The translations under genes were made by a program, and so were the position numbers. A stretch of 64,000 bases of DNA. Origin: a virus. Lineage: Duplodnaviria > Caudoviricetes. Below are positions 1 through 64,000 of the stretch, piece by piece. The stretch covers positions 1 to 64,000 of the IMG/VR virus record IMGVR_UViG_2974528200_000001; one strand, given 5' to 3'. Each line of letters opens with the position of its first letter. Positions within the stretch are counted from its first letter, which is position 1. The notes under the pieces were generated by a model. That model was not told the origin of the DNA and did not search any database. It was given only the letters and a program-made list of their open reading frames with translations.

Positions 1-57
1 GTGTGCTCGCGATCTGTACGGGTTCCAGGGGTTTTTTCTGGGGGGTATGCAGATACG

Positions 58-98
58 ATGAAACCCCTCGAGGAGTAGGGATCCTCGAGGGGTTTCAT
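58..98 (-). terminator. Long hairpin ending the leftward gene block
   Basis: atgaaacccctcgagga-N7-tcctcgaggggtttcat, perfect 17-bp stem just beyond the stop at 112. Confidence 0.6.
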
Positions 99-111
99 GC
101 CGCTGATGGTA

Positions 112-420
112 TCAGGCCACCGGCAGAAGGTAGAGGTAGTCACCGAACTTGACTCGAGTGAGATCCGGCAGCGAAGCACACGACGGACTCAGGACGCATT
201 CGGCCCAGCGGTTGTGGACTCTCGTCACCTCGACCTTGTACTCGTCGCTCATCCGCACGTACCCGATGAGCTCGCCGTCCTCCGGGTCGTAGACGGGCTC
301 AGGCTGTCTCGGCGACGTCCCGTAGATCATGCCCGCATTGATGCCGTGGAGCTCTCCGCGGTTGATCGCGATGGTGTAGTGGTCGATGACCGCGGCGACA
401 CGAACCTCGTCGATCCTCAC
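112..420 (-). CDS. Hypothetical protein
   Basis: ORF 112..501; GTG at 420 overlaps the upstream stop (GTGA coupling). Confidence 0.65.
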   Translation of the reverse strand: MRIDEVRVAAVIDHYTIAINRGELHGINAGMIYGTSPRQPEPVYDPEDGELIGYVRMSDEYKVEVTRVHNRWAECVLSPSCASLPDLTRVKFGDYLYLLPVA

Positions 421-662
421 TGCCAGCCCCACTCGAACATCTCGTCTTCGTACTGATCCATCTCGATCTGCTCGTCGATTCGATTGGCGCAGCTCGGACA
501 AGACGTGTTGTAGGCGTACATGTTCGCGAGTTCGTCGTGTTCCGCGAGGAGGACGTACAGGTCGCCGAGGTCCACCTTCACGGCGAGTTTGCCTCCGGGA
601 CCGGGGACGCCGGGGTTCATGACCGCATGGCGGTACACCCAGAATGGATCACGTTCACTCAC
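417..662 (-). CDS. Hypothetical protein (CxxC)
   Basis: ORF 417..803; coupled GTG start at 662. Confidence 0.6.
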   Translation of the reverse strand: MSERDPFWVYRHAVMNPGVPGPGGKLAVKVDLGDLYVLLAEHDELANMYAYNTSCPSCANRIDEQIEMDQYEDEMFEWGWQ

Positions 663-874
663 AGTTCCACCGGTCCTTCGTTTTCCATGGCCGCAAGCAG
701 GCTGAAGGTCGCGAGGTGCCACCCGTCGGACTGCCCGAGGCATTCGGTGACGCCGGCGATCTCCTCCGGGGTCAGGTCGGTGTCGATCCGTCTCGCGCAA
801 CACAGCTCGCGATCGACGTATCCGTCATCTTCGACGTGATCCTTGAACTCGATTCGTAACGTGACGAAACTCAT
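659..874 (-). CDS. Hypothetical protein
   Basis: ATG at 874 with AAGGAG SD; MSFVTLRIEF... Confidence 0.65.
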   Translation of the reverse strand: MSFVTLRIEFKDHVEDDGYVDRELCCARRIDTDLTPEEIAGVTECLGQSDGWHLATFSLLAAMENEGPVEL

Positions 875-896
875 TGGTCTCCTTGGTAGGGGTTGG

Positions 897-1067
897 TCAC
901 AGCTGGTTCCACCTCTCGCTCGGCCACGTGTGGTCACCCATGCCGCGGTGGACCTGGAAGTGGCCTTCGGGCAGTCGGCAGACGTGTAGGTAGCAGGGGT
1001 AGATCGCGTCGTCACCCTCGCCAACCTGGGTGGTGACGAGGTCACGCGCAGTGCATCGTTGCGTCAC
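897..1067 (-). CDS. Small hypothetical protein (56 aa, Cys/His-rich), not in ORF track
   Basis: GTG coupled to stop of 1064..1327; MTQRCTARDL...CYLHVCRLPEGH...WNQL. Confidence 0.55.
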   Translation of the reverse strand: MTQRCTARDLVTTQVGEGDDAIYPCYLHVCRLPEGHFQVHRGMGDHTWPSERWNQL

Positions 1068-1327
1068 GGCTGCTCCATGAAGTACGCGGTGGCGGATTCG
1101 TTGAAGATGGCGGTGAGTAGCTCGTCGAGGTCGACGGTGTGCTCCCGGACGTCTCTGGTGCCGCCGTAGACCCCGAAGCTGAGGGCGACGACCATGTGTC
1201 CACTGAAGTTCGACTTCACGTCATACCGGCTGAAGGTGTAGTGCTCGCCGAAGTCTCGGCGCAGATCGTTGTACTGGTTCTCGATCTGCATCGCGTACTC
1301 GTGCAGCACTTTCCCGATCACGTTCAT
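1064..1327 (-). CDS. Hypothetical protein
   Basis: 87-aa ORF with GAGG SD; first gene of the leftward block. Confidence 0.7.
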   Translation of the reverse strand: MNVIGKVLHEYAMQIENQYNDLRRDFGEHYTFSRYDVKSNFSGHMVVALSFGVYGGTRDVREHTVDLDELLTAIFNESATAYFMEQP

Positions 1328-1352
1328 GTGTGTGTTTCCTCTCTATCTACTC

Positions 1353-1371
1353 ATCTAATGCTACAGTAGAC
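1353..1371. promoter_or_regulatory. Operator-like palindrome TCTA-N9-TAGA between divergent genes
   Basis: atctaatgctacagtagac; same motif recurs at other intergenic sites. Confidence 0.55.
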
Positions 1372-1373
1372 GC

Positions 1374-1661
1374 ATGACGAACGAAGAGCTTTACCCGCTG
1401 TATGAGGGCGTCACCTCGGATGGTGATGTGATCGTCTCGTTCTACCCGCAGGCTCGCGAAAAGGGGACCGATGAGACGTCATATCGGCCTATCCATGTGG
1501 TGCCGATGAATGACCCGGACAACCCGCATGTCGCTTCTGAGGATTGCTTCTGCATCCCGCGGTTGGCGATGGAGGAGACCGAGAAGGCCGTCTACTGGGT
1601 CTACCGCCACGGTTGGGCCAAGGAGCGCACACAGCCGCTAGGGATCGGGAGCAACGGCTAG
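1374..1661 (+). CDS. Hypothetical protein
   Basis: 95-aa ORF. Confidence 0.65.
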   Translation: MTNEELYPLYEGVTSDGDVIVSFYPQAREKGTDETSYRPIHVVPMNDPDNPHVASEDCFCIPRLAMEETEKAVYWVYRHGWAKERTQPLGIGSNG

Positions 1662-1969
1662 TGGGCTGGGGTGAGCCACTCACGCCCGAGTGGCGTCGCA
1701 ACCGTCCGATCATCCTCAAGCGCGCGAACTACCAATGCCAGCTGAGGTGGAAGGGCTGCACAGGCGAGGCGACCGAGGCTGACCACATCATCAACCGCGA
1801 CTCCTGGCCCTACGACAAGCCTGGCCGCGACGAGGTGAGCAACGGCCAAGCCCTATGCCACGCGTGCCATGTGAAGAAGACGTCATACGAGCAGCAACGT
1901 AAGCGAAGGAAGAACAAGGAGGTTTTGAAGCACCGATGGACGCGACTACCACACCCAGGCATGAGGTGA
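1661..1969 (+). CDS. HNH endonuclease (packaging-associated type)
   Basis: CQL..GC, ADHI, N.QALCHACH; GTG start overlapping upstream TAG. Confidence 0.85.
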   Translation: MGWGEPLTPEWRRNRPIILKRANYQCQLRWKGCTGEATEADHIINRDSWPYDKPGRDEVSNGQALCHACHVKKTSYEQQRKRRKNKEVLKHRWTRLPHPGMR

Positions 1970-1973
1970 TTGC

Positions 1974-2768
1974 ATGAGGACACTCCTGATCGGTTCCGCC
2001 GCGGCACAGAAGCTGATCCCATCCTGGCGTGACCCGAAGGACTGGGACTACTTCTCCGACGTCGGCCTGAAGTTCGGGAACGACCCTGTCCGCCGTGACG
2101 TGTTCTGGCACGCTGGCCTCGAGGAGATCTTGCCCGAAGGTACCTGCCGCTCAGCCAATCTCGACGAGCTCTACACGATCAAGTTCAGCCACTCCTACTG
2201 GGAGCTGCGCAACGGATCGTGGTCCAAGCACATGGCCGACCTATTGAAGATGAAAGAGGCTGGGGCGCAACTGATCCCGGAGTGGCATGATGTGCTATAC
2301 AAGATCTGGGAAGACACCCACGGCAAGAAGGTCGTCGATCTGACGAAGGAAGCCGACGAGTTCTTCTCCGACGCAGTGAAGCGCGTCTACGAGCATGACT
2401 CGATCCACGAGTCCATGGCGTACAACGGCGACCGTCCGCTGTACGAGCAGTTCCTACTCCCCGGCAAGACCGTCCAGATGGACATGGCCGCGGTATGGGA
2501 TGCCCCGTTGGATGTGCAGCTCAACATGTTCCGTGAGGAAATCTACGTGACCGCACTCGAGCGGCTCGTCATCCCCGCGGACTACCAGTACTCGCCGGGT
2601 CGCGCCTACCAGTGGGCCCTGCGACGCACGATCACGAGCCTCACCAAGGGCCGTAGCGCGCGATTCCTGGTGGAGCACTTCGACGTCCTGGCCAGACCGG
2701 ACATCAACTACGTGAAGTTCCACCTGGACAACAAGCACAAGCTGATCAAATTGGAGGAAGCAGCATGA
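1974..2768 (+). CDS. Putative pol-beta-fold nucleotidyltransferase-like protein
   Basis: N-terminal LLIGSAAA...DWDYF matches the hG[GS]..DhD signature. Confidence 0.55.
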   Translation: MRTLLIGSAAAQKLIPSWRDPKDWDYFSDVGLKFGNDPVRRDVFWHAGLEEILPEGTCRSANLDELYTIKFSHSYWELRNGSWSKHMADLLKMKEAGAQLIPEWHDVLYKIWEDTHGKKVVDLTKEADEFFSDAVKRVYEHDSIHESMAYNGDRPLYEQFLLPGKTVQMDMAAVWDAPLDVQLNMFREEIYVTALERLVIPADYQYSPGRAYQWALRRTITSLTKGRSARFLVEHFDVLARPDINYVKFHLDNKHKLIKLEEAA

Positions 2769-3145
2769 GTTACACCGCAGACGATCTCGACATCGCCATC
2801 GCCAAGCTGGGTTACAGCGGCCCGAACCGCAAACAGGTCGAGTGCTGGGAAGACTACGTGGACGAGGGTTGGTCGTGGGCCGAGAATCGGTTCTACTTCA
2901 GCGATGGCCCATTCGAGACCGAGTACGGCACCGTCCGCAAGGTGGACGACTTCGGTGGCGAGGGGCTGGGGAACCAGTACTGGCTCGTCGTCTCGGTCAC
3001 CGATGACGCCGGCGAGGTCCGCCACTTCAAGCGGTGCGGATACCACCAATCCCACTACGGATCCGAACTCGACGGCCCCACCCTCGAGGTCGAGCCAGCA
3101 CAGCAGACCATCACGGTCTGGAACACCAAGGAGGAGAGCAAGTGA
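2765..3145 (+). CDS. Hypothetical protein (paralog A)
   Basis: ATGA coupling; C-terminus similar to next gene. Confidence 0.75.
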   Translation: MSYTADDLDIAIAKLGYSGPNRKQVECWEDYVDEGWSWAENRFYFSDGPFETEYGTVRKVDDFGGEGLGNQYWLVVSVTDDAGEVRHFKRCGYHQSHYGSELDGPTLEVEPAQQTITVWNTKEESK

Positions 3146-3606
3146 GCTACACCATCAAGGACATCAACGAGTACGTCCAGGATTACGATTCGCCCACCGA
3201 CGGTAGCTGGCGTGATTTCGAGGAGCTCATCCAGGCAGATTCAGCGCCGGTCCAGAACCCGAAGCCCGAGGAGATCAAAGAGGGTGAATGGGTCGACGAC
3301 GAGGGCTGGCTGCACGAGCCCAAGCGGGACGGTCGCAACTGGTCGTTCCGGGCCCTTCGCCCTCAGGGCTACACCGGCCTCAAGATCCCCGGCATTGGTC
3401 TTGCCACCCTCGAGGAGTCCCACGGAGGCTTCGAGGGTGCCGGCGAGAGCATGTGGATGGTCTTCAAGATCGCCGATGACGAGGGCAACGTGCGCTACTT
3501 CCGCCGCGAGGGTTGGTACGCGTCCTACGACGGTGGTCACTACGACGGTCCGACCGTGGAGGTGCGACCAGCCGAGAAGGTGGTCACCGTCTTCGAGGCC
3601 ATCTAG
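3142..3606 (+). CDS. Hypothetical protein (paralog B)
   Basis: GTG at 3142 after GGAGGAG; shares GG.EG.G..W.V....DD.G.VR.F.R.G...S..G...DGPT.EV.PA with paralog A. Confidence 0.75.
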   Translation: MSYTIKDINEYVQDYDSPTDGSWRDFEELIQADSAPVQNPKPEEIKEGEWVDDEGWLHEPKRDGRNWSFRALRPQGYTGLKIPGIGLATLEESHGGFEGAGESMWMVFKIADDEGNVRYFRREGWYASYDGGHYDGPTVEVRPAEKVVTVFEAI

Positions 3607-3625
3607 TCCTTGCGTCTGGTGTACT

Positions 3626-3644
3626 GTCTAATGTACACTTAGAG
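3626..3644. promoter_or_regulatory. Operator-like palindrome upstream of tRNA cluster
   Basis: gtctaatgtacacttagag. Confidence 0.55.
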
Positions 3645-3656
3645 TGCGCGTGGATA

Positions 3657-3736
3657 ACCTCGGTAGCTCAATGGCAGAGCGGGCGGGATCCCAGAAACAA
3701 GTGGCAGAGATGTGGGTTCGAATCCCACCCGAGGCC
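3657..3736 (+). pseudogene. tRNA-like element lacking a paired anticodon arm
   Basis: Acceptor cctcgg/ccgagg, D-arm gctc-aatggca-gagc, T-arm gtggg-ttcgaat-cccac; 31-nt centre cannot form an anticodon stem. Confidence 0.6.
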
Positions 3737-3749
3737 CTATCCACGACGT

Positions 3750-3822
3750 ATGGGCGTAGCTCAATTGGAAGAGCAGCGGTCTCCAAAACCGCCGGTTGTA
3801 GGTTCGAGTCCTGCCGCCTGTG
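3750..3822 (+). tRNA. tRNA-Trp(CCA), no encoded CCA end
   Basis: Cloverleaf; anticodon arm gcggt-ctCCAaa-accgc; T-loop ttcgagt. Confidence 0.9.
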
Positions 3823-3894
3823 CTTGGTGTCGAAACTCTTTCGGCTCCGGTTCTCACAGTGACTCCAAATAAAACATGAGTAACCGGGCATCAT

Positions 3895-3969
3895 CGGCGT
3901 GTAGCTCAGATTGGTGAGAGCGCTCGGTTGAAACCCGAGAGGTCGCAGGTTCGAGTCCTGCCGCGCCGG
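3895..3969 (+). tRNA. tRNA-Phe(GAA), no encoded CCA end
   Basis: ctcgg-ttGAAac-ccgag; gcagg-ttcgagt-cctgc. Confidence 0.9.
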
Positions 3970-4011
3970 CCTCCCCCTGCCCTCTGATGCCGCATTGCCA
4001 CTTCGGCGCGC

Positions 4012-4081
4012 GGCTCAAGGTATGGACCAGGCCGGCCTGATCAGCCGGAACCAGTCCACACGATTCCGGGTCGTGGGGGCT
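4012..4081 (+). ncRNA. Non-canonical cloverleaf-like element with a GAU loop
   Basis: ccggc-ctGATca-gccgg and cacga-ttccggg-tcgtg hairpins; weak acceptor ggctc/gggct. Confidence 0.3.
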
Positions 4082-4089
4082 TAAACACT

Positions 4090-4172
4090 GGAGAGTATGC
4101 CCACGGTGGGCACGCGGTTTCGAACACCGCTATACGGTATCCATTCCGGGGGTTCAACTCCTCTGCTCTCCG
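4090..4172 (+). tRNA. tRNA-Ser(CGA), long variable arm, no encoded CCA end
   Basis: ggagagt/gctctcc acceptor; gcggt-ttCGAac-accgc. Confidence 0.85.
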
Positions 4173-4257
4173 CGTTGCCGGTGCCGACGGTGCGGGAACC
4201 AACACATATCGGGTTCCATCGGCTGTCCTGGGCATTGACACCAAAAAGGCCCCCCAT

Positions 4258-4333
4258 TTCGACGTAGCTCAATTGGCAGAGCGTCCGACTGTTAATCGGA
4301 TGGTTGAAGGTTCGAGTCCTTCCGTCGGAGCCA
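4258..4333 (+). tRNA. tRNA-Asn(GTT) with encoded CCA
   Basis: tccga-ctGTTaa-tcgga; ends gCCA. Confidence 0.92.
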
Positions 4334-4408
4334 GCCTGGCCCATCCCCAGACCTTTCTGAACACCGCATTCCCGCGGTGTCTTTTGTGGTATCTGCAGGA
4401 GGTCTGCA

Positions 4409-4645
4409 ATGTCCGACGAAAACAACCTCGATGTGTACGAGGTGTCCAAGCTGTCGGTTGTCCGCTATCTGGGCATCGACGGCACCTTCTTCACGGACGT
4501 GTACTGGGAAGACTTCCGCGGCGGTGACGATCTGACCTTCGAAGAGAAGATCGCGCTGGTCGAGAGGGCCCGTCAGAACGCGTACATGTCCGAGATGGAT
4601 TACGAGATCGTCGACTGGGACGAGGACGACGACGATGAAGACTGA
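4409..4645 (+). CDS. Acidic hypothetical protein
   Basis: 78-aa ORF with AGGAGG SD. Confidence 0.7.
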   Translation: MSDENNLDVYEVSKLSVVRYLGIDGTFFTDVYWEDFRGGDDLTFEEKIALVERARQNAYMSEMDYEIVDWDEDDDDED

Positions 4646-4677
4646 GGGCTTGATGTAGCCACCTCAAGCCAAAAGAC

Positions 4678-4705
4678 TTGAACCCGTCTAGGTAGACCTT
4701 AGACT
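4678..4705 (+). promoter_or_regulatory. Candidate promoter (TTGAAC-N16-TAGACT) overlapped by GTCTA-N9-TAGAC palindrome
   Basis: Sequence at 4678-4705, upstream of the packaging operon. Confidence 0.4.
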
Positions 4706-4932
4706 AAAAGAGTGGGGTGCTAGCAGGCCATCCCCGGTCACGAGTACTGCGAACGACCCAAAACCGCCTGCGAAAAGAGATAAGTCCCAGCTCTTGGGCA
4801 ATTTCACTGGCGCGCTTCTGGATCCGACATGGATCGTGCGCCACCTTCGCAAGTTCCGACAGGGAGCGCTCATATGTCTCGAATCAAACACGCATGCCTC
4901 ATGCGTGTCTTTGTCGTACCTGGGGGTGGGTG

Positions 4933-5409
4933 ATGGCTGCACAGAAGCCTGGACCACCTCCGACTGGCAACGCCGTCCGCCGCAACAAGGACCCGAACCT
5001 GCAGCAGCAGGACTGGTCCACTGTCGATCCGTCCCTTCATGATTGGGACTATCCCGAGATCCCCGACTGGATCGACTCCACTCCGCGCACGGAGGCCGTC
5101 TACGAGTTCCTGATGACCCTTCCCCAGAGCCGCACGTGGCGACAGGGTGAGTGGTTCCAGATCTGGATGGCCCTGCCAACCATTGAGCGCTATTTCTCTC
5201 GGCCAGGTGGCGAGACGCTGAAGAGCATCATGGGGCTGCTCAACGTCGGCCTCAACCTGACCCAGGCCGACATGGCCAAGGCCCGCATGAAGTTCAAGGA
5301 AGCAGACCCCGTCGAGGAAGAACTCGAGGGTGCGACGAAGGCCAAGGTAGTCGACCTGGAAGCGAGGAAGAAGCGGCTCACGATGCCGTCCGACTCGGAC
5401 GGTGACTGA
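4933..5409 (+). CDS. Terminase small subunit
   Basis: Directly upstream of TerL; GPPP..NAVRRN N-terminus typical of actinophage TerS. Confidence 0.75.
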   Translation: MAAQKPGPPPTGNAVRRNKDPNLQQQDWSTVDPSLHDWDYPEIPDWIDSTPRTEAVYEFLMTLPQSRTWRQGEWFQIWMALPTIERYFSRPGGETLKSIMGLLNVGLNLTQADMAKARMKFKEADPVEEELEGATKAKVVDLEARKKRLTMPSDSDGD

Positions 5410-7157
5410 TGCCGCACGAGATCTTCCACAACGACCAGATGGACCTGAATCGGTCCCTGGGTTGGCTCGCCGTCGACTGGATTGAGTCACTGTGCGTCCG
5501 CGGTAACGGCGACGTCATCGGACAGCCGGTGGAGCACCTGATCGACGACTACGCGCGCTTCATCGTCATGGCCTACTCGATCGACGATGAGGGCAAGCTC
5601 CTTCACACGTCGTCATTCCTGTCTCGAGCAAAGGGCTGGGGTAAGTCTGAGATCGCCGCATTCGTCGGCCTTTTCGACGCTCTAGGCCCGTCACGCTTCG
5701 ACCACTACGCAGAAGCGGGGGAGACCTACGTCTGCCCCTACGGCACCGGCTACGTCTACCACTACAGCGAGGGCGAGCCGGTCGGCAAGAAGATGAACAC
5801 CCCGATCGTGCAGTGTGTGGCCACCGAAGAGGGTCAGGCCGGCGAGGTTTACTCCACGATCCACATGAACTGCAACGAAGGTCCACTCGCAGTGGCCTTC
5901 CCGGACAAACGCGACGTCGGTCTGACGAGGATCAACGTCCCCGGTGGTGGCTTCATCAAGCCCATCACCGCGAGTGGCGACTCGAAGGACGGTGGCAAGA
6001 CCACCCTCGCCCTCCTGGACGAGACGCACCTCTGGAAGACGCCAGAGCTTCAGAACCTGTACAAGACGATCGACCGTAACCTGCAGAAGCGCCGCGGTAC
6101 CGCCGGCACGTTCATGCTCGAGACCTCGACCATGTTCGGCCAGGGCGAGAACTCGGTTGCTGAGCAGGCCTACGACGCCATCCAGACGATCCGTGAGGGC
6201 AAGTTCAAGGGCCGCATTCGCCAGCTCTTCGATCACCGTTACGGACACATCGACCCCGACGACCTCGGCGACCCGGACAAGGTGCGCGAGGCTCTGATCG
6301 ACTCGTACAACGAGGCCCTGGGATGGAACGACCTCGAGTCCATGGTGGACCAGGTCATGGACCTCCGTTCGGGCGCAGACGTCACCGCAACCTACCGCTA
6401 CTGGTTCAACGACAAGTTCGCCGTCGAAGCCGCGTTCCTGGCCCCCTGGGAATGGGAGTCGGTCGGACCCAAGGCATTCAACGACGACCCGGACGACGAG
6501 AACCACTTTCCGACACCGAACCCCATCAAGCCAGGGGACGTCATCGCCCTCGGCTTCGACGGTTCGCGCAAACGAACCCGCGGCGTCACCGACTCCACTG
6601 CCCTGGTGGCGGTGCGTGTCCGCGACGGTGCGTGCTTCCCGATCCGCATCTGGGAACAGCCACCCGACTACCACGGCACTGACGGCTGGGAAGCCCCGGT
6701 CGCCGAGGTCGACGCAATGGTGCGCCACGCGTTCAAGACCTACCGTGTGGTCGCCTTCTACGCCGACCCGGCCTACTGGACACCCACAGTGGCCGATTGG
6801 GAAGCAAAGTTCGGACATCACCTGCCCGTCAAGGCTTCTCAGCAGCACCCGATCGAGAAGTGGATGACCGGTAGCTCGGTCGCCAAGCGCACCGTCGACA
6901 TGATCGACAAGTTCGAACAGGCAGTGCTCAACAAGGAGCTCTACCACTTCGACGACCCTCAACTCACCAGCCACATCCTCAACTGTCGACGCAAAGAGTC
7001 CAACGCTGGACGTCAGCTCGGCAAGGAAACCCCCAACAGCCCCAAGAAGATTGACGCGGCCATCGCGCTGATCCTCGCCTGGCAAGCCCGCCTCGATGCC
7101 GTCGCTAAGGGCGTGGGCATGGCACCGCCGAAGCGCGTTGCCTACAGACTTCGCTAA
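5409..7157 (+). CDS. Terminase large subunit
   Basis: Walker A RAKGWGKS, Walker B LLDETH, nuclease GFDGS and KIDAAIA. Confidence 0.95.
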   Translation: MPHEIFHNDQMDLNRSLGWLAVDWIESLCVRGNGDVIGQPVEHLIDDYARFIVMAYSIDDEGKLLHTSSFLSRAKGWGKSEIAAFVGLFDALGPSRFDHYAEAGETYVCPYGTGYVYHYSEGEPVGKKMNTPIVQCVATEEGQAGEVYSTIHMNCNEGPLAVAFPDKRDVGLTRINVPGGGFIKPITASGDSKDGGKTTLALLDETHLWKTPELQNLYKTIDRNLQKRRGTAGTFMLETSTMFGQGENSVAEQAYDAIQTIREGKFKGRIRQLFDHRYGHIDPDDLGDPDKVREALIDSYNEALGWNDLESMVDQVMDLRSGADVTATYRYWFNDKFAVEAAFLAPWEWESVGPKAFNDDPDDENHFPTPNPIKPGDVIALGFDGSRKRTRGVTDSTALVAVRVRDGACFPIRIWEQPPDYHGTDGWEAPVAEVDAMVRHAFKTYRVVAFYADPAYWTPTVADWEAKFGHHLPVKASQQHPIEKWMTGSSVAKRTVDMIDKFEQAVLNKELYHFDDPQLTSHILNCRRKESNAGRQLGKETPNSPKKIDAAIALILAWQARLDAVAKGVGMAPPKRVAYRLR

Positions 7158-7165
7158 GGAGCACC

Positions 7166-8773
7166 ATGGAAGCCGAGCCGCAGCCGGAAACCCCGGAGTA
7201 CACGTTCATCCAACTCATGGAGAAGATGAACGAGGATCTCCCGGAGAACGAGCGCGTCCAGTCCCCGTATGCACCCTCCACGCGCCAGGAGCGCCTGGAT
7301 TTGCTGTGGGACTACATCATTGGCAACCCGCCACTGCCTCAGGTGGCCGATCGCTACGCAGACATCTTCCGTCAGGTCATGCGCAAGGCCCGATCCAACT
7401 GGGCCCTGCTCATCGTCGAGTCGATGGTCGACCGATCGCGCATCAACTCGGTGTCAACCGAAGCTGACGCCGACTTCGACGGTGACGACGTCGCACGCCG
7501 CATCCACGACTTCTCCGGGTTCGGTGCGTTCCTGTCTGACCTGCAGACCCACCTGTTCTGCTTCGGTGAGGCCTACGCCCGCGTCCTCAAGCCCGAGGAA
7601 GTCCTCGGTGACGACCCCGAGTCGCCGGCACACGGCCCCGAAGGCACCCCGCCGATGTTCGTCGTCGAGGACCCGCGCAACTGCGTGGGCCTGGACGATC
7701 CACAGCGCCCCGGCAAGCTCCGGGCGTGGGTGAAGGTCTGGGACGACGAGGCCCTCGACCAGCAGGTCGCGGTCATGTACTGGAACTCGGTGCAGTACAT
7801 CGCCCGCCGCGAAGAGGGTGCCACCTCAGAGACTTTCGACCCTGAAGAGTGGGACTGGACGTCCGGTGTCGAGGGCGAGTCCCCGCAGACCGCGATGCCC
7901 GAGCTTGCCGGCTACGGCGGAGTCCCGGTCGTGAAGTTCAGCAACAAGATGGCCATGGGCGAGTTCGAGCCGCACCTGGATGTCCTGGACCGCCTGATGG
8001 ATCAGACCCTGCAGCGCATCGTCATCGCCTGGTACCAGAGCTTCAAGCAGCGCGCCGTCATCGGCAACCTGGACGGCGGCGAGGACTACTCGGAGTCCGA
8101 CCAGGTCAACTCGCTGATCCGCGACATGCGTAACGGCGACTCGGGTGAGCTTCAGAGCCTGTTCGAGGCCGATCCGGGTGCCCTGTGGGTTGTCCCCGAG
8201 GGTGTCCAGTTCTGGGAGTCCTCGGAGGCCCAGCTCGAGCCGATCCAGCTGGCTCACCGCGACGATCTGCGTGAGCTTGCCGCGGCGTCCCGTACTCCTC
8301 TCTCGATGTTCCACCCGGACGGTGCAAACCAGACGGCGCAGGGCTCGGAGATGCAGGAGAAGGCTCACGTCGACAAGATCCAGGATCGCCAGGCCCGCAT
8401 GAACCAGGGTCTCGCGCTGCTGCATCAGATCGGGTTCGCTTACCTGCAGGATGAGCCGCGCACGGTCGGCGTCCGGGTTAACTGGGCCAACGCATCGCGC
8501 ATGTCGATGCAGATCATGGCCGATGCGACCCAGGCGACCGTCGGTGTCCTGAGCCGCAAGCGTCAGCTCATCCACATCTGGGGTATGACGCCGGAAGAGG
8601 TGCGCCTCAACGAGACTGAGCTGCTGCAGGAGCAGATGATGGCCCAGTCCATGGCGATCGACACCACGGCAACCGCCGACGCCGGCGACTCCGGCACTGC
8701 CACTGCCGAGCAAGAGCCCGCGGCGAACGAGCAGAACGCCGAGCAGGAGACCGCAACCGCAGGGGCTGAGTGA
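7166..8773 (+). CDS. Portal protein
   Basis: Follows TerL; 535 aa; GVPVVKF.N..GEFE motif. Confidence 0.9.
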   Translation: MEAEPQPETPEYTFIQLMEKMNEDLPENERVQSPYAPSTRQERLDLLWDYIIGNPPLPQVADRYADIFRQVMRKARSNWALLIVESMVDRSRINSVSTEADADFDGDDVARRIHDFSGFGAFLSDLQTHLFCFGEAYARVLKPEEVLGDDPESPAHGPEGTPPMFVVEDPRNCVGLDDPQRPGKLRAWVKVWDDEALDQQVAVMYWNSVQYIARREEGATSETFDPEEWDWTSGVEGESPQTAMPELAGYGGVPVVKFSNKMAMGEFEPHLDVLDRLMDQTLQRIVIAWYQSFKQRAVIGNLDGGEDYSESDQVNSLIRDMRNGDSGELQSLFEADPGALWVVPEGVQFWESSEAQLEPIQLAHRDDLRELAAASRTPLSMFHPDGANQTAQGSEMQEKAHVDKIQDRQARMNQGLALLHQIGFAYLQDEPRTVGVRVNWANASRMSMQIMADATQATVGVLSRKRQLIHIWGMTPEEVRLNETELLQEQMMAQSMAIDTTATADAGDSGTATAEQEPAANEQNAEQETATAGAE

Positions 8774-9699
8774 TGGCGACCAACCCGCAGCAGTTTCTGA
8801 GGCTGGTTGACAGCTACAGCAGGCAGCGCCAGACCATCACGGACCGCCTCGAGGCCCAGGTCGACTCGATCTGGTCGAAGGTGGACCCGTACCGCGGCGG
8901 TGAGGTCAAGGAGTTTGTCGAGCAGGCCACGATGTTCACCACCGCAGCCCAGCAGCAGGTGATCTACCTCGCCACCGCAACCCAGCGGCAGGCATTGAAC
9001 CTCATGGGCGTCACCGACATGGACGACTACGTGCCGAACGTCCCAGACGAGGTTCGGATGTACTCCGATGCCGAGGTCTACGAGTTCGCGCGACCTGTCA
9101 CCCGCCGTACAGATCAGGGCCCTTCAAACCGTCTACCTGCAGATGAAGTGTTCAATCGGCCGGCCCGTCAATACCGCGCTTTGCGTAAAGAGGGCAAGTC
9201 CCATAAGGAATCACTTGACGCGACGCGAAATCGTGTCAAAGTTATTGTAGGAACCAATCTGGCTTTGGCTCAGCGTGAAGCTGAAACGCAGGTCATCCAG
9301 GCGTCGACCAAACGGTCGAAGTCCAAGAACAAGCCCATTGGTTATCGACGAATCATCCACCCCGAGCGTTCCAAGTCGGGGATCGTGTGCGGCCTCTGTG
9401 TCGCAGCTGCATCTCGCACCTACACGATCGAAGACCTTCAGCCGCTGCATGATCACTGCAACTGCACCGTTCTTCCTGTTACCGCGGGGATGGACCCCGG
9501 TCTCAATCTGAACGAACAGGACTTCAAGAACCTGTACGGCCCGGACGGCAAGACCGCGGCGGAATACCTACTCACTCTCAGCTACAAGGTCGAACAGCAC
9601 GGTGAACTCGGCCCCATTCTCGTTCCCGAGAAGGGTGCCGGCGGAATCATTCACTTCAACCAGAACAGCCCGACAGCCGAACAGGCAAAGGCTGCTTGA
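8773..9699 (+). CDS. MuF-like head morphogenesis / capsid maturation protein
   Basis: GYRR, CGLCVAA, PLHDHCNC motifs; position after portal. Confidence 0.75.
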   Translation: MATNPQQFLRLVDSYSRQRQTITDRLEAQVDSIWSKVDPYRGGEVKEFVEQATMFTTAAQQQVIYLATATQRQALNLMGVTDMDDYVPNVPDEVRMYSDAEVYEFARPVTRRTDQGPSNRLPADEVFNRPARQYRALRKEGKSHKESLDATRNRVKVIVGTNLALAQREAETQVIQASTKRSKSKNKPIGYRRIIHPERSKSGIVCGLCVAAASRTYTIEDLQPLHDHCNCTVLPVTAGMDPGLNLNEQDFKNLYGPDGKTAAEYLLTLSYKVEQHGELGPILVPEKGAGGIIHFNQNSPTAEQAKAA

Positions 9700-9760
9700 T
9701 CATCCGTTCTGTCAAGAGCGGTTCCATTCACAACTATCCCGACAGGGGAGTAACATCGCA

Positions 9761-10567
9761 ATGACTTCTTCGAATCTGCCCATTCATCCGGTCACCGGCC
9801 TTCGCGCCCTGGGAATCGGAAAGCGGGGGCCCATCTGGCCCGTCATCGGCGGCTCGGTCGACAGCGAGACCGGTGAGGTCACCTTCGGTGACGCCGACGA
9901 GAACGCGGACAGCCAGAACGAGGACGACGGCAACGGCGCTGGACCCGACGACGGTGATGCCAGCGAACCTCAGACCTCGAACGGCAAGGCCTTCGCGGTC
10001 GACGGTGAGGGCAACAGCCTCGGATACCCGGTGGACACTCCGGTCAAGGAGATGTCGGTCGAAGAGCAGATGAACTACTGGAAGCGCCAGTCGCGCAAGA
10101 AGGAAGATCAGCTCAAGAAGGCCAAGTCGCCCGACGAGATCGCGAAGCTCGAGCAGGAGCTCGCAGACCTCAAGGCGCAGAGCCAGACCGCCGACGAGAA
10201 GAAGCTCGAGGAAGCAGTCGCCGCCGCGCGCGCCGAGGGTGAGACGGAAGCCAAGAACTTCTACCTCCCGCTGCTGCACGAGACCCAGATCCGTGGTTAC
10301 GCCCACCCCTTCCTCAAGGAGGAGAAGGCGATCGACACCTGGCTTCAGGGCATTGCGATCGAGAACTTCGTTGACTCCGAGACTCAGATGATCGACGGAG
10401 AGAAGGTCAACTCCTACCTCAAGGCGATCTACGGAGAGCCCGGTAAGTCGACCACTTCGCCTCAGTTCCAGAACACCGGCCAGTTCCAGGGCCGGAAGAA
10501 GGAACGCGTCAACTACGCACAGCAGGGCGCGGAAATCGCCGCGCGCCGCTTCGGTACCTCCGACTAA
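9761..10567 (+). CDS. Scaffolding protein
   Basis: Acidic N-terminal half and coiled coil with YWK..SRK; upstream of capsid genes. Confidence 0.8.
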   Translation: MTSSNLPIHPVTGLRALGIGKRGPIWPVIGGSVDSETGEVTFGDADENADSQNEDDGNGAGPDDGDASEPQTSNGKAFAVDGEGNSLGYPVDTPVKEMSVEEQMNYWKRQSRKKEDQLKKAKSPDEIAKLEQELADLKAQSQTADEKKLEEAVAAARAEGETEAKNFYLPLLHETQIRGYAHPFLKEEKAIDTWLQGIAIENFVDSETQMIDGEKVNSYLKAIYGEPGKSTTSPQFQNTGQFQGRKKERVNYAQQGAEIAARRFGTSD

Positions 10568-10579
10568 GGACACACTCCT

Positions 10580-10981
10580 ATGACTTCCATCGCCCCTCGC
10601 GTCACCCGGCAGGTCTACTCGGACCACAAGGCATGGGTCTACGCAGACATCAGCCTCCAGCCCGGTCGCGCCTCGGTCACCCTCGACCTGAGCAAGTTCG
10701 TCAAGGGCACCCACTACCCGAAGGGCTTTGTGCCGTCGGGTATCCCGCTGGGCAAGATCACCGCCACCGGCCTGTACGGCCCCTACGACAACTCGGCCTC
10801 CGACGGTCGTGAGGTCTGCGCCGGCTTCCTGTGGGCCCACACCGACGACGTCGTCGATGCCAACGGCAAGACGACCGCCGCTCTCTGGTTCGGCCCCGGT
10901 GCCATCCAGGAGAACGAGCTGCCCGTGACCATCGACGCCAACGGCAAGACCGACCTCGCGTCCTGGTTCAAGTTCTTCTGA
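10580..10981 (+). CDS. Capsid decoration protein
   Basis: PSGIPLGK...YGPYD..A.DGR...AGFL pattern. Confidence 0.8.
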   Translation: MTSIAPRVTRQVYSDHKAWVYADISLQPGRASVTLDLSKFVKGTHYPKGFVPSGIPLGKITATGLYGPYDNSASDGREVCAGFLWAHTDDVVDANGKTTAALWFGPGAIQENELPVTIDANGKTDLASWFKFF

Positions 10982-11027
10982 TCCGGCCTACGACCGCGTC
11001 TAACCTCTACTTAGGAAGTAGCAACCA

Positions 11028-12071
11028 ATGACCAACATCCTCAACGCCCCGGTTCACCCGGATGCGGCCACCGCGTTCGTCCGCCGGGTTCCCGAGCCCT
11101 CGGGCAACACCCTCTCCCAGTTCCTCCCGGACAAGACCATCCAGGACACCCGAGTCGAGGTCACCGACGTCGAACTGACCAGCTCGACGGCCCCCTACCG
11201 GTCGTACGACGGCAACATCCCGCGGATCAAGCGTGACGGCTTCCAGGTCCGCCAGGTCGAGATGCTGCCGATGAGCCTCCAGGGCGGCAAGGGCGAATTC
11301 GAGCGCCTGCAGCTCGAAAAGGTCCGCCAGACCGGTGGTTCCGACGCCGCGATCGTCGAGGCGATCTACAACGACCTCGAGAAGATCGTCCTGAACATCC
11401 GCAACGCCCTCGAGGTGTACCGAGGCAAGCTGCTCTCGACCGGTCGTGTGACCGTCGCCGAGAACGGCGTCTTCACCGAGGCCGACTTCGGTGTCCCGGC
11501 AGAGCACTTCGTGGGCTCGGACGTCGCCTGGACCGACGTCGAGAACGCCCGCCCGATCACCGACCTGATCGCCTGGTCGGAGGTCTACGCGAACTCCTAC
11601 GGTCAGCCCGCCGGCGGAATGATCGTCTCGCGCAAGACCATGGGTCTGCTGCGCGCCAACAAGGAGATCCGTGCCGCCGCGGGCCTCACCAACGCCGACG
11701 GTCCGGCCTTCGTGTCGAACCAGGTCGTCAACGCTGCTCTCGCCGCGTTCGACCTGCCTCCGGTCGTGGCTGTCTACGACCAGGTCATCAACGGCCAGCG
11801 CGTGATTCCCGAGGGCAAGGTCATCTTCGTCCCGGCCAACGCTGCCGACCTGGGCAACACCTACTGGGGTGTCTCGGCCACCGCGCTCGAGCTGCTCAAC
11901 GCAGCCCAGACCGACATGTCGTTCTCGGACGCACCGGGTCTGGTCGGCGTCGTGATCAAGAGCGGCCCGCCCTTCCAGGAGGCCGCGCTGGTCGACTCGA
12001 TCAACCTGCCGATCCTCAACAACCCCAAGGCCCTGCTCGTCGCTGACGTCACCGTCAACGCTGGCTCCTGA
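11028..12071 (+). CDS. Major capsid protein
   Basis: 347 aa, strong codon bias, follows decoration gene. Confidence 0.88.
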   Translation: MTNILNAPVHPDAATAFVRRVPEPSGNTLSQFLPDKTIQDTRVEVTDVELTSSTAPYRSYDGNIPRIKRDGFQVRQVEMLPMSLQGGKGEFERLQLEKVRQTGGSDAAIVEAIYNDLEKIVLNIRNALEVYRGKLLSTGRVTVAENGVFTEADFGVPAEHFVGSDVAWTDVENARPITDLIAWSEVYANSYGQPAGGMIVSRKTMGLLRANKEIRAAAGLTNADGPAFVSNQVVNAALAAFDLPPVVAVYDQVINGQRVIPEGKVIFVPANAADLGNTYWGVSATALELLNAAQTDMSFSDAPGLVGVVIKSGPPFQEAALVDSINLPILNNPKALLVADVTVNAGS

Positions 12072-12078
12072 GCCTTGT

Positions 12079-12114
12079 AGCCACCCAGGGCTCCGTTGCG
12101 AGCCCTGGGTGGCT
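12079..12114 (+). terminator. Hairpin after major capsid gene
   Basis: agccacccagggctc/gagccctgggtggct; no U-tract. Confidence 0.55.
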
Positions 12115-12146
12115 CCACACCACCCACAGGGGAGAACAGAAAGCAC

Positions 12147-12392
12147 ATGGCGAATCTGAGACTGAGCGTCTACGTCAAGGGCGCAAATGGACAGACCGGC
12201 TGGGTCCGACCGGGTGAAGAGATCCCCGACTGGGCCTACGCCGTCGTTTCGAAGAACCCGAGCCTCTGGGATGGCCCGATCGAGCCGCCCAAGGTCGCCG
12301 AGGACGCGCCGAAGCTGCCGGAACCGGAGCCGACGCCGACCACCACCAAGCCCAAGCGCACCACGCGGAAGGCCGCACCCAAGGAGTCCTGA
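12147..12392 (+). CDS. Small virion-region hypothetical protein
   Basis: ATG at 12147; PGEEIPDWA motif, Pro/Lys-rich tail. Confidence 0.7.
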   Translation: MANLRLSVYVKGANGQTGWVRPGEEIPDWAYAVVSKNPSLWDGPIEPPKVAEDAPKLPEPEPTPTTTKPKRTTRKAAPKES

Positions 12393-12775
12393 TGGCGATC
12401 TACGTCGAGGCAGAAGACGTTCAGAAGCGATACCTGAACGGCACCCTGCCTGGGGACTGGGTCGAACAGCAGATCGACGACGCCGAGGACATCCTTTTCG
12501 AGTTCTTCCCTCGGCTGGAAACGTCGGCCACCGACAAAGAGGTCAAGCGCATCAAACGCGTTGTGGCATCGGCAGTTATCCGGTACTACAACAACCCCCG
12601 CGGCATCGTCCGTGAGCGCATCGAGGAGCAGGAAGTCCAGCTCCGCGACGCCGGCGAGGACGAGTCCGGGCTCTACTTCACCAAGAAGGAACTCGACGGC
12701 TTCCGGTCGTCCCGGAAGCGTGTCGGCATGCTGGGCGTCGACCCGGCCCCGTTTGCAGGACGTGATCAGACGTAA
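12392..12775 (+). CDS. Head-to-tail adaptor
   Basis: VV..AV.R...NP.G motif and position. Confidence 0.75.
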   Translation: MAIYVEAEDVQKRYLNGTLPGDWVEQQIDDAEDILFEFFPRLETSATDKEVKRIKRVVASAVIRYYNNPRGIVRERIEEQEVQLRDAGEDESGLYFTKKELDGFRSSRKRVGMLGVDPAPFAGRDQT

Positions 12776-13119
12776 TGGGCGAAGAGATCGAGATCTACCG
12801 CCAGACAACGACTGGCCGGGTCAAGCACGGCGGACACGCCAAGGGGGAGCGCGAGCGCGACTACTCCCACACGATCGATGACGTCGTCATCAGCTACGAC
12901 GACACCGAGACCGAAGAGGCCGGTGAACGTCTACGTGACGCGCGCACCATGCGCGTGAAGATCTGGGTCACCCGAGGCTCTGACATCTTGGCCCAGGACC
13001 GCATCAAACTCCCAGACGGGCTGTTCTACCGCATCGACGGGAAGCCTCTGCAGCGCAAGTCTGGGCTCACCGGAAACATCGCTCGCACCAAGATCCTGCT
13101 GATTCGCACGGAGGGCTAA
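12775..13119 (+). CDS. Head-to-tail stopper
   Basis: DI...DRI.LPDG..Y.IDG.P motif and synteny. Confidence 0.7.
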   Translation: MGEEIEIYRQTTTGRVKHGGHAKGERERDYSHTIDDVVISYDDTETEEAGERLRDARTMRVKIWVTRGSDILAQDRIKLPDGLFYRIDGKPLQRKSGLTGNIARTKILLIRTEG

Positions 13120-13121
13120 GA

Positions 13122-13568
13122 ATGGCTCGACCACGTCCTGTTCGTGTGGATTTCGAGGAGAACGAGCTCTACATTTCAAATGCCTTGAAGAGCCTCCCAA
13201 TCAAGCGCATGCTTAATGAGAAGGTTGAGCTCGGTAAGCAGCTCTATTCCAAGAGGGTCGTAAAGGGCAAGCGGCATCGCGCCGGCCAGCCGCGGAACTA
13301 CCGGAGTATTTCCGGGAAAATGCGGATCGGCGGCGACCACAAAGACCGATGGGCCGGTGAAATCGCAACCACTGCACGTCATGGTCTGCCCCGAGAATTC
13401 GGTGCGGCAGCGGACATCAAACGCGGTGGCGGATACACCAAGGCCGTTGCCAAGCGTTACGAACGAAGCGTCAGAGGTCGAGCAAAACAGCGTGGAAGAG
13501 CTGAGCACGTCCTGGGTGGTGACAGCCGCCGTAGGACCAGCATCGTGAAGACCTTGGAGGTACGGTGA
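13122..13568 (+). CDS. Basic neck/tail completion protein
   Basis: Synteny; H..PREFG motif. Confidence 0.55.
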   Translation: MARPRPVRVDFEENELYISNALKSLPIKRMLNEKVELGKQLYSKRVVKGKRHRAGQPRNYRSISGKMRIGGDHKDRWAGEIATTARHGLPREFGAAADIKRGGGYTKAVAKRYERSVRGRAKQRGRAEHVLGGDSRRRTSIVKTLEVR

Positions 13569-14029
13569 CCCCGGACGACATCGACGCAGAGCTCCTGTAC
13601 TTGGAGTATCTGAGCGACCTGGGATACACCGACACCGCCATCCCCGAGTGGAACGACTTCGCCGCGGCTGAGGCCAACGGCGAGTACTTCGCCGGCTGGG
13701 AAGACATCCTCCCGATCATCGTGGTCAACCGCCTGCCTGCAGGTGGTGTCGACGACGAGGGACTGACCGACGAGGCCATGATGGCCATCGTCTGCATCGG
13801 TCGAGATCGCAAGGAAGCCTGGGACACTCACCGCAAGGTGCAGAAGAAGGTCCTCAACGGCGGCAACCCCTACGAGATCATCCAGAAGAACGAAGACGGA
13901 GACGTTCTCGGCACCGTCCTCATCGAGCCCACCAAGGCAGTTGAGGCCGGATCGCTCGAGCCAGACTTCGACCCCGACAACAGGTTTGTCGAGGCGACGT
14001 ACTGGGTGCCGGTCTCCCTTCGTTTCTAA
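13565..14029 (+). CDS. Tail terminator
   Basis: LP.I.V.R..GG motif; upstream of major tail gene. Confidence 0.65.
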   Translation: MTPDDIDAELLYLEYLSDLGYTDTAIPEWNDFAAAEANGEYFAGWEDILPIIVVNRLPAGGVDDEGLTDEAMMAIVCIGRDRKEAWDTHRKVQKKVLNGGNPYEIIQKNEDGDVLGTVLIEPTKAVEAGSLEPDFDPDNRFVEATYWVPVSLRF

Positions 14030-14475
14030 TGGCTACAGCAACAGTTAGAACCTGTCAGCAGTGCTCCGCGAAGTTCTCTCGGACCTCGCGTTCTCAGAGC
14101 CTGCAGCTCTGCCAAGACTGTGACGGCGTCTACGCACGCTGCATTCGCTGCGGTGAATTCAAGTCCACGGACCTGTTCAACGCACACAAGTCGCGCCGAA
14201 ATGGCATCGACAACAAATGCAGGGAATGTGACGCCGACCGCAAGCTGCGTGAGCGATACGGAATATCTCTCGCAGAATACAAAGACCTGCTCGACGAGCA
14301 AGACGGCAAATGCGCAATCTGCCACACCGTCGCGAAACTGCACGTCGATCACTGTCACGTCACTGGAAAGAAGCGGGGACTCCTCTGCTCCCAGTGCAAC
14401 ACGGCAATCGGACTTCTCAAAGAGGACTTGAATCTCCTCTCTCGAGCTGCCGAGTACCTCGAACTTCACCACTGA
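14029..14475 (+). CDS. Endonuclease VII-like (His-Me) endonuclease
   Basis: YGIS..EY..L..EQ.GKCAIC...LHVDHCH.TG..RGLLC.QCN.AIG. Confidence 0.88.
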   Translation: MATATVRTCQQCSAKFSRTSRSQSLQLCQDCDGVYARCIRCGEFKSTDLFNAHKSRRNGIDNKCRECDADRKLRERYGISLAEYKDLLDEQDGKCAICHTVAKLHVDHCHVTGKKRGLLCSQCNTAIGLLKEDLNLLSRAAEYLELHH

Positions 14476-14523
14476 GGTTCGCGGCACCACACCATCTTCC
14501 ATCAATTGCTTAGGAGAGCAATA

Positions 14524-15189
14524 ATGGCCACTCTCTCGGACATTCAGGGCATTCGTAAGGCACTGATCCGCAAGCCCCTGGCTGGCGGCATCCTCTTTGC
14601 CCCCAAGTCGGCTGCGAGCCCGACCAGCTGGACGACCTTCACCGCAGGTCCGCCGGCGACCATCACCTTCAACAAGCCGACCGGCTTCGAGCCCCTCGGT
14701 GCGATCTCGAAGGAGAACCCGCCGACCTTCACCCCGGAGACCGAGGTCTCGGACGTGGAGACCTGGGGTCTGCTCGAGGCGTCGCGTACCGACATCATCT
14801 CGCGCAACACCACGGTGAACTTCGTGGCGCAGGAGACGAACCGCAAGGTTCTCGAGCTGTACCACAACGCTGACTACAGCAACGTCACCCCGGATGCGCA
14901 GACCGGCGAGGTTCAGTTCGCCGATCCGACCGCACCGGACGTGATCTACCACCGCGCCGCGTTCGTCACCGTTGACGGCCAGGGCGACCGTGCTATCTAC
15001 ATCATCAAGTACTGCCCGAACTTCATCATCACCGAGGTCGGCGAGCAGTCGTGGTCGCAGGATGGCGCGATCGACTACAACATCACCGGTCGCGCGAAGG
15101 TCGACGAAGACGCCGGCTACGCCGTCAAGACCATCATCTGCGGTCCGGGCTGGAAGGCCCTCGAGGCCGAACACGGCTTCGGCTCCTGA
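14524..15189 (+). CDS. Major tail protein
   Basis: ATG after AGGAG; VETWG..EASR.DI; synteny. Confidence 0.85.
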   Translation: MATLSDIQGIRKALIRKPLAGGILFAPKSAASPTSWTTFTAGPPATITFNKPTGFEPLGAISKENPPTFTPETEVSDVETWGLLEASRTDIISRNTTVNFVAQETNRKVLELYHNADYSNVTPDAQTGEVQFADPTAPDVIYHRAAFVTVDGQGDRAIYIIKYCPNFIITEVGEQSWSQDGAIDYNITGRAKVDEDAGYAVKTIICGPGWKALEAEHGFGS

Positions 15190-15212
15190 TCGCGGGCCTT
15201 CGGGCCCATAGT

Positions 15213-15256
15213 CGTTGCCCCGCTGCTGAATTCTCCCCGGCAGCAGCGGGGCAACG
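15213..15256 (+). terminator. Hairpin after major tail gene
   Basis: cgttgccccgctgctg/cagcagcggggcaacg, 16-bp stem. Confidence 0.55.
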
Positions 15257-15296
15257 TACACAACACCATTCCGGGGAATCACAGGAGATCACATCC

Positions 15297-15503
15297 ATGG
15301 CGAAGTTCGAGCGCAAGCTCATGGTCAACAACGCCGGCAGTGGCGTGTGGGTCGACAACGCAATCGACTACCACAACCTCATCGCACGCGGCTACGGCGA
15401 GCAGGAGCAGGTGTCCAGCAACAGCGGCACCGCACCGAAGCTGCCCGAGCCCAAGCCGGTCGAGATCCCGGCGCGCACTGACGTCAAGTCGACCAAGAAG
15501 TAA
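15297..15503 (+). CDS. Small hypothetical protein
   Basis: ATG after AGGAG; MAKFERKLMV... Confidence 0.65.
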   Translation: MAKFERKLMVNNAGSGVWVDNAIDYHNLIARGYGEQEQVSSNSGTAPKLPEPKPVEIPARTDVKSTKK

Positions 15504-15536
15504 CCACCACACCAATTCTCACAGGGGAGAACAACA

Positions 15537-16001
15537 ATGAGTGACGAAGCCAAGGCAACCGAAGCCACCGAAGCCACCGAGGAGGCCGTCGAAGCCGCCG
15601 CCGAGGGTACCGAGGAGAAGAAGGAAGAGAAGCCGTCGCGCTTCTGGACCCTCTTCGACGAGGCGATGGGGGAGTACGTCCCCAAGGAGCCGTACCCGTT
15701 CGACGGTTTCGGCGTCGACAACATCATCCCGATCCCGGCCCCGGACACCGCGGACCGTGCCCTCGCGATCGTCAATCTGTGTGACCTCGAAGGCGATGTC
15801 GACGTCAAGGACGTGCAGCCCTACATGAAGGCACTGCTCGGCGACACTGCCTACGAGGTCATCTGGCCGAAGTTCATCGGACCGTTCCCGGTCGTCGTCG
15901 CCCTCCGGTTCGCCCAGGAGCTCACCGAATACTTCTTCGGTGGTCAGCTCGAGGCGATCCGCGCAGCCGCGGCGCGTGTGCCGGGGGGTTCGTCGGCCTA
16001 G
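15537..16001 (+). CDS. Tail assembly chaperone (G)
   Basis: Upstream of tape measure; ends near slippery GGGGGGT. Confidence 0.8.
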   Translation: MSDEAKATEATEATEEAVEAAAEGTEEKKEEKPSRFWTLFDEAMGEYVPKEPYPFDGFGVDNIIPIPAPDTADRALAIVNLCDLEGDVDVKDVQPYMKALLGDTAYEVIWPKFIGPFPVVVALRFAQELTEYFFGGQLEAIRAAAARVPGGSSA

Positions 16002-16510
16002 TCGAGATCATCGAGGCCTACGGCTGGGCCATCGAGGGCGATCTCATGGATCGCGGATTCACTCTCCACGAGTACATTCGTGGAGATCGCCCTTGGCCTC
16101 AGCTCATCCGGTTTCTGACCGGCCTTCCCGGTGAATCCCGCTACAAGTCAGCGATTTACACCAATGAGCAGCTCGCTGAAGAGCTGGTCAAGGCACAGAG
16201 ACTGATTGAGCAAATCGAGCGTGATCGCATGCTCGAGAGCGGTATCGCGCCCCCAGAAGAGGAGGAGGGCGAGGATCCGCGTACCACCCCTTCATCGTTC
16301 TTCGGCTGGACACGCGAGGCAGACCTGCTCGCGCAGCTGAACGACAACATCAAGGTTCTCACCTCCACCCTCATCGGCGTCAATCAGCCCAAGGGTAAAC
16401 GTCCCCCCAAGGTCCGCCCAACACCGCGGCCCGTTTCGGCTATCGAGGCCGTCAAACGTCGAATCGAACGCGAAGAAGCCAAGCAAGTCATGAAGGAGCT
16501 TGGCTTCTAG
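15537..16510 (+). CDS. Tail assembly chaperone GT via -1 frameshift at 15983-15989
   Basis: -1 frame is open from G GGG GGT through ORF 16046..16510. Confidence 0.75.
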
Positions 16511-16532
16511 TCTCACGCAAGGAGTCTCACTG

Positions 16533-19500
16533 GTGGCAATCAACAAGCGCTATCAGGCTGGCACCGCTTGGATCAAGGTTGCCCCGGACTTCCGTGGGTG
16601 GACAAAGGATCTGGCCAACCAGGTCGAAAAATCTTCAGAAAAGCTCACAGCCCGTGTGGAACTGGAAACCAGTGACGCACGGGCTAGTCTGCGTGAGTTT
16701 GAGCGCCAGAACGCCAAGATCCTCGCCGAGGTAGGACTCGACAAGTCGAGTCTAGCCAAGGTTCGCGCCGAGCTTGCTGGTCTACACGACCACAAGCGCA
16801 AGGTGATGATCCGCACCGAACTCGACAACACCGACGTTCGCCGGAAGCTGCACGAGATCGGCACCGAGAAGGCGATTCAGTTCGCTACACAGGCCGACAT
16901 CAAGCTGAACCCAAAGTCGGTCACCAAGAACTTCGATCGCATCCAGAAGGACTTCGCCGAGAAGACCTCTGCCGGCTTCAAGGTCGACTCGAAGGCGATG
17001 GCCGATTCGCTCGAGTCCGCCCTCAAGCTCGACAAGACCCAGAACGACATCGCCAAGGTCCGCAAGGAACTCAAGGCCCTCAACAAGGTTGAGGACGAGT
17101 ACGAGAAGAAGCGCCAGGCCTACGGTCGCGGAGACATCAAGGACTGGGATGAGGCGGTTCGCCTCGCCGAGACCTACCAGGACCACCAGAAGCAAATCGG
17201 TGCTGCACAGAAGCGGCTCAACAAGTACACCCGGTCGCAGCGTGAGCTCCAGAAGAAGCTGAACAAGGACCTCGAGGTCACCCGCGAGCTCAGCAACCTC
17301 AACGGCAAGGGCCTCGACACGGCTGGTGCCGACTCTGAGCACCGCAAGATGGTCCAGCAGATGGCCGATCGGCGCGAGGCTATCGCCGACACCGAGAAGC
17401 GTCTGGCGCGATACACCAAGAAGCAGAAGGAATTCCAGGACCAGCTCGCCCGGTACCAGCGCAACGAGATCAGCTTCGACGACGTCGAGAAGCTCGGCGA
17501 CGCCTGGGAGAAGAACGAGAAGCGCATCGCCAAGGCGCGCGAACGCCTGACCCAGTACAACGCGGCGCAGATCCTCACCCAGAAGCGGATCAACGACGAC
17601 CTCAAGCAAGCCGAGGCGATGCAGGCGCGGACGGCAGAAGCCGACCGCAACCGTCGTCCCACCCTGCAGTCCAGCGACGGCGACAAGGGTCGGGTTATCG
17701 ACCGTCTGCGCACCGGAGTTGGTAACACCAAGGTTGCCAACAGCAAGCTCGAGGAAGACATTGTCGCACTGCGCAATGCGACTCAGAGCGCCCGACAGCT
17801 TGACTCGGCCGTCCATACACTGGAGACCTCCCACCTCAACCTCAGCAAGGCTGAGCGTGAGGTCATTGCCTCGGAGATGGAGATCAACAACCTCCGCTCC
17901 AAGGGCAACATCTCGAGCGAGAACGCACAGCGCGCACTCGAGCGCCACACCCGCGCCCTGCATGCTTACACCCAGACCGAGCGCCAGACCATCAAGGCCA
18001 GCCAGGCTGTCGCACTCCTGCGTGACAACTACAACCGCTTCGCCACGAAGGTCCAAGAGCGCATCAACCTGAACCCGATCCGACGGTTCGGCGACACCCT
18101 CGACAACAACATCGCCCGCCAGTTCTCCAAGCTGGGCGACCGACTCCTGTTCACCGGTCGACTCATTTCGTCGATCGGTTCTATCGGCATGGCTTCGGCT
18201 GTTGGTCTCGCCGCTCTCGCCGCGGTCAACATGGCACCCGCGATCGGTTCGCTGTCGCAGATGGTCGGCGTCCTGGGGCTCATCCCCGGCCTGGCCGCTT
18301 CTGCTGGCGCTGCTCTGGCGGCGATCAGTATCGGCGTGTCCGGTATCGGCGGTGCCTTCAAGGCCGCAAACAAGCTCTCCGAGGCAGTTGGCACGGGCAA
18401 CAACTCGGGCGCAGGTTCCCGCGCCGCCCGCAGCGCCCAGCGTGATCTCGAGAAGGCCAACAAGGCTGCGGCCAAGACCGCGGTCCAGGGTGCGCGATCG
18501 ATCGCTGACGCCGAGAAGGGCATCCAGCGCGCGCAGAAGGCGTCGGTGGACGCCCAGAAGAACCTCACCAAGGCACGCAAGGAAGCTCAGCGCCAGAACG
18601 AGGAGCTCAAGGAATCCATCCGCGATATGGCGATGGAGGAAGAGGACGCCGCACTCTCGGTCGAGGAAGCACGTCAGCGCCTCGGCGAAGTGCTGCGCGA
18701 CCCGGAATCCACCGCGACCGAGCGCAAGCGCGCCGACCTGAGCTACCGCCAGGCACTCGAGCAGCAGCGCGACCTGCGCCGCGAGCACGGCAAGACCAAG
18801 GAAGAGTTCGCCGACGCCCAGCGCAAGGGCGTCGAGGGCTCCGACGCTGTTGTTGACGCCCAGGAGCAGGTCAAGGAAGCCGCCGAGGGTGTCATCGAGG
18901 CCCAGGAAAGCCTCGTCCAGGCACAGCAGGACGCCGCTGACGCCAACGCGGAGGCGATGGAACGCGTCACCGAGGCCCAGGAAAACCTGGCAGTCGCACT
19001 CAACGGCGGCGCGGGTAACGCTGACGCCGCGGCCAAGGCTGCTGAGGAGTACCGCAAGGAACTCGACAAGCTCGCCCCCAGTGCGCGCGGCTTCGTCGAA
19101 TACATCTACGGCATGAAGGACTCGTGGGACGAACTGCGTAAGTCCGTGCAGCAGAAGCTGTTCAGCGGACTCGTGGACGACATCGAGGTCCTGCGCGTTC
19201 GTGGATTCAACGTGCTCAAGGGTGGCCTGACCGACATCGCCGCCGGCCTGAACCAGGGTGAGCGCCACTTCCTGACCTACCTGTCCACCGCACGCGGCAT
19301 GGGCAACCTCGACGGCATCCTGCAGAACACCGCGAGCTCCGCGGGCTCGTTCTCGCGCGCCCTGTCCAACGGCCTGCAGGCTCTGCTGAGCATGTCCGAG
19401 GTTGGTACCGAGTTCATGCCCTGGTTCGGTCGCTCGCTCGAGGACACCACCCGCAAGTGGCGGACCATGGCCGAGAACGCCCAGGACACCGGGACGATGG

Positions 19501-22500
19501 AGGCGTACTTCGCCCGATCGATTTCGCGCGCACAGACTTTCGGCAGCATCCTTGCTGGCCTCGGTGGCGTCATCAAGGAACTCTTCGGGGCCACCTCCAC
19601 CATGGGCCTGAACTCGCTGACCCACCTTGATGCCAAGATCAAGGGTTGGCGCGACGACCTCACCAGCACGGAGGGCCAGAACTCCACGCGCGAGTTCTTC
19701 ATGACGACCCGTGCCATGCTGTCCGGTGTCGCCGATATGGCGGGCGCGGTCGGCACGATCATCGCCAACGACATCGTCCCGGCCCTCGAGGTCGTCCACG
19801 ACATCCTGGCCCCGATCATCGGCCTGATCACCACGGGCAGCAAGTTCATCAGCGAGCAGACCCCGATCATCCGAACCCTGCTGTCGGTTTACCTCGGCTT
19901 CCGAATCCTCAAGGGTACCTTCGGGCTTCTGGTTGCCGGCCTCGGCAAGGTCGGCATCCAGGTGTCGTCGCAAACCGGTGCTGTCGGGCTGCTTACGCGG
20001 GCATGGCAGGGCGCTACCGGCGCACTGAACGGCTACATGGGCCGTGCAGCCCTGGCGGCTGGTCTTAACACCAAGATGGCCGCTGGTGCCGCGGCGACCC
20101 TTGCCACTGGCAAGGCTGCTGAAGGTACCGCCAAGAAGGCCGGCATGCTCACCACCGCGGCCACCAAGAGCAAGGCGATGTGGGCCAACCTGCTCGGCTT
20201 CGTGGGCGGTCCTGCCGGCGCAGTCATCGCCGGCGTGGCTGTCAGCCTGATGGCATGGCACGACGCCAGCAACAAGGTCTCCGAGGCTAATAAGCGCCTC
20301 GAGGAGACCTCCAACAAGGCGTGGAAGGCCAGCCTGCGCCTGAACGACTCGATCGTCAAGAGCCGTGGTGAGCGTTCGCCTGAGACCCTGACTGCGGCGA
20401 CCGAGCAGGTCGAAGCGCTGATGCAGGAGTGGCAGGTTCTCGAGGAGTCCGCGTCGGGCTTCTGGAGCAAGTTCGGTGGCGGTGTCGCTGAGGTGTTCAC
20501 CCTCGGCAAGTCCAACACGCTCAACGACCAACTCAACATCGACCAGCAGGCCAAGGCGTGGCGTCCCTACCTCAAGGTCCTCCAGGATCTGAAGCTCAAC
20601 GCCGAGGACGTCGGCCTGGCCATCTCGGGCACCGACGACGACTGGGCCCGTTTCGCCGACAAGCTGAAGACTGCCGGCACCGAGGGTGAGCGGGCTGCAC
20701 GCTACTTCGGCGTCATGCGTGGAGAGATCAAGTACCAGGAAGATGCGATCAAGTCGATCGAGCCTGGCTACCTCGACCTGCAGGATGCCCTGAAGACGCT
20801 GGCCGACACCGCATCCAGCACCGCGGACAAGTTCGACGCCCTTCAGCGCGCATTCCGGGCCCTCATTCCCGGCCAGGAAGGTCGTGACAACCTCAAGGCA
20901 TTCGGCAAGGAACTGGCCGACCTGGATAGCCAGGTGGACTCGATCAAGCCCGACGGCGGCTACGGTTCCGAGCTGCTCAAGAATGGCGACCTGGACCTGA
21001 ACAAGGCCAACGCCGGCGTCCTCGACGATGCCATCCAGCGTGGTCGTGACCTCATCGGCAAGATGGAGCTCGAGGGCCAGGACACCACCGAGGCGTGGGA
21101 CCTGTGGACCACGAAGATCCGCGTGCTCGGCCAAGCTGCCGGGATCGTCGGCAGCGACATGGACACCCTCCTTGAGAAGCTGTACGCCACGCCGGATCGT
21201 GTGGATTCCATTGTCGCCGTTCAGGGTATCGACAAGGCCGGTCGGGATCTGGTTGCACTGCGCGCCAAGTTCTCCGACCTCAAGCCCGGTGAGGAGCAGA
21301 CCTACGAGGTCAAGCTCGAGGGCGGCGAAGAGTCGATCGAGGCGCTCGAGCGGTTTGGTGCCGAGGTTAAGCCGCTGCTCAACGGCAACCATGAGATCAC
21401 CATGGACTTCGAGTCCTTCAACAACAACATGGGTGCCACGGTCGCCAAGATTCAGGCATTCAGCTTGATCAAGGCTCAGGCCACCGTTGACCTCAACACC
21501 AACAGCCTGAAGCTCAATGCTGACCAGGCCAACAACATCCTCGGCATCCTCGACAAGTATCAGGCTGATCCTGTTGCAGGCCTGCTCATCGGCATGCTGC
21601 AGAACAAGAAGGGCCTCGCCCTTGATGAGCTCGATCGTCTCGGGCGTGAAGAGACGATGCCGGTCGTCGATGCCAACATCGACCCCCTCACCACCAAGAT
21701 CGAGGAAGCTCGGAAGCAGATCACCGATCTGGCCAGCCCGTTCGGTTACGTCAGCCGCATCTACGGCAAGAATCCCGACGGCTCCGACCCGACGACCGAG
21801 CAGGTTCTCAAGCGCATCGAGGATGCCAAGAAGGAGGAGGAAGCCAACCGGATCCCGGCTGGAACTCCTGGCGTCCTGACCCCCGGCGACTTCGCTGCCG
21901 AGGAGAAGAAGAAGAAGGTCCCCGGCAACTACCGCGGTGGTCGCCTGCCGGCGTTCGCGTTCGGTGGCCGCATGCCCACTTCGGGCCCCGGCTCGGAGAA
22001 GCGTGACGGCTTCCTCGCTGTCGGCCCGGATGGTAAGCCTGTTGCTCGAGTCGACGGTGGCGAGTGGATCATCAACTCGCAGGCGTCCTCCCAGTGGGAT
22101 TGGCTGCTGTCGGCCATCAACTCCGGCCAGCTCCGCGGTTTCGCCACGGGCGGCAAGCTCGGCGGTGGCATGGGCATGCTCCAGCAGGTTGGCTCGACGA
22201 TCTCGAGCGCTGCTTCGGGCATGATCGAACCTGCCATCGGTGCGGTCACCACCGCCATGAGCCAGCTGGGCACCCAGTTCCCGCAGATCGCGCAGAACCA
22301 GGTCGCCCCGGCATGGCAGAACATGGCCACCCTGCTGAACACCGCCAAGCAGACGGTCCTCGACCCGATGTTCAACGGCGTCCAGAAGCACCTGACCGAC
22401 ATGGGTGTCGACTTCACCGCAGCTGCTGCGCTGGTCAAACCGACGTGGGTCAACCTGACCAGCCAGATCATGGCAGCCAAGACTGACACCATCGATCCGG

Positions 22501-25052
22501 CCTTCGCTGGCATCCAGGGTGGCCTGTCGACGGTCCAGGGTGCCTTCGGTACCGCAGTCCCGGCCATCGCATCGCTGTGGAACGGAATGCGTGCTGCGAC
22601 AGCCGATCCCGTGCGATTCACCATCAACACCGTCTTCAACGACGGCCTGGTGGGCATGTGGAACTCGGTCGCCGACATGATCGGTGCCAAGAAGATGACG
22701 CCCTACGTCGCGAAGTTCGCGAAGGGTGGTGTGCTGCCGGGTTACACGCCTGGCCGTGACGTGCATCGCTTCGTCTCGCCGACCGCGGGTGAACTCCACC
22801 TGTCCGGCGGCGAGGCCATCATGCGCCCCGAGTGGGTTCGCGCACAGGGTGGCCCCGCAGCCATCGAGCAGATGAACCGTGACGCCCGTCTGGGCCGCGC
22901 CGGCACCAACGAGCCGGGTCACTACGCCAACGGCTCGAGTGGCCTGGCCATCGGTTACGGCGTCGCTCCGGGCTCGAGCATCAGCTACGGTGCTGCAGGC
23001 TTCCCCGGTTGGGTCTACAAGCTCGCCCAGTCCTTCGGTGTGCAGGCGTCGACCTACCCTGGCCACCAGGAAGGCAACCGTAACGAGGCCGGTTACGCAC
23101 CGAACCCGCAGGGACTCAACCGCGGCATCGACTGGTCGGGCCCGGTCCCGAACATGCAGCGCATGGCCGAGTACCTGCTCGGCATCGCACCGCGGACCCC
23201 GGCTCTCGAGCAGATCATCTGGCAGAACCCGGAGACCGGTCAGCGCATCGGCTGGGCCGGTCGTAGCCCCGACATCAGCGGTGCGTACTTCGCCAACGAC
23301 TACGCCGGCCACCAGGACCACGTCCACACCCGTCAGAGCGGCCCGCTCATGCCTGGCATGAAGGGCGCTGCGATCGTCGGCATGCTCGGTCGTGCCGCGA
23401 TGGACATGGGCTCGGTCATCCGCGGCATGTTCGATCCGGAGTACCAGGCCATCAAGGGCAAGATCGCCAAGGCCGGCTTCGGCGGCAGCATGATGGGCGA
23501 ACTTCCGAGCAAGACCTTCGAGGCCATGTACAAGAGCATGTCCGACAAGGCCATCAAGCTCGCCAACGAGTCGGGCCTCTACGGTGGTCCGCCGATCGCA
23601 CCGGGCGGCAGTGTCGAGCGTTGGCGTCCAATGGTCATCGCTGCACTGCGCCGCAACGGTTTCGAGCCGAGCCGACGCAACCAGGACCTCATGCTGGCTC
23701 AAATCCAGTCGGAGTCGGGCGGCAACCCCGGCGCAGTCCAGGGTGTGGTCGACGTCAACTCGGGCGGCAACGAGGCTGTCGGCCTGCTGCAGATCGCCAA
23801 GGGCACTTGGCCTGGCGTTCGCGACCCCAGCCTCCCGGATGATCGAACCGACCCGTGGGCCAACATGAACGCCGCGCTGCGCTACTACCGCGGCAAGTAC
23901 GGCGACGACCTCGGCACCATGTGGGGCAAGGGCCACGGCTACGACCAGGGTGGCATCTTCGAGCACGGCACCTTCGGCTGGAACGCCTCGGGCAAGCCCG
24001 AAGCCGTCTTCACCAACCCTGAGTGGAAGCTGCTCGCCGACCTGGTCGAGGCACTGAAGGGTGCCAAGAAGGCCGGTGCGTTCGTCCAGGAGCCCGCAGT
24101 CAAGGGTGTGGCACCCCAGGTCGCCCCGGAGAAGCTCCAGTGGACCCCGCCGGCAGAGGACGACGCCGAGGGTGACGCGGAGAATGCCTCGAAGATCGAG
24201 TACACCCCGGCTAAGATTGATCCAGAGACCAGTCTGCCCTACGACGTGGACACCCTCAGTGGTGTCCCGCTCGACCCGAAGACGGGTAAGCCTTTCGAGG
24301 TCGACCCGGTCACAAAGAAGCCGATCACCAAGGGCGACAACGGGCTATACATCGACCCGGAGACCGGTAAGCCGTTCTACGGTTCGGACGCCGAGCGCCT
24401 CGAGGTCAAGCGCATCCAGTCGGAAGACACCTTCACCTTCGAGAACAACGCCGACGAGCTCGGCTACAAGAAGGACTGGATCGACGAGTACAACGGCCCC
24501 TTCTCTGATCCGCTCAAGAAGGGCAAGCTGATCGGTCAGCTTGGCCAGGCGCTGTCGAATCCGGGCGCATTCCAGCGCATCGGCAACGACAAGCTGATGA
24601 ACTCGCAGATCCAGACGGCCAAGGCACGTCAGGACGAGTACGAGCTCTACAAGAGTGACCAAGCTGCTCGCATCAACGAGCTTCGAGCAGAAGGCAAGAC
24701 CGAAGAGGCCAAGGCCCTCGAGGCTGAGGCGCGCGCCAAGATGGACGGCATGGCCGAGATGCCTGGCACCTCTCCGGGCACCCAGGCCATGCTCGCCACG
24801 ATGCAGGAGAACCCCGGCGAACAGTGGCGTCGCGAGTCTGCAGATCAGTGGAAGCAGTGGGCCAGTGAGAACTGGGCTGGTGTCGCTGAATCTGTCGTCG
24901 CCGCGGGTGCCATGGGTGCTCACAACTCGGGTGTCGGCCAGATCGCCGGCACGGTCAACATCAACACCACCGACCTGAGCGGAGCATTCCGAGAGATGGA
25001 TCGTCGTTCGAAGCGTGCATCGCGCGCCAATTCCCGTGTCGTGCGGAGGTGA
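16533..25052 (+). CDS. Tape measure protein with peptidase-like and lytic transglycosylase domains
   Basis: ~2,840 aa; GTG after AAGGAG; H...D...HxH (HQDHVH) region; SLT motif QSESGGNP..GLLQI. Confidence 0.93.
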   Translation: MAINKRYQAGTAWIKVAPDFRGWTKDLANQVEKSSEKLTARVELETSDARASLREFERQNAKILAEVGLDKSSLAKVRAELAGLHDHKRKVMIRTELDNTDVRRKLHEIGTEKAIQFATQADIKLNPKSVTKNFDRIQKDFAEKTSAGFKVDSKAMADSLESALKLDKTQNDIAKVRKELKALNKVEDEYEKKRQAYGRGDIKDWDEAVRLAETYQDHQKQIGAAQKRLNKYTRSQRELQKKLNKDLEVTRELSNLNGKGLDTAGADSEHRKMVQQMADRREAIADTEKRLARYTKKQKEFQDQLARYQRNEISFDDVEKLGDAWEKNEKRIAKARERLTQYNAAQILTQKRINDDLKQAEAMQARTAEADRNRRPTLQSSDGDKGRVIDRLRTGVGNTKVANSKLEEDIVALRNATQSARQLDSAVHTLETSHLNLSKAEREVIASEMEINNLRSKGNISSENAQRALERHTRALHAYTQTERQTIKASQAVALLRDNYNRFATKVQERINLNPIRRFGDTLDNNIARQFSKLGDRLLFTGRLISSIGSIGMASAVGLAALAAVNMAPAIGSLSQMVGVLGLIPGLAASAGAALAAISIGVSGIGGAFKAANKLSEAVGTGNNSGAGSRAARSAQRDLEKANKAAAKTAVQGARSIADAEKGIQRAQKASVDAQKNLTKARKEAQRQNEELKESIRDMAMEEEDAALSVEEARQRLGEVLRDPESTATERKRADLSYRQALEQQRDLRREHGKTKEEFADAQRKGVEGSDAVVDAQEQVKEAAEGVIEAQESLVQAQQDAADANAEAMERVTEAQENLAVALNGGAGNADAAAKAAEEYRKELDKLAPSARGFVEYIYGMKDSWDELRKSVQQKLFSGLVDDIEVLRVRGFNVLKGGLTDIAAGLNQGERHFLTYLSTARGMGNLDGILQNTASSAGSFSRALSNGLQALLSMSEVGTEFMPWFGRSLEDTTRKWRTMAENAQDTGTMEAYFARSISRAQTFGSILAGLGGVIKELFGATSTMGLNSLTHLDAKIKGWRDDLTSTEGQNSTREFFMTTRAMLSGVADMAGAVGTIIANDIVPALEVVHDILAPIIGLITTGSKFISEQTPIIRTLLSVYLGFRILKGTFGLLVAGLGKVGIQVSSQTGAVGLLTRAWQGATGALNGYMGRAALAAGLNTKMAAGAAATLATGKAAEGTAKKAGMLTTAATKSKAMWANLLGFVGGPAGAVIAGVAVSLMAWHDASNKVSEANKRLEETSNKAWKASLRLNDSIVKSRGERSPETLTAATEQVEALMQEWQVLEESASGFWSKFGGGVAEVFTLGKSNTLNDQLNIDQQAKAWRPYLKVLQDLKLNAEDVGLAISGTDDDWARFADKLKTAGTEGERAARYFGVMRGEIKYQEDAIKSIEPGYLDLQDALKTLADTASSTADKFDALQRAFRALIPGQEGRDNLKAFGKELADLDSQVDSIKPDGGYGSELLKNGDLDLNKANAGVLDDAIQRGRDLIGKMELEGQDTTEAWDLWTTKIRVLGQAAGIVGSDMDTLLEKLYATPDRVDSIVAVQGIDKAGRDLVALRAKFSDLKPGEEQTYEVKLEGGEESIEALERFGAEVKPLLNGNHEITMDFESFNNNMGATVAKIQAFSLIKAQATVDLNTNSLKLNADQANNILGILDKYQADPVAGLLIGMLQNKKGLALDELDRLGREETMPVVDANIDPLTTKIEEARKQITDLASPFGYVSRIYGKNPDGSDPTTEQVLKRIEDAKKEEEANRIPAGTPGVLTPGDFAAEEKKKKVPGNYRGGRLPAFAFGGRMPTSGPGSEKRDGFLAVGPDGKPVARVDGGEWIINSQASSQWDWLLSAINSGQLRGFATGGKLGGGMGMLQQVGSTISSAASGMIEPAIGAVTTAMSQLGTQFPQIAQNQVAPAWQNMATLLNTAKQTVLDPMFNGVQKHLTDMGVDFTAAAALVKPTWVNLTSQIMAAKTDTIDPAFAGIQGGLSTVQGAFGTAVPAIASLWNGMRAATADPVRFTINTVFNDGLVGMWNSVADMIGAKKMTPYVAKFAKGGVLPGYTPGRDVHRFVSPTAGELHLSGGEAIMRPEWVRAQGGPAAIEQMNRDARLGRAGTNEPGHYANGSSGLAIGYGVAPGSSISYGAAGFPGWVYKLAQSFGVQASTYPGHQEGNRNEAGYAPNPQGLNRGIDWSGPVPNMQRMAEYLLGIAPRTPALEQIIWQNPETGQRIGWAGRSPDISGAYFANDYAGHQDHVHTRQSGPLMPGMKGAAIVGMLGRAAMDMGSVIRGMFDPEYQAIKGKIAKAGFGGSMMGELPSKTFEAMYKSMSDKAIKLANESGLYGGPPIAPGGSVERWRPMVIAALRRNGFEPSRRNQDLMLAQIQSESGGNPGAVQGVVDVNSGGNEAVGLLQIAKGTWPGVRDPSLPDDRTDPWANMNAALRYYRGKYGDDLGTMWGKGHGYDQGGIFEHGTFGWNASGKPEAVFTNPEWKLLADLVEALKGAKKAGAFVQEPAVKGVAPQVAPEKLQWTPPAEDDAEGDAENASKIEYTPAKIDPETSLPYDVDTLSGVPLDPKTGKPFEVDPVTKKPITKGDNGLYIDPETGKPFYGSDAERLEVKRIQSEDTFTFENNADELGYKKDWIDEYNGPFSDPLKKGKLIGQLGQALSNPGAFQRIGNDKLMNSQIQTAKARQDEYELYKSDQAARINELRAEGKTEEAKALEAEARAKMDGMAEMPGTSPGTQAMLATMQENPGEQWRRESADQWKQWASENWAGVAESVVAAGAMGAHNSGVGQIAGTVNINTTDLSGAFREMDRRSKRASRANSRVVRR

Positions 25053-25053
25053 C

Positions 25054-25935
25054 ATGAAGAACTTCAATGAAGAGCTGTTCCTTCGTGATCGCCGTACCAA
25101 GGTGATCTACTTCGACATCAACGGCCACGTCTGGCATCTGTCCGGTTTCGGACAGGGCGCCGAGGGGGCAACCCTCGGTGTCGAGCCGGACAACCTCTAC
25201 ATGATCGACTCCGAGCTGCTGTGGACCGAGGGCGCGCGCCAGGACGGTGCGAGCTACGAGGGCACGGTCATCGCTCGTCGTGAGATCGACTTCGAGATCC
25301 AGATTGCCGGGTCGTCGGTTCGCAGCTTCCACATGATCAACGACAAGTGGTGGCGCGGATGGTCGACCCGCATCCCCGGCGTTCTCGCGTTCTACACCCG
25401 CGAAGGTGGGTGGCGGTGGACTCGAGTTCGCCTGGCCGGCAACGTGGATCCGAAGTGGGGCAAGGACCCGGCACTGATCAAGGCATGCGACTACGACATG
25501 ACGATCGCCGCCGATGACGCCATGTTCCGGTCGGCCATGGAGCTCGGTTACTGGAAGAACGAGGGCAACACCGGCAACGGCTCGATCCTGCTGAAGAACA
25601 CCGCGGACCACCCTGCCTACCCCGAGTACGTCATGCCCGGTCCGGGTCTGTACTCCATCCAGGACGGCCCGGACGGCGACATGATCCCGCTGACCCAGTT
25701 GAAGGCCGGCCAGACGCTCAAGCTCAAGACGCACCGCGAGAAGCTCTCGCTGCGCGTCTATGACTCGACGACCGGCATTGATGGGCGCACGGCATGGAAG
25801 GGCTGGGGTACCAAGCGATTCCGGAACCACCTCGAGCCGCATTCGATGAACCGCATCAAGGTCTCCGTCACTGGCGGTAACGCAAATTCACAGGTGATGG
25901 CGCAGGTCTTTCCGCGCCATTACCGTCCTTTCTAA
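25054..25935 (+). CDS. Minor tail protein (distal tail-like)
   Basis: First gene after TMP; N..D..A.P motif. Confidence 0.8.
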   Translation: MKNFNEELFLRDRRTKVIYFDINGHVWHLSGFGQGAEGATLGVEPDNLYMIDSELLWTEGARQDGASYEGTVIARREIDFEIQIAGSSVRSFHMINDKWWRGWSTRIPGVLAFYTREGGWRWTRVRLAGNVDPKWGKDPALIKACDYDMTIAADDAMFRSAMELGYWKNEGNTGNGSILLKNTADHPAYPEYVMPGPGLYSIQDGPDGDMIPLTQLKAGQTLKLKTHREKLSLRVYDSTTGIDGRTAWKGWGTKRFRNHLEPHSMNRIKVSVTGGNANSQVMAQVFPRHYRPF

Positions 25936-25953
25936 TAGACAGCTGGACACAAT

Positions 25954-27642
25954 ATGGTTGAAGCACCCAGCAGCCATGCATCTGGCTGGAATCCGATCAA
26001 GGCCGCGGCCTACATGGACGACGTGGTCGACCGTGAAGCCAGCCGCATGCAGGATGGCCGACACGTAACGGTCCGCATCTTCGACAAGCTCTACGAACTG
26101 GCCGGATTCGCCAACGACTACATCGAGATCGAGTTCTCGATCGAACGCAACAAGGCCGGCGGGTTGTCGATGATCCTGCCTGGCGATTCCGAGATCCGGG
26201 ATCACCTGTTCAGCAACCCCGACGGTGCTGACGCGGTGGTCCCCATCGTCGTCGACACCCTCGGCGCGCAATGGACCGGACAGGTGACCGAGGCTTCCAT
26301 CGTCATTGACGAGGACGGCGTCGAGACCATCGAGATCAACGCGATCCACGACTGGGACTGGTGCTCGTCTGTGGCCATGTGGCCGTCGCCGTTCGCGCCG
26401 CTGATCGCGCAGTTCCCGAAGCGCATGATGGGAATTGGCCCGTCGCACACCGTCATTGCCACGTTCTACATGGCAAACCTGCTCCGGCTCCAGCTCCCGC
26501 TGTGGCGTATCCCGTCGCTGCAGGATCTGCTCAACCCGGCCAAGTGGTTCAACCTGGGCAACGCATTCTTCCCGGTGGCGTTCAAGCCGGTCAACACACT
26601 CGTCGACAAGACGAAGTGGTGTGCGGTCTCGGCACGCATGCAGATGGGCGACGAACTATTCGAGCAGGTGCTCAAGGATGGCGGTCTGTCGCTGACGGCC
26701 ACCCTGTTCATCCCCGGCGAGCACGAGCAGCCGTTCGGCCAGTGGCTCAAGCTCACCCGCCCGACCATCGTCCTCGACGTCGAAGACCACTCGGGTGTCA
26801 CGGGCCCGACCGGCACCGTTATCGACGGCATGCTGTGGTGGATCACCGAGCTCCTGGACGACGGCATCAGCGCGATTCTGACCAAGAACCCCGACCAGTC
26901 GGGCGTCAAGGGCGACCTGGTGCGCGATGACGCACTGGGCACCATCACCAACCTGCTGGGCTTCAAACAGGCTCGACCCAAGGCGATCTGGCTGGACGGC
27001 GAGTACAGCGGCATCCTCGACGGTCGCGTGGACATCCACAAGCCGATGTGTCGCGACGTCATCATCGGTGGCCGCAGCCCTGGCTGGGTGAACTCGGCGA
27101 TCGACATCGGCATCCAGCAGCTGCTGAACTTCGTGGGCATGTACCTGGGCGTCGGCGGCCTGTCGGCGCTCTATCAGGGTCAGCTGTCCGACGTCTTCAT
27201 GGCATGGCAGCGATTCACCGATGCAGGACGCTCCAAGCGCGCCGGCCCATACCTCAAGCACGAGCGGGTCTACGCCAACGGCTCGAGCGCCTACACGGTG
27301 TCCGGGCTCATGGAGGGCATGAGTGGGGTCTTCGATACCCGCGGCTACACCTCCAAGACCATCACCGTCCGTGACGGGGCACCGTTCCTGTACGGCGTCG
27401 ATGTCAGGGTCGGCGAGATCGTCGGCTTCGAGCTCGACGGCACGATCTGGACCGACTACCTGACCAAGGCAACCTTCCGTGACAGCCGAGAAGAGCGCTC
27501 GCACTGGGAGATGACCATCGGCGACGGCTCTGCAGAAGAGGCCGATGGAGTGAAGGCTCACCGGAAGCTGGCGACAGCATTCGGAATGATCAAGGACCTC
27601 GCCACCGATACCGGCGTCGACCTCGGGCTAGAGGTGTTCTGA
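25954..27642 (+). CDS. Minor tail protein (baseplate hub-like)
   Basis: Second gene after TMP; GGRSPGWVN motif. Confidence 0.82.
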   Translation: MVEAPSSHASGWNPIKAAAYMDDVVDREASRMQDGRHVTVRIFDKLYELAGFANDYIEIEFSIERNKAGGLSMILPGDSEIRDHLFSNPDGADAVVPIVVDTLGAQWTGQVTEASIVIDEDGVETIEINAIHDWDWCSSVAMWPSPFAPLIAQFPKRMMGIGPSHTVIATFYMANLLRLQLPLWRIPSLQDLLNPAKWFNLGNAFFPVAFKPVNTLVDKTKWCAVSARMQMGDELFEQVLKDGGLSLTATLFIPGEHEQPFGQWLKLTRPTIVLDVEDHSGVTGPTGTVIDGMLWWITELLDDGISAILTKNPDQSGVKGDLVRDDALGTITNLLGFKQARPKAIWLDGEYSGILDGRVDIHKPMCRDVIIGGRSPGWVNSAIDIGIQQLLNFVGMYLGVGGLSALYQGQLSDVFMAWQRFTDAGRSKRAGPYLKHERVYANGSSAYTVSGLMEGMSGVFDTRGYTSKTITVRDGAPFLYGVDVRVGEIVGFELDGTIWTDYLTKATFRDSREERSHWEMTIGDGSAEEADGVKAHRKLATAFGMIKDLATDTGVDLGLEVF

Positions 27643-27676
27643 TTGTCCATCTAGTGTCGAATGGTAGAGTAGATGA

Positions 27677-28441
27677 ATGTATGTCGTAAATCCCTGTAAG
27701 CAGTGCGGGGCCGATAGAAACTCGCTTGAGTCCACCGCCGACGCTGCGAAGACCTGTCAGCTATGTCGGCGTGCATATCAATACCGTAGGCGGAGTCAGA
27801 GAAAATGCTCCGTCGAGGGGTGCGCCAGGCTCTGTAACAACGTCAGGTTCTGCTACGTGCATGCCAGAGTACAGACCGAAGAGGCCCAAACCTGCAGCGT
27901 CAATGATTGCCTCAAGCGTGTTCAGGCGAAGGGGTTGTGCTCCTCGCACTATCAAGCCTCCCGCAGGGAGGCTGTTGCGAAGCGCCGTCGGCAGATCGGA
28001 TGCAGGGTCAGCGGATGCCCGAAGCCTCTCCTGGCAAAGGGCTTGTGCAAGTCACACTATGACGCCACGAGACGGGAGGAACTCCTCGAGGTGGAGCGCA
28101 GGTGGAGGCAGAAGAACCGGGATAAGGTCCGCGAGAAGATCCGCCGTCGCCAAGCCCGAAAACGGGAACTAGACGTGCGAGCAGTTGCTGACCGCGATCT
28201 GCTTCGCCTCCGAAACAGGCAACTTGGACGCTGCTTCTACTGTGACGACAGGTTGGCCGCAGGTCAAGAGCATGTCGACCACGTTGTCCCCATGTCCCGC
28301 GGTGGAAGACATTCCATCGGAAACCTGGTCATCGCCTGCGCGGGATGCAATTGCTCAAAGAGTGACTGGTTTCTCTACGAGTGGAAACTCAACCAAACCA
28401 CGGGTCGCCCTCTAATCAGGAGGTCACGCGCACCCGTCTAA
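27677..28441 (+). CDS. HNH endonuclease with repeated Cys/His zinc modules
   Basis: C.V.GC......KGLC..HY repeats; CFYC...DHVVP.SRGG....NLV.AC..CN.SK. Confidence 0.88.
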   Translation: MYVVNPCKQCGADRNSLESTADAAKTCQLCRRAYQYRRRSQRKCSVEGCARLCNNVRFCYVHARVQTEEAQTCSVNDCLKRVQAKGLCSSHYQASRREAVAKRRRQIGCRVSGCPKPLLAKGLCKSHYDATRREELLEVERRWRQKNRDKVREKIRRRQARKRELDVRAVADRDLLRLRNRQLGRCFYCDDRLAAGQEHVDHVVPMSRGGRHSIGNLVIACAGCNCSKSDWFLYEWKLNQTTGRPLIRRSRAPV

Positions 28442-28454
28442 TGTATACTTAGAG
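28436..28454. promoter_or_regulatory. Operator-like palindrome upstream of lysis cassette
   Basis: gtctaatgtatacttagag, one mismatch to the copy at 3626. Confidence 0.55.
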
Positions 28455-28465
28455 GAGACGCGACT

Positions 28466-29098
28466 ATGGGCGCAATCATCCTGCCCCACACGTATCACGC
28501 ACAGCAAAAGGGCTACACCTGCGGTCCGAGCACAGCGAAGGTGGTTCTGTCCACCTACGGCATCTCGGTCACCGAAGCCCAGATGGAACGCGAGTGCGGC
28601 ACCACGGTCGATGGAACCGGTGACGTTCGTCAGATCAACGACGTACTGACCCGCCGCACTGGCCGGCGCTACATCGCGAACTACATGCCAGCAGACCCGC
28701 CATCGCGGGCCCAGAAGGATCTATTCTGGGAGTGTGCGCTCGAGACCATCCGGGACTCGCGCCGCGGAATGCCGGTCAACGTTTGGGCTCCGGCCAATAA
28801 CCACCCACCTGGCTATCCGAATTATCTTGTCCAGCACTACATCACCGGGGTGGGGATCAACGAGGCCGAGCGCCTCATCTACATCTCAGATTCGGCGAGA
28901 TTCGGTGGCATCGAACACTACTGGATCGGTGCAGACCGCCTCTGCACCATGATCACCCCCAAGGGCTACGGCACTCTCGCCGAGCCGACGCCGCCGCCGT
29001 CGAAGAACTCCTTCGCCAACTTCACCGACGCCCAGATGCGTCTTGTCATCGCCGCCGCGCACCAGGTGGGTAATCCACACACAGGGAGCCTCGCATGA
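28466..29098 (+). CDS. Endolysin, C39-like cysteine peptidase
   Basis: QQ.GY.CGP (Cys), HY (His), ISDS (Asp). Confidence 0.82.
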   Translation: MGAIILPHTYHAQQKGYTCGPSTAKVVLSTYGISVTEAQMERECGTTVDGTGDVRQINDVLTRRTGRRYIANYMPADPPSRAQKDLFWECALETIRDSRRGMPVNVWAPANNHPPGYPNYLVQHYITGVGINEAERLIYISDSARFGGIEHYWIGADRLCTMITPKGYGTLAEPTPPPSKNSFANFTDAQMRLVIAAAHQVGNPHTGSLA

Positions 29099-30018
29099 GT
29101 TTTCGCAGGATCTACGGCCTGGACTGGTCGGAAAACGGCTGGCGCATGTGCAACTCGGACGAGACCGTCGTTGTCGATGTAGCCGGCATGCGGGTTCGTG
29201 TCCGAGCCGGATACGCCGCAGAGGTTCTCGGTGCATGGATGCGCTGGTACCACGAGAACGTCGAGCGTGTCGACCTGTACAAGCCCCTCGACGACTGGGG
29301 TTGGTCGGCCACCAATGACGTGGCCAGTTCAAACCACCTGTCGGGTACCGCGATCGACATCAATGCCACCCAGTACCCCTGGGGTGCGCGCGTCATGCCG
29401 GCGGCACGCAAGGCCAAGATTCGCGAGGGCCTCAAGCTCTTCGAGGGCAACATCTTCTGGGGTGCGGACTGGTCGCGAGCCGACGAGATGCACTACCAGC
29501 TCAACAGTGGAACCGCCAGTGGCACCGGCGCTTCCCAGAAACTCATCGACTTCTGCAACCGGCGGATCCGAAACGGACGCCTGGTTGCTGAGCAACCACA
29601 CAAGGAGGACGGCCTCATGGCTGAGATTTCGAAGGACGACGCCACCAAGATCGTCGGAGCAGCAATTCAGATGGGCGAGGCCCACAACAGCAATGGCGCG
29701 AAGAACGCGGACGACCGAACCGTCGGCCCGCGCGAACTTCGCCACCCCGACTTCTACAACGTGGCTGGCAACGAACGCCTGCGCAAGGCGGGCAAGAAGC
29801 TCGCCTACATCCGCGCGATGCTCATGGACGTCTGGAACGAGCTCGTCTTCGACGGCTACGTCGCCGAAGTCCACGACCCGCGGCTCGACCAGGGCAAGTT
29901 CGGTTCCCCGGTTGGCTTCATCATCGCCGCCCACGCCAACGCGCGCGAGGCAAACCTCATCGCACAGCGCGTCGCCGAGAAGCTCGGCGTCGACATCTCC
30001 GACATCACCAAGGACTGA
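29095..30018 (+). CDS. Endolysin, M15-family zinc peptidase plus C-terminal domain
   Basis: SENGW, SNHLSGTAID, DEMHY motifs. Confidence 0.88.
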   Translation: MSFRRIYGLDWSENGWRMCNSDETVVVDVAGMRVRVRAGYAAEVLGAWMRWYHENVERVDLYKPLDDWGWSATNDVASSNHLSGTAIDINATQYPWGARVMPAARKAKIREGLKLFEGNIFWGADWSRADEMHYQLNSGTASGTGASQKLIDFCNRRIRNGRLVAEQPHKEDGLMAEISKDDATKIVGAAIQMGEAHNSNGAKNADDRTVGPRELRHPDFYNVAGNERLRKAGKKLAYIRAMLMDVWNELVFDGYVAEVHDPRLDQGKFGSPVGFIIAAHANAREANLIAQRVAEKLGVDISDITKD

Positions 30019-30024
30019 CATCAC

Positions 30025-30432
30025 ATGAATCTGTTCAACATTCGCTCCTGGTCCGACGTCCGGGCATTCCTCTATGTCATCCTGCCGGTACTGAGCTCGT
30101 TCCTGGTCACCAATGGCACCCTCACCGAGAACGAGGCATCCCTGTGGACTGGTCTGGTCACCGCGATCCTTGGGCCGGTGATCGCCTTCGCCATGACCCG
30201 CGGTGTGAGCGGCTTCCGAACAGCGTTCTATGCGCTGCTCGGTGCCGGCCAGGCACTACTCGTCGGCTACGGCATCTGGACCGGCGCTGAGCTCGATGCC
30301 TGGATGCCACTGATCTCAACCCTCATCGGCGCTGGCGCTGGCGGTGTGGCCGTTTCGAACACCCCGGTCACCACGCTGTTCAGCCACGGTCAGCTCGAGG
30401 CTGAGGCTGAGAAGGCACCTGTAGTCAGGTGA
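30025..30432 (+). CDS. Holin
   Basis: Four hydrophobic segments directly after lysins. Confidence 0.75.
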   Translation: MNLFNIRSWSDVRAFLYVILPVLSSFLVTNGTLTENEASLWTGLVTAILGPVIAFAMTRGVSGFRTAFYALLGAGQALLVGYGIWTGAELDAWMPLISTLIGAGAGGVAVSNTPVTTLFSHGQLEAEAEKAPVVR

Positions 30433-30731
30433 GCGCGTGGGCACCCGAGACGTGGAACGACGTAGGCGTCGTTGCCTTCATGATCGTTGTTCTCGGGTTC
30501 CATGCACTCAGCTTCATCCGCGGATGGCTGGTGCTGGGCCCGAGCCACAAGGAGATTGTCTCCGAGAAGGACCGAGCCCTCACCAAGGCCGATGCCCTGA
30601 TCGAGAAGCTCACCGAAACCAACGCCATTCAGGCGCAGACGATCGCCGAGGCTGCTGCTCGAGCACAGGTCACCGACCATGTGCTGCAGTCAATTCGGGA
30701 TGTGTACGAACGGCGAATGGGTGATTCATGA
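30429..30731 (+). CDS. Membrane protein (lysis cassette)
   Basis: One TM segment, RGWLV motif, coiled coil. Confidence 0.7.
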   Translation: MSAWAPETWNDVGVVAFMIVVLGFHALSFIRGWLVLGPSHKEIVSEKDRALTKADALIEKLTETNAIQAQTIAEAAARAQVTDHVLQSIRDVYERRMGDS

Positions 30732-30943
30732 GGTCCCCATTCCGTCGCGATCATCGCGAACTGGCTGCAGCCAAGCAGCAGGCCGACAAGTACGAAGAGG
30801 CTGAGAAGCGGGCCGAACTCGAGCTCGCACGAGCCGAGGCGGTCCACGTGGAGACCCGCAAAACCAATGAGCGGATCCGCCGCGCACACCTAGAGAAGAA
30901 CGGCTTCACCGAGATGCTCCAAGCCGCATGGGGGACAGCATGA
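30728..30943 (+). CDS. Small coiled-coil protein (lysis cassette)
   Basis: Coupled ORF ending NGF.E. Confidence 0.65.
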   Translation: MRSPFRRDHRELAAAKQQADKYEEAEKRAELELARAEAVHVETRKTNERIRRAHLEKNGFTEMLQAAWGTA

Positions 30944-31359
30944 GACGCCTAGACCCCACCTCCTGGCTGGTTTCCGCGTACACGTGGATCCTCGTCCTGG
31001 CCCTGTCTCAGTTCATGCCGACCGACTCGGTGCGCGCCTGGGGCGACATCTCCCTGGTGGTGATGACCATCATGGTCGTGACCTTCACCGTGTTCTACGC
31101 CACCCGATCCCCGTTCTGGAAGAACAGGATTGGCTGGATCTTCATGGCCAAGGGACTGTTCCTGTCCGCGGTCCTCGCTCAGGTTTCCATGTCCGTAGTG
31201 TCATCCACCGGCCCTGGCGCGGACTACTACCCAGGTCGCGACTATGTCCGACTCTTCATCTACGCCGGCGGTGCCATTGCATACGCAGTGATGCTCGCCG
31301 CACTGCTGCACATGCAGCGACGTGACCGCATCATCCATCGCCTCCACAAGGATAGCTAA
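30940..31359 (+). CDS. Multi-pass membrane protein (second holin-like)
   Basis: Four TM segments; RSPFW.N.IG. Confidence 0.7.
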   Translation: MRRLDPTSWLVSAYTWILVLALSQFMPTDSVRAWGDISLVVMTIMVVTFTVFYATRSPFWKNRIGWIFMAKGLFLSAVLAQVSMSVVSSTGPGADYYPGRDYVRLFIYAGGAIAYAVMLAALLHMQRRDRIIHRLHKDS

Positions 31360-32438
31360 TGCCCTCCTACAATGACCTTTTCGGTGACCCGGTAGACGTT
31401 CTGCACCCTGCCATTCGTGTCTACGCAGTCGACGACAACGAAGACCTGCCGCTGCGTCATATCTCCATCTCGGTAACGCCGGGGGAGGGGATCATGGAGC
31501 TTCCCCGCGGCCAGAAGGGCGATCCGGGCCAGAAGGGCGAGCCGGCCACCCCGTTCCTGCACATGGGTGACCGCAGCGCATCGCACATCTCGGCACTGCA
31601 GCTGGGCCCGGACGACGCCGGCAAGGCCTACCGCAACACCGACACCAACGACATGCACTACTGGTCGGGTAGCTACTGGGTGGTCTTCCAGGACGCATTC
31701 GGTGCCCAGGGGCCCGTCGGCCCTCCCGGTGCGATCACCTCAGTCTCCATCGAGCACCTCGACAAGGATGACGACCCGGTCGCGAGCATCACCGGATCAC
31801 CCGGCAACCAGAGCCTGCACCTCGGCATCCCCGCGATTCCCGGCCCCAAGGGCGACGTCGGTCCGTCTGCAGCCATCGAAACCGCCGCGGACTACGACAA
31901 CACCACCCAGCCTGAAGATGGCGCGGTTCTGACGTATAATGAAACTACGGGCCTCTGGTACCCCGGTGCCGGTCCGCAGGTTCGGCACTACTCGCTCCCG
32001 AGTGGCGCATTCTCCAACACTGGAGCCCAGCTCACCTCGAGCCACCAGCTTCTCGCCGAACTGCCGCTGGACCCGCTGCCGTTCGACACCGCGGTCTACG
32101 TCACCGGCCACTTCCTGATGAACCAGTTCAACACGTCGCAGATGGCCATCGAAGCCCGAGTCGGCGGAACCGGTGCATCAAGCGACGGCGTCACGGTCGC
32201 CAAGGGCATCGCACTTCCGGGCATCGGCGACCAGTTCATCACTCTGACACCACACTTCAGCACCAACGCGAGCCCGAACACGTCGACCGCCCCCAGTGGC
32301 TACGTCGGCATCATCCCCGCCAACCACACCGGCAATGCGGGCAAGATCTACGTCGTCGTCTCCCGAGTCGGCGGCATCGGCGCGTGGGAGGTCAAGGCTT
32401 CCCATGCCCAACTGTCCGTCCTTCGCCATCCCGCCTGA
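31359..32438 (+). CDS. Minor tail protein with collagen-like G-X-Y repeats
   Basis: GQKGDPGQKGEP, GAQGPVGPPG, GPKGDVG. Confidence 0.8.
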   Translation: MPSYNDLFGDPVDVLHPAIRVYAVDDNEDLPLRHISISVTPGEGIMELPRGQKGDPGQKGEPATPFLHMGDRSASHISALQLGPDDAGKAYRNTDTNDMHYWSGSYWVVFQDAFGAQGPVGPPGAITSVSIEHLDKDDDPVASITGSPGNQSLHLGIPAIPGPKGDVGPSAAIETAADYDNTTQPEDGAVLTYNETTGLWYPGAGPQVRHYSLPSGAFSNTGAQLTSSHQLLAELPLDPLPFDTAVYVTGHFLMNQFNTSQMAIEARVGGTGASSDGVTVAKGIALPGIGDQFITLTPHFSTNASPNTSTAPSGYVGIIPANHTGNAGKIYVVVSRVGGIGAWEVKASHAQLSVLRHPA

Positions 32439-32465
32439 CCTTTCTAGCCTCCAAGGAGATATTAG

Positions 32466-34274
32466 TTGAACGAGGACAATAAGCACCTCGTCAGTCAGAT
32501 CTTCGAGTGGCTCAACTTCAGTGATGACATCATTGATCTGCTCGAGTTCATCGGCGACCTGCAGGAGTGGGTCGAGGCTGTCCTGAGGGCTCTCGGTGGC
32601 AACTTCGGGCCCTTGTCGGCCCTGGTCAGCGAGCTGATTGAGAATGCACCGCCGCGGTGGGCGTGGATCGGAAACCTGGCCAACTGGAACCCGATCGGTG
32701 ATCTGATTGCCGGCCTGCAGACGATGCTCAACCAGATTGGTGAGATCGTCCGCGGTGTCATTGTCACCCCGATCAACAACATGGTGTCCAACTTCAAGGA
32801 CTGGTTCCTGGGGCTGGTCGGTTGGCAGAGCAACACGAGCAACAAGCACCAGGAGCTCACCAACATGGTGTGGCAGGGTGCAACCACCCAGCCCATCGAG
32901 GAGAACCTCACCGAACAGCAGGTCAAGGACGCCGTCGCGGCCCTCAAGGCACGCTCAGAAGCCTTGCAGCGCGAGAACGAACTCCGCTACTCGACCGCGG
33001 TTCCGTTGTGGCAGGGCCTGATTCCCGGTGGCGACGTCACCTGCGACGTCAATACCGTCAGCGTCCGCGACAACTGGAACATCGCCGTCAGCGGGTCGAG
33101 CGGCGGCACCGCGGCACACACACACTCCGCGGGTAGCTACTCGGTGGACCTTGCCCTCGGCAACGTCTCAGCCATCACCGCAAACGCCGACACGGCATAT
33201 GTCGGCCCGTTTGCCACCTTCCGCGCGCGCTCCGACGTGGGCCGTAACGTGGGCACCTTCCTGGCTCGCGGCCTCGGTTCCCTCACCGACGCACGGCTGA
33301 GTCTGTGGACCTATGACTACGAGAACGACCGCTGGATGTGTGTCCTCGTATCCAACAACTTCGTATCCCAAGTGGGCCTGGACTACGGCTGGGTTGATGC
33401 CACTTTCCCTGAGGAGTACACGCCGTCCGTGGGTGAACTCATGGGCGTCATGTGGACAGCCAGTGGCACCGGAAACATGATGGTGGCGTGCTCCTTTGGC
33501 TCCGGTGACGCCATCGGCAACTGGGCGATTCCGAAGTACCACAGCGTCCCCTACGGCACCACCGTGAATGTCGGCCTCACCAGCGCGCCGGCGCGCGGCT
33601 TGACGGTCACCCTCAACAGCAGCCAGCCCTGGCGTATCGGGCGCACCCCGTTCTGCCAGATCGCACCCGACCTCGGCCAGGTCGTCACCCCGCCACCCCA
33701 GTACTGGTTCGACGACTTCAACACCAACAACAGCGCCGCCTACACCCTTGGCGGTGGCGCGAAGCTCAAGAACGGCCAGTTCGCCTACAACGGTGGCGGC
33801 GACGGCGTTCAGTACATCATCTACAAGGGTCAGATGGCGACCGACAAGATGGCGGTCGAAGCAACCATCAGCGGCACGGGTGTTCCGACGAACCAGCTCC
33901 GCATGCACTGCACCACCAACGGCACCAGCGGCGTGTCCCTGGTCATCAACGGCACGGGCACCGGCAACAACAGCGCCATGCTCACGTATGTTTCCGCCTC
34001 TAATCCAGCCGGATTGACTGAAGTGAAGAGGGCTTCTGACAACCCGAACACCTACGGGCCGGGTCGCTGGCGAATCGAATTCGACCCCGACACGGTCACG
34101 TACACCATCACCAAGGGAGGCAACTTCATCCTGGACTGGGCTGACCCAACCAACCTCGCACAGCGTGGAAAGGGTAAGCGCACAGGCGGTCTCGGCATCC
34201 AGCACGCACTGTTCCTGAACGGTGGCACGTGGGATGACCTCCTCATCTACGACATCGACCAAGAAGTCGAATAA
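32466..34274 (+). CDS. Minor tail protein (putative receptor-binding)
   Basis: 602 aa; helical N-terminus, beta-rich C-terminal module (WFDDF). Confidence 0.75.
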   Translation: MNEDNKHLVSQIFEWLNFSDDIIDLLEFIGDLQEWVEAVLRALGGNFGPLSALVSELIENAPPRWAWIGNLANWNPIGDLIAGLQTMLNQIGEIVRGVIVTPINNMVSNFKDWFLGLVGWQSNTSNKHQELTNMVWQGATTQPIEENLTEQQVKDAVAALKARSEALQRENELRYSTAVPLWQGLIPGGDVTCDVNTVSVRDNWNIAVSGSSGGTAAHTHSAGSYSVDLALGNVSAITANADTAYVGPFATFRARSDVGRNVGTFLARGLGSLTDARLSLWTYDYENDRWMCVLVSNNFVSQVGLDYGWVDATFPEEYTPSVGELMGVMWTASGTGNMMVACSFGSGDAIGNWAIPKYHSVPYGTTVNVGLTSAPARGLTVTLNSSQPWRIGRTPFCQIAPDLGQVVTPPPQYWFDDFNTNNSAAYTLGGGAKLKNGQFAYNGGGDGVQYIIYKGQMATDKMAVEATISGTGVPTNQLRMHCTTNGTSGVSLVINGTGTGNNSAMLTYVSASNPAGLTEVKRASDNPNTYGPGRWRIEFDPDTVTYTITKGGNFILDWADPTNLAQRGKGKRTGGLGIQHALFLNGGTWDDLLIYDIDQEVE

Positions 34275-34283
34275 GGAAACACC

Positions 34284-34997
34284 ATGGCAGACATCACCTA
34301 TCAGCACGTCACCGCTGAGTGGACCCACCTCATTGAGGATGGCATGGTCGACCTCGACGGCAACCCGGATGAGGTCGGCGTCACCGGCAATGTGCGGTTC
34401 ATCCCCACGATCGACAAGAGCGCCCCGGCCTACCCGACGGGTGACCCGACTCGTTCGGTCACGCTGGCAGAGATTCCCGGTATCGTCGCCAATGGTGTTC
34501 TCGAGGACTCTCAGGGCCGCGAGGGCGTGTGGCTGGCTGCGACCATCGGTGGCCGTCCGATCCAGTGGACTGCACAGCTGAATCTGCGCCACAACAACAC
34601 GGTCATCAAGACCCGCGACATCACGTTCATGCCACCGGAATCTGGCACCGAGCTGCGCCTGAATGATGTCGCCGAGGACCCGGACATCGACTGGGGCGGC
34701 AACCGTCCCACGCCGCGTGTCGACATCAACCTGCCCACGATCGGCGACTATGTCTACACCTACACGCTGTCGACCGGCACCTTCGACCCGGACGCCGAAC
34801 TGTTCTACGTGTTCGGCCTTGACGACCCGACCCGCTGGGACTTCGACATCGACGAAGACGTGGCCAGCATCCACAAGGTGGGCACCGCCGTCGCTGAAAT
34901 CGAGGCCGGAACCCGATACTGGCTGATGCTCAAGGAATCCGTCACAGCCCCGACCATCGAACTCCAGACCGGCATCGTCAAGAAGGTGATGTTCTGA
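34284..34997 (+). CDS. Minor tail protein
   Basis: DG..D.DG.PD...TG.V.F.P motif of actinophage tail proteins. Confidence 0.72.
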   Translation: MADITYQHVTAEWTHLIEDGMVDLDGNPDEVGVTGNVRFIPTIDKSAPAYPTGDPTRSVTLAEIPGIVANGVLEDSQGREGVWLAATIGGRPIQWTAQLNLRHNNTVIKTRDITFMPPESGTELRLNDVAEDPDIDWGGNRPTPRVDINLPTIGDYVYTYTLSTGTFDPDAELFYVFGLDDPTRWDFDIDEDVASIHKVGTAVAEIEAGTRYWLMLKESVTAPTIELQTGIVKKVMF

Positions 34998-37117
34998 TGA
35001 AGCTCATCGGTTCTGACGGCAAGCACGTCAAGGTACTGACCAACCCGTCCGAGGCGCTCGACTTCGCGAAACACGGCTCGGCACAGTTCATTCCGGTTGA
35101 AGGCGTCCGCGGACCAGAGGGGCCAGCTGGGCCACAGGGTCCACCTGTGTCGGTGTCCATTGCCTCCCGTTCCGCCGACGCGCAGCCGACGACATACCCC
35201 GAGGGTATCTCCATTATGGAGGTTGGGAATGACGCCTCGTGGCCGGTGCAGTTTGCCACGGTGGAGACTGTTCGTTTTGGTGTTAACCGTTCGTTTCAGA
35301 CGATTGTTGAGCGGACGACCGCCAAGTCTTATCGCCGTACTCCGCAGGGTTCCGATAATGGTTGGAACGCTTGGGTCGAGTGGGGTGCTAAGGGCGATAA
35401 GGGCGATAAGGGCGATACGGGTAGCGTTGGTCTGACTGGTGCGACCGGCCCCGCGAACACGCTTAGCGTGGGCACTGTCGCTAAGGGCAGTGATGCTGTA
35501 GTTACGATTACTGGTTCGGCTCCGAATCAGGTTTTGAATGTGACGTTGCCTAAGGGCGATAAGGGCGATAAGGGCGATCAGGGTATCCAGGGCGTTAAGG
35601 GTGATCCGGGTGATGTGTCGTTGGCGCAGATGAACTCGGCGCTAGCGTTGAAAGCGAACGCTTACGAGAATGGCACCCTGCTTGTTGGCGGCAGCTATCA
35701 GGGTGCACTTTACACGCATCCGGAGAATGCGGCGTTTGTAAATATCCCGCACCTTTACAACGATTGGGCGTATTTGCTGAATCGTGGCGGGTCGGTTACG
35801 TTTACCCGCAATGGCGTTCCGGTCACGCCGAGCAATCCGCAGAACCTTTTTACCCCCGACGTAGGGGTATGTACCTTACCTGTCACTTCTACTAGCGACG
35901 TGTTTGTCATTGAAGTGACGCTGGATACGTCTTACCCATACACTAACATTGTTAGCTTGGTGTCCCCGTCGTGGATCAGCGCGAAGGATTGCAAGATCGA
36001 GTGGTTTCGATCTACTGATTCGACATGGGTTACGGCGCTGGATGCCACGAGTCGAGTTAACGGACTCTTTCAGGCCAATTGCTCTGCGAGTAGCGAGGGT
36101 ACGTCGAAGGTTAGGTTTACGCTCACTAATCTGATGACGACTAGTGGCCCGTTGCGTATTACGCAGATTGCAAACTCGGCTTACAATGGCAAGCTCGCGT
36201 CTGGCCCGTTTATTCCTAGGGGCGGCGGCACTCTCTATGGGCCGCTGTCTTACAGTTCCGATCCGGTTGCGGCTAATGATTTGGCACGTAAGAGCTATGT
36301 GGACACCCAAGTTCAGACTCGCGTCCCTAAGGCCACGGGCACGACCCGCGTGTATGTGCGTGACGGTAACGGTAACGAGAACACCATTGCGTACTCGGTT
36401 GATCCGACTGGGGATGCGATTGTGCGTCGTGGAGGGAACTCGCAGATTGCAGTGCCCCTTGTTCCTACTGCGGATAGTCACGCCACCCCTAAGAAGTATG
36501 TGGACGACCAGGTTGCTACTCGTCAGGTCGCCTCTGAGAAGGGGCAGGCTAACGGCTACGCATCTCTTGATGCTGGTGGCAAGGTTCCCATTACTCAGCT
36601 CCCGTCGTCGATCATGGAATACCAGGGCACCTACAACCCTGCAACGAACACTCCGAATCTGGTTGACGGAACCGGCAATACGGGCGACGTCTACAAGATT
36701 GCCACCGACGGCACCCGCAACTTCGGTTCGGGCAATATCGCCTTCAATGCCGGCGACTATGTCATCTATAATGGATCTAAGTGGGAGAAGTCGGACACCA
36801 CCGACGCCGTCACTTCGGTCGCCGGCAAGACGGGCGCGGTGTCTCTCGTCAAGGGTGACGTCGGTCTGGGTAACGTCGACAACACCAGCGACCTGAATAA
36901 GCCGATCTCGACGGCCACCCAAACAGCACTCGACGGCAAGGCCAACGCGAGTCACACGCACACCGCGGCAGACCTCCCCACCATCGAAAAGTCCAAGCTG
37001 TCCAGTGCGGTCCAGGCCTCACTCGACAAGGCCGACACCGCCAAGCAGGAGAGTGACATCATCTTCGGCCCATTGCCCGAGACCGGCGTGGCCGGCAAGC
37101 TCTACGTGGTGCCCTGA
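34997..37117 (+). CDS. Tail fibre-like protein
   Basis: KGDKGD collagen repeats, A.K.YVD repeats, VTSVAGKTGAV.L...DVGL.NVDNTSD. Confidence 0.8.
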   Translation: MKLIGSDGKHVKVLTNPSEALDFAKHGSAQFIPVEGVRGPEGPAGPQGPPVSVSIASRSADAQPTTYPEGISIMEVGNDASWPVQFATVETVRFGVNRSFQTIVERTTAKSYRRTPQGSDNGWNAWVEWGAKGDKGDKGDTGSVGLTGATGPANTLSVGTVAKGSDAVVTITGSAPNQVLNVTLPKGDKGDKGDQGIQGVKGDPGDVSLAQMNSALALKANAYENGTLLVGGSYQGALYTHPENAAFVNIPHLYNDWAYLLNRGGSVTFTRNGVPVTPSNPQNLFTPDVGVCTLPVTSTSDVFVIEVTLDTSYPYTNIVSLVSPSWISAKDCKIEWFRSTDSTWVTALDATSRVNGLFQANCSASSEGTSKVRFTLTNLMTTSGPLRITQIANSAYNGKLASGPFIPRGGGTLYGPLSYSSDPVAANDLARKSYVDTQVQTRVPKATGTTRVYVRDGNGNENTIAYSVDPTGDAIVRRGGNSQIAVPLVPTADSHATPKKYVDDQVATRQVASEKGQANGYASLDAGGKVPITQLPSSIMEYQGTYNPATNTPNLVDGTGNTGDVYKIATDGTRNFGSGNIAFNAGDYVIYNGSKWEKSDTTDAVTSVAGKTGAVSLVKGDVGLGNVDNTSDLNKPISTATQTALDGKANASHTHTAADLPTIEKSKLSSAVQASLDKADTAKQESDIIFGPLPETGVAGKLYVVP

Positions 37118-38628
37118 TGGCTATCAAGGTCCTACACAACGGCGACTATGTCGATCCGTCCCAGGTTCGTATCTGGGACGGGTCGGCTTTCGTTGCACCG
37201 CAGGCAATCTACGAGTGGGTGGCTGACGAGTTCATTAAGCGTTGGCCTGCTTCGATCACGTATCGGATGAACAAGGTTGGCGAGTCGCACGCATTCGCTT
37301 CCCAGGTTCCAGTGATCGGCTGGGAGAGTGATCCCACCGAACCGGGCATGATTCTGAGCGGCTTGCTGACAGGTAGTGGTGTTACGACGGTGGAGGTTTC
37401 GTTCAGCGTCCGTTCTGGTTCTGGCTACTACGGCTCTGTGTTGGTGAAGTTGGATGGGGTCACAATCATCACAATTGATGCCTACAACTTGTCCAGCTAT
37501 CAGGTTAAGACGGCTTCGTGGACTGGCATTGCGACTGAGGGCCAGCAGGTGACGGTTGAGACTTCTACGTCGCATGGTGTGGGCGTGAATGCTCCGAGTT
37601 TCGTGAAGGTGACTTCGGCTGTCCCGCACAAGGTTGTGTTGGCGGATGGCTTTGACCGTGCGGACACCAATCAGACTACTGGGCTGAGCAATGCTTGGTG
37701 GCATTTCAATAGCTACGCTGGTATTGAGTATCCGCGCATCGAGTCGCGCCGCCTGCGGGGGTCTGGCGGCGTATCTGCCGCGAACACCGGCAACGGGGCG
37801 GTAATGAAATCGCCTATGCCTGAGGGGAACTACTTCGTTCAGGCGTTGGCGCAGACGCTCCCCGTTCTAACGTCTAGCACCGAGCCTTGCGGCCTGATTA
37901 TTCGCGCAAATGAGTCCAGTAACCATTACAACAATTCCGCTGGCCCTGAGGCAATCTTCTGCGTCCTGTCTCAAACCCGTTGGCGGATTTATCGGCAGGC
38001 GACTGGGACCAATGGTGGTCCATCGGAAGTGCTGGCTACCGGCAACGGGAGCTTCACGTCCGGGGGCGTGATGCGCGCTGAGGTTGTTGGCGACCAACTG
38101 ACGTTTTCATATGGTGGCAATGTTCTCGGGTACGTGAGTATCGCCGGGAGGGGTTCGGGTCGCCAGGTCGGCATTTGCACTACCGGCGACACTCCCCGTC
38201 TTGATGATTTCGTGGCGGGCCAGTTGGGCACGCCTACGCTTTCACGTCAGCGTGCGAGCCAGACTGGCAGTATTGCCGATCCGGCTGGCAACAAGGTCAA
38301 GGTGTCCCCGCTGGTGTCTGATGCCACGTATCCCGCCAGTGTCACTGATGGGGTTATCCGTGTCTCGGGATCGGGTCGGGCGCACATCCAGTTGTCTGTT
38401 GGCGGCTCGGGCAACGTCTTCGGTGGCACCCGTGTGACTATCGAAAAGAACGGTGTCGCAATCGGTTACCTAGTCAACAGCAGCCATAGTACCGCCACTT
38501 CTGTTTGGATCTCGAACGTTGAGCTGAGCGCCGGTGACGAGTTGATCCTGTGGGCCACTCGAAACGCTATCGGCTCAATCTCTGGTCCGGTCAATAACGC
38601 GGTGGTTGATCTGATTCCAGCGCCGTAG
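37117..38628 (+). CDS. Minor tail / carbohydrate-binding protein
   Basis: Beta-rich, DGFDRAD motif; last gene of the structural operon. Confidence 0.72.
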   Translation: MAIKVLHNGDYVDPSQVRIWDGSAFVAPQAIYEWVADEFIKRWPASITYRMNKVGESHAFASQVPVIGWESDPTEPGMILSGLLTGSGVTTVEVSFSVRSGSGYYGSVLVKLDGVTIITIDAYNLSSYQVKTASWTGIATEGQQVTVETSTSHGVGVNAPSFVKVTSAVPHKVVLADGFDRADTNQTTGLSNAWWHFNSYAGIEYPRIESRRLRGSGGVSAANTGNGAVMKSPMPEGNYFVQALAQTLPVLTSSTEPCGLIIRANESSNHYNNSAGPEAIFCVLSQTRWRIYRQATGTNGGPSEVLATGNGSFTSGGVMRAEVVGDQLTFSYGGNVLGYVSIAGRGSGRQVGICTTGDTPRLDDFVAGQLGTPTLSRQRASQTGSIADPAGNKVKVSPLVSDATYPASVTDGVIRVSGSGRAHIQLSVGGSGNVFGGTRVTIEKNGVAIGYLVNSSHSTATSVWISNVELSAGDELILWATRNAIGSISGPVNNAVVDLIPAP

Positions 38629-38662
38629 GTAGGTAGGTACGGGGGTCAAGTCCAACGCCCGT

Positions 38663-39010
38663 CTAGCTCCCGTTGGCTTCCTCGAATGCTTCAACGATGC
38701 CTTCGGGGATCTTGCCACGGTCGGAGACGTCATACCCTTCGGCGCGGGCCCATTCGCGGATCTGCTTGAGTTGTTCGCGCCGGCCCAGTGAGGAGGCGGT
38801 GATGCGGGTGGACTGTTTGCGCCCGCCAACTCGGTTTGCGTGTTCAATCCACTTCTCGAGTGCTTTCTCGAACTTCATGACGTTGGATGTGCGCAGGTCG
38901 ATGACGTAGTCGACGCCGCGAAAGCTGAAGGGGACCGCGTTGGCGTCCCCGTCGTCGATGGGTCGCCCGTCGAGGTCGTCGAGTACGGATACGTGTGTTA
39001 CGCGTGCCAT
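38663..39010 (-). CDS. lsr2: Lsr2-like nucleoid-associated protein
   Basis: DDLDG...YVIDL dimerisation domain; IREWAR..GY.VSDRGKIP DNA-binding domain. Confidence 0.93.
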   Translation of the reverse strand: MARVTHVSVLDDLDGRPIDDGDANAVPFSFRGVDYVIDLRTSNVMKFEKALEKWIEHANRVGGRKQSTRITASSLGRREQLKQIREWARAEGYDVSDRGKIPEGIVEAFEEANGS

Positions 39011-39025
39011 TCTATTTCTCCTTCG

Positions 39026-39517
39026 CTAGGTCTTGACTAGCACTCTCAAGTAGTCGTTCGTGTTCTCGATCGCCGTGGTGGCAACCCAGTTGCAGTTACC
39101 TTGTCCGACGACGTGTTCGATTCTGTAGGGCCCAGTGTTCCACTCTTTGGTACCGCACTTGTCCCAGAATTCAACCCAGGCTCCCCAGGCTCGCAGTCCT
39201 GATGGATCCGCTATGGGGTTGGTGGGAAGTGACTCCAGCCGTTTGTCGAGTCGCTGGAATTTCTCGATCATCCATCGTGCTGTCATGTAGCAGTCTTGGA
39301 TGCCGGCTTCGCAAACTCCCTCGTCGAGCTTGTTCTGAATCGCCTCGCATGTGGTTCCACAGTCGGCGATGTAGGTCGGCGTCTGTGTTTCTGACGTCTC
39401 GGTCGTGTCTAGCACATAGTCGGCGAGCCAATACAGGCCACCCCCGAGTGCTGCCACCAGAGCCAGTGACGCGAACACAATGACGGCCTTCGCGGGCGTT
39501 CTGACCTGTCTATCCAT
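39026..39517 (-). CDS. Membrane-anchored Cys-containing protein, probably leaderless
   Basis: N-terminal TM segment; ATG at 39517 lies 7 nt from a TAACAT -10 box. Confidence 0.7.
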   Translation of the reverse strand: MDRQVRTPAKAVIVFASLALVAALGGGLYWLADYVLDTTETSETQTPTYIADCGTTCEAIQNKLDEGVCEAGIQDCYMTARWMIEKFQRLDKRLESLPTNPIADPSGLRAWGAWVEFWDKCGTKEWNTGPYRIEHVVGQGNCNWVATTAIENTNDYLRVLVKT

Positions 39518-39524
39518 GCAGCGC

Positions 39525-39554
39525 ATGTTATCAGCATCACATATTGTTAGGCAA
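39525..39554 (-). promoter_or_regulatory. SigA-like promoter TTGCCT-N18-TAACAT
   Basis: Reverse complement of 39525-39554. Confidence 0.5.
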
Positions 39555-39562
39555 CATAACGA

Positions 39563-39598
39563 CTGAACCCCACACTCTTCGTTGAGTGTGGGGTTCAG
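39563..39598. terminator. Strong hairpin, likely bidirectional terminator
   Basis: ctgaaccccacactc/gagtgtggggttcag; T-rich tails on both strands. Confidence 0.75.
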
Positions 39599-39624
39599 GT
39601 CTTTTCTGGTGGCGCGGGCGTCAA
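39595..39624 (-). CDS. Micro-ORF 3: MTPAPPEKT
   Basis: TTG 8 nt after GGAG; CCA-CCA codons. Confidence 0.35.
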   Translation of the reverse strand: MTPAPPEKT

Positions 39625-39686
39625 ATCGAGGGCTCCAATCTGTCGTCCCCCCCGCTTTCGGGTTCGTTGTTCAGTTGTGTTTCTCG

Positions 39687-39716
39687 TCACCGGGATGGTG
39701 GGTCTCTCGCTTGCAT
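39687..39716 (-). CDS. Micro-ORF 2: MQARDPPSR
   Basis: GAAAGGAGG SD then ATG CAA GCG AGA GAC CCA CCA TCC CGG TGA. Confidence 0.6.
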   Translation of the reverse strand: MQARDPPSR

Positions 39717-39755
39717 CTGTCCTCCTTTCGACCTTTGTTTCGTTCGTTTCTCATA

Positions 39756-39782
39756 TCATGCTGGTGGCTCTCTGGCCTTCAT
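39756..39782 (-). CDS. Micro-ORF 1: MKAREPPA
   Basis: GAAGGGGTGG SD then ATG AAG GCC AGA GAG CCA CCA GCA TGA. Confidence 0.55.
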   Translation of the reverse strand: MKAREPPA

Positions 39783-39825
39783 TTCCCACCCCTTCCGACC
39801 TGCTTCTTTCTAACTGATGCTCTCG

Positions 39826-39854
39826 ACTATAGACAGTAGCTGTGACTACGTCAA
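39826..39854 (-). promoter_or_regulatory. Near-consensus SigA promoter TTGACG-N17-TATAGT driving the micro-ORF array
   Basis: Reverse complement of actata-N17-cgtcaa. Confidence 0.7.
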
Positions 39855-39980
39855 CACCTAGATGCATGTGGGCTAGCCCACTCGCTGTCCGAACCGTCTG
39901 GTACGGTGCTATCTAGCCGTAGTGCTAGAAACTAGACAGGAGATTGAATCCGTTGAATACCAAGCCATCTGGGATGCCCC

Positions 39981-41153
39981 ATGGCGGGTAAGCCCACCGA
40001 AGACAAGCCGTGGCCGGTAGCGGTTTACAACCGTGAAGTCGGTGGATATATCGGTCGCTTGGGGGACATCTGGGTGGAAGGACAGCTCACCCGAGTTCAC
40101 CGTCCGAGTGGTTCTGTCACCTTCATTGAGATGCGCGATACGGAAAAGAATCAATCCATTTCCGTTACCGCTTCTCCTGGCGTTGTGCCGGCTGACATCG
40201 CTTCTGGTGATCATGTGAAGGTATTGGGTCACCCGCAGTACTGGACGTCGCGAGGGACGCTATCGCTGCGAATCAGCCGCATTCTTCCCGTCGGCGAGGG
40301 CGCACTACAGGCCGAGATGGTCGAGACCGAGAAGCGGCTCGAATCCGAGGGCCTGTTCCATCCGCGACATAAGCAGCGGCTCCCCGCGGTCCCGAAGCTG
40401 ATTGGCCTGATCACCGCCGAAAACAGCGACGCCGAGAAGGATGTCCTGAATGTTGCGCGGGACCGCTGGCCGAACGTCGAGTTCAAGACCCTTCACATCC
40501 CCGTCCAGGGCGTTCGGTGCGCAGGCAGAGCTGTCGCTGCACTGAAGTCCCTTGACGCAGACCCCACGGTTGACGTCATCATCTTCGCCCGTGGTGGTGG
40601 GTCTAACCAGGACCTTCTGCCCTGGTCGGACGAGGCTCTCGCGCGCGCCGTGTTCGCCGCCAACACGCCCACAGTCAGCGCGATCGGGCACGAGAACGAC
40701 AAACCGATGCTGGACCGTGTCGTGGACCTGCGAGCCGCGACGCCGACGGACGCAGCGAAACGTGTCGTACCCAACCTGTCTAATGAGCTCCGGCAGATCG
40801 AACAGGTGTTCGAACAGATTGGAGGATCGATCCGTGGACAGGTGCAGAACAACCAACTGCGTGTCGACTCCATGCTCAACCAGGTCGCAGGGTCGATCGC
40901 CGGGTCCGTCAACCGCGAGCAGATCCACCTGCAGAACGCCGTCCAGTCCCTGTTCGTGCAGTCCGAGGCCTTCATCGGTAGCCGTGAGCGGCGAGTCGAC
41001 ACGCTAGGGGAGACCCTCAAGGCCCTGGACCACCAGAAGGTTCTCGACCGCGGTTACGCCGTGGTTCAGGGCGTAACCGGACCGACGCCGGCATCCGGCA
41101 CCCGGTTCACCGTCACCACGAAGGACGGCACGTTCGATGCCGTCGTCGCATAA
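39981..41153 (+). CDS. xseA: Exodeoxyribonuclease VII large subunit
   Basis: OB fold IWVEGQ; ARGGGS..DL, SAIGHE.D, D.RAATPT.AA; ..L.RGYAVV. Confidence 0.93.
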   Translation: MAGKPTEDKPWPVAVYNREVGGYIGRLGDIWVEGQLTRVHRPSGSVTFIEMRDTEKNQSISVTASPGVVPADIASGDHVKVLGHPQYWTSRGTLSLRISRILPVGEGALQAEMVETEKRLESEGLFHPRHKQRLPAVPKLIGLITAENSDAEKDVLNVARDRWPNVEFKTLHIPVQGVRCAGRAVAALKSLDADPTVDVIIFARGGGSNQDLLPWSDEALARAVFAANTPTVSAIGHENDKPMLDRVVDLRAATPTDAAKRVVPNLSNELRQIEQVFEQIGGSIRGQVQNNQLRVDSMLNQVAGSIAGSVNREQIHLQNAVQSLFVQSEAFIGSRERRVDTLGETLKALDHQKVLDRGYAVVQGVTGPTPASGTRFTVTTKDGTFDAVVA

Positions 41154-41165
41154 CAGAGGAGAGTC

Positions 41166-41351
41166 ATGACCTACGAAGAAGCCCAGGCCGAGCTCGAGCA
41201 GCTCACCCGCAAGATCGCCAGCGGTTCGATGACCATCACCGAACTCCTGCCAGCCTGGCAGCGCGCGCTCGAGCTCAAGGGGGTCTGCGAGGAGCATCTG
41301 CGCGTCGCCCGTGAGTCGCTGGCCGACGTCATCGAGAAGGCTAACTCGTGA
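41166..41351 (+). CDS. xseB: Exodeoxyribonuclease VII small subunit
   Basis: TYEEA..ELE.....I.SG.......W.R...L...C...L; adjacent to xseA. Confidence 0.88.
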   Translation: MTYEEAQAELEQLTRKIASGSMTITELLPAWQRALELKGVCEEHLRVARESLADVIEKANS

Positions 41352-41503
41352 CCCTGCCGACATCGAAAGTCGCTGTCCTGCAGAAGTTTCCGGGCCAGCC
41401 CTACAGATACTTCGGCCCGTTCGACAACGACGCCGCAGCACAGAAGTACATCGAAGAGAACGACATGAAGATGTCATACGCGATCGAATTGAGGGACCCA
41501 TGA
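41348..41503 (+). CDS. Small hypothetical protein (51 aa), not in ORF track
   Basis: GTGA and ATGA coupling at both ends; YFGPF...AA..Y motif. Confidence 0.55.
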   Translation: MTLPTSKVAVLQKFPGQPYRYFGPFDNDAAAQKYIEENDMKMSYAIELRDP

Positions 41504-41748
41504 TCGAGGATCTCAAGACCGCGAAGATGCGGTACACGCCGGTCGAGGTGCCGGCCGAGGTTGAGTACGCCATCTGCGAGATCTTCGTTCGCGACGGCGA
41601 CCTCGGCGACGGCGAAGGCCCCTACACCACCCTCGCCTACGACGTGGCTGGCCAGTTCTTCCTGTCCACCATCGAGGGGCGCACCGCCAAGGTGTGGAAG
41701 CCTGGCGAAGTCGAAGTCATCACCCGTTTCAGATCCATTGTGACATAA
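41500..41748 (+). CDS. Hypothetical protein
   Basis: ATG at 41500 within ORF 41311..41748. Confidence 0.6.
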   Translation: MIEDLKTAKMRYTPVEVPAEVEYAICEIFVRDGDLGDGEGPYTTLAYDVAGQFFLSTIEGRTAKVWKPGEVEVITRFRSIVT

Positions 41749-41756
41749 GGAGAATC

Positions 41757-42458
41757 ATGAGCAATCTGTCCATTGACACCTACTACACGCAGCTCTGCTA
41801 CGGGCTCGAGTCCTTCGTCCGCAGCAAGGTCGAACAGGAAGTCAACGACCTCACCTACGAGGATGTCCCCTCGATCATGGGGTCGGTGGGTAGCCGACGT
41901 CGCGACGACATCGACACCGCCAAGGTCCGCGAGTTCCGCTGGCTGCGCGACCTGCTGACCGAGCGAATCGGCCCGCTCGCACCCCAGACGAGGTACACCA
42001 TCCTCCGCGAGGCGGTGCGGGCGATCAAGGGGTGGGCAACCGACCCGGAGAACCCACTGAACAACCGACCAGAGCAACTGTTCTACCGCAAGCTGATCAA
42101 TGTCCACGACAACGTCCCGGTTATGTGCGAGGAGATCAACGCCACCTTCATGTGGGTGAGCGACCGCCTCTTCTACTACGACCCGGAGCGCAAAGACTTC
42201 GGCGACGAGATCGCTGACCACTTCTCATACGACGAGATCACACACAAGGATCTGTGGGTATCGTGCGACGCGATCGAGGAATGGGCGGTGCTCAACCCGA
42301 GCTGGTGGCAATATCGGCACACCGACGTCGAGGGCTACGACTGCTGCGCGGACCCCGAATGCGGACTCCGTGACAATCCCACCGCCTACTACCAGCCCAA
42401 GCTGGACAAGGAGACCCGCCAGCGTCGCAAGGCCTACCTGGCCAAGCACTTCAGCTGA
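41757..42458 (+). CDS. Hypothetical protein
   Basis: ATG after AAGGAG. Confidence 0.7.
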   Translation: MSNLSIDTYYTQLCYGLESFVRSKVEQEVNDLTYEDVPSIMGSVGSRRRDDIDTAKVREFRWLRDLLTERIGPLAPQTRYTILREAVRAIKGWATDPENPLNNRPEQLFYRKLINVHDNVPVMCEEINATFMWVSDRLFYYDPERKDFGDEIADHFSYDEITHKDLWVSCDAIEEWAVLNPSWWQYRHTDVEGYDCCADPECGLRDNPTAYYQPKLDKETRQRRKAYLAKHFS

Positions 42459-42517
42459 ACATCGACACTCGAGAGGGTGCCAACACCATTGTCTTTGACG
42501 GTGGTTGTTGGTACCCT

Positions 42518-42537
42518 CTCTAATATTGGGTTAGACA
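42518..42537. promoter_or_regulatory. Operator-like palindrome
   Basis: ctctaatattgggttagaca. Confidence 0.5.
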
Positions 42538-42554
42538 GTAGAAAGGAGTTGGAC

Positions 42555-42767
42555 ATGGCATACATTTTCGACAAGAGCGAGTTGGCAGCACTCGCGGAGG
42601 TGATTCCGAAGATCGACGACGCCACCGGGTCGAGCCTCGGTAACAGCCAGCTGTACATCGACATGGAGCCGATCGCAGTCAAGAGCGGAAACAACAACAC
42701 CATCGGGCACATCCTGTGGGACGACGGGTTCGTCGGCTTCCGACCAGCGGACGGGGAGATCGAGTGA
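42555..42767 (+). CDS. Hypothetical protein
   Basis: ATG after GAAAGGAG. Confidence 0.7.
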   Translation: MAYIFDKSELAALAEVIPKIDDATGSSLGNSQLYIDMEPIAVKSGNNNTIGHILWDDGFVGFRPADGEIE

Positions 42768-43525
42768 CCGTCTACTTCACCGCCGACTTACACATCGGCC
42801 ACGAGAAGGTGGCAGAGACTCGAGTCCCGAAGCTCACCAAGACCCTCGGTCGTGTTTCGTCAACCTCCATACATGATGCTCTCATCAGGTCCAACCTGCG
42901 CAACACCCTCACCAAGCGGGATCAGCTATGGATCCTCGGCGACATCTCTGCCGGCGGGTCTGCGGCACAACGCAACGCCCTGGCCTTCCTGAAGGACATC
43001 AGGAACGAGACGGGGGTTGAGCTCCACCTGGTCCCCGGCAACCACGATGGATGTCACCCGCAGTTCCGCACCGCCAAGAAGTGGTGGCCCGAATACCTCG
43101 AGGTATTCGACACCATCATGCCCTTCGCCTCACGCAAAATCGCTGGTCAGAAGGTGTGCCTTTCGCATTACCCCTTCGATGGGGACCACACCGACAAGGA
43201 CCGGCACACCCAGTGGCGACTCCGTGATGAGGGCCGATGGCTGCTCCATGGCCACACACACCAAGACGCTCCACTCGACCTCGTTGAGTACGGGGTGCGA
43301 GACGGCGTGCCGTGGGGCAGGGACCGGTACATCACGGTCGAAGAGGCGCGGGATCGCGACCTCCGCACCTGGTGGACGGAGATGGAGCCCGACAAGGATG
43401 ACCCCCTCGGGATTGTTCGGCCCACCATCAACGTCGGCCTGGACGCCTGGGACATGAAACCCGTCTCACTCGAAACCATCGCCAACATCATCGAATCGCT
43501 CGAGAATCCCGAGGGGGGGCTGTGA
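42764..43525 (+). CDS. Calcineurin-like metallophosphoesterase
   Basis: DLHIGH, LGD, GNHD, HYP, HGHTH, NVG.D. Confidence 0.92.
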   Translation: MTVYFTADLHIGHEKVAETRVPKLTKTLGRVSSTSIHDALIRSNLRNTLTKRDQLWILGDISAGGSAAQRNALAFLKDIRNETGVELHLVPGNHDGCHPQFRTAKKWWPEYLEVFDTIMPFASRKIAGQKVCLSHYPFDGDHTDKDRHTQWRLRDEGRWLLHGHTHQDAPLDLVEYGVRDGVPWGRDRYITVEEARDRDLRTWWTEMEPDKDDPLGIVRPTINVGLDAWDMKPVSLETIANIIESLENPEGGL

Positions 43526-43983
43526 CCGTCATCCAAGAAGAAGTCATCCCCGGCACCTATGTCAGTGATCGGTTGAGCGACACCGCGATCCACGGTCGCT
43601 GCCAGTCGCGGTACAAGGTCAAGCGGGACGACATCAAGCAGTGCGAACTCATCCATGGTCACACCGGACGTCACGCCTACCTGCTACCTTCCCGCTACCC
43701 GTTCGTTTGCTGGTGGGACGACGAGGCCCTGCTCCTGGGTCCACTCGAGCAGGAAGCGTTCAACCGGCTGGTCAGGGCGCGCGACTATGTGCAGGATGCT
43801 ATGGACCGAGCCGAGTTCGAGCTCCGAGCACTGCGCATCAAAGCCCAGGACGCCAAGAATGACCGCCTCCTCGCGCTGCTCGAGGAGTGCGATGTCGATG
43901 ACTTCATGATCGACGACGTCTGCAAGTTCCCGTTCGACGACTCCGAGTCCGACTTCGCCTACCAACTCACTGAGTGCTACTAG
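43522..43983 (+). CDS. Hypothetical protein
   Basis: Coupled ORF with C..C.L..GH.G.H motif. Confidence 0.65.
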   Translation: MTVIQEEVIPGTYVSDRLSDTAIHGRCQSRYKVKRDDIKQCELIHGHTGRHAYLLPSRYPFVCWWDDEALLLGPLEQEAFNRLVRARDYVQDAMDRAEFELRALRIKAQDAKNDRLLALLEECDVDDFMIDDVCKFPFDDSESDFAYQLTECY

Positions 43984-43999
43984 AGAAAGAAGGTCAGTA

Positions 44000-45217
44000 A
44001 TGCCCAACATGATCGCCGACAAGGTTCTCAACTACGCGTCGCATATCGACGACAACACCATCGAACAGGCCGGCGAGATCTCGACGCTGCCGTTCATCCA
44101 CCCGCACGTCGCGCTGATGCCGGATGCTCACAGCGGCAGGGGTTCCGCGGTCGGCACCGTGATCCCGACCGTCGATGCGGTGATCCCCGCGGCGGTCGGC
44201 GTCGACATCGGCTGCGGCATGATCGGCGTGCAGACGGTGGTGCAGAAGAGGGACATCCACGACCTGAACCTGGCCGACCTTCGTGCGCGTGTCGAGGAGG
44301 CTATCCCGCTGTCTCCGGGCAACTACAACAAGAATGCCCGGTGGGCCAGCCACACCGAGGAGCGCATCGCGCGGCTCGAGGAGATGGCCGAGCAGAAGGG
44401 CGTCGACCTCAAGCACTCGCCGAAGTGGCGTGAACAGCTAGGCTCACTCGGCGGTGGCAACCACTTCATCGAACTGTGTGAGCAGATCGAGGGTGACGGC
44501 ACCGGATCGCTGTGGCTGTTCCTGCACTCCGGTAGCCGCGGCGTCGGAAACAAGATCGCGCAGAAGCACATCAAGATCGCACAGAAGCTGTGCAAGCGCT
44601 GGCACATCGAGCTCGCCAACCCCGACCTGGCCTACCTGGCTTCCGGGACCGACGAGTTCGGTGCCTACATCCGCGAGCTCCGGTGGGCCCAGGCGTTCGC
44701 GCTCGAGAACCGCGCCGAGATGATGGACCGGTTCCTCAGCGTGTTCACCGACTGGCTCGCCACTGACCGCGACGCCGCCCTCGAGTACGACGGCGTCGAG
44801 ATCGAAGAGCGCCGCATCAACTGCCACCACAACTACACCGAACGTGTCGAGATCAACGGCCAGAGCGTGTGGCTCACCCGCAAGGGTGCGATCGACGCCT
44901 CGGCGGGCCGCTATGGACTCATCCCCGGTTCCATGGGCACCAAGTCCTACGTGGTCTGTGGCAAGGGCAATGAGTCCGGTCTGAAGTCGGCACCCCACGG
45001 TGCTGGCCGGCGGTTCTCGCGCACGAAGGCCAAGCAGTTGTTCACCCTCGATGACCTCGCCGACCGGATGCAGGGCATCGAGTACCGACATGGTGCCGAG
45101 TGGATCGATGAGATCCCCGACGCCTACAAGCCGATAGACCAGGTCATGGCTGACGCCGCGGACCTGGTGGACGTCGAAGCAGTTCTCACCCAGCTCATGA
45201 ATGTGAAAGGTATTTGA
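44000..45217 (+). CDS. rtcB: RtcB-family RNA ligase
   Basis: MPDAH.G.G, GVDIGCG, GGGNHFIE, HSGSRG, HHNY, PGSMG, HGAGR, DE.P.AYK. Confidence 0.96.
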   Translation: MPNMIADKVLNYASHIDDNTIEQAGEISTLPFIHPHVALMPDAHSGRGSAVGTVIPTVDAVIPAAVGVDIGCGMIGVQTVVQKRDIHDLNLADLRARVEEAIPLSPGNYNKNARWASHTEERIARLEEMAEQKGVDLKHSPKWREQLGSLGGGNHFIELCEQIEGDGTGSLWLFLHSGSRGVGNKIAQKHIKIAQKLCKRWHIELANPDLAYLASGTDEFGAYIRELRWAQAFALENRAEMMDRFLSVFTDWLATDRDAALEYDGVEIEERRINCHHNYTERVEINGQSVWLTRKGAIDASAGRYGLIPGSMGTKSYVVCGKGNESGLKSAPHGAGRRFSRTKAKQLFTLDDLADRMQGIEYRHGAEWIDEIPDAYKPIDQVMADAADLVDVEAVLTQLMNVKGI

Positions 45218-45219
45218 TC

Positions 45220-45435
45220 ATGACCGACCCAGTCCAGGATGCAGTCAGCCGCGCTATCGCGACCACGATCGACGAGGCCAACACCGACAGCCTGTTGGTG
45301 CTCGTCGCGCGCGAGGCACTCAAGCCGATCCAGGAGGCCGTCGCCGAGGACATCACCGAGGCCTACGAGGGCGAGGACGACACGTTTGTCGCCGGCTACA
45401 ACGCCGCCCTCCGTTTGATCCGGGAGTATGTCTAA
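45220..45435 (+). CDS. Hypothetical protein
   Basis: Short ORF in operon. Confidence 0.6.
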   Translation: MTDPVQDAVSRAIATTIDEANTDSLLVLVAREALKPIQEAVAEDITEAYEGEDDTFVAGYNAALRLIREYV

Positions 45436-45656
45436 TGACCAGAGCAACACGAGAGACTCAGACCATCACCCGGCACCGATTCATCTGTCCATGTGACTAC
45501 AGCACAGGTGGAGACATCGGGACATTCATGGACGCCATGAACTGGGCATACGCCAAGGCGGACGAGCTGGGGATCAAGACCACCACCGACGACTGGTGCC
45601 GCCTGTTCCCGGAGGACGACCAGATCGCGATCGTGATCGAGGAGGTGCGGAAGTGA
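45435..45656 (+). CDS. Hypothetical protein
   Basis: Coupled ORF. Confidence 0.6.
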   Translation: MTRATRETQTITRHRFICPCDYSTGGDIGTFMDAMNWAYAKADELGIKTTTDDWCRLFPEDDQIAIVIEEVRK

Positions 45657-46276
45657 AGCTCGAGATCACCCTCGGCTGCGGGCTCACCCGTCCCGACAGT
45701 GTCGGCAAGAGCCCGGCGGACGGTATCTACATCGAAGTCGGGAGCTACCACTTCGAGCTCCGTCGACAGCGGCGGCACGAGCTGAAGTCTGACCACTGGG
45801 AGGGTGAGGCGAGGCACTGGTGGCAGTCCGAGCGCCAGGGCATCTACGACACCCTGTTCCTACCAATCGGTCGATTGTGTGTCGATGGTTTCCGCAGTCG
45901 ACAGTCCTACGCCGAGTACTGCGGGGTGCCGTATCTTTCGGTCGATTGGATCCTGGACGAGTTCGATTCGTCGTTCAATGATCTCGCGGTGGCTAGCCTG
46001 AAATACCACCTCGAGCTTTCGGTGGCTTGCAACGAGCACAACCGTGATCGTTACGAGGACCTGATGAAGCGGCTCACGGAGGAGGAGCCCACCTTCACGA
46101 AAGAGGAGTCGGATCTCGTTTTTGCAAAGGAGGGTGGATTCTTCACCCCCGAAGCGGACACGCCGGCTGGCCGATCGGTGTTTGCTGACTATCGGGACCG
46201 AGAGAAGGCTTACCTCGAACGCATCCGACAGGCACGCCACGATTTCGTGGACATTATGCCGGAATTGTGGAGCTGA
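45653..46276 (+). CDS. Hypothetical protein
   Basis: GTG after GGAGG, coupled. Confidence 0.65.
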   Translation: MKLEITLGCGLTRPDSVGKSPADGIYIEVGSYHFELRRQRRHELKSDHWEGEARHWWQSERQGIYDTLFLPIGRLCVDGFRSRQSYAEYCGVPYLSVDWILDEFDSSFNDLAVASLKYHLELSVACNEHNRDRYEDLMKRLTEEEPTFTKEESDLVFAKEGGFFTPEADTPAGRSVFADYRDREKAYLERIRQARHDFVDIMPELWS

Positions 46277-46279
46277 ATC

Positions 46280-46513
46280 ATGGCTGACGATTTCCAGCCC
46301 ATCACCGCGGCCACGCGGTTTGAGGTCGGCGAGATCTATCGAATTCGGTCAGACGAGGATGGGCCGATTGTGACCGCGGTCTGCACAGGCCGGAACGACA
46401 GCAGCATTACGTTCACCCCCATTCGAGAGGGTGATTCCTACAGCGTGATCCAGTCCTATGGGCTCGGTCTGGCGAGAGCGTTTGTCAATAACGAAGAGGA
46501 GATTCAACAATGA
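46280..46513 (+). CDS. Hypothetical protein
   Basis: 77-aa ORF. Confidence 0.6.
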   Translation: MADDFQPITAATRFEVGEIYRIRSDEDGPIVTAVCTGRNDSSITFTPIREGDSYSVIQSYGLGLARAFVNNEEEIQQ

Positions 46514-46734
46514 GCACCGATGTACTCGAACGCCCGGACGTCAAGAACACCGGCACCGACGACCGTGAGAAAGTCGTCCATTACATCAAGAGGAACGAAA
46601 TCCTCGAGAGCGTTGTCGACGGCAAGTTCGTCCGCACCCTGTGCGGCGAGATCCTTCAGGTGACCAAGACCGCGAAGGACGGATCACCTGTGTGCGAGAA
46701 GTGCAAGGAGATCTTCGCGGAGCTGCCGAAGTGA
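46510..46734 (+). CDS. DUF3039-like zinc-ribbon protein
   Basis: HY....I.ES.V.G..V..LCG.......SPVC..CKEI. Confidence 0.75.
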   Translation: MSTDVLERPDVKNTGTDDREKVVHYIKRNEILESVVDGKFVRTLCGEILQVTKTAKDGSPVCEKCKEIFAELPK

Positions 46735-46889
46735 CCGACGAAGAGATCCTCGCGTCCTATGAGGCTGGCTATGTCGAGGCCGACGTCTCCAGAGTCTCCA
46801 GCCCGGAGTGTCACGACTACACGCTCCGGTGCATGGAGGAGAGGCACATGGCCGGCCTGAGACGGATCGCCAGAGACGCCGCCATCTGA
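46731..46889 (+). CDS. Small hypothetical protein
   Basis: Coupled GTG. Confidence 0.5.
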   Translation: MTDEEILASYEAGYVEADVSRVSSPECHDYTLRCMEERHMAGLRRIARDAAI

Positions 46890-46897
46890 TCCCAAGC

Positions 46898-46932
46898 GAA
46901 GACCCCCCTACCAACCCAGTAGGGGGGTCTTC
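46898..46932. terminator. Hairpin between rightward operon and convergent tRNA-Lys
   Basis: gaagacccccctac/gtaggggggtcttc. Confidence 0.7.
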
Positions 46933-46939
46933 TCGTCTG

Positions 46940-47012
46940 TGCCCCCTCAGGGCCTCGATCCCTGGACCCGCGGTTTAAAAGACCGCTGCTCTACCAACTG
47001 AGCTAAAGGGGC
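46940..47012 (-). tRNA. tRNA-Lys(TTT), no encoded CCA end
   Basis: gcccctt/agggggc acceptor; gcggt-ctTTTaa-accgc; atypical T-loop atcgagg. Confidence 0.85.
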
Positions 47013-47059
47013 GTCCAGATACTAGCAATTCGGGCCCTCAGATCCAATCTGAGAGGCGA

Positions 47060-47300
47060 TAGGCGGACTTTTGGCGGACTACCTGTCTAATAGACATTTT
47101 AGACCCAAACTGACCTGCATTGATACGCGAACAGGTCTCCAGGTTGCGATGGATTAAAAGTTCATGGTAACCTGGATGCATACGCAGGCATTATGCGTCA
47201 AACGCGCAGGTCAGAGTGTGTCTAAGCCATCTCATGTGACCCCATGAACGGGCATGTATAGGCGGACTAATAGGCGGACTGGCGGACCGTAGGCGGACTA
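47060..47300. other. attP: arm-type repeats GGCGGAC(T) flanking an inverted-repeat core with 7-bp overlap TTAAAAG (47154-47160)
   Basis: Two repeats at 47060-47080 and four at 47259-47300; core tccaggttgcgatgga-ttaaaag-ttcatggtaacctgga. Confidence 0.8.
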
Positions 47301-47315
47301 CCCCCAGGAGGAACC

Positions 47316-48683
47316 GTGGCCGAAGAGCCGAAGAAGACCCGTGCCAAGAAGGGCACCGGTGGCATGCGCTACCGCGCCGACAAGGATGTGTGGATCGCGA
47401 GCGCGGACGTCGGCTTCGATGCCCAGGGGAACCGGGTGCGCCTCGAGGCGACCGGCAAGACCGAGTACCAGGCCCAGCAGCGGCTGAACAAGAAGGTGCG
47501 CGAGTACCACAAATCGCCGACCCAGTCGAAGGCGGCGAAGGGCACCGTGGCCGAGTGGCTCGACAAGTGGCTCAACGAGGTCCGCCGTGGCCGGATCCGC
47601 CCGACGACGAAGCGCTCCTACGACAGCCACATCCGCAACCACATCAATCCGGTCATGGGCAAGAAGAAGCTCGCCAAGCTCACGCCCGAGGACATCCGGC
47701 AGATGATGCGTGACATCGAGAAGCGTCAGGCCGACGCGCGCAAGGCCGCGGCGGCAGCTGGCTCCAGCACTCGCGTCGGCGACGGTCCGCGGTGTGCAAA
47801 GTACGCCCACACGATCATGCGCAAGGCCCTCGGCGACGCCGTCCGTGAGGGGCTCGTTCCGCGCAACGTAGCGAGCAAGGATTACGTGGAACCGATGGGG
47901 GCCGTCGAGAAAGAGCAGAAGGCGCTCGACGCCGCCCAGGCCCGCAACTTCCTGCGGATCGCACTCGAGAGCAACGACCCTTGGGCGACCAGATGGGCCG
48001 CTGCATTGTTGACTGGCACTCGTCAGGGTGAGCTCATTGGTTTGACATGGGATCGGGTCGACTTCGAAAACAAAAGGCTCTACTTCACCAAGCAGCTGCA
48101 ACTCCTGGGAAATACCCACGGCTGCGGAGAAGCGGATGAGAATGGCCTATACCCGTGCGGCAAATTGGTTGCGCGCGCGTGCCCGAAGCGCGAGTTCGAC
48201 ATCGACGAGAAGTATCGGTCCGAAACCGAGATCATCAGCGGCTCGATCGCCTGGGTGCCGACCAAGACCAAGATGTCCAAGCGCGCGCTGCCCATGATCG
48301 AACCGCTCGCGAAGATCCTCCGAGCGCACCAAGCCATGACCGCCGGCCAACCCAACCCGCACAACCTGGTCTGGCACGAGCCGGATGGTCGACCCTTGAA
48401 CCCGCGCAAGGACTACGACAACTGGCTGGCCGCACTCGACCGGGCAGGCCTCGAGCACGTGAAGCTCCACAGCACGCGCGCCAGCGCGGCGAGCATCATG
48501 AGTGAGATGGGTATCGACCGCGAGGTCATCGCCGAGATCCTGGGCCACACCAACCTGTCCACCACGGCCCTGTACGCCAAGGTCGGCGAGACCTACCGGC
48601 GCGAGGCGCTCAGCTCGCTCGGGAGCCTGGTCGATATGTTCGGTGAGAGTGACGGTGGACACACTCCCGCGTTGGACGCCTGA
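47316..48683 (+). CDS. int: Tyrosine integrase
   Basis: GTRQGE (R), TKTK (K), HSTR, LGH, ALY catalytic set. Confidence 0.95.
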   Translation: MAEEPKKTRAKKGTGGMRYRADKDVWIASADVGFDAQGNRVRLEATGKTEYQAQQRLNKKVREYHKSPTQSKAAKGTVAEWLDKWLNEVRRGRIRPTTKRSYDSHIRNHINPVMGKKKLAKLTPEDIRQMMRDIEKRQADARKAAAAAGSSTRVGDGPRCAKYAHTIMRKALGDAVREGLVPRNVASKDYVEPMGAVEKEQKALDAAQARNFLRIALESNDPWATRWAAALLTGTRQGELIGLTWDRVDFENKRLYFTKQLQLLGNTHGCGEADENGLYPCGKLVARACPKREFDIDEKYRSETEIISGSIAWVPTKTKMSKRALPMIEPLAKILRAHQAMTAGQPNPHNLVWHEPDGRPLNPRKDYDNWLAALDRAGLEHVKLHSTRASAASIMSEMGIDREVIAEILGHTNLSTTALYAKVGETYRREALSSLGSLVDMFGESDGGHTPALDA

Positions 48684-48702
48684 CCATCTGACCGGTCGGT
48701 TA

Positions 48703-48734
48703 ACCCCCACCTGTACGTTTGGGTAGGTGGGGGT
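48703..48734 (+). terminator. Hairpin after integrase
   Basis: acccccacctg/taggtgggggt. Confidence 0.5.
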
Positions 48735-48943
48735 GGGACTTTAGTCCCGATGTCGCAGATTTGGCGGCACGGCGTTTACTTAGACGGGTAGACGCATGTA
48801 ACCTTCGTATTGCTAACGACGAATAGGTCGTCGGAAGTATTCACCCCCACCCCCGTGTCGGATTGTGTTATCCCCGGTTCAGAAACATGTGCCCTGGGTC
48901 ACTAGGTCGGCAAAGCCTTTAATCAGAAGAGGTTGAAAGCCCC

Positions 48944-49150
48944 ATGTACGCACAGCGTGCCTCGAATGTCCTCACCACTGCAGGTCAGATGGTAACAACG
49001 GACGTTGAGATCATTGACGGTGAGCCATTGTTTGTTATCCAGTATGGCGAAGGAGCCGATCAATTGATCGAATTCGACGTCGAGGGGATTCGACAGCTGT
49101 TTACGAAGCTCGGCAGCATTCTCGGCGTGAGCATCGCCGGCGTTGCCTGA
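48944..49150 (+). CDS. Hypothetical protein
   Basis: 68-aa ORF with GAGG SD. Confidence 0.55.
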   Translation: MYAQRASNVLTTAGQMVTTDVEIIDGEPLFVIQYGEGADQLIEFDVEGIRQLFTKLGSILGVSIAGVA

Positions 49151-49166
49151 ATAACCTGAAAAAGGG

Positions 49167-49200
49167 GCAACCCCCGCCTAGTACGTTAGGCGGGGGTTGC
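49167..49200. terminator. Bidirectional terminator between convergent genes
   Basis: gcaacccccgccta/taggcgggggttgc; A-run upstream, T-run downstream. Confidence 0.7.
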
Positions 49201-49582
49201 TTTCTTCATTTCCGGGTCCGTATTTGACATCCGAGATGAATGTCCGGATCAGTTCGTCGATGGCCTTGCGTTGCCGGCTGGTCAGGACTTCCGAACCTAC
49301 CGGCGGTTCGTAGGGCGGCGAGGCTGCGTCCCAGTTCTCGCCGAGCCAGTCCAAGACCTTCTTGACGTTCATGCCCAAGGCCTCGGCGACACGCTCAAGC
49401 GTCTGTCGCTCAACGAGCCTCGGGTCCGCCTTGCCGGTGATAAGTCGGACGACGGTGGTCGTGTGCAGACCAGCTTCCTTGGCCAGAGCGTTGAAGCTCG
49501 GGTCACCGGTCCGTGGATTGGTGAGACCCTGCTTCAGCATCGCTTTGGCCCAGGGCTGCGGTACTTCAGTGGTTTGTCTCAT
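49178..49582 (-). CDS. Immunity repressor-like HTH protein
   Basis: SFNALAKEAGLHTTTVVRLI helix-turn-helix; near int, divergent from early operon. Confidence 0.75.
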   Translation of the reverse strand: MRQTTEVPQPWAKAMLKQGLTNPRTGDPSFNALAKEAGLHTTTVVRLITGKADPRLVERQTLERVAEALGMNVKKVLDWLGENWDAASPPYEPPVGSEVLTSRQRKAIDELIRTFISDVKYGPGNEESNPRLTY

Positions 49583-49651
49583 AGTGCCGACTAGTGTCTC
49601 ACGCACAACTGCACGCGTCAACAACTGTTGTCAGTGACACAAGCTATAGTG

Positions 49652-49672
49652 TGTCTAACGCACAAGTAGACA
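49652..49672. promoter_or_regulatory. Best-matching operator palindrome TGTCTA-N9-TAGACA in the repressor/early divergence
   Basis: tgtctaacgcacaagtagaca. Confidence 0.65.
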
Positions 49673-49687
49673 GCCAAGGAGGCAAGC

Positions 49688-49924
49688 GTGTCAGATAGCA
49701 AGCAAGACATTAAGGTTGGTGACGTCGTCACTATCGGTTCCTGGGGCTACCGATGGACAGTCACCGGCTTCAAGCTCTCCCCATTCTCGGGGGGCCGTAA
49801 AGCCGTTCTCACACGAGAGCAGGAGCGTGGCTACCGTCACGGAAACGTCGGCAAGGCTAAGTCCGCGGCGGTCATCCGGACCCGTGTAGCAGTCGATACA
49901 TTGGTCAAGGAGGAGTCCAAGTGA
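49688..49924 (+). CDS. Small hypothetical protein
   Basis: AAGGAGG SD; IKVGDVV start. Confidence 0.65.
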   Translation: MSDSKQDIKVGDVVTIGSWGYRWTVTGFKLSPFSGGRKAVLTREQERGYRHGNVGKAKSAAVIRTRVAVDTLVKEESK

Positions 49925-50958
49925 CGACACCCTACGACCTCCTCGAGACCGGCGCGATCATCAACGGGCGCGCACAGGTCATCGGCAAGTTCGACAACGG
50001 TTCCCCCGAGTGGCATGCCGCTCGCCGCGGTCACGTCGGCGGTTCCGAGATCTCCGCGATCGTCGGCCTGAGCCCGTTCGAGTCCCGGTTCTCCCTGTGG
50101 CACCGCAAGAAGGGTGAGCTCGAGGACGTCGAGGAGACCCCAGCCATGGAGTGGGGCACCCGCCTCGAGCCAGTGGTCTACCAGAAGTACTCCGAGTCCC
50201 TCGAAGAGGATGAGTTCATCACCACCGGACACACCTTCCGGTGCCTGATCCCCGGACGTGGCTGGATCAACGCCAACCCCGACGGCATCGTCTGGGCACA
50301 GACCGAGGACGGCGAGTGGTACATCCGCCGGGTCCTCGAGATCAAGACCTCGGCCCGCGGCGAAGGCTACGGCCCGAATGGCAGCGACGGCATCCCGATC
50401 TACTACCGATGCCAGGTGCTGTTCTACATGTACTGCCTCGGTGTAAAGCAGGCCGATCTGGCCGCGCTGATCTCCGGTGTCGACTACCGCACCTACAAGG
50501 TCAACTACAGCACCGAAGACGTCGAGTTCCTCATGAACGCCGGCGACAAGTTCATGCACGAGCTGAATAACAACATCCTGCCCGACATCAGCAAGGACAG
50601 CGCCACCTACGAAGCGGTGCGCCAGATCAACCCCGAACTGGACCCGGACCTCGAGGTCGTCGTCCCGACCCAGCTGGGGGAGTTCTACCGCTCGGTCGAG
50701 GAGGCCTACCGCGAGATCAAGGATCTGCGCAGCGGTCTCCACGCCGAGATCCTCGATCATGTCGGGCCCGCCCGCGTGGTCAAGCTCGAGGACGGCGAGG
50801 TCCTGGCGCGTCGACAGATGCCTGGCCGCGGCGACAAGCCGTACCTGCGCTACGTGCCGGCCAAGAAGCCCGAGCAGGTGAGCGTCATGGACGCCTACGA
50901 GAAGGAACAGGACCGGCAGGAACGCCTCGCAGCGATGTACGCCCCGGCGTCTGTCTAA
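49921..50958 (+). CDS. YqaJ/RecE-like exonuclease
   Basis: EW...RR..VGGSE, G..LE, ANPDG, LEIKT, Y..Q. Confidence 0.9.
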   Translation: MTTPYDLLETGAIINGRAQVIGKFDNGSPEWHAARRGHVGGSEISAIVGLSPFESRFSLWHRKKGELEDVEETPAMEWGTRLEPVVYQKYSESLEEDEFITTGHTFRCLIPGRGWINANPDGIVWAQTEDGEWYIRRVLEIKTSARGEGYGPNGSDGIPIYYRCQVLFYMYCLGVKQADLAALISGVDYRTYKVNYSTEDVEFLMNAGDKFMHELNNNILPDISKDSATYEAVRQINPELDPDLEVVVPTQLGEFYRSVEEAYREIKDLRSGLHAEILDHVGPARVVKLEDGEVLARRQMPGRGDKPYLRYVPAKKPEQVSVMDAYEKEQDRQERLAAMYAPASV

Positions 50959-50965
50959 TCTCTAG

Positions 50966-50994
50966 TTGACTCCAGTGGACACATGACGTAGGCT
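50966..50994 (+). promoter_or_regulatory. SigA-like promoter TTGACT-N17-TAGGCT
   Basis: Sequence at 50966-50994. Confidence 0.65.
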
Positions 50995-51050
50995 GATGGA
51001 GTCAGACAGAGAGAGACAAACAACTGTCTAACCTCTAACTGAATAGAGAC

Positions 51051-51222
51051 TTGTGGATGGTGGCGTCAAGCTCACCCCTCCTGGTTCAAATCCCATTAAT
51101 CCGGGGCTTGCCATAGGCCATCAGGCAGGGGAGGTAAGGACGCCTGGCAACACCCTTCCCCGGTGTGCCTGCGGGATTTCAGAGTTCCTTTAGCTCGACG
51201 GCTCCTGCGTCACCACCCACAA
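51051..51222 (+). ncRNA. Structured RNA candidate, unit 1
   Basis: Outer stem ttgtgg.tggtggcg/cgtcacca.ccacaa; three conserved blocks shared with unit 2. Confidence 0.6.
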
Positions 51223-51230
51223 CAACACTT

Positions 51231-51446
51231 GCGACGCCGGCGTCAAGCTCGCCCCTCGGAGTGCATCCTGTCCCTTTCCAGGATGCAGGGTCTGCATAGC
51301 CCAACTCCGCTCCGACCGGGATGTAAGGACGCCTGACGGTAGAGCCATAACGACACCGTCCACGCGAGGGCTACCCACCCTCGTGGCCGTTGCTCCCGTC
51401 TGCAGAACCGCAACATTCTGCTCGACGGCTCCTGCGCCGGCGTCGC
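51231..51446 (+). ncRNA. Structured RNA candidate, unit 2
   Basis: Outer stem gcgacgccggcg/cgccggcgtcgc; same three blocks. Confidence 0.6.
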
Positions 51447-51458
51447 CACAACCCTCCA

Positions 51459-51490
51459 CATGAAGGTCCGAGTACCGCGAAGCGGATTGA
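51459..51490 (+). repeat. Start-associated motif, copy 1
   Basis: catgaaggtccgagtaccgcgaagcggattga. Confidence 0.75.
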
Positions 51491-51546
51491 ACCATCCGGG
51501 AAAACCTAACAGTTCAAAACACAAGAGAGAAGAGGAGATTCAACAC

Positions 51547-51900
51547 ATGGCACGAATCAAACAGGAACGGATCGACGCGGCCCTGGAAAGCATGGGGCGC
51601 GAGATCGACCACCTCACCAGCCGGGTCGACATCCTAGCCAGCGCGGGCACCGGCCAGAGCAAGGCCATCAGAGAACTCACTGCGAGCGTCGACCACGTTC
51701 GGAAAGCCGTGCTCACGATCCTCAAAGAGATCAACAGCAGCCCCGGCGTGATCGAGGAGGAGCTCTACCCAGCCGGCCTCAAGCTCGAGCTTCTCACCAT
51801 CTTCAACGGCGAGATTTACCTCGCCAAGGAGGCCTACGAGTGGGTCACCGACGACGAAACCCTGACCGACAACACCGAGGAGGACCACACCAGTGTCTGA
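51547..51900 (+). CDS. Coiled-coil hypothetical protein
   Basis: ATG after GAGGAG. Confidence 0.7.
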   Translation: MARIKQERIDAALESMGREIDHLTSRVDILASAGTGQSKAIRELTASVDHVRKAVLTILKEINSSPGVIEEELYPAGLKLELLTIFNGEIYLAKEAYEWVTDDETLTDNTEEDHTSV

Positions 51901-52576
51901 ACTCCAGCAAGCCTCGCAAGGCCAGGCCTCAGCAGGCCCAGTCCAGGTCATCTACAGCCACGCCAAGGAGATCCAGAACGTGCTCGAAAAGGGCACCGAC
52001 ATGGACCGCTGGCTGCAGATGGCCCGACTCGCCGTCATGCGTGACCCCAACCTCGTCAACGCCGCCAAGCGCGACCCCGGCTCGCTCATGCAGGCCATCC
52101 TCGACTGTGCCGAGAAGGGACACATCCCCGGCACCGAGGACTACTACCTCGTTCCCCGCAAGGGTGGCATCCAGGGCATGGAGTCCTGGAAGGGGATCGC
52201 CAAGCGCATCATGCGTTCTGGTCGCTACCAGTCGATCGTCGCCGAGGTCGTCTACGAGGGTGAAGAGTTCGACTTCAACCCGAACACCATGGACCGACCG
52301 GTACACAAGATCAACTACATGGCCCGCACCTCCGGCGCACCGGTCATGTCCTACGCCTACGCCGTCGACCACGAGGGCAAGCCGTCCACCGTGGCCATCG
52401 CCGACCCGCGTTACATCGCCAAGGTCAAGGCCAACTCACGCGGCACCGTCTGGGCCGACTGGGACGAGGCGATGTATCGCAAGACCTCCGTCAAGATGCT
52501 CGTCGACTACGTCGACACCTCCTCGACCGACCGTCGCGATGTGTCTACCGTCGAACTGGATGGTGGTGAGGTGTGA
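51893..52576 (+). CDS. recT: RecT-like ssDNA annealing protein
   Basis: P.SL..A...CA..G..PG...YLVP; VYEG.EF; W..W..M..KT. Confidence 0.88.
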   Translation: MSELQQASQGQASAGPVQVIYSHAKEIQNVLEKGTDMDRWLQMARLAVMRDPNLVNAAKRDPGSLMQAILDCAEKGHIPGTEDYYLVPRKGGIQGMESWKGIAKRIMRSGRYQSIVAEVVYEGEEFDFNPNTMDRPVHKINYMARTSGAPVMSYAYAVDHEGKPSTVAIADPRYIAKVKANSRGTVWADWDEAMYRKTSVKMLVDYVDTSSTDRRDVSTVELDGGEV

Positions 52577-53064
52577 GGCCTGGGCCGAAGTCGAAGCCCC
52601 TACAAGAGCGCCTGCTCAGCAAGATCGCGACCACCGATTCTGGGTGCTGGGAGTTCACCGGCTCCCTGGAACCCAGTAGCTATGGCCGGGTCTGGAGTGG
52701 GGGTGAGGGCGGTCGCATGCTATGGGCCCACCGCGCATCCTGGGTTGTCCATCGAGGCGAGATTCCAGACGGGATGTTTGTGTGCCACGCGTGCGACAAT
52801 CCGCCGTGCGTAAACCCTGACCACCTGTTCCTTGGTGACCACAAGGACAACATGGCAGACATGGCCAGGAAGGGGAGATTCAACCTGCCCAAACTACGAG
52901 GTGAGTCGCACCCCGGTCACATGCTCACTAAGCAAGATGTCCAGGAGGTCCGAGCGCTCCACTCCGAAGGGGTATCCAGTCGGCGACTCGGTGAGCTCTA
53001 CGGAGTCAGCAAGACCTCGATCCTTAACATCATCAACCGGAAGACATGGAGCCACGTCGCATGA
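52573..53064 (+). CDS. HNH endonuclease with C-terminal HTH
   Basis: GCWEF.G, AHR.SW, VCHACDNPPCVNPDHL. Confidence 0.9.
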   Translation: MRPGPKSKPLQERLLSKIATTDSGCWEFTGSLEPSSYGRVWSGGEGGRMLWAHRASWVVHRGEIPDGMFVCHACDNPPCVNPDHLFLGDHKDNMADMARKGRFNLPKLRGESHPGHMLTKQDVQEVRALHSEGVSSRRLGELYGVSKTSILNIINRKTWSHVA

Positions 53065-53798
53065 CCGTCGAAATTCGGGTGATTACCCAACCAGTTGTCA
53101 CTCTTGTTGCGCACACGACCATTACCGACGCGTTGCGCAAGAAACTGCAACCCGGACTAAGTGACCCGGTGTTGCAGCTCGCTCCCGAGTTTGGTGGGCG
53201 GGCCTGCTACCAGAGTTGGGACAAGCCAAATCCGGCGACAGCATCCAATGGTGGCTATATCCACAACATCCTCAAGCAGCGCCACCTTAGTGTGCTAGAG
53301 CATAGCTCAGCCAGCTTCTACATCGAGGGTGTCTCTCGGTCGCTCACCCATGAACTGGTGCGACACCGTCACTTCTCGTTCTCGCAGCTGTCGCAGCGCT
53401 ACGTCGACTCCAAGGACGTTGCGTTCGTCCTGCCGCCGGCCTACGAGGGCGATGCAATCCTGACGCAACTCTTCGCCGAAGGTCGCATGCTTGACCTTAA
53501 GGAGTACCGGCTGGCTGAGGACCGCCTAGTCGGTCAGGGACTGAAGAAGAAGCAGGCCCGCGAGGCTGCGCGTGCCGGACTGCCCAACTGTACCGAGACA
53601 AAGATCGAGGTCTCGGGGAACCTGAGAGCTTGGCTCGAATTCCTCATCAAGCGTGACAACCCCGCCGCCGACGCCGAGATCCGACGCCTGGCCAAGGAGC
53701 TCCGCGAGCACCTCGTCATGATCGCGCCAGACGTTTTCGGTGACGACGCACGCAGGCTCTGGGACGACTCGTTCGCCCAACGCGAGGCGCGCGCCTAA
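53061..53798 (+). CDS. thyX: Flavin-dependent thymidylate synthase
   Basis: H.SVLEH; RHRHFSFSQLSQRY ThyX motif; ARE.AR..LP. Confidence 0.95.
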   Translation: MTVEIRVITQPVVTLVAHTTITDALRKKLQPGLSDPVLQLAPEFGGRACYQSWDKPNPATASNGGYIHNILKQRHLSVLEHSSASFYIEGVSRSLTHELVRHRHFSFSQLSQRYVDSKDVAFVLPPAYEGDAILTQLFAEGRMLDLKEYRLAEDRLVGQGLKKKQAREAARAGLPNCTETKIEVSGNLRAWLEFLIKRDNPAADAEIRRLAKELREHLVMIAPDVFGDDARRLWDDSFAQREARA

Positions 53799-53847
53799 GG
53801 CCGTCGACGGCCTCGCTGGGAAACCGGCGAGGCCGTTCTCGCATCCA

Positions 53848-53878
53848 CATGAGGTCCGAGTGCCGCGGAGCGGATTGG
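53848..53878 (+). repeat. Start-associated motif, copy 2
   Basis: catgaggtccgagtgccgcggagcggattgg. Confidence 0.75.
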
Positions 53879-53899
53879 ACACCACAGACAAGGAGAACC

Positions 53900-54157
53900 A
53901 TGGACAGGCAATCAGCAAACCACCCAGGCGAATACAGGAAAGAACTGGCCTGGCATGTCAACAACATGCAAGCACTGGTCGACTTTCTGGCCAACCCCGA
54001 AGTCCAGCACGCCGCCGGACACTACAAGGACGTGATGGCCTACGAGGGGATCCTCGACAAGGTTTGCGAGACCCTCGACGTGGATCGGTACGACGCAATC
54101 GTCGACGAGGTCCAGGTGCTGCAGCGGCTCGTCGAGCTCGCGAAGGCCACGGGTTGA
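53900..54157 (+). CDS. Hypothetical protein
   Basis: ATG after AAGGAG. Confidence 0.7.
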   Translation: MDRQSANHPGEYRKELAWHVNNMQALVDFLANPEVQHAAGHYKDVMAYEGILDKVCETLDVDRYDAIVDEVQVLQRLVELAKATG

Positions 54158-54303
54158 GCGATCACGTCGTCGTCCTCGCGATTTGCGCGGCGGTGGGGCT
54201 GATCGAAGTGCTGCACTTCTGGCTCTACCGCCGAAACGCACGGCCTATCGAGCACAACATGATCACCGGACGTGGAGGCATGGATGACGAAACCTATCAA
54301 TAG
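54154..54303 (+). CDS. Small membrane protein
   Basis: Coupled TTG; VVVLAICAAVGLIEVLHFWLY. Confidence 0.45.
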   Translation: MSDHVVVLAICAAVGLIEVLHFWLYRRNARPIEHNMITGRGGMDDETYQ

Positions 54304-54559
54304 CGTCGCCGTCGAGATCGATGCAGCACGGCTACACAAGGCCATGCGAAACCTCGGCGACGCCATCCACGACGAACAGTGGCAAGACCTACCCGAACAG
54401 GTCCGACTTCAGATGCGCAGCCTGGCCGGTGAGTGCCGGGACGCCATCCTCGGGCCCCACCGCCGCGCATACAGCGACACCAACAACCGATCAGGGGTCT
54501 GCGCAGAGTGCCAGACCCAATACCCCTGCAATATAAGGAGATTCTTCACCAATGTCTGA
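54284..54559 (+). CDS. Hypothetical protein (H...CxxC...PC)
   Basis: GGAGG SD. Confidence 0.6.
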   Translation: MTKPINSVAVEIDAARLHKAMRNLGDAIHDEQWQDLPEQVRLQMRSLAGECRDAILGPHRRAYSDTNNRSGVCAECQTQYPCNIRRFFTNV

Positions 54560-54749
54560 CCCATTCCAGAACAAGCTGGCCTTCAACAAGCGCGAACTCG
54601 CCGACGCCGTCGGTGTCTCCGAAGCCACCATCGACCGCGAGATCAAGGCCGGCAACCTCGAGGTGCGCTACGTCCGCGGCAAGGTCGTCATCATGCGTGA
54701 CGCCGCGGTCGACTGGCTCAACGCCGCACCCACCGAGAAGGAGGTCTGA
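54552..54749 (+). CDS. Excisionase-like winged-HTH DNA-binding protein
   Basis: ELADAVGVSEATIDREIKAGNL....RGK. Confidence 0.75.
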   Translation: MSDPFQNKLAFNKRELADAVGVSEATIDREIKAGNLEVRYVRGKVVIMRDAAVDWLNAAPTEKEV

Positions 54750-54750
54750 C

Positions 54751-54960
54751 GTGGATCAGACCGGACTGATAGTGACCGACACCCAGTCTCGCACCGTCGA
54801 TCTGGTTACGGACTGCCGCCCCACGCTCGAGGAGGTCGAGGCGTTCGTGAAGGCGTGCCGCAAGGCTGGCATGGAGGGTTCCTACGGGGTGGACGTCTCG
54901 AGCATGGGATTCCACTACAAGCTATCGATGACGTCCTCGGTCGAAACGACGCTTGACTAA
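54751..54960 (+). CDS. Hypothetical protein
   Basis: GTG after AAGGAGG. Confidence 0.6.
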   Translation: MDQTGLIVTDTQSRTVDLVTDCRPTLEEVEAFVKACRKAGMEGSYGVDVSSMGFHYKLSMTSSVETTLD

Positions 54961-54963
54961 CGA

Positions 54964-55164
54964 GTGGCCATCCGTCTAATGTCTAACGCATCACAAGAGT
55001 GTGAGTTCGCCACCTTGTTCCAGGCCTGCAACAGTCCAGCCGAGTACGAGGTCACCTATCGATGGTGGGGGCGGAAAGTATTCTGCGCCAGTCACTTTCA
55101 CGAGATGAACACTGACGGCGACAGGCATGTACTAAGTGTAGCCGCCGCGCTGACTCAGGCATGA
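54964..55164 (+). CDS. Small Cys-rich hypothetical protein (start uncertain)
   Basis: C....C..PA......FC..H. Confidence 0.5.
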   Translation: MAIRLMSNASQECEFATLFQACNSPAEYEVTYRWWGRKVFCASHFHEMNTDGDRHVLSVAAALTQA

Positions 55165-55190
55165 GGTCCGAGCACCGCGGAGCGGATTGA
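55160..55190 (+). repeat. Start-associated motif, copy 3
   Basis: catgaggtccgagcaccgcggagcggattga. Confidence 0.75.
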
Positions 55191-55227
55191 CATCCACAGA
55201 ACACCACAACAAGGAGGTCGCAAACAC

Positions 55228-56364
55228 ATGACAGATCCGACACAGACAGCAGCAACAAAAATCGGCGCGCGCATCAAAGCACTCCGCGAGTCGCACAACC
55301 TGACCCAGGAACAGGTCGCGGTGCAGCTGGGCTGGAAGCGCCAGAAGTGGGGGAGCATAGAGTCGGGTAACACCGACGGCCACTACGGAGCATCCCGGCA
55401 CGCCGCCTACCGTGAGATCGCCGACCTGTTCGGTGTCGACCCGTTCTTCCTGCGTGAGAAGCCGAACCAGCCGTTGACGTCGACCAAGGCCATGCCGATC
55501 ACCATCCTCAAGCGCCTCACCGCCCTGCAGGACGCCGGCTGGACCTTCGAGCGCATCTCTGAGGCCACCGAGATTTCCATGTTCGACCTCAAGGCGCTGC
55601 ACATGCGTGCTCTGTCCGACGATCCGTGGCGACCATCCATCTCGGTCGACATCACCAACGCACTCTTCGAGAACACCCCCGACGTCTCCATCCATGAGGA
55701 CATGGAGTTCGTTACCGCGCTCCCGATCCACCACCACATGGAAGAGCTCGGCGAAGTCGGATACGGCGGTGTGGAGCAGTACAACTCGGCATCCACCGAC
55801 CGCGACGGACTGATCGTGATGCTGACATCAGGAGGCAAGGACGTCCTGCGCCGGCTGGGAACCTACAAGTTCGCCGCGACCCACCTCGTGCGCCAGTCAC
55901 TGGCCACCGACGTCATGGCCCTGCCATCCAACGTCAACGCACGCATTCCGAGCGCTGTGGGGGCCACCAGGCGGCTGCAGGCGCTCGTCGCATGGGGATA
56001 TGACCCAGACGGGCTGCAGAAGCTCCTGGGATTCAGTGACATGCAAATGCACCGCACGCTCTACGGCACCAGCGTCGATGCACCCCTCGAGCGCGAGGCG
56101 GGCATCCGACTCGTCAAGGAGTTCAGCCGACTCGAGCACATCCGCGGCAAGGACGACGACGCCGCCGAGATTGCCGCCGAGATGGGGTGGGCTCTACCGT
56201 TCCAATGGGACGAATACACCATTGACAAAATGGGCAGCAAGAAATGGAATCGGCGCAAAGACCGAACCGATAAAGCGCCCTACGAAGGATTCCCGGAAAA
56301 GCGACTCGAAAACCTTCGGAAAGAATTCGAAGAACTCATTATCGACCTCGGGAAGGCGGCATAA
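55228..56364 (+). CDS. XRE-family HTH DNA-binding protein (multi-domain)
   Basis: IGARIKALRESHNLTQEQVA..LG......IESG; later RRLQALVAWG motif. Confidence 0.8.
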   Translation: MTDPTQTAATKIGARIKALRESHNLTQEQVAVQLGWKRQKWGSIESGNTDGHYGASRHAAYREIADLFGVDPFFLREKPNQPLTSTKAMPITILKRLTALQDAGWTFERISEATEISMFDLKALHMRALSDDPWRPSISVDITNALFENTPDVSIHEDMEFVTALPIHHHMEELGEVGYGGVEQYNSASTDRDGLIVMLTSGGKDVLRRLGTYKFAATHLVRQSLATDVMALPSNVNARIPSAVGATRRLQALVAWGYDPDGLQKLLGFSDMQMHRTLYGTSVDAPLEREAGIRLVKEFSRLEHIRGKDDDAAEIAAEMGWALPFQWDEYTIDKMGSKKWNRRKDRTDKAPYEGFPEKRLENLRKEFEELIIDLGKAA

Positions 56365-56367
56365 AGA

Positions 56368-57345
56368 ATGGCACGCGACCACGCCAGAATCAGCATCGAC
56401 ATCGCCGACGATGATGAACTGGAAGACCTCTCCACTGACGCCCAGTGGCTCTACTTCCGGGTGCTGCTCCCGGACCCATCGCTGAACCACTGCGGCGTCG
56501 CAGACTGGCGACCACGCCGGCTCGCGGTCAAGAGTCGGGACATGACACCCGAGCGTCTGGTGGCCGCAGCAGCCGAGCTGGAGGCGTCACGGTTCGCGAT
56601 CTTCGACGAGGAGACTGAGGAGGTTCTCGTTCGATCGTTCATCCGCAACGACCATGTTCTGCGTAATCCGAAGGTCGCCGTGGCGCTCCTGAAGGCCTAC
56701 CGGATGGTCGCTTCGAAGCATCTCAAGTCGCTGATCCTGGCCGAGGTGGCACGCGAGTACGAGGAGCATCCGGAGTACTCATCGTGGACTTCGACCCTTT
56801 GCGGCGATGACCTGCAGAAACTCCTGGAACGGTACGAATCGGATACCCAATCCGATTACCAATCCGATACCCAATCCGATTACCAATCCGATGCAAAATC
56901 AACCCCCCTAACCCCTAAGCCCCTTACCCCTAAGCCCCTAGCCCCTAAGCCCCTAGCCCCTAGCCCCACGAGCGCAGGCAAGCCTGCGTCCTCGTCGCGA
57001 AGCTCCTCGGTGACTGCGGCGACGGCCAAGGAGTTCGAGGAGTTCTGGACGTTGTACCCGCGGAAGATCGGTCGCAAGAAGGCGCTCGAGAAGTTCGCCG
57101 TGGCACGACGCAACGTGGACCTCGACGTGCTACTGTCTAGTGTCGAACGCTACGTTGGACACCTCCGGGCCACCCGGACCGAGGAGCGGTTCATCAAGCA
57201 CCCGGCCACCTGGCTCAACCAGGGCTGCTGGGACGACGTCTACGAGACCTCGCCGGTAATCAAGGCAGCAACCGGACAGGACTTGCTGAAGAACCGAATC
57301 ATTCAACGTCATTCCGAAGGGAGGCCCGCAATTGCAGCAAAGTAA
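56368..57345 (+). CDS. RepA-like replication initiator
   Basis: MARDHARI...AQWLY N-terminus; FEEFW..YPRK.G.K.A, HPATWLN C-terminus; internal iterons. Confidence 0.82.
   Translation: MARDHARISIDIADDDELEDLSTDAQWLYFRVLLPDPSLNHCGVADWRPRRLAVKSRDMTPERLVAAAAELEASRFAIFDEETEEVLVRSFIRNDHVLRNPKVAVALLKAYRMVASKHLKSLILAEVAREYEEHPEYSSWTSTLCGDDLQKLLERYESDTQSDYQSDTQSDYQSDAKSTPLTPKPLTPKPLAPKPLAPSPTSAGKPASSSRSSSVTAATAKEFEEFWTLYPRKIGRKKALEKFAVARRNVDLDVLLSSVERYVGHLRATRTEERFIKHPATWLNQGCWDDVYETSPVIKAATGQDLLKNRIIQRHSEGRPAIAAK
56837..56967. repeat. Iteron-like repeats, putative replication origin
   Basis: 12-bp ccaatccgat(ta/ac) x4-5, then a cccct(a/t)(a/g) array. Confidence 0.7.
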
Positions 57346-57871
57346 AGACCCAGTCGAAATCGCCGAAGCGGTTTTGTGGAAAGCATCGGTTCTCGACGCC
57401 AAAATGAAATTGCCCGACGACCCCCAGCAATTGGATTTCAAAATCCAGGCATGGGCATCGGTATTCGAGGCTGACGGCGACATCTGGCTCCACGAAGCGA
57501 TCCGGGCGGTCGACGACCACTACCGCAAGAGCAGCTACGCGCTGATGCCGAAGAACATCGTGGACTACGTCCACGCTCTGCCGAAGGACTCCTCCCGCGA
57601 GCGGCTGCAGGACTGGATCATCGGCCAGGGTCGCCACCCCTACGCCCAGAACGTCCAGACCATGGCCGGCGTCACCTTCGACCAGACCGGCGACCCCGAG
57701 GAGGCGCGCGCCCAGTACCAGCGATGGCTGCGCGAGAACCTCGAGGAGCTCACGGATCTGATCATGGGCAAGTACACCGCGGGCGTGGCCAAGATCCAGG
57801 GCCAGCCGGTGCGTAACTCGATGATCGACCCCTACGGACTTGCCGACGTCCTCCCGGCGGTGGAGTCATGA
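57332..57871 (+). CDS. Hypothetical protein (possible helicase loader/inhibitor)
   Basis: Follows RepA-like gene; AW...AV..HY pattern. Confidence 0.55.
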   Translation: MQQSKDPVEIAEAVLWKASVLDAKMKLPDDPQQLDFKIQAWASVFEADGDIWLHEAIRAVDDHYRKSSYALMPKNIVDYVHALPKDSSRERLQDWIIGQGRHPYAQNVQTMAGVTFDQTGDPEEARAQYQRWLRENLEELTDLIMGKYTAGVAKIQGQPVRNSMIDPYGLADVLPAVES

Positions 57872-58182
57872 GCTTCCCCTGGGATTCACCCGGCCTGCCG
57901 GCGGGGGAGCGGTGCCGGTGGCACAAGGGCCTCTGCGCCTACCACGAGGCCGACCCGGCCCACTGCACCTACTGCCACACCACAGCCGGAAGATGCGGTT
58001 GCCGTACCTCGGACACCACCCTGCCCCTGAACATCGCTCTGTCGGCAATTGAGGCGGCAAAAACCGGCAAGCCTGCGAAGGTCCTGCAAGAAGAATTCGG
58101 CCTTTCGCACAGTGTGGCCGTGTCACTCGTCCGCCGAGCAGTCGGCGGCAAGAAGTCAGAACGCAACGAAGAGGAGAACTGA
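57868..58182 (+). CDS. Cys/His-rich hypothetical protein
   Basis: Coupled ORF. Confidence 0.6.
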   Translation: MSFPWDSPGLPAGERCRWHKGLCAYHEADPAHCTYCHTTAGRCGCRTSDTTLPLNIALSAIEAAKTGKPAKVLQEEFGLSHSVAVSLVRRAVGGKKSERNEEEN

Positions 58183-58183
58183 A

Positions 58184-58522
58184 ATGGAATTCAACGACTA
58201 CCAGAACGCCACCGCGGCGACCGCGATCTACCCAGGCGCGGGCGAGGGCACGCTGGCCGCTCTCGCCTACGTCGGACTCGGCCTCGGTGAGAGCGGCGAG
58301 ATCCAGGGCAAGCTCAAGAAGATCATCCGTGACGACGCCGGCCAGATCACCGACGAGAAGCGGGATGCGATCAAGAAAGAGATGGGCGACACGCTGTGGT
58401 ACCTCGCGCGCCTCGCCGCCGAACTCGACCTCTCGCTCAACGACGTCGCCGATGCCAACCTCGACAAGCTGCTCGACCGCAAGGATCGGGGTGTGCTGCA
58501 GGGGAGCGGTGACGAGCGATGA
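58184..58522 (+). CDS. MazG-like nucleotide pyrophosphohydrolase
   Basis: YQ..T..TAIYP; LGL.E.GE...K.KK..RD; EMGD.LWY; N..KL..R. Confidence 0.9.
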   Translation: MEFNDYQNATAATAIYPGAGEGTLAALAYVGLGLGESGEIQGKLKKIIRDDAGQITDEKRDAIKKEMGDTLWYLARLAAELDLSLNDVADANLDKLLDRKDRGVLQGSGDER

Positions 58523-58839
58523 ACACCGAAACCACTGCCGCCCTGGACAGAATCGAGGACTGCCGGATTGATGTACGCCGCGCCAAGACGGGCCTGAGCA
58601 TCACCGGCACCCTCCTCGTGGCGTTCGTCGCACTGAACGTGTGGGGCTTCTATCACGACCTCACCGCCGACTACTCGACCCGGAATGACTACAACCAGCT
58701 GGTCGTGACCGCCCTGATTTTCGGCCTGGTGTCGTTGATCGCGACCGGCATATGCACGGCCTGGGTGTGCGGCTCCCGAGATGACTTGCGCATGGCTGAG
58801 CGGGCATACCGCGACGTTCTGGCCAAGGAGGCAGCGTGA
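58519..58839 (+). CDS. Two-TM membrane protein (paralog 1)
   Basis: Two hydrophobic segments. Confidence 0.7.
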   Translation: MNTETTAALDRIEDCRIDVRRAKTGLSITGTLLVAFVALNVWGFYHDLTADYSTRNDYNQLVVTALIFGLVSLIATGICTAWVCGSRDDLRMAERAYRDVLAKEAA

Positions 58840-59264
58840 ACAAGGATGTCATTGCTGCGCTTGACCTGATCGAAGACATTGAGGTCTATATGGGCCGCAT
58901 GAAGACGACCGTCAAGGCGTCAACCATCGCGACCGTTGTGAGCACCCTGATCCTCATGGCAGGGGCCGCGGTCTGGTTCACCGACGCCGGCGCGGGGGTC
59001 GAGAGCGGCAGATGGCTGCTGTTCGTGGTCCCCGGCGGCATCGGCGCAGTGGTCTCGCTGGGAGTCCTCGTCGGGGCTGTGACACGCCGCGTCCAGCTCT
59101 CCGACGACCTGCGCGGTGCCTACCGCAAGCATCGCGACGCCATCGACGACATCCCGGACCCGAACGAACGCAAGAAGGCAGAGCGGCACTTCTCGTACAG
59201 CTACGTGTGCAGCGTCTGCCGCAATCAAGTCCACGACCCGATCGCGAAAGCAGCAGGTTTCTGA
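58836..59264 (+). CDS. Two-TM membrane protein (paralog 2)
   Basis: Two hydrophobic segments; shares AALD.IED and DDLR.A motifs. Confidence 0.7.
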   Translation: MNKDVIAALDLIEDIEVYMGRMKTTVKASTIATVVSTLILMAGAAVWFTDAGAGVESGRWLLFVVPGGIGAVVSLGVLVGAVTRRVQLSDDLRGAYRKHRDAIDDIPDPNERKKAERHFSYSYVCSVCRNQVHDPIAKAAGF

Positions 59265-59265
59265 C

Positions 59266-59589
59266 ATGACCGACTACACGATGCCCGACCCACCCAACGG
59301 CGGCGGGGAGTGGCGCTGGAAGATCTCCAAGTCCCCGGTCGGCGGGTCCACCTTCGGGTTCGCCAACCTCAAGCTGCAGTCCAAGAGCCTCGGCATCTGG
59401 TGGACCGTGGACGGCACCACCGTCATCCTCGACGGCACGCCGGAAGAGAATGCCGAAGAGTGCTGCGACGCAGCCAGATACGTCCTCGAGCGATACACCA
59501 GGCGCAGTCGCACTCTCACCAAGATCGACGTCAACGGTCTCGAGGGTGCAGTCCACGGGCACGGCATCACCGGGAGCAAGCATGACTGA
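59266..59589 (+). CDS. Hypothetical protein
   Basis: ATG at 59266. Confidence 0.6.
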   Translation: MTDYTMPDPPNGGGEWRWKISKSPVGGSTFGFANLKLQSKSLGIWWTVDGTTVILDGTPEENAEECCDAARYVLERYTRRSRTLTKIDVNGLEGAVHGHGITGSKHD

Positions 59590-59902
59590 CGACGACTACC
59601 CGAACGAGCCAGCAGTCACCTACTACGAGCTGCAGTGCCGCGGCGAAGTCGAAGGTGATGACATCAACGAGTTCATCGCGTTCTGGCACACCGAATACCC
59701 CGGCACCCTCGAGCTCCACGAGTACCTGGGGCTCACCGTGGACCAGTACTCGTACTGGGTGGCCCATGATGTTGTCGTCCCTCCCGGTATCGCGGCCTGG
59801 TGGGTTGCCTACCGTGAGGCAACCGAAGAGCGAGCCATGCGTGAAGCTCGCGAAAGCCGTGCGCGCAAGCGTAATTGGTGGCGACGCTTGACACACCGAT
59901 GA
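59582..59902 (+). CDS. Hypothetical protein
   Basis: I..WH......LHEYLG.T..QY..W motif. Confidence 0.65.
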   Translation: MTDDDYPNEPAVTYYELQCRGEVEGDDINEFIAFWHTEYPGTLELHEYLGLTVDQYSYWVAHDVVVPPGIAAWWVAYREATEERAMREARESRARKRNWWRRLTHR

Positions 59903-59917
59903 TTTACTGTCTACTGT
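59888..59917 (+). promoter_or_regulatory. Candidate promoter TTGACA-N18-TACTGT
   Basis: Sequence at 59888-59917, upstream of lipoprotein/NAD genes. Confidence 0.45.
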
Positions 59918-59954
59918 CTAACGCAACACACCAACAACAGATCGGAGCTCAACC

Positions 59955-60353
59955 ATGAACCCATTCAAGAAGGCCGGCATCGCAGCACTCGCCGTCATCG
60001 CCGGCACCACCCTCGTCACCGCGTGTGGCAAGGGGGCGAACGACGCCGACGTCGTCTCCGAGAACATCGCGACCGCCGCGGACAACTTCGAGATCAACCG
60101 GCGCATCGTCGTCATCAACAACGAGAGCGACAAGGTCATCCAGCTCATCGAGGGCTGGTGCAACGCCGAGATCGAGTCCGACGTCATCCGCACCACGTGC
60201 AAGGTCCCCGGCGGCTACCACAAGCACATCAACCTGCGGAACGCCCACACCATGGTCTCCATCCAGCAGCTCGACGCCGCGAACGTGTCGAAGGACCACT
60301 ACCGGGTCACCTTCAACCCCTCGACCATCATCCCGGAGATCAACGTTCGATGA
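59955..60353 (+). CDS. Lipoprotein
   Basis: Signal peptide with LVTAC lipobox. Confidence 0.78.
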   Translation: MNPFKKAGIAALAVIAGTTLVTACGKGANDADVVSENIATAADNFEINRRIVVINNESDKVIQLIEGWCNAEIESDVIRTTCKVPGGYHKHINLRNAHTMVSIQQLDAANVSKDHYRVTFNPSTIIPEINVR

Positions 60354-61192
60354 CCGTCCGGTTGTGGGCGCAAAGCCTGGTCGACATGGAACTTCACCCA
60401 CTCGAGGTGTTCCAGTTCCCTGGTGGTGAGTTCCATATCGACGTCGAGGGCTCCAACCTCGACGAGGATGTAGCCCACCGCTGGATCGCTGAGGTCAAGG
60501 GCGCAGACGCCAACGACCTGGTCGTTGCGAACCTGATGGCCAACATCGCGAAGGAGCGGATGGAGGCGCGCTACCTCCTCATCCCGTACCTGCCGGCTGC
60601 GCGCGCAGACCGGGGGACACCGTTCGGGCTTGGCGTCTACGCCCGCATCATTAACGCCGGTGACTGGAACGGTGTCCTCACGGTCGACGTCCACAACCCG
60701 CTTGCCGCACGTCGCGAGGTAGTCGGCCTGCAGGACCTGGACGTCTCCAGTCTCGTAGCGGAGGCGTCCTGGGACAAGGGCTTCACCGCGGTCATTGCCC
60801 CCGACAAGGGTGCGACCGACCGGGCATTCGCCGTCGCCGACAAGCTGGGTGTCGGCACGATCGTCGCGAACAAGAAGCGCGAGTTCAGCACCGGCAAGAT
60901 CCTCGAGATCACCTGCCCCAAGCTCGATCCCAGTGGCAACTACCTCGTCGTGGATGACATCTGTGACGGTGGCGGGACCTTCAATGGCCTCGCCGCAGCC
61001 ACCGGCCTGGACCCGGACCAGCTGTCGCTGTGGGTTACCCACGGCATCTTCTCCGGTGCCAGTTCCAGCCTCTGGGATCACTACAAGGAGATCCACACCA
61101 CCGACAGCCATCCGGGCACCCTGCAGCTCGGCAAGTGGACCACCAAAGCGCCCCTGTGGCCATGGATGATGAGGAGCATTGACAACCGATGA
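60350..61192 (+). CDS. PRPP-synthetase-like protein (putative ADPR-PP synthetase, Adps)
   Basis: FPGGE, IPYLPAARADR, DVH, APDKGA, VVDDICDGGGTF, VTHGIFS. Confidence 0.88.
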   Translation: MTVRLWAQSLVDMELHPLEVFQFPGGEFHIDVEGSNLDEDVAHRWIAEVKGADANDLVVANLMANIAKERMEARYLLIPYLPAARADRGTPFGLGVYARIINAGDWNGVLTVDVHNPLAARREVVGLQDLDVSSLVAEASWDKGFTAVIAPDKGATDRAFAVADKLGVGTIVANKKREFSTGKILEITCPKLDPSGNYLVVDDICDGGGTFNGLAAATGLDPDQLSLWVTHGIFSGASSSLWDHYKEIHTTDSHPGTLQLGKWTTKAPLWPWMMRSIDNR

Positions 61193-62658
61193 ATCGATTC
61201 GCACCCGTAGCACCGCTGTTTCAGACGGACGCCTATAAGCTGGGGCACCGCGACCAGTATCTGCTCGCCGGCAATACCACCCGTGTCTACTCCAACTTCA
61301 CCAACCGCAAGAGCCGACTCCCCGGCGTTGACAAGGTGGTCCACTTCGGCCTGCAGGCGTTCATCCAGAAGCACCTCGTCGAGGACTTCGAACCGTTCTT
61401 CGCCGCCGACGAAGACCTCGTGTGTGACCTGTACGAGGAGCGTGTCACCCAGATCCTCGGGCCGAACACCATTGGCTCCGACCACATCCGGTCCCTGCAT
61501 CGCAGGGGATACCTGCCGCTGCGGTTCTGTGCGGTCCCGGAAGGCACCCTCGTCCCGATCCGAGTGCCATCGTTCACCGTGGAAAACACGGACCCCGAGT
61601 TCTTCTGGCTGACCAACTACATCGAGACCGCATTGTCGGCTGGTGTGTGGCAGGCGTCCACCTCGGCGACCATCGCGCACGAGTACCGGCTGATCCTCGA
61701 CCAGGCCGCGGAAGCGACCGGCGGTGCGCCGGAGGCTGTCGACTTCCAGTGCCACGACTTCTCCTACCGCGGGATGTCGTCGCAGGAATCGGCACAGTTG
61801 TCGGGTGCCGCCCACCTGCTGTCGTTCAGCGGCACCGACTCGCTGGTCGCGCTGGACTGGATCGATCACTACTACGGCGGCGAGTACGTCGCCGGTTCGG
61901 TGCCGGCCACCGAGCATTCGGTGATGTGTACCGGCATCGAACAGGTCGGTGAGCTCGAGCTGTTCTCGCGACTGCTCGACCTGTACCCGACGGGCATCTT
62001 CTCGGTCGTCTCCGACACCTTTGATCTGTGGAAGGTGCTCACCGAGTACCTTCCGACGCTCAAGGGCAAGATCCTCGGCCGCGACGGAAAGATCGTGATC
62101 CGCCCCGACTCGGGCGACCCGGAGAAGATCATCTGCGGCGACCCGGACGCGGAGTGGGCCACGCCGGCCTGGTACGGCGTGGTGCGCCTACTGGACATGC
62201 ACTTCGGCTCCAAGATGAACGCCGCTGGCTACCTCGACTTGAACCCGCACGTCGGCGTCATCTACGGAGACAGCATCACCCTCGAGCGCGCCAAGACGAT
62301 CACCTCGCGCCTCGCTCAGATGGGTTACGCCTCAACCAACGTCGTGTTCGGCGTTGGCAGCTACACCTACCAGCACAACACGAGGGACACCTTTGGCTCG
62401 GCGATGAAGGCAACCTGGGCCGAGGTCGACGGCAAGGGCGTCAACCTGCTCAAGGACCCGGTCACCGACGACGGCACCAAGAAGTCGGCGACCGGACGCC
62501 TGGCAGTACATCGCGACCACGGCGAACTGACCCTCCTCGAGCAGGCGCGACCCGGCGAGGAAGCAACCAGCCTCCTGCAGCCCGTCTGGGAGAACGGCAG
62601 ATTCCTTCACTGGCAGTCCTTCGACTATGTCCGGAAGACGCTCGTGGATCAGACCTGA
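61189..62658 (+). CDS. Nicotinamide phosphoribosyltransferase-like protein (putative Namat)
   Basis: TDAYK.GH, HDFSYRG, SVPATEHS, VSDT.D, RPDSGD, IYGDSIT, RDTFG.AMK. Confidence 0.92.
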   Translation: MNRFAPVAPLFQTDAYKLGHRDQYLLAGNTTRVYSNFTNRKSRLPGVDKVVHFGLQAFIQKHLVEDFEPFFAADEDLVCDLYEERVTQILGPNTIGSDHIRSLHRRGYLPLRFCAVPEGTLVPIRVPSFTVENTDPEFFWLTNYIETALSAGVWQASTSATIAHEYRLILDQAAEATGGAPEAVDFQCHDFSYRGMSSQESAQLSGAAHLLSFSGTDSLVALDWIDHYYGGEYVAGSVPATEHSVMCTGIEQVGELELFSRLLDLYPTGIFSVVSDTFDLWKVLTEYLPTLKGKILGRDGKIVIRPDSGDPEKIICGDPDAEWATPAWYGVVRLLDMHFGSKMNAAGYLDLNPHVGVIYGDSITLERAKTITSRLAQMGYASTNVVFGVGSYTYQHNTRDTFGSAMKATWAEVDGKGVNLLKDPVTDDGTKKSATGRLAVHRDHGELTLLEQARPGEEATSLLQPVWENGRFLHWQSFDYVRKTLVDQT

Positions 62659-62993
62659 TGAACGTCATCTGTGACGGAATGCCCAAGGCCCGCAAAGAAC
62701 ATGAGTGCGGGTTCTGTGGCCGCGTCATCCGCAAGGGTGAGCACTACCGCCGACAGTTCAACAAGGAAACCACCGAGGTGTGGACCTGGAAGAACTGCGC
62801 ACACTGCGACGTCGCCGCGTCCCTCATCGACCTGTATGACTACGGGCTCGATGAGGGCATGGCGTCGCGCGACAGCTTCACTGAGTTCGAACCCGAGAGC
62901 GTCGGCGAGGAATACCTCCTCGAGTGTTTCCGGGCCCAGTGGACCTACCCGAGTGGACGGCTCATGCCGATCCCTACATACCCGGAGGAGTGA
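62658..62993 (+). CDS. Zinc-ribbon hypothetical protein
   Basis: KARKEHEC..C...I.KGE.Y...C..C. Confidence 0.7.
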   Translation: MNVICDGMPKARKEHECGFCGRVIRKGEHYRRQFNKETTEVWTWKNCAHCDVAASLIDLYDYGLDEGMASRDSFTEFEPESVGEEYLLECFRAQWTYPSGRLMPIPTYPEE

Positions 62994-62995
62994 AC

Positions 62996-63193
62996 GTGGA
63001 ACCGCATGTTGAGGCGATGGGCGAAGTCGCCGCCGAGATGCTCGAGAAGGTCGTGGACTACGTGTTCACCGAGGTCTGCGAGGCCGCGGGGATCGCCTAC
63101 GACAAGAACAACCCGAAGATGCTCGACGAGCTGGTGGAGAAGATCGAAGACCTTCGCGAGAAGGCATGGAGACTGGAGGAACTGGAACGATGA
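62996..63193 (+). CDS. Hypothetical protein
   Basis: GTG after GGAGGAG. Confidence 0.6.
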   Translation: MEPHVEAMGEVAAEMLEKVVDYVFTEVCEAAGIAYDKNNPKMLDELVEKIEDLREKAWRLEELER

Positions 63194-63556
63194 CCGAACG
63201 TGGACAGAAACTGATCAGCGAGATCCGTGCTCTCGCAGCCGAATACCCCGAAGCGTGAGGCGAAGTGTGTATACTTCGAGGACCCCAGTGACTTGACCCA
63301 GCCCTGCTGCATCGTCGGCCACGCGGCACGCAACCTCGAACTCACCAACCTCCTCGTCACCGACGGCGACCCCGACGGCCCTAATGCCGACGATTGGAGC
63401 GCGTGGAACAGGCGAGAGTTCGTCGAGCTCCCCCTCTCCAAGGATCTGACCCGAGACGAGAAGATGTGGATCAACACTGTCCAGAAGTACCAGGACCGCA
63501 AACACCCCTGGTGGGCCGCGGTCGAGGCAGCAGACGACCTGGTCGGGGAGATGTGA
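63190..63556 (+). pseudogene. Apparently frameshifted gene (+1 near CCCC, 63246-63249)
   Basis: Coupled ATG gives a 22-aa peptide; coding continues in the +1 frame (CVYF...PCCIVGHA). Confidence 0.5.
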
Positions 63557-63669
63557 ACTGGCCAAAGAATGACTGGTGGAACAACCCGGCACCCGGCTGG
63601 GAGACCGTGGCCGAGGATTTGATCTTCGGAACAGAGGAAGAGGAGGACAGTGAACCAGACAGCCTATGA
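63553..63669 (+). CDS. Small hypothetical protein
   Basis: Coupled GTG; 38 aa. Confidence 0.4.
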   Translation: MNWPKNDWWNNPAPGWETVAEDLIFGTEEEEDSEPDSL

Positions 63670-64000
63670 CCGCGTCATCGACGCGTTCCGGCAGTACGGC
63701 TGCATCGTCGAGGAGAAGTCGCACGGTGTCGCCAGCGTTCAGGCCCCCGGTCACTCGGGTGCCGACCGATCGGTCTCGGTCACACAGATCGAGGGCCAGG
63801 CTCTGGTTCACTGCTTCTCCGACGACACCAACGACGTTCTCGAACAGGTCGGTCTCACCCTGACTGATCTGTTCGACGAGCCGAAGAAGGGTGTTGACTA
63901 TAAGTACGAAGACGGGCGTGTTGTCCACCGCAGCCCGGACAAGAAGTTCCACCAGCAAGGAAACACCAAGGGCTCCAAGCTCTACCGCGCGTCCAAGCTC
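63650..64000 (+). CDS. DNA primase(-helicase)-like protein, N-terminal part, truncated by window end
   Basis: GTG after GAGGAGG; Q.PGH...RS.SV.......LVHCF....L.DLF pattern. Confidence 0.6.
   Translation, partial: MNQTAYDRVIDAFRQYGCIVEEKSHGVASVQAPGHSGADRSVSVTQIEGQALVHCFSDDTNDVLEQVGLTLTDLFDEPKKGVDYKYEDGRVVHRSPDKKFHQQGNTKGSKLYRASKL

Follow-up and report, generated by a model that had tools for sequence, protein, structure and literature searches.

Ribosome-coupled attenuators (pyrBI/pyrE) and codon-sensing leader peptides (his, trp) are established regulatory systems, and stalled-ribosome stabilisers are also known, ermC being one example. In the arrest peptides of the RAPP/RGPP class, comprising ApdA, ApdP, ApcA, SecM (RAGP), CruR and seven uORFs of Streptomyces lividans (PMC12992588, PMC10951233), the ribosome halts with two Pro codons in its P and A sites, and the arrest is EF-P-resistant. 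When ApdP was mutagenised, arrest was fully retained with G at the second position of the motif and partly with P, D, S or E, as well as with V in B. subtilis (PMC12992588); in proteomes RGPP, RDPP and RSPP are underrepresented. Published work disagrees on how much of the nascent chain is required, since the motif by itself was insufficient without an N-terminal region in one study (PMC12992588), whereas another cites evidence that a minimal RxPP suffices (PMC10951233). All the RAPP-type arrest peptides described in the literature searched are bacterial and single, and they are mostly attached to a secretion signal or a sensor domain. With regard to codon choice, ProM is the sole tRNA that decodes CCA in E. 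coli, and strong Pro-Pro pauses are enriched in this codon (PMC8129111). No report of RxPP micro-ORF arrays in phages was found in the literature searched.

The RxPP cassette in a Gordonia-type phage and its relatives

The stretch of DNA analysed here (the window, 64,000 nucleotides) covers the first 64 kb of a phage record 91.5 kb long. By its sequence the phage is Gordonia cluster-CQ-like, and judged from its gene content it is temperate, with an integrase and a repressor at 47316-49606. The Gordonia phage OneUp is its closest relative, with 85% identity over the region, and the cluster CQ1 phages come next. The cassette lies in the intergenic stretch that separates xseA (rightward, 39981) from two leftward genes, for a membrane protein and Lsr2. 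The features of the locus are as follows.

38663-39010, minus strand: lsr2, nucleoid-associated silencer (Pfam PF11774 and PF23359)
39026-39517, minus strand: membrane-anchored protein of unknown function (phrog_13269), orthologues of which are annotated 'membrane protein'
39525-39554, minus strand: second promoter-like site, TTGCCT-N18-TAACAT, followed after 7 nt by the ATG (39517) of a leaderless start, with a box conserved in relatives
39563-39598, no strand assigned: 15-bp hairpin, terminator-like on both strands, with a hairpin of different sequence at the same place in every relative
39595-39624, minus strand: terminal Arg-less micro-ORF, TTG-MTPAPPEKT, its stop inside the hairpin 5' arm, with analogues in relatives
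39621-39655, minus strand: unit 3, G-rich SD (39655-39647) and TTG-MEPSI (39638-39621), in the register of units 1 and 2, without Pro-Pro, kept in OneUp
39687-39729, minus strand: unit 2, SD (39729-39721) and MQARDPPSR (39716-39687), in the register of unit 1, identified from the sequence
39756-39795, minus strand: unit 1, SD (39795-39786) and MKAREPPA (39782-39756), R-E-P-P with CCA-CCA, with an orthologous unit in all CQ phages examined
39806-39835, no strand assigned: operator-like TGTCTA...TAGA dyad covering both the -10 box and the start site, a putative function suggested by motif enrichment
39826-39854, minus strand: SigA-type promoter, TTGACG-N17-TATAGT, predicted start about 39819, boxes conserved in OneUp, the CQ1 phages and L119

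The preliminary description of this locus had proposed three xPP micro-ORFs with SDs, a 66-nt period and CCA-CCA in each, and all of these elements were present as described. The three ORFs are real, but the locus holds four SD-led micro-ORFs, TTG-MEPSI having been overlooked. This ORF has GGGGGG as its SD, and its stop and the start codon of the last ORF overlap in TTGA, an overlap repeated in OneUp, where the counterpart is MEPTI. The A-rich spacer that had been counted as part of the repeated unit did not hold up, its sequence not being conserved even in OneUp. The arrangement is far beyond what chance produces, as two SD-start-RxPP units were found in none of 20,000 shuffles of the region and a pair of CCACCA motifs 40-100 nt apart in none of 150 shuffled genomes; the two SD-start-RxPP units of the window are the only ones in the 91.5-kb genome. 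CCA-CCA was correctly called unusual for this genome, where CCA makes up 10.9% of Pro codons and CCA-CCA one of the 31 Pro-Pro pairs in long ORFs.

A search of related phages, which had been suggested as a check, found RxPP units in five phage genera (taxonomy per records), with frame, SD and start kept and 1-4 Arg-x-Pro-Pro units in each cassette. The order of promoter, RxPP units, hairpin and then lsr2, with or without the membrane gene, is common to these relatives, and the position of the array before lsr2 is conserved across the five genera. Four Arg units were counted in Daredevil and Mollymur, three in Bantam, SpeedDemon and DatBoi, two in OneUp and a single one in the 14 CQ1 genomes and the metagenomic relative L119. 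Terminal xPP ORFs analogous to MTPAPPEKT are present in Daredevil, Bantam, SpeedDemon, DatBoi and Mollymur. The micro-ORFs are unannotated in every GenBank record examined, in agreement with the prediction that gene callers would miss them. By these sequence comparisons, the cassette is real, conserved and unannotated.

The array is absent from DD phages, which have xseA and no lsr2 at this locus. It is also absent from six other lsr2-bearing actinophages (Trax, Syleon, Omega, JoeDirt, Whirlwind and Nebkiss), which ruled out a general coupling of the array to lsr2. Pattern scans of viral, metagenome and genome collections returned the Gordonia CQ/DL arrays and one unrelated phage, the remaining matches lying mostly within genes or antisense to genes; these were exact-match scans, by which absence is not demonstrable. 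The unrelated phage (L021, a 107-kb contig, IMG/VR 3300009149_000016) carries two RxPP ORFs with CCA-CCA at 2680-2895, after a nucleotide-kinase-like gene; one of the two reads SD-MNARGPP-stop, and a third CCACCA is out of frame. Solitary intergenic SD-led MNAR[E/D/A]PP micro-ORFs were seen in further unrelated contigs (L030, 1393-1420; L031, 1806-1833; L035, 5697-5759) and may be chance occurrences or analogues. On the other side of the array, the window encodes a complete exonuclease VII (large and small subunits, 39981-41351), divergent from the array and common to CQ, DD and DL phages.

Selection on the RxPP units

Every Gordonia unit has, behind an SD, an in-frame start codon 9, 12, 15 or 18 nt before CCA-CCA, with ATG, GTG and TTG alternating among units. 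In the 19 distinct non-terminal units Arg is invariant (19/19) while being written with five codons drawn from both codon boxes, and the residue preceding it varies mostly at the third base. The x position is occupied by G (six units), E (six), D (five) or S (two), Ser being written both AGC and TCG. The metagenomic L119 has CCA-CCG, and so retains Pro-Pro via a synonymous change. In the window, OneUp, L119 and 13 of the 14 CQ1 genomes, unit 1 is kept by synonymous changes, and divergence sets in beyond Pro-Pro; across the relatives, the frames run on for 0-86 codons past Pro-Pro with no similarity to one another. Homologues that conserve nucleotides but not frame, SD or Pro-Pro had been named as a finding that would speak against the proposal. 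In contrast, the start swaps, the Arg codon changes and the CCA-CCG variant all follow the genetic code.

This pattern of substitution shows each unit to be under selection for initiation and for spelling RxPP, with nothing needed past the second Pro. A stall site would be expected to leave such a signature, whereas a peptide product or a structured RNA would not. The proposal of translated micro-ORFs carrying a RAPP-like stall motif is thus well supported by comparative evidence, and it is quite likely that the units act as translated pause or stall elements. As to what happens at such a unit, we infer stalling, with a pause or an abortive cycle no less possible than stable arrest, since the literature is split on the short N-terminus and short peptidyl-tRNAs tend to drop off.

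Two observations concern the single-unit arrays. In Miskis (L005), Pro-Ser replaces Pro-Pro in unit 1, the sole case in the 14 CQ1 genomes and a natural loss-of-motif control. About 60 nt after unit 1 the single-unit arrays (L002-L005, about 2530-2560; L119, 1872-1880) have a second strong SD with no usable start codon, which would be either a relic or a 30S-binding site.

Promoters, hairpin and the route to lsr2

The near-consensus promoter TTGACG-N17-TATAGT was found where proposed, at 39854-39826, and is the only sigma-70-like match in 12 kb; shuffles give 3.4 such matches, so the match by itself is not significant. Relatives keep both its -35 and its -10 box with little or no change. The TGTCTA/TAGACA motif of the dyad lying over it is enriched genome-wide (39 half-sites against 17 expected, and 24 loose dyads against 4.5) and also occurs in the immunity region, between the repressor (49178-49606) and its divergent gene. 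The motif is probably the operator of a phage regulator, and since a dyad of this genome-enriched, immunity-region motif overlaps the array promoter, the promoter is probably under the control of a phage regulator. Sites in the window lie at 39806-39940, 42516, 49600-49680, 50951 and 57133, at promoter-like sites and beside the repressor gene, and further ones at genome coordinates 65294, 69735, 75232 and 84953, often as a dyad. In the DL phages the corresponding promoter is overlaid by another dyad, CTGTTGC...GCAACA. Outside the window, the minus strand of the record genome at 85008-90670 carries about nine near-consensus leftward promoters, most of them with a shared CCCAC(C) box directly after TTGACA.

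The 'strong terminator' of the preliminary description was borne out in the strength of the hairpin fold (z of about -5) but not in its strand, the better T-run being on the plus strand and not on that of the array, for whose transcript the hairpin is a candidate terminator. The description of the locus as a stand-alone unit likewise applies to this phage, where a second promoter follows the hairpin, but not to the DL relatives. A TANNNT box lies at -13 from the downstream start codon in all six CQ-type loci tested, and one weak -10-like candidate lies between hairpin and lsr2 in the Bantam-type phages. In Daredevil and Mollymur no such TANNNT (-10-like) box was found between hairpin and lsr2, and read-through thus appears to be the only route to lsr2 in these two phages.

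The units are spaced 56-69 nt apart across arrays, which would leave room for about one paused ribosome per unit. Their intervals are divisible by three in 11 of 15 cases (p = 0.002, the intervals not being fully independent) and in seven of nine when one is taken per lineage (p = 0.008). Units 1-3 of the window share a single register interrupted only by TGA codons, and in Mollymur all five units lie in one open 94-codon frame, the rule of a shared register being broken only in Daredevil. In every multi-unit array the last Pro-Pro ORF is Arg-less and stops at or in the 5' arm of the hairpin; it is reached by in-frame read-on (Mollymur, Daredevil unit 3) or through a nearby or overlapping stop-start (window, OneUp, Bantam). 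The leader ORF accordingly ends in or adjoining the 5' arm in the window, OneUp, Daredevil, Bantam, DatBoi and Mollymur, whereas in the single-unit CQ1 phages and L119 the RxPP ORF stops well short of the hairpin. When the ribosome footprint was masked in folding, a ribosome at the last stop covered much of the 5' arm and strongly weakened the local fold in all five multi-unit arrays modelled. In the model of the window, a ribosome paused at the last Pro-Pro left a 14-bp stem, and only one at the stop melted the stem. The SD of lsr2 did not lie within the hairpin in the DL folds. In the Bantam-type phages (L009, L025), a conserved GGTGGC immediately beyond the hairpin is a potential pairing partner of GCCACC in the last unit, and this pairing would lengthen the stem.

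A possible attenuator and competing readings

Control of read-through to the membrane/Lsr2 genes had been among the roles suggested earlier, and of these it is the option that fits best. We favour, tentatively and at slightly less than an even chance, a cassette that serves as a ribosome-coupled attenuator leader tuning read-through towards lsr2. The translated leader would consist of repeated minimal stall units, each an SD, a start and two or three residues followed by Arg-[Gly/Asp/Glu/Ser]-Pro-Pro. Ribosomes that pass these RxPP checkpoints would get to the last ORF by in-frame read-on or stop/start coupling, and a ribosome on that ORF would cover the 5' arm of the hairpin, allowing RNA polymerase to read into the membrane-protein and lsr2 genes. 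When Pro-Pro synthesis is slow, ribosomes would be held upstream, the hairpin would form and an RNA of about 265 nt would be released. The CCA-written checkpoints would in this way set the frequency with which ribosomes arrive at the last ORF early enough to prevent the hairpin from forming, and in this phage the read-through would only supplement the separate leaderless promoter. Such attenuation is feasible, since in E. coli a terminator is repressed when a ribosome sits close to a stop codon (PMC4824070), and transcription elongation in M. tuberculosis is translation-driven (PMC10937400). The lack of the array in the DD phages also counts in its favour. Against it stand the conserved leaderless promoter of the downstream gene, present in the window phage and all CQ relatives, and the several separate SDs per array, which an attenuator does not require. 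The RxPP unit moreover survives without the attenuator geometry in CQ1 and L119, as their single-unit ORF stops well before the hairpin. Also to be set against it are the REPP and RDPP motifs of the window, only partly permissive in ApdP, the insufficiency of the motif by itself in one study (PMC12992588), the 14-bp stem left in the window by a ribosome at the last Pro-Pro, the better T-run on the opposite strand, Miskis with no Pro-Pro, and the tendency of peptidyl-tRNAs of such shortness to drop off (PMC10192219).

The second promoter, the single-unit CQ1 form and the multiple SDs are explained if the RNA acts in trans, a reading that we consider possible though fairly unlikely. A short and abundant stand-alone transcript would then park one ribosome per unit, or cycle through initiation and peptidyl-tRNA drop-off like the lambda bar minigenes, and so soak up ribosomes, EF-P, rescue factors or Pth, or act as bait for a defence directed at translation. 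In its favour, the array is furnished with a promoter and a hairpin, and in CQ phages the downstream gene is served by another promoter; the 1-4 units each have a strong SD and are spaced so as to suit one ribosome; CQ1 and L119 still possess a single unit and a second SD lacking a start; and minigenes provide a precedent (PMC2490762). A sponge, however, has no need of a fixed site before lsr2, a terminal ORF on the hairpin or a shared register. More specifically, the short transcript could be a dedicated multi-ribosome trap consisting solely of repeated initiation sites, each directly followed by an RxPP arrest. Co-expressed with Lsr2 at lytic onset, it would act in trans as a sponge or decoy that takes up ribosomes, EF-P or rescue factors, or would counter a defence that senses translation; this we regard as unlikely. 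The trapping of tRNA-Pro(UGG), raised in the preliminary description, is disfavoured, CCA accounting for 8-20% of Pro codons in array phages against 3-15% in those without the array (small samples, ORF proxies). Starvation for this tRNA predicted avoidance of CCA in array phages and the opposite was found; the phages themselves depend on CCA, and neither this genome nor the scanned regions of relatives yielded a tRNA-Pro gene, which argues against starvation as the purpose. CCA makes up 14-17% of Pro codons in five of six DL regions (L120-L125) at 65% GC, and 3-12% in lower-GC phages without the array, except Yvonnetastic (13-15%).

Parked ribosomes might instead protect the RNA in cis, as a 5' stabiliser or a shield against Rho or RNases that sets the half-life of the lsr2 message independently of termination at the hairpin. 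Such protection would account for arrays with several SDs, for the SD that has no start and for the lack of constraint beyond Pro-Pro, but it leaves the terminal ORF ending in the stem and the shared register unexplained, and the main downstream message of CQ phages would start after the hairpin; we consider it improbable. That the cassette is functional only in DL phages and a decaying relic in CQ phages is suggested by the loss of most units in CQ1, the Pro-Ser of Miskis and the lack of Pro-Pro in unit 3 of the window, yet a decaying unit 1 would not be expected to be held by synonymous changes in the window, OneUp, 13/14 CQ1 genomes and L119 while the adjoining sequence diverges, and a relic is thus very unlikely. 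The short ORFs of the window and OneUp, which end soon after Pro-Pro, speak for effector peptides of 8-9 residues, released as inhibitors or signals. The earlier suggestion that inhibitory peptides are released is nevertheless disfavoured, as the tails after Pro-Pro vary from 0 to 86 codons in relatives and are unconserved, Mollymur encoding one 94-residue chain; with no export signal, and with near-invariant CCA codons that are irrelevant to a peptide product, such a role is highly doubtful. There is hardly any likelihood that the ORFs are incidental to a non-coding RNA or DNA repeat, whether type III antitoxin-like pseudoknots, a CRISPR-repeat mimic or protein-binding boxes. The near-invariance of CCACCA and the occurrence of a similar CCCACCAC box in the spacers of the right-end promoters speak for such a repeat, but the start swaps, codon-box changes and CCA-CCG obey the genetic code. 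An Rfam search of the array gave nothing near the gathering score, the array showed no significant or conserved RNA fold (z = -0.63), and no consistent pairing partner of CCACCA was found. Pseudoknot repeats like those of type III antitoxins, a CRISPR-repeat mimic and an SD:CCACC hairpin were rejected on the grounds of this missing partner and fold.

If the attenuator switch is real, a temperate phage would set its Lsr2 silencer by the capacity of the host for making Pro-Pro bonds, an input not found for phages in the literature searched. If the trap in trans is true, it would be a new kind of phage effector, acting via translation of an RNA and not via protein or base pairing. In either case the locus is cheap to test, as OneUp, Bantam, Daredevil, Mollymur and the host G. 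terrae 3612 are all cultured.

Set beside the described systems, the array resembles the lambda bar minigenes (PMC2490762) as phage-borne, SD-led ORFs of few codons, with rare codons near the start and likely peptidyl-tRNA drop-off; the bar ORFs, however, are two codons long and isolated, whereas the array has a conserved RxPP, tandem units and a fixed regulatory position. With the EF-P-dependent XPP pause motifs (PMC8129111) it shares EPP, DPP, APP and GPP, with CCA codons read by one tRNA, but here such motifs are the entire content of dedicated mini-genes. The leader ORF ends in or at a terminator stem, as in ribosome-coupled attenuators of the pyrBI/pyrE type and the his and trp leader peptides (PMC4824070 for the geometry), and its codon bias points to one tRNA as in the codon-sensing his and trp leaders. 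Unlike pyrBI/pyrE, his and trp, it has several initiation sites and a phage nucleoid-protein gene downstream, and no alternative antiterminator helix was found at the array. The likeness to the RAPP/RGPP class lies in the invariant Arg, a small or acidic second residue from the permissive set, the Pro-Pro, conservation that ends at the A-site Pro, and a position upstream of a co-oriented gene. An Arg followed by a permissive residue is found in 19/19 distinct non-terminal units, the E and D of the window being only partly permissive, and the window motifs are REPP and RDPP, not RAPP or RGPP. In contrast to that class, the array is phage-encoded in 1-4 copies, each with its own SD; its units have just 3-4 residues before Arg, with no signal sequence or sensor domain, and the N-terminal module is lacking, longer N-termini arising only by read-on in Mollymur and DatBoi. 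The array ends on a terminator-like hairpin and not on an SD-masking stem, and SD unmasking does not apply, as the downstream start is leaderless in CQ phages and the hairpin excludes the lsr2 SD in DL folds. True RAPP arrest is EF-P-resistant, unlike XPP pauses, and the array units could belong to either class. With the motif reduced to a six- or seven-residue nascent chain and then repeated, the array is a natural test of RxPP stalling without the N-terminal module, the point on which the two studies disagree (PMC12992588, PMC10951233). Thus, while from its sequence the cassette is not a member of the RAPP arrest-peptide class as defined, having neither a sensor domain or N-terminal module nor an SD-masking stem, it probably works like a RAPP-type arrest switch.

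Follow-up and report, generated by a model that had tools for sequence, protein, structure and literature searches.

Phages of actinobacteria have few characterized regulatory RNAs, and their hosts, to our knowledge, lack the classic Hfq chaperone. Among phage RNAs in general, one likeness in layout is to the C4 antisense RNA of P1 and P7 and the CI RNA of P4, branched RNAs of the early operon that present target-reading loops on a scaffold. A positional likeness is offered by the put antitermination RNA of HK022, which consists of two hairpins and sits just after an early promoter or stop codon. Cuckoo RNAs are small RNAs with loops that are C-rich or complementary to the Shine–Dalgarno (SD) sequence, termed anti-SD loops. 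In Staphylococcus aureus RNAIII (PMC2837412) and actinobacterial 6C RNA, pyrimidine-rich hairpin loops, several to a molecule, can pair with ribosome-binding sites, and the RNA described here is alike in both respects.

The RNA lies in a window of 64,000 nucleotides, taken from a virus record with a full size of 91,510 bp. The region is 86% identical to Gordonia phage OneUp and matches it along its entire length, and cluster-CQ1 phages match piecewise; on sequence comparison, the source is a Gordonia phage of the cluster-CQ type. The gap that holds the RNA has a RecE-like exonuclease gene on one side (49921..50958, + strand; phrog_434, E 5.5e-81) and an operon with RecT and ThyX on the other. 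Between the RNA and the RecT-like gene (51893..52576, + strand; phrog_148, E 6.4e-60) is an open reading frame of 117 amino acids (51547-51900) for which a Pfam search returned no match. Upstream of the gap are an integrase, an HTH repressor (49178-49624, minus strand), RtcB, and five tRNA genes. The minus-strand tRNA that adjoins the integrase (46939-47012) is called as Lys(TTT), where OneUp has tRNA-Met(CAT), and is likely an attP-linked tRNA differing among close relatives. Between recT and thyX is an HNH endonuclease gene (52573-53064), in the place of which OneUp has a short hypothetical gene.

The gap opens with a promoter, and the hexamers reported in the initial annotation at 50966-50994 are indeed present. 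They form a sigma-A-type sequence on the + strand, TTGACT-17-TAGGCT, with the hexamers at 50966 and 50989 and a 17-nt spacer. The −35 box and a TANNNT −10 box are kept in OneUp, the CQ1 phages, and a metagenomic relative (L025), and the promoter resembles six right-end promoters of the same genome; a generic promoter scanner did not call it. It probably drives both the RNA and the downstream early operon. An operator-like repeat (50951..50969, + strand) overlaps the −35 box and has a second copy at 51024-51042, and through it a repressor may control the RNA promoter. The repeat, with the core CTGTCTAA, is found in the window at 50951, 51024, 54972, and 59907 and is kept in OneUp and Culver. 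A structured motif of ~31 nt, an element separate from the RNA units, stands ahead of three SD-led early genes (51459-51492, 53848-53880, and 55160-55192) and has three copies in OneUp and Culver too; it is possibly a cis regulator or processing signal.

The RNA itself consists of two units on the + strand. Unit 1 (51051..51222) has a closing stem, P1, a three-way junction, and variable P2 and P3 domains, and unit 2 (51231..51446) has the core of unit 1 with larger variable domains. Both outer closing stems are present as first described, formed by 51051-65 with 51208-22 in unit 1 and by 51231-42 with 51435-46 in unit 2, and the folding z-scores are −2.1 and −4.7, respectively. Three blocks shared by the units were likewise correctly placed: A at 51062 and 51239, B at 51129 and 51318, and C at 51193 and 51420. 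Block B has two occurrences in the window compared with 0.15 expected by chance, and no further copy of any block is found in the 91.5-kb genome at 2 mismatches. In unit 1, block A (51062..51080, + strand) provides the top of P1, the invariant UCAA junction strand (51066-51069), P2a, the CR loop, and CCC. Block B (51129..51146, + strand) provides the 3′ strand of P2, the junction A, and the 5′ strand of P3. Block C (51193..51209, + strand) provides a kink-turn-type bulge-GA strand, whose partner GA is degenerate, followed by the 3′ strand of P3, the junction G, and P1. Unit 2 has the geometry of a canonical kink-turn (51335..51425, + strand), in which GA at 51335-51336 is opposite a 3-nt bulge and GA at 51421-51425.

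These assignments change some of the pairings that had been proposed. The register in which blocks A and B pair is different: the GY of block B is the partner of the two bases that directly follow UCAA, and next come a 3 × 2 internal loop and CCC/GGG. The pairing between B and C is P3, and its bulged C is confined to this window and OneUp. A suggested UCAAGC/GCUCGA pseudoknot is possible essentially in the CQ lineage only, and both strands have other conserved roles; block C supplies the kink-turn bulge and GA, which displaces the pseudoknot. The variable domains, described as unrelated in sequence, are not entirely so; the P3 domain of unit 1 shares a hairpin-UGC-hairpin layout with the single unit of the CQ1 phages. 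Two units are present in OneUp and L025 and one in 13 CQ1 records, and within these CQ-type relatives alone, position 4 of P3 alternates among A-U, G-C, and U-A.

A search for relatives, as the initial annotation had suggested, finds ~55 distinct homologous units, spread over CQ phages, elements that resemble satellites, and further prophage-like contigs of actinobacteria. Relatives whose closing stems are intact (L029, L039, L047 with two copies, L050-L053, and L055) came from pattern scans of viral, genome, and metagenome collections. Hits in which closing stems are absent (L008-L013, L028, L030, L032-L038, and most of L056-L070) were discarded as chance matches. Covariance model R1 was built from the non-CQ pattern-scan relatives alone, yet it recovers both window units, at 49 bits (E 3.8e-10) for unit 1 and 34.7 bits (E 4e-6) for unit 2. 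R1 also finds four copies in one Aeromicrobium metagenome-assembled genome (MAG) and 12 further usable copies across samples of actinobacterial genomes. Because a strict sequence pattern has this MAG as its sole match among 301 genomes, strict patterns overlook most members; with ~22 candidates scored per genome, the frequency in genomes is at least a few per cent. In a final viral scan, 14 of 16 loci are true, with 22 model hits and arrays of two, three, and four units. Locus L040 is doubtful and left out of the counts, and loci L108 (unpublished genome G713) and L129 (G149) underlie no claim.

The case for the RNA had been made to depend on covariation among homologs, and covariation is found. 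Across 26 diverse units, 92% of cells are paired and 15 of 22 pairs are compensatory, which none of 500 shuffles matches, though these figures lean favorable, with the structure having guided the alignment and the sequences being relatives of one another. Slid registers of the same units likewise fall far short of the observed pairing. The core begins with P1 ending in GCG and continues through UNAA, a 2-bp helix, a 3 × 2 loop (NCR over AN), CCC/GGG, and A to P3, which begins with WGG/CCW and is followed by one G and CGC. The first pair of P2 alternates among G.U (11), C-G (8), and A.C (5). The defining elements of a kink-turn, namely a C-stem, a 3-nt bulge, and tandem G.A/A.G pairs, are found in P3; the register is seen in 12 of 26 units compared with 0.8 expected, and the exact geometry in 11 of 26, including unit 2 of the window, and is degenerate in unit 1. 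What the units have in common is a three-way junction, and P3 frequently carries a kink-turn. Covariation and geometry show each unit folding independently, with a closed 12-13-bp stem, the invariant junction, and often the kink-turn arm. Rfam 15 scans of the window and short distant members, a check proposed at the outset, matched no known family and gave chance-level matches only, none above the gathering threshold. A literature search in which subscription journals were thinly covered found no paper describing the RNA. Judged from the aligned sequences, the structured RNA family, carried by phages and phage parasites of soil actinobacteria and often in tandem, is real and uncatalogued in Rfam; the original view of a scaffold-plus-cargo noncoding RNA family outside Rfam is upheld by the covariation, the lack of an Rfam match, and arrays with different loops.

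The 26 units share 14 invariant core positions, located at the junction or close to it, as might be expected if the core bound a ligand or were catalytic; examples would be a distant c-di-GMP-I-like fold that serves as a sponge for a signal and a unit that cleaves itself. The c-di-GMP-I (GEMM-I) aptamer (RF01051/RF03167) has a similar three-way junction, CG/CG closing of P1, and purine J2/3; in both, P2a is 2 bp long and leads into an internal loop and then CC/GG. The two differ in J1/2 (4 nt here versus 6 nt), the loop (3 × 2 versus 3 × 3), and J2/3 and J3/1 (1 versus 2 nt). The GNRA tetraloop and its receptor are absent here, neither model scores the other family, and the RNA is not positioned as a 5′ regulator of signaling genes, so membership in the riboswitch clan is not supported. 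With Rfam scans giving no ribozyme family as well, a ligand-binding or catalytic core is quite improbable. Aptamers of the c-di-GMP-I type are themselves commoner than expected, occurring in 62 of 151 actinobacterial-phylum genomes, some of which are unpublished. Two other candidates were rejected. The Streptomyces sRNA Scr2736 (RF02831) has a weak partial likeness to the P2 arm (16 bits, E 1.2), but it is not homologous: the junction core is missing, R1 scores ~7 bits on real Scr2736 loci, and the models do not match mutually. For a bacterial Y RNA, no Ro60/TROVE gene (PF05731) is found in the genome, and ARAGORN is silent at the units, indicating no tRNA-like module.

The variable loops are rich in pyrimidines, with 72% C+U in P3 loops compared with 50% in controls. 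Unpaired CCUUUC is found in 7 of 26 units versus 0.2-0.3 expected under two nulls, and unpaired UCCUU and UUCCU in 6 of 26 each versus ~1 expected, counts that are not independent as members are related. CCUCC and the anti-start-codon CAU are not enriched in the loops of these 26 units. An energy of −5 kcal/mol or lower for pairing with a consensus SD is predicted for 77% of units and 25% of controls. The loops thus display the unpaired anti-SD words that mark trans-acting anti-SD sRNAs, and many members are without them, especially arrays L146-L149 and L136. In the window, unit 1 has pyrimidine-rich, anti-SD-like segments (51153-51161 and 51185-51191, within 51153..51191, + strand). The P2 hairpin loop of unit 2 (51271..51279, + strand) carries CCUUUC at 51273-51278, the exact complement of GAAAGG-type ribosome-binding sites, and is identical in OneUp. 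Actinobacteria have the same extended 16S tail as Bacillus subtilis. CCUUUC matches the extended tail reported for that species (PMC6107228). Pairing of the loops with the unit’s own surroundings is not favored; a unit’s 600 nt of flanking sequence is no better a source of targets than foreign flanks are (mean rank 0.58). Kissing between P2 and P3 loops gives 3.6 bp for own loops versus 3.7 bp for foreign loops, and a ring RNA like phi29 pRNA, which calls for complementary loops, was rejected.

UCCUU and UUCCU are also the sequences at which the mycobacterial toxins MazF-mt3 and MazF-mt6 cut (PMC5408214), and other mycobacterial toxins are reported to remove the anti-SD (PMC12274833, PMC12620021). 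The RNA could then act as a decoy for, or inhibit, host toxin nucleases whose cut sites are in the 16S anti-SD or in tRNA loops, which would suit a phage that encodes RtcB and tRNAs. The MazF words overlap the anti-SD word, so their enrichment does not separate a decoy from antisense pairing. Three CU-starting loops had been likened to anticodon loops, but none fits YUNNNRN, and unit 2 of OneUp has not retained their triplets. The satellite-like elements examined are without RtcB, and a decoy that can itself be cut does little to inhibit an enzyme acting catalytically. A toxin decoy is unlikely.

Candidate targets for the CCUUUC loops are GAAAGG ribosome-binding sites, which are concentrated in the leftward genes of the right end (9/16 in this genome, 8/18 in OneUp, and 5/20 in Culver) compared with genes elsewhere (4/128, 4/123, and 0/136, respectively), as counted from gene starts of our own simple caller. 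With coupled genes controlled for, the contrast is kept for free-leader genes of this genome (9/11 versus 2/54). In two Gordonia phages that do not carry the RNA, such sites are few and dispersed (3/157 and 7/148). They are absent from structural genes and from the RNA’s own operon in this genome, OneUp, and Culver; given their rarity also in phages without the RNA, absence from its own operon is no evidence of avoidance. The right-end block, at 84.3-90.6 kb, is beyond the window and has repeated strong promoters. Six repeated TTGAC-17-TAGRCT promoters lie on the minus strand at 88342-90399 of the full genome (G000), where the genes of the block mostly have GAAAGG-type sites. By analogy with other actinophages, the right-end genes are presumably expressed first. 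When all predicted start regions are scanned with a correction for accessibility, the energies are modest, mostly −6 to −10 kcal/mol, with no strong target conserved across all three CQ genomes, and the pairings between loops and ribosome-binding sites are just 6-8 bp.

Genomic context bears on whether the RNA acts in trans or in cis. At L029, L102, L104, L106, L107, and L140, it comes after genes for capsid, head-tail, or terminase proteins in satellite-like elements, and in several such elements it is the final feature ahead of a terminator-like hairpin. That position leaves no gene to control in cis and argues for a trans role. In the Aeromicrobium MAG, a 7.4-kb PICI-like island (L097, 9700-17125) with genes for an integrase, a primase-polymerase, a helicase, and a probable terminase small subunit has the RNA at its end, and three more degraded ends carrying the RNA are found in the same MAG. 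Other positions suit a cis-acting element of the nascent transcript, that is, a put-like antiterminator, polarity suppressor, or mRNA stabilizer whose junction would contact RNA polymerase, a Nus factor, or a nuclease. The start is within 25 nt of an upstream stop codon in 18 of 29 non-CQ members versus 7% of random positions, and the window pair, ~50 nt past its promoter, leads a long early operon. A coupled start codon (123-nt spacing) begins a reading frame that stays open through the whole of arrays L143 and L149 and into the next gene, as it does in L148 save for a 1-nt shift, and arrays held in an open reading frame are more easily explained by a cis role than by a trans role. The gene that follows is RecE-like in L143 and L148, and the L143 array is fused to it. 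Read through, these arrays make a repetitive N-terminal extension of the next gene (L143 755-1002, L149 2728-3086, and L148 8180-8683). Copies at the far end of satellite-like elements do not fit a cis element, which also leaves the anti-SD enrichment and diversified tandem copies unexplained, and the Rfam scan gave no HK022 put-type match; this explanation is possible but rather doubtful. Of the functions listed in the initial annotation, antisense or guide RNA is the best fit and antitermination a live rival, the anticodon decoy is not supported, and a ribozyme has no positive evidence.

The RNA adjoins RecE/RecT genes in the CQ phages and at L136, L143, and L148, as arrays or pairs. A programmable guide array, in which the scaffold would load a RecE/RecT-linked or host protein and the loops would address nucleic-acid targets, would account for this and for the constant scaffold, variable loops, and short linkers. 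RecE/RecT genes are near 3 of 32 non-CQ loci, many of which are short, compared with capsid, terminase, or satellite genes at no fewer than eight, and two Gordonia phages have RecE/RecT without the RNA. Loop lengths also vary, and the flanks hold no long loop complement, leaving a guide array only a small chance. Location directly after stop codons, four dispersed copies in one MAG, and in-frame readability could also describe a REP- or MITE-like sequence without a function as RNA, whether a selfish insertion element or a structure formed by single-stranded DNA, and the strand bias of G.U versus A.C is weak (17 versus 13). The dispersed copies reside in satellite-like DNA or its remnants, neither a shared transposase nor a target duplication is seen, and the CQ position is orthologous. 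The kink-turn register and the G.U/A.C wobble swap are features of RNA, and a selfish DNA element is highly improbable.

The reading we prefer, tentatively and with somewhat less than even weight, is a modular trans-acting antisense repressor of translation with multiple targets, built on a constant scaffold. It draws on the invariant core, the freely varying loops and their anti-SD enrichment, the concentration of GAAAGG sites, and the arrays of 2-4 units whose loops differ between units. The RNA would form the leader of the recT operon, transcribed from the early promoter under repressor control, and the units may be separated by cleavage at short C/A-rich linkers. The junction probably binds a protein or makes a nuclease-resistant core. 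The variable loops, whose complementarity to purine-rich ribosome-binding sites is observed, would pair with them and block initiation. In CQ phages, CCUUUC loops would act on the GAAAGG sites of the promoter-led right-end genes for a timed shut-off, and host or rival-phage mRNAs with such sites may be hit too. Satellites would aim the same scaffold at helper-phage or host mRNAs, and arrays would widen the target set. A covarying family common to phages and satellites, with exchangeable loops on a constant core, suggests a layer of translational control or of conflict that has gone unstudied. Laboratory phage collections are well stocked for work on it, with cluster CQ phages that infect Gordonia terrae. 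If the loops are reprogrammable, the RNA would provide a compact gene-silencing scaffold for actinobacteria.

The family itself is new, and its likeliest way of working is already known in kind. A stronger claim, that phages and satellites share a programmable RNA of a new class, with a fixed protein- or polymerase-binding junction and interchangeable guide loops, deployed in conflict among phage, satellite, and host as arrays, some of them translated in frame to begin a RecE-like protein, is one we consider rather unlikely. The C4 and CI antisense RNAs are set apart by the different core, the missing Rfam match, and the lack of cis targets in the flanking 600 nt. The put RNA has two hairpins instead of a three-way junction, whereas the present RNA is also found at the ends of elements, in arrays, and in actinobacterial hosts. 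In contrast to RNAIII, Cuckoo, and 6C RNAs, it is without an Rfam match, presents its variable loops on an invariant three-way junction with a kink-turn, and is carried by phages and satellites in tandem arrays.
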